Positions 1 to 10,440 of a DNA stretch of 10,440 nt are shown here, piece by piece (position 1 is the stretch's first letter; every line of letters starts with the position of its first letter). The notes under the pieces were generated by a model. That model worked only from the letters and a program-made list of their open reading frames with translations, searched no databases and had not been told where the DNA came from. The stretch covers positions 1-10,440 of the forward strand of contig CAYVGZ010000052.1 in assembly GCA_964450845.1 (NCBI GenBank), given 5' to 3'. This stretch comes from an uncultured Candidatus Bathyarchaeia archaeon (lineage in GTDB: Archaea > Thermoproteota > Bathyarchaeia > Bathyarchaeales > Bathycorpusculaceae). A program made the position numbers and the translations under genes.

Positions 1-1
1 A

Positions 2-75
2 TGGGCCCGCCCGGACTTGAACCGGGGACCAACAGGTTATGAGCCTGTCGCTCTACCTAGCTGAGCTACGGGCCC
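2..75 (-). tRNA. tRNA with CAU anticodon, most likely tRNA-Ile2(CAU) rather than Met; intronless, CCA not encoded
   Basis: The reverse complement folds as a 74-nt cloverleaf: acceptor GGGCCCG/CGGGCCC plus discriminator A, D-stem GCTC/GAGC, anticodon stem ACAGG/CCTGT with loop CTCATAA (anticodon at 41-39), T-arm CCCGG-TTCAAGT-CCGGG. It has no A1-U72 pair and no GGG/CCC anticodon stem, so it is not the initiator. A GGGCCC acceptor stem is typical of archaeal Ile tRNAs. tRNA call is near-certain; Ile2 identity about 0.7. Confidence 0.95.
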
Positions 76-113
76 GCTTTATCCATATTTCATTTAATAT
101 GCTGTTTTCAAGT

Positions 114-130
114 TAATTTAAACGTTTTCT
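114..130 (-). promoter_or_regulatory. Putative BRE/TATA promoter for the tRNA
   Basis: The minus strand reads AGAAAACG-TTTAAATTA, about 40 nt upstream of the mature tRNA 5' end, allowing a short leader. Confidence 0.5.
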
Positions 131-145
131 GCATTTAAGCGTCAT

Positions 146-190
146 GAAAGATTTTAAAAGTCTATCTTATACCAAAGTTAGGTTGGAGAG
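146..190 (+). promoter_or_regulatory. Putative BRE/TATA and ribosome-binding site for ORF 197..556
   Basis: GAAAGA-TTTTAAAA at 146-159, then GGAGAG at 185-190, 6 nt before TTG at 197. Spacing fits an archaeal leadered transcript. Confidence 0.5.
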
Positions 191-196
191 AAAGCT

Positions 197-556
197 TTGT
201 CGGAAACTAAAAAAGCTATAGTAGTTTTTAATTATGCAGAAAAGATAAAGTCGGATCTAATCTTGACCTTCGGCCTTTTGGATGTTTTAGATGGGATGCG
301 AGACGAGGAAGCCTCTGGCGCAGAGAAGCTTTTGGTTGCGTACTTTAACGCTTTGATTCGAGAAGTCAACATTGCAGCGAATGCTTCTAATGTTCAAGGT
401 TTTAAAAATGTCAGCGCAAAGCTTGACGAAGCCGTTGAGCAAATTAAAAAGCACAATTACGTCAACGTGATGAAACTTGTTTCAGAAGCAATATCCATCA
501 CAACCACCAATGGGAATAAAGCGGCTGAAACCTTGAAGGAGAAGGGTCTAATCTAG
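197..556 (+). CDS. Hypothetical protein, 119 aa, predicted all-alpha amphipathic helical bundle
   Basis: ORF with TTG start, SD and TATA upstream. It fills the space between the tRNA and ogg1, and its stop overlaps the ogg1 stop. No catalytic motif recognised. Confidence 0.75.
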   Translation: MSETKKAIVVFNYAEKIKSDLILTFGLLDVLDGMRDEEASGAEKLLVAYFNALIREVNIAANASNVQGFKNVSAKLDEAVEQIKKHNYVNVMKLVSEAISITTTNGNKAAETLKEKGLI

Positions 557-1425
557 CGTTTGGTTCGTTCGTAATGATACAAGTATTCTTGGGCGTAACC
601 AGCATAATCCCCGAAATATTTTCGCCCAAACAAATTCAACTTCTCGTATTGTGAGCTTGTAAGCGATTTTTTACCTGAAATTTTTATTGTAAACTCGTTC
701 GGAAAATAGCTTCCATAATACTTCAGAATAACGCGTTTTATCCATACATCCACTGGAAAAGCCTCAAGTTTTCCTAAAGAGAAAAGCAAAACACAATCAG
801 CAACCTTCAAACCCACCCCGGGAAAATTCAACAATTCTTCTCTCGCCTTCTCGTAAGACAACTTCCGTAAACTTTCAAGTTCAAAATCGTTTTCGTAAAC
901 CATTTTTGCAGTTTCAGACACATATTTTGCTCTGTAACCTAGGCCGCATTTGGCTAATTCTTCAGCAGTTGCTTTTGCGAGCGTCTGTGGTGTCGGAAAT
1001 GTGTAAAAATCGTATCCGTCAAAGCGTATTCTGTCTCCAAATTTCTTGGAAAGATTAGATAGCATTTGTTTTATTGCCTGAATGTTCTTGTACGTGGCGC
1101 AAATGTATGAGATTAGGCATTCCCAAGGGTCTTGACGAAGAATTCTCAAGCCTTTAAAGGCTTCAACAGCTTGCATTAAATGCGTATCTTTCCTAATTTG
1201 CGAAAAAATATTTAGCAAATCGTCGTCTAAGCCAAAATAATTTTTAACAAATCTTGCGTTTATGTTTTCAAATTCCAACCTGTTGCCAGTTTGGCGTATT
1301 TTAAAAACACGTTCTCCAACAATTCCACGCCACCACTCGTCTCGCTTGTTCCATCTAAAAGCTTGTCCACAACAGAGGGTGAAACCCAAATCAAATGGAA
1401 CTAAAGCATTCAATTGAATCTTCAT
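553..1425 (-). CDS. ogg1: 8-oxoguanine DNA glycosylase/AP lyase, OGG1 family (OGG_N plus HhH-GPD)
   Basis: N-terminal FDLGFTLCCGQAFRW, then LRILRQDPWECLISYICATYKNIQAIKQM, FPTPQTL and GLGYRAKY. HhH LLNFPGVGLKVADCVLLF carries the catalytic Lys and AFPVDVW the catalytic Asp. C-terminal AGYAQEYLY. Confidence 0.92.
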   Translation of the reverse strand: MKIQLNALVPFDLGFTLCCGQAFRWNKRDEWWRGIVGERVFKIRQTGNRLEFENINARFVKNYFGLDDDLLNIFSQIRKDTHLMQAVEAFKGLRILRQDPWECLISYICATYKNIQAIKQMLSNLSKKFGDRIRFDGYDFYTFPTPQTLAKATAEELAKCGLGYRAKYVSETAKMVYENDFELESLRKLSYEKAREELLNFPGVGLKVADCVLLFSLGKLEAFPVDVWIKRVILKYYGSYFPNEFTIKISGKKSLTSSQYEKLNLFGRKYFGDYAGYAQEYLYHYERTKR

Positions 1426-1435
1426 GGAGTTAGCC

Positions 1436-1609
1436 CTATTGATGCTTGAACAAAGCCGCTGTTTTAAGAATTTCCAAGTCTACATTCGATTCGTATTTTG
1501 CTAAGTGTAAACAAAGGTTGTAAACCCTTTCAATATGTTCTATATCATGATGCGAGCTAGAAAGCTCCTTTTCCACAATTTCCCTTATTTTCTGGAGTCT
1601 ATCGTCCAT
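1436..1609 (-). pseudogene. Truncated HD-domain phosphohydrolase (N-terminal fragment only)
   Basis: MDDRLQKIREIVEKELSSSHHDIEHIERVYNLCLHLAKYESNVDLEILKTAALF matches the HD-family N-terminus (H-x3-H-x2-RV ... xDxExLxxAALLHD). It stops (FKHQ*) where HD should follow. Likely ATG at 1609; the ORF track uses TTG 1624. Confidence 0.8.
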
Positions 1610-1643
1610 GATAATCGAATTCAAACAAAAGTGTCTAAGTATT

Positions 1644-3854
1644 TTAAGCTTCGTCTATGAATTTTTCTGGCTTAGGGACTTCTGGTGGTAAGCCTCTTCT
1701 TCTGCGAATCTGTTCAATCACTTCAGCGGCAACGTTTTCAGGGATTTTCTCCCAAAGGGCGAAGGTGCACTGCCAGAAGGCATGACCTGAAGTTGCAGAA
1801 CGCATCTCTGCCGACAAGCCAAAAGTTTCTGTTACTGGAATGTGCCCGGCAATCACTGTTAATGCACCTCTGTGTTCAGTGGTCAATATTTTCCCGCGTC
1901 TGCGAGTTAAGATGTTTGAACATGCTCCGAACCATTGGTTTGAAACAGACACATTAATCTTGTAGATAGGTTCGAGTAGCACTGGTTTAGCTGTTAAGGC
2001 TGAGCCTAGAATTGCACGGCTTATGGCTCGCATGACCTGTTGTGGCTCCCTTTTTTTCGGATCATCGTGAATTTGAGCGTCCAACAGCTCGACTTTCACC
2101 CCTCTCAGAAGTTCTTCGCACAGAGGACCTGTCCTGCATGTCCAATGAAATCCTGAAATTATGTTGTCTTTCACTTCATGGAGATTTTGAATATTCTTCG
2201 TTAAATCGACAAGCATGTTTCTGTGCTCATCCAAGGCCCAAACATTTTTTGCTTCTTCCGTTGGAAATTTTGCCTTTTCCTGCAGCTTGTTCTCAATTTG
2301 CTTCTGTTCCATGTTCTCGGCAAGCTCACCATTTTCCATCAATTCTATAACTTTGTTTTCCAGCGGCTTAACTTGCACCCAGAACCTGTTATGCTTGTTT
2401 GGGCTTTTCGTCATGACAACTTTGCCTTGTTCCAAAACGCTTTCTCTGTAGGCCACAATGGGACTGGATGCGGCAAGTTGTATTCCACCACTATACTGTG
2501 TCAAAAACTTCATTGCAATCTCCAGGTGAAGTTCACCCATTCCGCTCAGCAAGTATTCTCCTGTTTCCTTGTCTATGGTAGTGACTAGGTTTGGGTCTTC
2601 CACCGATAGCCTATTCATAGCTTGCACTAGACGTGGCAAATCTTTAGGGTTCTTTGGGTCGACTGCTATCTTTATGACAGGCTCTGAAAGGTATTTTATG
2701 CGTTCAAAGGGAACAATAACATCTCTGTGCTTAATGTCAACGAGGGTTTCTCCTGCCCTTGCCATGTCGAGACCTGCCAAAGCGGCTATGTTGCCCGCGG
2801 TGATTCTGTTGACAGCCTCTCTGAAAGCGCCCATATACATGGAAACTTGCTTCACAGTGTACTCTTTCTCTACGCCAACTAGGTAGACTTTGTCTCCATC
2901 TTTTATTGAACCTGAAAAGAGTCTTCCAGTTGCGACGAGACCTGCCGTCGGGTCTGTTTGAACATTGGTTATGCACATGACTGTTGGTCCATCATCATCG
3001 CAGTTCAGCATTGCTTGGCCTATTTCCGATTCTATTTTTCCCTTCCAAATTTTTGGCAGCCGATACTTTTGGGCTTTGATTGGGTTTGGCGTGTTTTTTA
3101 CTGCCATGTCAAGTATTGCGCTGTGAAGAGGAAGCAACTGAGGAAGCGTTTGATGTTTGCCCCTAGCATAAGCATCTATAATATCGGTGAATTTTGTTCC
3201 CTTTTGTTGAGCTGTTCTTAGTGTGAAACCCCACCTATGAAGAGCTGAACCAAAAGCAACCGTTTCTTTCGCTGGGTCAACCTCCCATTTATCCTTGAAC
3301 TCAGGCTCTCCATAAATTTCAATCAGATTGTTGAAGTCACGGATTATGCGAATAAACTTATTCTGAATCTTGTCTGAAGTAAGCCTCAACTCCGTAATTA
3401 AACGGTCCACCTTGTTTACGAAAAGGACAGGTTTCACTCTTTCATCTAGGGCTTGGCGGGTAACAGTTTCCGTTTGAACCATGACCTCTTCTATTGCGTC
3501 AACAACTACCACGGCGCCGTCTATGGCACGTAAAGCCCTCGTCACTTTGCCTGCGAAGTCCACGTGACCCGGCGTGTCGATTAAGTTTATTACATAAGGA
3601 TGTCCGCTCACTTTGTGCAACAGCGATATGTTTGCTGTTTTTATGGTGATTCCGCGTTTTTGTTCTTCTTCCAAATAGTCAAGCGCTCTGGCTTGTCCTG
3701 CTATTTGTGGCGATAGTAATCCTGCTTCAGCAAGTAGCGAATCTGTCATTGTTGTTTTTCCATGGTCTATGTGGGCTATTATGCCTATGTTGCGTATGTT
3801 TTCTTTCTTGTCCATAAGCTTGAGAATTTCGGGTGTTTGCCTAAATTTTGGCAT
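1644..3854 (-). CDS. Archaeal elongation factor 2 paralog (aEF-2p-like), diphthamide His absent
   Basis: G1 AHIDHGKT, switch I RGITI, G3 DTPG, G4 NKVD and GSALHRWGF are intact, as are SGMGELHLE, SPNKHNRF and LLEPIY...RRRG. The domain IV tip reads HDDPKKREPQQVMRA versus canonical HEDAIHRGPAQIIPA. SD AGGAG at 3866-3862. Confidence 0.93.
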   Translation of the reverse strand: MPKFRQTPEILKLMDKKENIRNIGIIAHIDHGKTTMTDSLLAEAGLLSPQIAGQARALDYLEEEQKRGITIKTANISLLHKVSGHPYVINLIDTPGHVDFAGKVTRALRAIDGAVVVVDAIEEVMVQTETVTRQALDERVKPVLFVNKVDRLITELRLTSDKIQNKFIRIIRDFNNLIEIYGEPEFKDKWEVDPAKETVAFGSALHRWGFTLRTAQQKGTKFTDIIDAYARGKHQTLPQLLPLHSAILDMAVKNTPNPIKAQKYRLPKIWKGKIESEIGQAMLNCDDDGPTVMCITNVQTDPTAGLVATGRLFSGSIKDGDKVYLVGVEKEYTVKQVSMYMGAFREAVNRITAGNIAALAGLDMARAGETLVDIKHRDVIVPFERIKYLSEPVIKIAVDPKNPKDLPRLVQAMNRLSVEDPNLVTTIDKETGEYLLSGMGELHLEIAMKFLTQYSGGIQLAASSPIVAYRESVLEQGKVVMTKSPNKHNRFWVQVKPLENKVIELMENGELAENMEQKQIENKLQEKAKFPTEEAKNVWALDEHRNMLVDLTKNIQNLHEVKDNIISGFHWTCRTGPLCEELLRGVKVELLDAQIHDDPKKREPQQVMRAISRAILGSALTAKPVLLEPIYKINVSVSNQWFGACSNILTRRRGKILTTEHRGALTVIAGHIPVTETFGLSAEMRSATSGHAFWQCTFALWEKIPENVAAEVIEQIRRRRGLPPEVPKPEKFIDEA

Positions 3855-3959
3855 TTTTATGCTCCTTTTTGAAACAGAATTTATGTTTCCTATTAACTTT
3901 ACGATGTTGTTATTTTTATTTCTGTAAATACCTGAGTATAATAGTTGGAGGAATAAACG
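3855..3959. promoter_or_regulatory. Divergent promoter region shared by the EF-2 paralog and the kinase
   Basis: 105-nt AT-rich spacer. Minus strand: AAAG-TTAATA (3900-3891) and SD AGGAG (3866-3862). Plus strand: TTTTTATTT tract near 3913-3921 and SD GGAGG (3947-3951) before TTG 3960. Confidence 0.5.
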
Positions 3960-4718
3960 TTGAAGACTACGCTAGTGATAACCATTGAAAAATTAAGTGA
4001 AGAACCATATGCATCCATATTGTGCTATCCCAAACCAACTAGGGCAGAATTAAAGAAACGCTTAAGGGAACTGCGAAGGCTACGTGTTGAAACCTTAGAA
4101 TTCAGCGGAGAAAAGCAAGCGTTCAACATACCCGTTTTGGGTAAAGGATGTGTGGGCATAGTCACAATAGCGTACAGAAATGGAGAAAAAGTGGCTTTGA
4201 AAATTCGAAGGGTGGACGCTGGGCGTTCTGGAATGCGGCAGGAAGCGGAGATGCTTAAAAAAGCAAATTCAGTGGGTGTTGGACCGAGACTTTTGTGCGT
4301 AAGCAAAGATTTTCTTTTGATGCAGTTTGTCGATGGTGATTTGTTTCCAAAATGGGTTGAAAAGCGGAGAGGAAAAAAGCAGATAAGAAAAGTTTTGCGT
4401 GAGGTTTTGGAGCAGTGCTGGCGGCTGGACAAGGCTGGTTTAGATCATGGAGAACTGAGCTATGCTCCAAAACACATAATTATCGATAAGAGCGATGTGC
4501 CTTTCATAGTTGATTTTGAAACAGCTAGCTTAAATCGAAAACCGTCAAATGTTACTTCAATTTGCCAGTTTCTGTTCATCAGCGGTTTAGTCGCTAAACA
4601 AATGGCTGAAAAACTTGGCGGAAAAGACGAGAAGGCAATTATCGAGGCGTTGAGACGTTACAAAAGTGATAGAACGCGTGAAAATTTTGAAACTGTTTTG
4701 GAAGCTTGCAGTCTTTAA
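3960..4718 (+). CDS. Atypical RIO-like Ser/Thr protein kinase (archaeal COG2112-type)
   Basis: Gly-loop LGKGCVGIV, VALKIRR (beta3 Lys), EAEMLKKAN (alphaC Glu), VGPRLL, hinge LLMQFVDG, catalytic loop DHGELSYAPKHIII and IVDFE. GGAGG SD upstream. Confidence 0.88.
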   Translation: MKTTLVITIEKLSEEPYASILCYPKPTRAELKKRLRELRRLRVETLEFSGEKQAFNIPVLGKGCVGIVTIAYRNGEKVALKIRRVDAGRSGMRQEAEMLKKANSVGVGPRLLCVSKDFLLMQFVDGDLFPKWVEKRRGKKQIRKVLREVLEQCWRLDKAGLDHGELSYAPKHIIIDKSDVPFIVDFETASLNRKPSNVTSICQFLFISGLVAKQMAEKLGGKDEKAIIEALRRYKSDRTRENFETVLEACSL

Positions 4719-4930
4719 ACAATGTAGCTTAGTGCTGCGTTTGTATTTCGTTTGTTTTCATCTGTTTTTTCGATTCCTAGCTCCTTAACAAGTTGGGAAA
4801 GGTCAAGCCATGTTTCGATTTGAAGTTGTTTTGCAACTCTTCTCTTTTCATAGAGCAATGGAACGTGGTCGACAAATATCCAGCCTAGAACCTCAGCCAA
4901 CTCCTTTCTCCCCATGATAAACGCTCTCAT
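4715..4930 (-). CDS. Small hypothetical protein (71 aa, or 66 aa from the second Met)
   Basis: ATG-initiated ORF filling the gap between the kinase and the purP-like gene. Its TAA overlaps the kinase TAA (TTAA, 4715-4718). No recognised motif. Confidence 0.55.
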   Translation of the reverse strand: MRAFIMGRKELAEVLGWIFVDHVPLLYEKRRVAKQLQIETWLDLSQLVKELGIEKTDENKRNTNAALSYIV

Positions 4931-5026
4931 TTTTCTTTATAACCACGTATGTAAAAATGCGATAGAATAAACTTCTAGAAGATTCTTCTGATACACTCGC
5001 CTAACAATGTTTTAACGGTTAAATGT

Positions 5027-5076
5027 AAAAAAGGTTTAAAACAATCGAGTGATTAGATTCGTACCTATAATGGTGA
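5027..5076 (+). promoter_or_regulatory. BRE/TATA and SD of the purP-like gene
   Basis: AAAAAAGG-TTTAAA with TATA at 5035-5040, and GGTGA at 5072-5076, 5 nt before ATG 5082. Confidence 0.6.
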
Positions 5077-5081
5077 TCTGT

Positions 5082-6515
5082 ATGGTTATAAGAAGAGAAG
5101 AGATACAGGAAATAGTTAAAAGGTACAAGGAACCTGTCGGATTAAATTTGGGTTCGCATTCGGCTTTGGATGCTTGGCAGGGGCAACGCAACTACGGCGT
5201 AAGAAGCATAATCTACACGACGCCTGGTCGAGCGAGGATTTATCTTCAGAATCCCATGGTTGGCAAGCCAGATGAAACTGTTGAGGATTTGCCTGGTTTG
5301 GTGAGGCGGGATTTGCGTGTCGTAAACGACCCTAAGGATATAAAAAAGAGCGGTGATTGGCGTAGCGTTATAATGATTTTGGATAAGTATTCTGATATTG
5401 TGAAGTATGCGGATGAGCTTGTTGATTTGGAGTGTTTGCAGATTACGAATAGGGCTTTTGCTGTTTATGTTGGCGGTGACGAGTATTGCAGTGTGATTGA
5501 GAATGACTATGCGGTTCCGATTTTGGGTTCGAGGACTTTGCTGAAGATTGAGAATAGGGGTGAGCTTGAGAAGGATTATTACTGGTTTGCGGAGAAAGCT
5601 GGCATTCCAACGCCTAAAGCTTACAAGTACGAGGTTCACGAAGACGGAATACAGTTCAAAGAGCCTATAGAAGAGCCTATGATTTTGAAGGCTGAGCATG
5701 CGCATAGGGCTTTTGAGAGAGAGTTTATTTTTGCTGCTGATTCGCAGGATTTGGAGGAGAAGGTTGCGCGTGAGGTTAAGGCTGGAAATTTGAGTAAGGA
5801 GGCGTTGGAAAATGGGCGTGTGGAACAGATTGTGCTTGGTCCGCATGCGAATTTTAACTTTTTCTTTTCACCTTTGGATGCAAAGAGCGATTGGGGCGAT
5901 GTTGAGAAGTGGTTTGTGAAACTTTACAACGTGAACCTAGAAGAGGCGCGGATTTGCCTTGCTAATCAGTTTTTGTCCATTGACGAAAGACGCGAAACCA
6001 TTCTTGACGGTTTGAAGCGTTTGCCGACTGATGTGCAGAATAAAATTAAGAAGGTTCCGTCATTCGAGGTTACAGCTCATGGCATTTTAAGCCTTAGAGA
6101 ATCATTGCTTAAAGATTTGCATCGGTATGCTGATCGGTTTTTGCTTGCGTGTAGAGAGTACGCTTTTCCTGGGATTATTGGTGCTTGGTGTTTGCAGACG
6201 CTGATCACTTGGGATCGTGTTAGCAAGTATGAGCTTAAGCCCGCTGTGAAGCTTGATTTTACGGGCGGTGCGGAAGCGAAGAATGCTGTTGATTATGGTT
6301 TGTATGATGTACCTGATAAGCGTGACCCGTATATGCATATTCCAGTAACGCAGGACGTAGCCTTGAGGCATGGTGGTGGGACGAATGTGCATATGGGTTT
6401 GGGTGCCCAGTATGCGAATGCGAAGTACATGAAGCGACTGAGCACAGGAGACCGCATAGCCATGGAAATCAAGAGGGCATTGAAAGCTGATCAGTTGCAT
6501 GAATTGGTAACTTAG
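5082..6515 (+). CDS. PurP-family ATP-grasp enzyme (FAICAR synthetase-like; DUF1246/DUF1297), enlarged divergent form, 477 aa
   Basis: LGSHSALD, NRAFAVY, PILGSRTLLKIE, ATP-grasp MILKA, EQIVLGPHANFNFFFSP, LRESLL, PGIIGAWCLQT, DVALRHGGGTNVHM and the C-terminal STGDRIAMEIKRA...LVT. Start moved from GTG 5049 to ATG 5082 on SD/TATA spacing. purC and purE are nearby. Family is confident; exact reaction is not. Confidence 0.88.
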   Translation: MVIRREEIQEIVKRYKEPVGLNLGSHSALDAWQGQRNYGVRSIIYTTPGRARIYLQNPMVGKPDETVEDLPGLVRRDLRVVNDPKDIKKSGDWRSVIMILDKYSDIVKYADELVDLECLQITNRAFAVYVGGDEYCSVIENDYAVPILGSRTLLKIENRGELEKDYYWFAEKAGIPTPKAYKYEVHEDGIQFKEPIEEPMILKAEHAHRAFEREFIFAADSQDLEEKVAREVKAGNLSKEALENGRVEQIVLGPHANFNFFFSPLDAKSDWGDVEKWFVKLYNVNLEEARICLANQFLSIDERRETILDGLKRLPTDVQNKIKKVPSFEVTAHGILSLRESLLKDLHRYADRFLLACREYAFPGIIGAWCLQTLITWDRVSKYELKPAVKLDFTGGAEAKNAVDYGLYDVPDKRDPYMHIPVTQDVALRHGGGTNVHMGLGAQYANAKYMKRLSTGDRIAMEIKRALKADQLHELVT

Positions 6516-6536
6516 TTCTTGCCTACGTCCTTCCTG

Positions 6537-6546
6537 TTTTTTATTT
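6537..6546 (+). terminator. Possible oligo(T) archaeal terminator after the purP-like gene
   Basis: TTTTTTATTT about 20 nt after the stop, in the 44-nt convergent gap with dppA. Confidence 0.35.
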
Positions 6547-6559
6547 GACAAGTTATTTC

Positions 6560-7408
6560 TTAGATTAGTTGTGCTAGAAGGGCGGATGTACCACTTGCGG
6601 CTAGTATGAGAAGTTCGAATGTTTTGTATGCTTCTGTCATGTTTTTGGCTGTGTATTCTACTTTTAGTGCGCTGGTTCTTTTTACGTTTGGCAAGAGTTC
6701 GGCTACGTCTGCGAAGTGGCTTACTAGGAAAGTTATGGCGATTTTGACTGGTTTTTGGGCTGTCAGTGGTTTGGTTTTGTGTTGTTTGAAGCTGCTCACG
6801 GCTTTTTTGACTGCTTGTTTTAGTTCTTTTTCGATTTTTTTCATGCTTGGGCTTTTAGCTGAGACGCGGCTTAGGGATTGTTTTAGTGCGACGGTTTTTG
6901 CCCATGGTGCATATCGCTTAACATCGTCTTTCAAGAGTTGGGCTTCGCCTGCTACGAGTATTATTGGAACCTTGTATTCGCCTGCTGTGTAAGCGTTTAG
7001 AAGGAATTCGCTGGCTTCGGTTCCGTTGATTTCAAGTTTGTTTATGCTTCCTCCACTGTAAGTGTGGTCAAAAGTAGATTTAGCTGTGCCAAATTTTGCA
7101 TGATAACCAAGAAACAGTGCGACATCGCAGTCTTCTACGCCCGCAACCATGCTTAACGGTCGCGGAAAGCCTCTAATAATTTCCACATATTCAGGCAAGT
7201 CTTCCACATGAAGATTAACCATTGGTCCGTGACTGTCAGCTATGACTGTCTGCTCAAAGCCGCTTTTGTGCAGTTCTTCTGCGACGGTTAAAGTGATTTT
7301 TGTGGCTGTTTTTCTTGCCTCTTCATATAACGTGCCTTTCAAACCTAAGTGTCCGGGGATTACGACGTAGGGCATGCCTTCCATGTCAACAGAAATAAAC
7401 GCCTTCAC
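6560..7408 (-). CDS. dppA: D-aminopeptidase DppA (peptidase family M55, Zn-dependent)
   Basis: KAFISVDMEG (DxE metal ligands), ADSHG, LGYHAK, DHTYS, SEFLLNAYTAG and ILVAGE. Likely start GTG 7408 with an SD-like GAGTTGA at 7420-7414; the ORF-track TTG 7417 lies inside that SD. Confidence 0.92.
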   Translation of the reverse strand: MKAFISVDMEGMPYVVIPGHLGLKGTLYEEARKTATKITLTVAEELHKSGFEQTVIADSHGPMVNLHVEDLPEYVEIIRGFPRPLSMVAGVEDCDVALFLGYHAKFGTAKSTFDHTYSGGSINKLEINGTEASEFLLNAYTAGEYKVPIILVAGEAQLLKDDVKRYAPWAKTVALKQSLSRVSAKSPSMKKIEKELKQAVKKAVSSFKQHKTKPLTAQKPVKIAITFLVSHFADVAELLPNVKRTSALKVEYTAKNMTEAYKTFELLILAASGTSALLAQLI

Positions 7409-7446
7409 TATAATCAACTCGAATAAACAGATTCTACGAAGAATAG

Positions 7447-7460
7447 ATTAAAGCGTTTCG
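7447..7460 (-). promoter_or_regulatory. BRE/TATA promoter of dppA
   Basis: The minus strand reads CGAAACGC-TTTAAT, about 40 nt upstream of GTG 7408. Confidence 0.55.
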
Positions 7461-7615
7461 ATATCCAAATTGTTTAAGGGAGTATGTAATATTGATAGAA
7501 ATAAGATGTGAGTTTTGATTTCACCATTCATTTAACAAAATTCGTTTATCGTGAAGAATATACTGGTCCTTTGACAATTTTGCTGATGTCTCTAGGGTCT
7601 TCGATTAATATGTTT

Positions 7616-8671
7616 TTAAAGATATTGATATTTCTTGTACTCCTTGATTACTGTTGTAAGGTTTGGGACATCGAAAACTTCCTTTTTTGTAAGTTCGTTT
7701 ACGGTCGCCAAGTACATTTCTTTGATTATTATTTTTAGCATTGTATCTAGTTTTGGTGGTTTTGTTTTGACTAGTTTTTTCCAGTCTTCTATGCCTTGTT
7801 CTATGCTTGCTTTTTTCTTTGCTTCTTCCACTCCATGATACCATTCTGTCTTCATATAGTATTGCCTAGCTATTTCCTTACTTACATGCAACCCATCAAA
7901 CGTAAACCTACACTCATCCAGTGTGCCCACAACATCAACAACCATAAGCCTCCTAGAGGGATCAAGACCCAACTCAATCTTCCCATCCTCATTCACCAAA
8001 CCCGCCCTTCCAGCCAACTTGCTAATCAACCCGTCAACCATCAACAACAAACTCCTTACCTCACCCACCTCGCTATCCGTCAAACCAGCAATCCGTTGCG
8101 CCTCAGCCCAACTCACATAGCGGTCTCCTTCCTCCAATTTCGTACTCACATCAAAAATCGGCTTCTCAAGTTTCTCGCCTGCCTTTGGATAATGATCCAG
8201 TCCCAACTCCTCAAGCGTTACCGAACCCTGCTCAAGACGTTTAAAAACTGAAGAGCCTTCAGGCAACCCATTCCTGTAAATTATTTCAAGCGGAATCAAA
8301 AAATTCTTCAACTCAGGCGTGTAAACGCCATAATCATACTCAAGCTTCCCATCTTCCACATGCGCCTTAGGTCTGTACACGTTAACCAAATTTACTTCCA
8401 TAACATTGGAAGGCTGATCTAACTCGTCAAAACGCACAACCTTCCCATTCGCATCAACGAGTCCGCGATAATGCGTTTTAATGCCCTTCTCTTCAAGCCT
8501 TTCAAAGCAATACGCTCCCATCATGCACAAGGCTTTGCCTTTTCCTTCAATAAGGTCTGGCATTTCACCCCAATCAAAAACCGAATACCGATCAGAAAAA
8601 TGAAACCTGCCAATTCCCATAGTGTCTCTTGTTGGCTTTTTGATTGCTTCTAAGTCCTTTACGCTGCCCAT
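7616..8671 (-). CDS. purC: SAICAR synthetase, long archaeal type (~350 aa)
   Basis: MGSVKDL...FHFSDRYSVFDWGEMPDLIEGKGKALC, LIPLEIIYRNGLPEGSSVFKR, PIFDVSTKLEEGDRY, NEDGKIE, VVDVVGTLDECRF and SKEIARQYY. Likely ATG 8671; the alternative GTG 8683 overlaps the purE stop. Confidence 0.93.
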   Translation of the reverse strand: MGSVKDLEAIKKPTRDTMGIGRFHFSDRYSVFDWGEMPDLIEGKGKALCMMGAYCFERLEEKGIKTHYRGLVDANGKVVRFDELDQPSNVMEVNLVNVYRPKAHVEDGKLEYDYGVYTPELKNFLIPLEIIYRNGLPEGSSVFKRLEQGSVTLEELGLDHYPKAGEKLEKPIFDVSTKLEEGDRYVSWAEAQRIAGLTDSEVGEVRSLLLMVDGLISKLAGRAGLVNEDGKIELGLDPSRRLMVVDVVGTLDECRFTFDGLHVSKEIARQYYMKTEWYHGVEEAKKKASIEQGIEDWKKLVKTKPPKLDTMLKIIIKEMYLATVNELTKKEVFDVPNLTTVIKEYKKYQYL

Positions 8672-8682
8672 GGCTCTTTGCA

Positions 8683-9162
8683 CTACTTCAACTTTTTAAC
8701 CGACTCGTCAGCCTTCTCAATCTCCCTTTTCTTGGCAAGCTGATACTCTCTAACACGTTTCGCCAAGTCTGCATCCTCAACCGCAAAAATCTTCGCAACC
8801 GCAATAGCAGCGCCCTCAGGCTCAACGGTCACAACCAAGCCCACTCCACTTGGAACTCTAAGCGAAGAGTATACGTCTGCTCCACCAAACTTTTCCGAAT
8901 ACGGCGGACAAGCAATAACAGGCTTCACAGTGTTCGCATCAACAAAAGCACTCAAAGCATTAGACCTTCCCGCAACCGTGATATAAACAACCTTCTCCTT
9001 CTCAAACTCCTTCAAAACCTCCAAAACCTTTTCAGGCGTCTTATGCGCAGAAGCAACACGAAACACATAATCCAACCCTAAAGACTTTAAATAATGGGCA
9101 ATTTCACGGCAGAATTCCAAATCCCGCTCCGAACCCATCAATATTACCGCTTTACCCTTCAT
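8683..9162 (-). CDS. purE: AIR carboxylase PurE, class II-like
   Basis: VILMGSERD, RVASAHKTP, VAGRSNAL, KPVIACPP, DVYSSLRVPSG and PEGAA. SD GGGTGG at 9172-9167. Directly upstream of purC. Confidence 0.93.
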   Translation of the reverse strand: MKGKAVILMGSERDLEFCREIAHYLKSLGLDYVFRVASAHKTPEKVLEVLKEFEKEKVVYITVAGRSNALSAFVDANTVKPVIACPPYSEKFGGADVYSSLRVPSGVGLVVTVEPEGAAIAVAKIFAVEDADLAKRVREYQLAKKREIEKADESVKKLK

Positions 9163-9256
9163 GTTTCCACCCTAGGCAATTACACTGCTACAAAGCCCAA
9201 CCAACTAATTAAATTTTTAAGCACGAAACCAAACTTTAATTTCTGAGGAAACACAC
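9163..9256. promoter_or_regulatory. Back-to-back promoters of purE-purC and ORF 9257
   Basis: An AT tract at 9206-9220 reads AAAAA-TTTAATTA on the minus strand and TTTTTAAG on the plus strand. SDs GGGTGG (minus, 9172-9167) and GAGGA (plus, 9245-9249). Confidence 0.45.
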
Positions 9257-9565
9257 ATGGCTTCGCAAAAAAAGCGTAAGCGAAGCATAATAGACGAACT
9301 ATTCGGAAACTCACTTTTCGACGAAACAAAATTATTAGATGAATTTCCCGCAAGCGGCTACTCCATAAGCGTCGTGCAAACGCCTGAAGGAACAAAAGTC
9401 AAAGCCAAAGTTGGAAAAGACACAGACGCAAACACGCTCAAAAAACAGCTTCAGCAACAATATCCAAACGCACAAATAGAAATAGAAGGCGGCAAAAAAG
9501 AATCTCTAATCAAAGAAATATCAACAAAAACCCTCCAAAAAGAAAACAACAAAAAACAAGACTAA
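9257..9565 (+). CDS. Hypothetical protein, 102 aa
   Basis: ATG start with GAGGA SD. Basic N-terminus, acidic/aromatic segment IIDELFGNSLFDE, then a beta-rich segment GYSISVVQTPEGTKVKAKV. Confidence 0.8.
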   Translation: MASQKKRKRSIIDELFGNSLFDETKLLDEFPASGYSISVVQTPEGTKVKAKVGKDTDANTLKKQLQQQYPNAQIEIEGGKKESLIKEISTKTLQKENNKKQD

Positions 9566-9643
9566 CCATGCTTCGTTCACAAACCAAAATTCTAATCGCA
9601 AGTTCAATCTATATATAAGGGGGTCTAGTCACCGCAGAGCGCA

Positions 9644-10440
9644 CTACTTTTTCAAGATGGAATAAGAACCTAAATAGAAGAGCGCAAAAATAATCGCTGA
9701 AGCCAAAAATGGAGCCGTGAAACCCCACAGTGATATGAGAAAACCTGACAACGCTAAACTCAAAGTGTCCCCTGCATGAAGCCCCATCATTAACAATCCA
9801 ATATCAATCCCATAGGATTCTTCGCTCGTAATCTTTGACAAAATTCCTTCCTGACCAATACTTAATAGACCATCGACAACGCCATAAGCAACAACGAGAA
9901 CACCTGCAAACACGGAAAACGAAAAACCAAGTAAAACCAGCACAACCGTATAAAGTACTCCGCTCAAAAGTATAAGTCTCCCGATTTCAACTCTTTTTGC
10001 AAAAAGATAAGAGAACAAACCAGCTAACAAAATCTGCAACCCGATTAGAATCCCAACTGCCTCTGCATCAAACCCATTTTCACTTAAGAACAGGGGAAAA
10101 ACAAAGCCGCTTCGAAACCCAAAAGACAATCCCATCACAAAAAACAGAATTATGAACATCTTGAAAGCCTTTCCTTTCTTCCTAAAATCCAGAAAATGCA
10201 AAGCTTTCGCCACGTCAAACTTTTCCTTTCTCCTAACAGCCAACAACAGAGAAGCTGGAATCACAAGAAGCATAACTAAAACACAAAATATCATTGTTCC
10301 CTCGTAGAAAAACCAAACTAGAAGAAAACCAGCTATTAAGCTTCCAACAGCATAAGCAACGTATGCTGCCGTTCTCAAATGAACCAGAATCCTCCATTTG
10401 CTTTCACTTTCTTCCAGAAGAAAAGCCCTGTTCACTGCCC
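9644..10440 (-). CDS. Major facilitator superfamily transporter, 5'-truncated by the window edge
   Basis: The frame stays open past the window end (..GCA GTG AAC AGG = AVNR), so GTG 10435 is not the start. Multiple hydrophobic helices, a basic central linker (RRKEKF...FRKKGK) and C-terminal GFLISLWGFTAPFLASA fit an MFS fold. Confidence 0.85.
   Translation of the reverse strand, partial: AVNRAFLLEESESKWRILVHLRTAAYVAYAVGSLIAGFLLVWFFYEGTMIFCVLVMLLVIPASLLLAVRRKEKFDVAKALHFLDFRKKGKAFKMFIILFFVMGLSFGFRSGFVFPLFLSENGFDAEAVGILIGLQILLAGLFSYLFAKRVEIGRLILLSGVLYTVVLVLLGFSFSVFAGVLVVAYGVVDGLLSIGQEGILSKITSEESYGIDIGLLMMGLHAGDTLSLALSGFLISLWGFTAPFLASAIIFALFYLGSYSILKK

Follow-up and report, generated by a model that had tools for sequence, protein, structure and literature searches.

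A bathyarchaeal aEF-2 ortholog without the diphthamide histidine, beside a divergent second EF-2, probably acts outside translocation

The window analyzed here, a 10,440-nucleotide stretch of DNA from a Bathyarchaeia genome (G000, a 93% complete assembly), carries an EF-2 gene whose product, P0001, has a lysine in place of the diphthamide acceptor histidine. With a probability of roughly 0.8, we interpret this gene as the vertically inherited aEF-2 of its lineage (type A), which has lost the constraint on its domain IV tip beside a divergent second EF-2 (type B) and probably serves a role other than translocation. To our knowledge, diphthamide on EF-2 has long been taken as universal in archaea and eukaryotes, and EF-2 copies without the histidine are among the few natural handles on the purpose of diphthamide and of the domain IV tip.

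The gene and its GTPase domain are located as follows.

1644..3854, minus strand: type A aEF-2 gene, 736 aa (P0001), an open reading frame (ORF) without internal stops
3162..3803, minus strand: GTPase domain, aa 18-231, with G1 AHIDHGKT, switch I RGITI, G3 DTPGH and G4 NKVD

All GTPase motifs, described as intact in an earlier note on this DNA, were located in the translation (AHIDHGKT at residues 27-34, RGITI at 67-71, DTPGH at 93-97 and NKVD at 147-150). P0001 scored 842.7 bits against the aEF-2 model TIGR00490, above the equivalog cut-off of 738.45, and it displays the five-domain EF-2 architecture, with six EF-G/EF-2 domains matched in Pfam (GTP_EFTU, D2, EFG_III, EFG_IV and EFG_C among them). 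Its AlphaFold model has a pLDDT of 87.6, and the top Foldseek matches of the model are archaeal EF-2 structures. The sequence DAIEEVMVQTE (aa 119-129), which the note had listed as a departure from the usual motif, is indeed present; however, DAVEEVMVQTE is normal in all canonical type A copies of the order, and only V121I is particular to the window protein. Judged by its sequence, the window gene encodes an intact GTPase of the EF-2 family that lacks the diphthamide acceptor histidine.

The departures from canonical aEF-2 are concentrated in domain IV.

1986..2312, minus strand: domain IV, Pfam EFG_IV match, aa 515-623, where most substitutions of otherwise invariant residues fall
2028..2069, minus strand: loop 1 (the diphthamide loop), where HDDPKKREPQQVMR replaces HEDPVHRGPAQIMP
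2052..2054, minus strand: K601 codon AAA at the position of the diphthamide acceptor histidine, read from the ORF
2175..2201, minus strand: loop 3, aa 552-560, where TKNIQNLHE replaces TKG[IV]QYLRE
2388..2405, minus strand: loop 2, aa 484-489, SPNKHN, still canonical in the window gene

The ORF translation bore out the placement of K601 at the diphthamide position, with its AAA codon at 2054-2052, and the loop 1 reading H596-DDPKK601-REPQQVMR609, in which H596, D598 and R602 are retained. The acceptor column holds histidine in 104/104 canonical sequences aligned and lysine in P0001, so that Dph2 cannot modify it at this site. Among 30 close relatives, K600, R602, E603, P604, Q606, M608 and R609 are conserved, whereas residue 601 is variable; within the window's subclade, the tip motif PKxREPxQ[IV]MR is conserved and residue 601 is K, H, E or Q. 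Loop 3, which packs against loop 1 (Narrowe 2018, PMC6143161), has changed in the same subclade, with G554 replaced by N in 24/30 sequences and Y557 by N in 23/30. Loop 2 is relaxed among the relatives, since H488 is kept in only 19/30 and the more eroded copies have lost the loop.

The K601 codon sits within CCG AAA AAA AGG and thus falls in CCGAAAAAAAGG, a homopolymer, so that an assembly or sequencing artefact at this A7 run in an otherwise ordinary EF-2 gene had to be weighed. A homopolymer miscount, however, would shift the frame rather than turn CAY into AAA, and the change from histidine to lysine takes two base changes. Moreover, K601 is accompanied by G603E, P609R, G554N and W530F. 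The same HDDPKKREPQQVMR loop is present in P0002, an independent metagenome protein from another sample that is 91% identical to P0001; elsewhere among close relatives, site 601 is E, H or Q, again accompanied by the RE and MR changes, and the RE...MR motif is common to 25 relatives. On the strength of the P0002 loop, the changes shared by relatives and the companion substitutions, we refute a sequencing error, which the earlier note had named as a possible ground for refutation, and give the artefact reading practically no chance. Programmed frameshifting at the A-run was also considered and dropped, as relatives use other codons there.

The genome harbors a second EF-2 with an HRG motif, which the note had proposed to look for, on a separate contig (G000:C32:9290-11497). 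This type B protein is 47% identical to P0001, and its loop 1 is canonical (HEDPVHRGPAQILP, read as HEDPVHRGPAQ). The diphthamide genes, likewise proposed as a check, were found as Dph2 (312 bits) and Dph5 (299 bits), both exceeding their cut-offs; Dph6 was not found in the 93%-complete assembly and is present in 59/61 genomes of the order. Type B, with its full canonical tip, is the one EF-2 of G000 open to modification by the Dph2/Dph5 pathway. It is also very probably a competent translocase, because no other EF-2 was found in 12 genomes sampled from the order, of which 6 are 92% complete or better. Its switch I motif, RQMT, was considered as a sign of oddity and rejected; RQMT is common in other Thermoproteota and marks no defect. 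Each of the two genes clears the aEF-2 equivalog threshold and carries the annotation 'elongation factor EF-2', which makes EF-2 an unsafe single-copy marker in this order.

The earlier note had taken the window gene for a separate aEF-2p paralog and had named branching within canonical aEF-2 as grounds for abandoning that view. The gene does branch there, nested inside the canonical bathyarchaeal type A clade of its family (f1) with SH-aLRT support of 97-99, and its closest relatives in other genera, at 74-77% identity, are canonical. In a 40-row tree, which included no Korarchaeota sequence, the supported sets containing P0001 (3, 4 and 8 rows; support 98-99) hold family f1 type A proteins only, and the Odin and Hel proteins without the histidine join elsewhere on branches of 1.3-1.5.

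The gene neighborhood bears on the same question. The window contains ogg, a RIO/Bud32-like kinase gene, a purP-like gene, an M55 peptidase gene, purC and purE, of which two flank the EF-2 gene in a conserved manner.

553..1425, minus strand: ogg (8-oxoguanine DNA glycosylase), Pfam OGG_N and HhH-GPD, conserved downstream neighbor
3960..4718, plus strand: small RIO/Bud32-like kinase, transcribed divergently, conserved neighbor of type A in family f1

Across family f1, ogg adjoins type A, whether canonical or eroded, and marks positional orthology; the order ogg, EF-2, RIO-like kinase is common to the window gene and canonical type A copies. The nesting within the canonical clade and this shared synteny together indicate that the window gene is the vertically inherited original bathyarchaeal aEF-2 rather than part of a separate aEF-2p lineage, a placement that the trees and the synteny rule out. 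No ribosomal-protein genes were found in the window, as the note had observed; since canonical copies of the same lineage likewise have no such neighbors, their absence is not diagnostic and does not distinguish this gene. The kinase was given no weight as functional evidence. Its match is marginal (Pfam RIO1, 24.5 bits against a cut-off of 22, and under all NCBIfam cut-offs), and where type A and type B adjoin, it lies downstream of type B rather than type A: in G145, G256 and G277, the type B gene sits between type A and the kinase.

Type B forms a 100%-supported clade with a stem of 0.46-0.7, placed outside all Thermoproteota sampled, and the histidine-bearing gene is the outlier copy. Its donor lineage was searched for among 121 genomes of the phylum and in a representative library of 1.84 billion proteins, and neither yielded a relative more than about 53% identical. 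The AU tests were run on a 38-row set. A recent duplication within the order giving rise to both types was rejected, as the AU test excludes a single clade (p = 0.0025). A topology placing type B with all Bathyarchaeia, including L124, which nests among them, was not rejected (p-AU 0.10). Type B may therefore have arisen long ago within Bathyarchaeia, and its deep placement may partly be a long-branch effect.

The window gene is intact and under selection. Its dN/dS is 0.11-0.13 against relatives at a dS of about 0.4, and P0001 keeps 176/185 universally conserved aEF-2 positions. Of the nine changes, six lie in domain IV, one in the G domain, where 73/74 positions are kept, and none in domain II or V. 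The six fall among 30 conserved positions of the domain IV bin (aa 466-624) and are W530F, G554N, E597D, H601K, G603E and P609R. Even the most eroded copies still keep 82/83 conserved positions in the G domain, 46/47 in domain II and 19/19 in domain V, where the count covers positions conserved both in canonical type A and in other archaea.

These figures bear on whether type A is a redundant copy that has been slowly decaying since type B took over, with the tip going first as the part most sensitive to mutation. Such decay would be consistent with the complete absence of type A from 12 genomes, with the freedom of residue 601 to vary among close relatives and with the faster evolution of eroded type A, which, across matched genome pairs, has 3-9 times the dN of type B and a 2-10 fold higher omega. 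However, none of the eroded copies read, 24 in the tree and 25 metagenome proteins, has a disrupted ORF, an omega near 0.12 is well below the neutral expectation, and even the oldest copies are spared changes in the G domain and domains II and V. In addition, the new residues K600, E603, R609, N554 and N557 are themselves conserved. We therefore regard simple decay as improbable.

About 100 genomes were read in a survey of the tip loops. All type A loops that were read in genomes lacking type B (25/25) are canonical. In the order sample, 26 genomes have both types; type A has lost the histidine in 18 of these, keeps it in 4 and was left unread in 4. Another 12 genomes of the sample have type B alone, and as type A is missing from them, its role must be dispensable or coverable by type B. 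In genomes that carry type B, type A is thus canonical, tip-eroded or absent, and the copies form a graded series that runs from canonical through HRN/HRD, loss of the histidine and disappearance of the tip to loss of the gene. With few exceptions, eroded tips were seen in genomes that also carry type B; the second copy now keeps the tip, which is seemingly why type A lost its histidine.

The survey also contains observations that favor another reading, in which the window protein is still a working translocase, a diphthamide-independent EF-2 used beside type B, for example under special conditions or with altered frame-keeping, and the tip changes tune translocation rather than abolish it. 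Five assemblies of relatives (92-97% complete) contain an eroded type A alone, with no type B found, and in one of them, G178, Dph2 and Dph5 were not found either; G145, G256 and G277 each have two fully canonical EF-2 copies. The score of P0001 over the curated equivalog cut-off and the 176/185 invariant positions kept point the same way. Yeast survives on eEF2 H699N or H699I, so that substitutions of the histidine alone leave eEF2 functional (PMC3585130); given these viable alleles and the canonical SPNKHN, H596 and R602 of P0001, some translocase activity may persist. On the other hand, loops 1 and 3 have been jointly exchanged for a different conserved motif, which is more than a freed histidine, and deeper in the clade the tip is unrecognizable while the other domains are conserved, a pattern that is hard to square with decoding-centre contacts. 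Furthermore, four of the five assemblies with type A only keep Dph2 and Dph5, which need a histidine-bearing EF-2, and this points to a type B gene left unassembled. On balance, we consider a translocase role for the window protein somewhat unlikely.

In type A, constraint has been lifted from the three domain IV tip loops, the diphthamide histidine included. The GTPase domain and domains II, III and V remain under purifying selection, and a new charged tip motif has become fixed in the window's subclade. Under the preferred interpretation, a type A gene specialized away from translocation, P0001 would still bind the ribosomal factor site and hydrolyze GTP there, and would no longer probe the decoding centre as a diphthamide-bearing translocase does. 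Type A has probably been retained for, or specialized in, an aEF-2 activity other than translocation. [quoted passage not shown] In Sulfolobus, aEF-2 itself releases aIF6, and SBDS inhibits this release and gives no assistance (PMC8024482). Binding of idle or hibernating ribosomes is an alternative candidate, and the structure of aEF-2 on a 50S dimer (PDB 9ou7) is a precedent for a non-translocation role.

A bolder proposal, which we hold to be doubtful, is that the type A/type B pair of Bathyarchaeia is an independent and recent replay of the eukaryotic EF-2/EFL1 split. If so, translocation and aIF6 release, or another function on idle ribosomes, would be divided between two genes; the original ortholog would now be the specialist without the tip, and the part of diphthamide-bearing translocase would have passed to a divergent copy that was either incoming or very old.

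Compared with known systems, canonical archaeal EF-2 (TIGR00490; 8hl1, 5h7j, 6u45, 6q2d) shares the five-domain fold and the G motifs with P0001, in which the diphthamide histidine, its HRG...P context and loop 3 have been replaced. EFL1/Ria1 is likewise an EF-2-derived GTPase without the diphthamide histidine; it releases eIF6 with SBDS and sets the precedent for separating translocation from the release of the 60S/50S anti-association factor. P0001 has no specific kinship with it (E of 1e-76 against the EFL1 chain 5anb_K and 3e-248 against aEF-2, 8hl1), and the EFL1 chain has 1120 aa, whereas P0001 has 736 aa and is colinear with aEF-2, so the likeness would be one of functional analogy. Tet(M)/Tet(O) and other EF-G paralogs also combine a conserved GTPase with remodeled domain IV tip loops for a non-translocation function at the same ribosomal site, and aEF-2p has been likened to Tet(M)/Tet(O) as an EF-G scaffold with a remodeled tip (Narrowe 2018, PMC6143161). 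These bacterial proteins are far more distant (P0001 scores 193 bits against the NCBIfam tet_protect cut-off of 775), with no antibiotic link.

The aEF-2p of Asgard archaea and Korarchaeota is similarly an additional EF-2 that keeps G1-G5, has a degenerate HxDxxHRG motif and lacks the acceptor histidine, and has been proposed as a non-translocase GTPase (Narrowe 2018, PMC6143161). Its hosts have no dph genes, whereas G000 has Dph2 and Dph5; it forms long-branched clades of its own, whereas the window gene nests in the canonical clade; and it has lost loop 2 (SPHKHN-type), whereas the window gene has an intact SPNKHN. At 77% identity to a canonical ortholog, the window copy is far younger. Being unusually young, part of a graded series and accompanied by an intact dph pathway, it is cleaner to work with than the highly divergent aEF-2p of Asgard archaea for asking what an EF-2 does once its tip is freed, and extant intermediates between a fully canonical and a fully eroded tip are open to experiment.

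Closest of all are the two-EF-2 genomes reported among Bathyarchaeota (RBG_13_46_16b and SG8-32-3) as 'potential aEF-2 paralogs' (Narrowe et al. 2018, GBE 10:2380, PMC6143161). There, the copy grouping with TACK-type bathyarchaeal EF-2 was without the key domain IV residues, and the copy with the canonical residues branched deep, outside TACK, Asgard and eukaryotes; the pattern, seen in two sequences of each kind, was called puzzling and left unresolved. Likened through this published description, the situation is the same as ours, and our trees reproduce the pattern. The window gene is thus a young case of an already known kind, as the earlier note had recognized in citing previously reported EF-2 copies without the histidine. 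Beyond the 2018 account, the copy without the histidine emerges as the positional and phylogenetic ortholog of canonical aEF-2, and every stage from a canonical to an unrecognizable tip is seen. The bathyarchaeal 'paralog' is then the original gene, and the 'canonical' copy the outlier.

The EF-2 gene of the window encodes P0001, a protein of type A, the vertically inherited kind; type B denotes a divergent second EF-2. The relevant features are:

1644-3854, minus strand: type A aEF-2 gene (P0001), stop-free ORF of 736 aa
P0001 residues 27-34 (AHIDHGKT), 67-71 (RGITI), 93-97 (DTPGH) and 147-150 (NKVD): G motifs, intact
2054-2052, minus strand: AAA codon of K601, inside CCGAAAAAAAGG
3960-4718, plus strand: RIO/Bud32-like kinase, 252 aa (Pfam RIO1 24.5 bits against a cut-off of 22, marginal)
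contig C32:9290-11497 of the window's own genome: type B EF-2 (P0122), 738 aa, 47% identical to P0001, loops HEDPVHRGPAQILP and SPNKHS

P0001 has the full EF-G/EF-2 domain set (Pfam), scored 842.7 bits against the curated aEF-2 equivalog cut-off of 738.45 (NCBIfam), and gave an AlphaFold model (pLDDT 87.6) whose top structural matches are archaeal EF-2. Its closest solved relative by sequence is the aEF-2 of a crenarchaeal ribosome complex (8hl1, E 3e-248), whereas EFL1 (5anb) matched only at E 1e-76. The domain IV loop reads H596-D-D-P-K-K601-R-E-P-Q-Q-V-M-R609. The ORF, motifs and loop agree with the earlier note's description of an EF-2 with intact GTPase motifs and a lysine at the diphthamide histidine; the protein cannot be a normal Dph2/Dph5 substrate, and it retains all features needed for factor-site binding and GTP hydrolysis. 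Of DAIEEVMVQTE, which had been considered unusual, V121I alone is particular to the window gene, since DAVEEVMVQTE is normal in the canonical EF-2 of the order. Ribosomal-protein neighbours are indeed absent, but canonical copies here likewise lack them, so this adds little. In other Bathyarchaeia families, the lone EF-2 match runs across one in-frame stop codon, TAG or TAA (e.g., G146:C11, G182:C16, G242:C147, G289:C210 and G224:C3); the window EF-2 gene has no interruption of that kind.

Lysine at position 601 is real. The earlier note had allowed for a sequencing error at the A7 run; however, miscounting the run would produce a frameshift, and two substitutions are needed to turn His into Lys. 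The loop is identical in P0002, a protein from another sample with 91% identity to P0001, and the changes flanking residue 601 are common to 25 relatives (79-91% identity). In the relatives' DNA, codon 601 encodes E in P0004 and H in P0003, both within the ...REP.QVMR context.

The second, canonical EF-2 and the dph genes that the earlier note proposed to look for are present: the genome (1.64 Mb, 93.5% complete) holds the type B copy with its canonical loop, and Dph2 and Dph5, both above cut-offs. Dph6 (PF01902) was not found in this 93.5% complete assembly; its presence in 59 of 61 genomes from the order makes an assembly gap the probable reason. Dph6 and the type A gene are 1-2 kb apart in several genomes of families f2 and f4 of the order, even where the type A copy is His-less (G118:C20, G196:C45, G178:C1, G106:C2 and G020:C5).

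Most of the 301 genomes searched in the class carry one EF-2 only. In many families of the window's order, that sole EF-2 is the closest relative of P0001 (65-77% identity), and all such copies read have the canonical HEDPVHRGPAQ[IV]MP. Type B is confined to the order (38 of 101 sampled genomes), its members are 74-95% identical, and its loop is canonical in every member; outside the order, identity peaked at 53% in a search of 121 genomes from the phylum, and at 50% in one of 1.84 billion representative proteins. Of 217 positions conserved in other archaeal EF-2, 23 differ from the consensus in the type B gene of the window's genome (L006:1498-3714, on C32) and in type B generally; they are scattered from domain G to domain IV and spare the tip loops. 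At 14 of the 23, type B has its own residue, at least 80% conserved (e.g., K72F, A74S, R133M and R584Y). Domain IV aside, it is the window gene, not type B, that lies nearer the archaeal consensus.

In a 97-row tree (IQ-TREE, LG+C20 PMSF; SH-aLRT supports, computed in short searches), type A took the order's expected place inside Bathyarchaeia. Twenty-four eroded type A copies, i.e., those with altered domain IV tip loops, clustered together (support 99) within family f1's canonical type A, with P0001 among the shortest branches; the placement of f2 eroded copies inside f1 may reflect long-branch attraction. Type B formed a 100%-supported group with a stem of 0.46 outside all sampled Thermoproteota, and a 38-row set gave the same picture for both types. 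A single clade of type A and type B was rejected (AU test, p = 0.0025); a union of type B with the whole Bathyarchaeia clade was not (p = 0.10), and its position may be partly a long-branch effect.

Gene order concurs. Type A adjoins the 8-oxoguanine DNA glycosylase gene (ogg) throughout f1, canonical or eroded alike, and on its other side most f1 genomes have the small, divergently transcribed RIO/Bud32-like kinase. In the window, NCBIfam Bud32 and RIO models scored this kinase far below cut-off; its position is conserved across the family. Three genomes (G145, G256 and G277) show the order ogg <- A <-|-> B -> kinase, with type B between type A and the kinase, and the window's purE-to-ogg order is repeated on two metagenome contigs of its own genus. 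From this shared synteny, P0001 is the positional ortholog of canonical aEF-2, and the tree and synteny together overturn the earlier view of a paralog apart from it. Between the stop codon of the EF-2 gene and ogg lie 218 nt, in which 1451-1609 (minus strand) is a truncated remnant: it encodes the 53 N-terminal residues (87% identical) of an HD-domain protein, whose complete gene (225 aa) occupies this place in relatives (L148, L149, L074 and L011).

EF-2 states in the sampled genomes
26 genomes: type B and type A both found; type A His lost in 18, kept in 4, not read in 4
12 genomes: type B without any type A gene; 6 of them at least 92% complete
25 genomes: no type B, type A loop read; all canonical
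6 genomes: no type B, only eroded type A

The four His-keeping copies beside type B are canonical in G145 and G118, HRD in G323 and HRN in G163. Type B retains the acceptor His and is the sole EF-2 found in the 12 genomes. From these counts, the fates of type A after the appearance of type B are retention, tip erosion or loss. A family-model search did not find type B in five assemblies (92-97% complete) with eroded type A alone; the retention of Dph2 and Dph5 in four of these argues that type B exists there but escaped assembly or binning. The same four speak against the window gene being a diphthamide-independent translocase, a less likely but live reading that two observations favour: yeast is viable on eEF2 H699N or H699I alleles, so loss of the His alone is not lethal (PMC3585130), and in G178 (95% complete, 20 contigs) type B, Dph2 and Dph5 were not found, its only EF-2 being an eroded type A with loop AREKEARGYAQITP. 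If the G178 absence is real, an eroded, His-less type A can be the sole translocase, with the diphthamide pathway lost.

Eroded type A is still under selection, domain by domain. The window gene gave dN/dS of 0.11-0.13 against two relatives (dS about 0.4); the type B of the same genome gave 0.076 against its nearest relative, other type B pairs 0.009-0.061 and canonical type A pairs 0.045-0.055. Across the same genome pairs, eroded type A dN was 3-9 times type B dN. Canonical type A, type B and other archaea share the same residue, conserved to at least 90%, at 185 alignment positions; P0001 retains 176 of them (G 73/74, II 38/38, III 22/24, IV 24/30, V 19/19); its changes are V121I, T395K, E399D, W530F, G554N, E597D, H601K, G603E and P609R. 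The most eroded copies retain 82/83 in G, 46/47 in II, 31/32 in III and 19/19 in V, with only 25/36 in domain IV. The tip has been replaced by a different conserved tip rather than randomly decayed: the 30-sequence subclade around the window shares a loop 1 consensus, H-[ED]-[ED]-P-K-x-R-E-P-x-Q-[IV]-M-R, and a loop 3 consensus, T-K-N-V-[RQ]-N-L-H-E, with R609 and P604 in 30/30, E603 in 28/30 and N554 in 24/30. Position 601 itself varies among Q, E, K and H. The window gene keeps an intact loop 2 (SPNKHN), which in relatives is no more than relaxed. Slow decay of the window gene is improbable given this continued, domain-selective selection, with the low dN/dS, the 176 retained positions and the conserved new motif all against it.

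We therefore take the window gene to be an ortholog that type B has displaced and that still functions, without the His and with a remodelled tip (probability about 0.8). Its product would no longer touch the decoding centre in the manner of a diphthamide-bearing translocase and probably has a non-translocation role. Two roles of this kind are on record for aEF-2: in Sulfolobus it performs the GTP-dependent release of aIF6 from 50S subunits, which is EFL1's task in eukaryotes (PMC8024482); the other is its presence on a 50S dimer (PDB 9ou7). By analogy, type A and type B might divide their labour in an EFL1-like manner, although we regard this as unlikely.

The His-less aEF-2p of Asgard archaea and Korarchaeota differs from the window gene, which is far younger, nests in the canonical clade, has loop 2 intact and lies in a genome that keeps dph genes. 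Grouping with the His-less proteins of Odinarchaeum (P0143) or Helarchaeota (P0144) was not recovered in a 40-row tree. These two attached inside its Bathyarchaeia clade (a set of 19 rows, SH-aLRT 100); the tree was built without Asgard canonical EF-2, and their long branches (1.3-1.5) and deviant composition make the placement untrustworthy. The nearest description is the bathyarchaeal two-EF-2 pattern, termed puzzling, that Narrowe et al. 2018 (PMC6143161) reported from two plus two sequences; text searches of the literature found no later paper on it. We reproduced the pattern with many more genomes, and the additions are the direction in which displacement went, a graded series of stages and selection that differs by domain.
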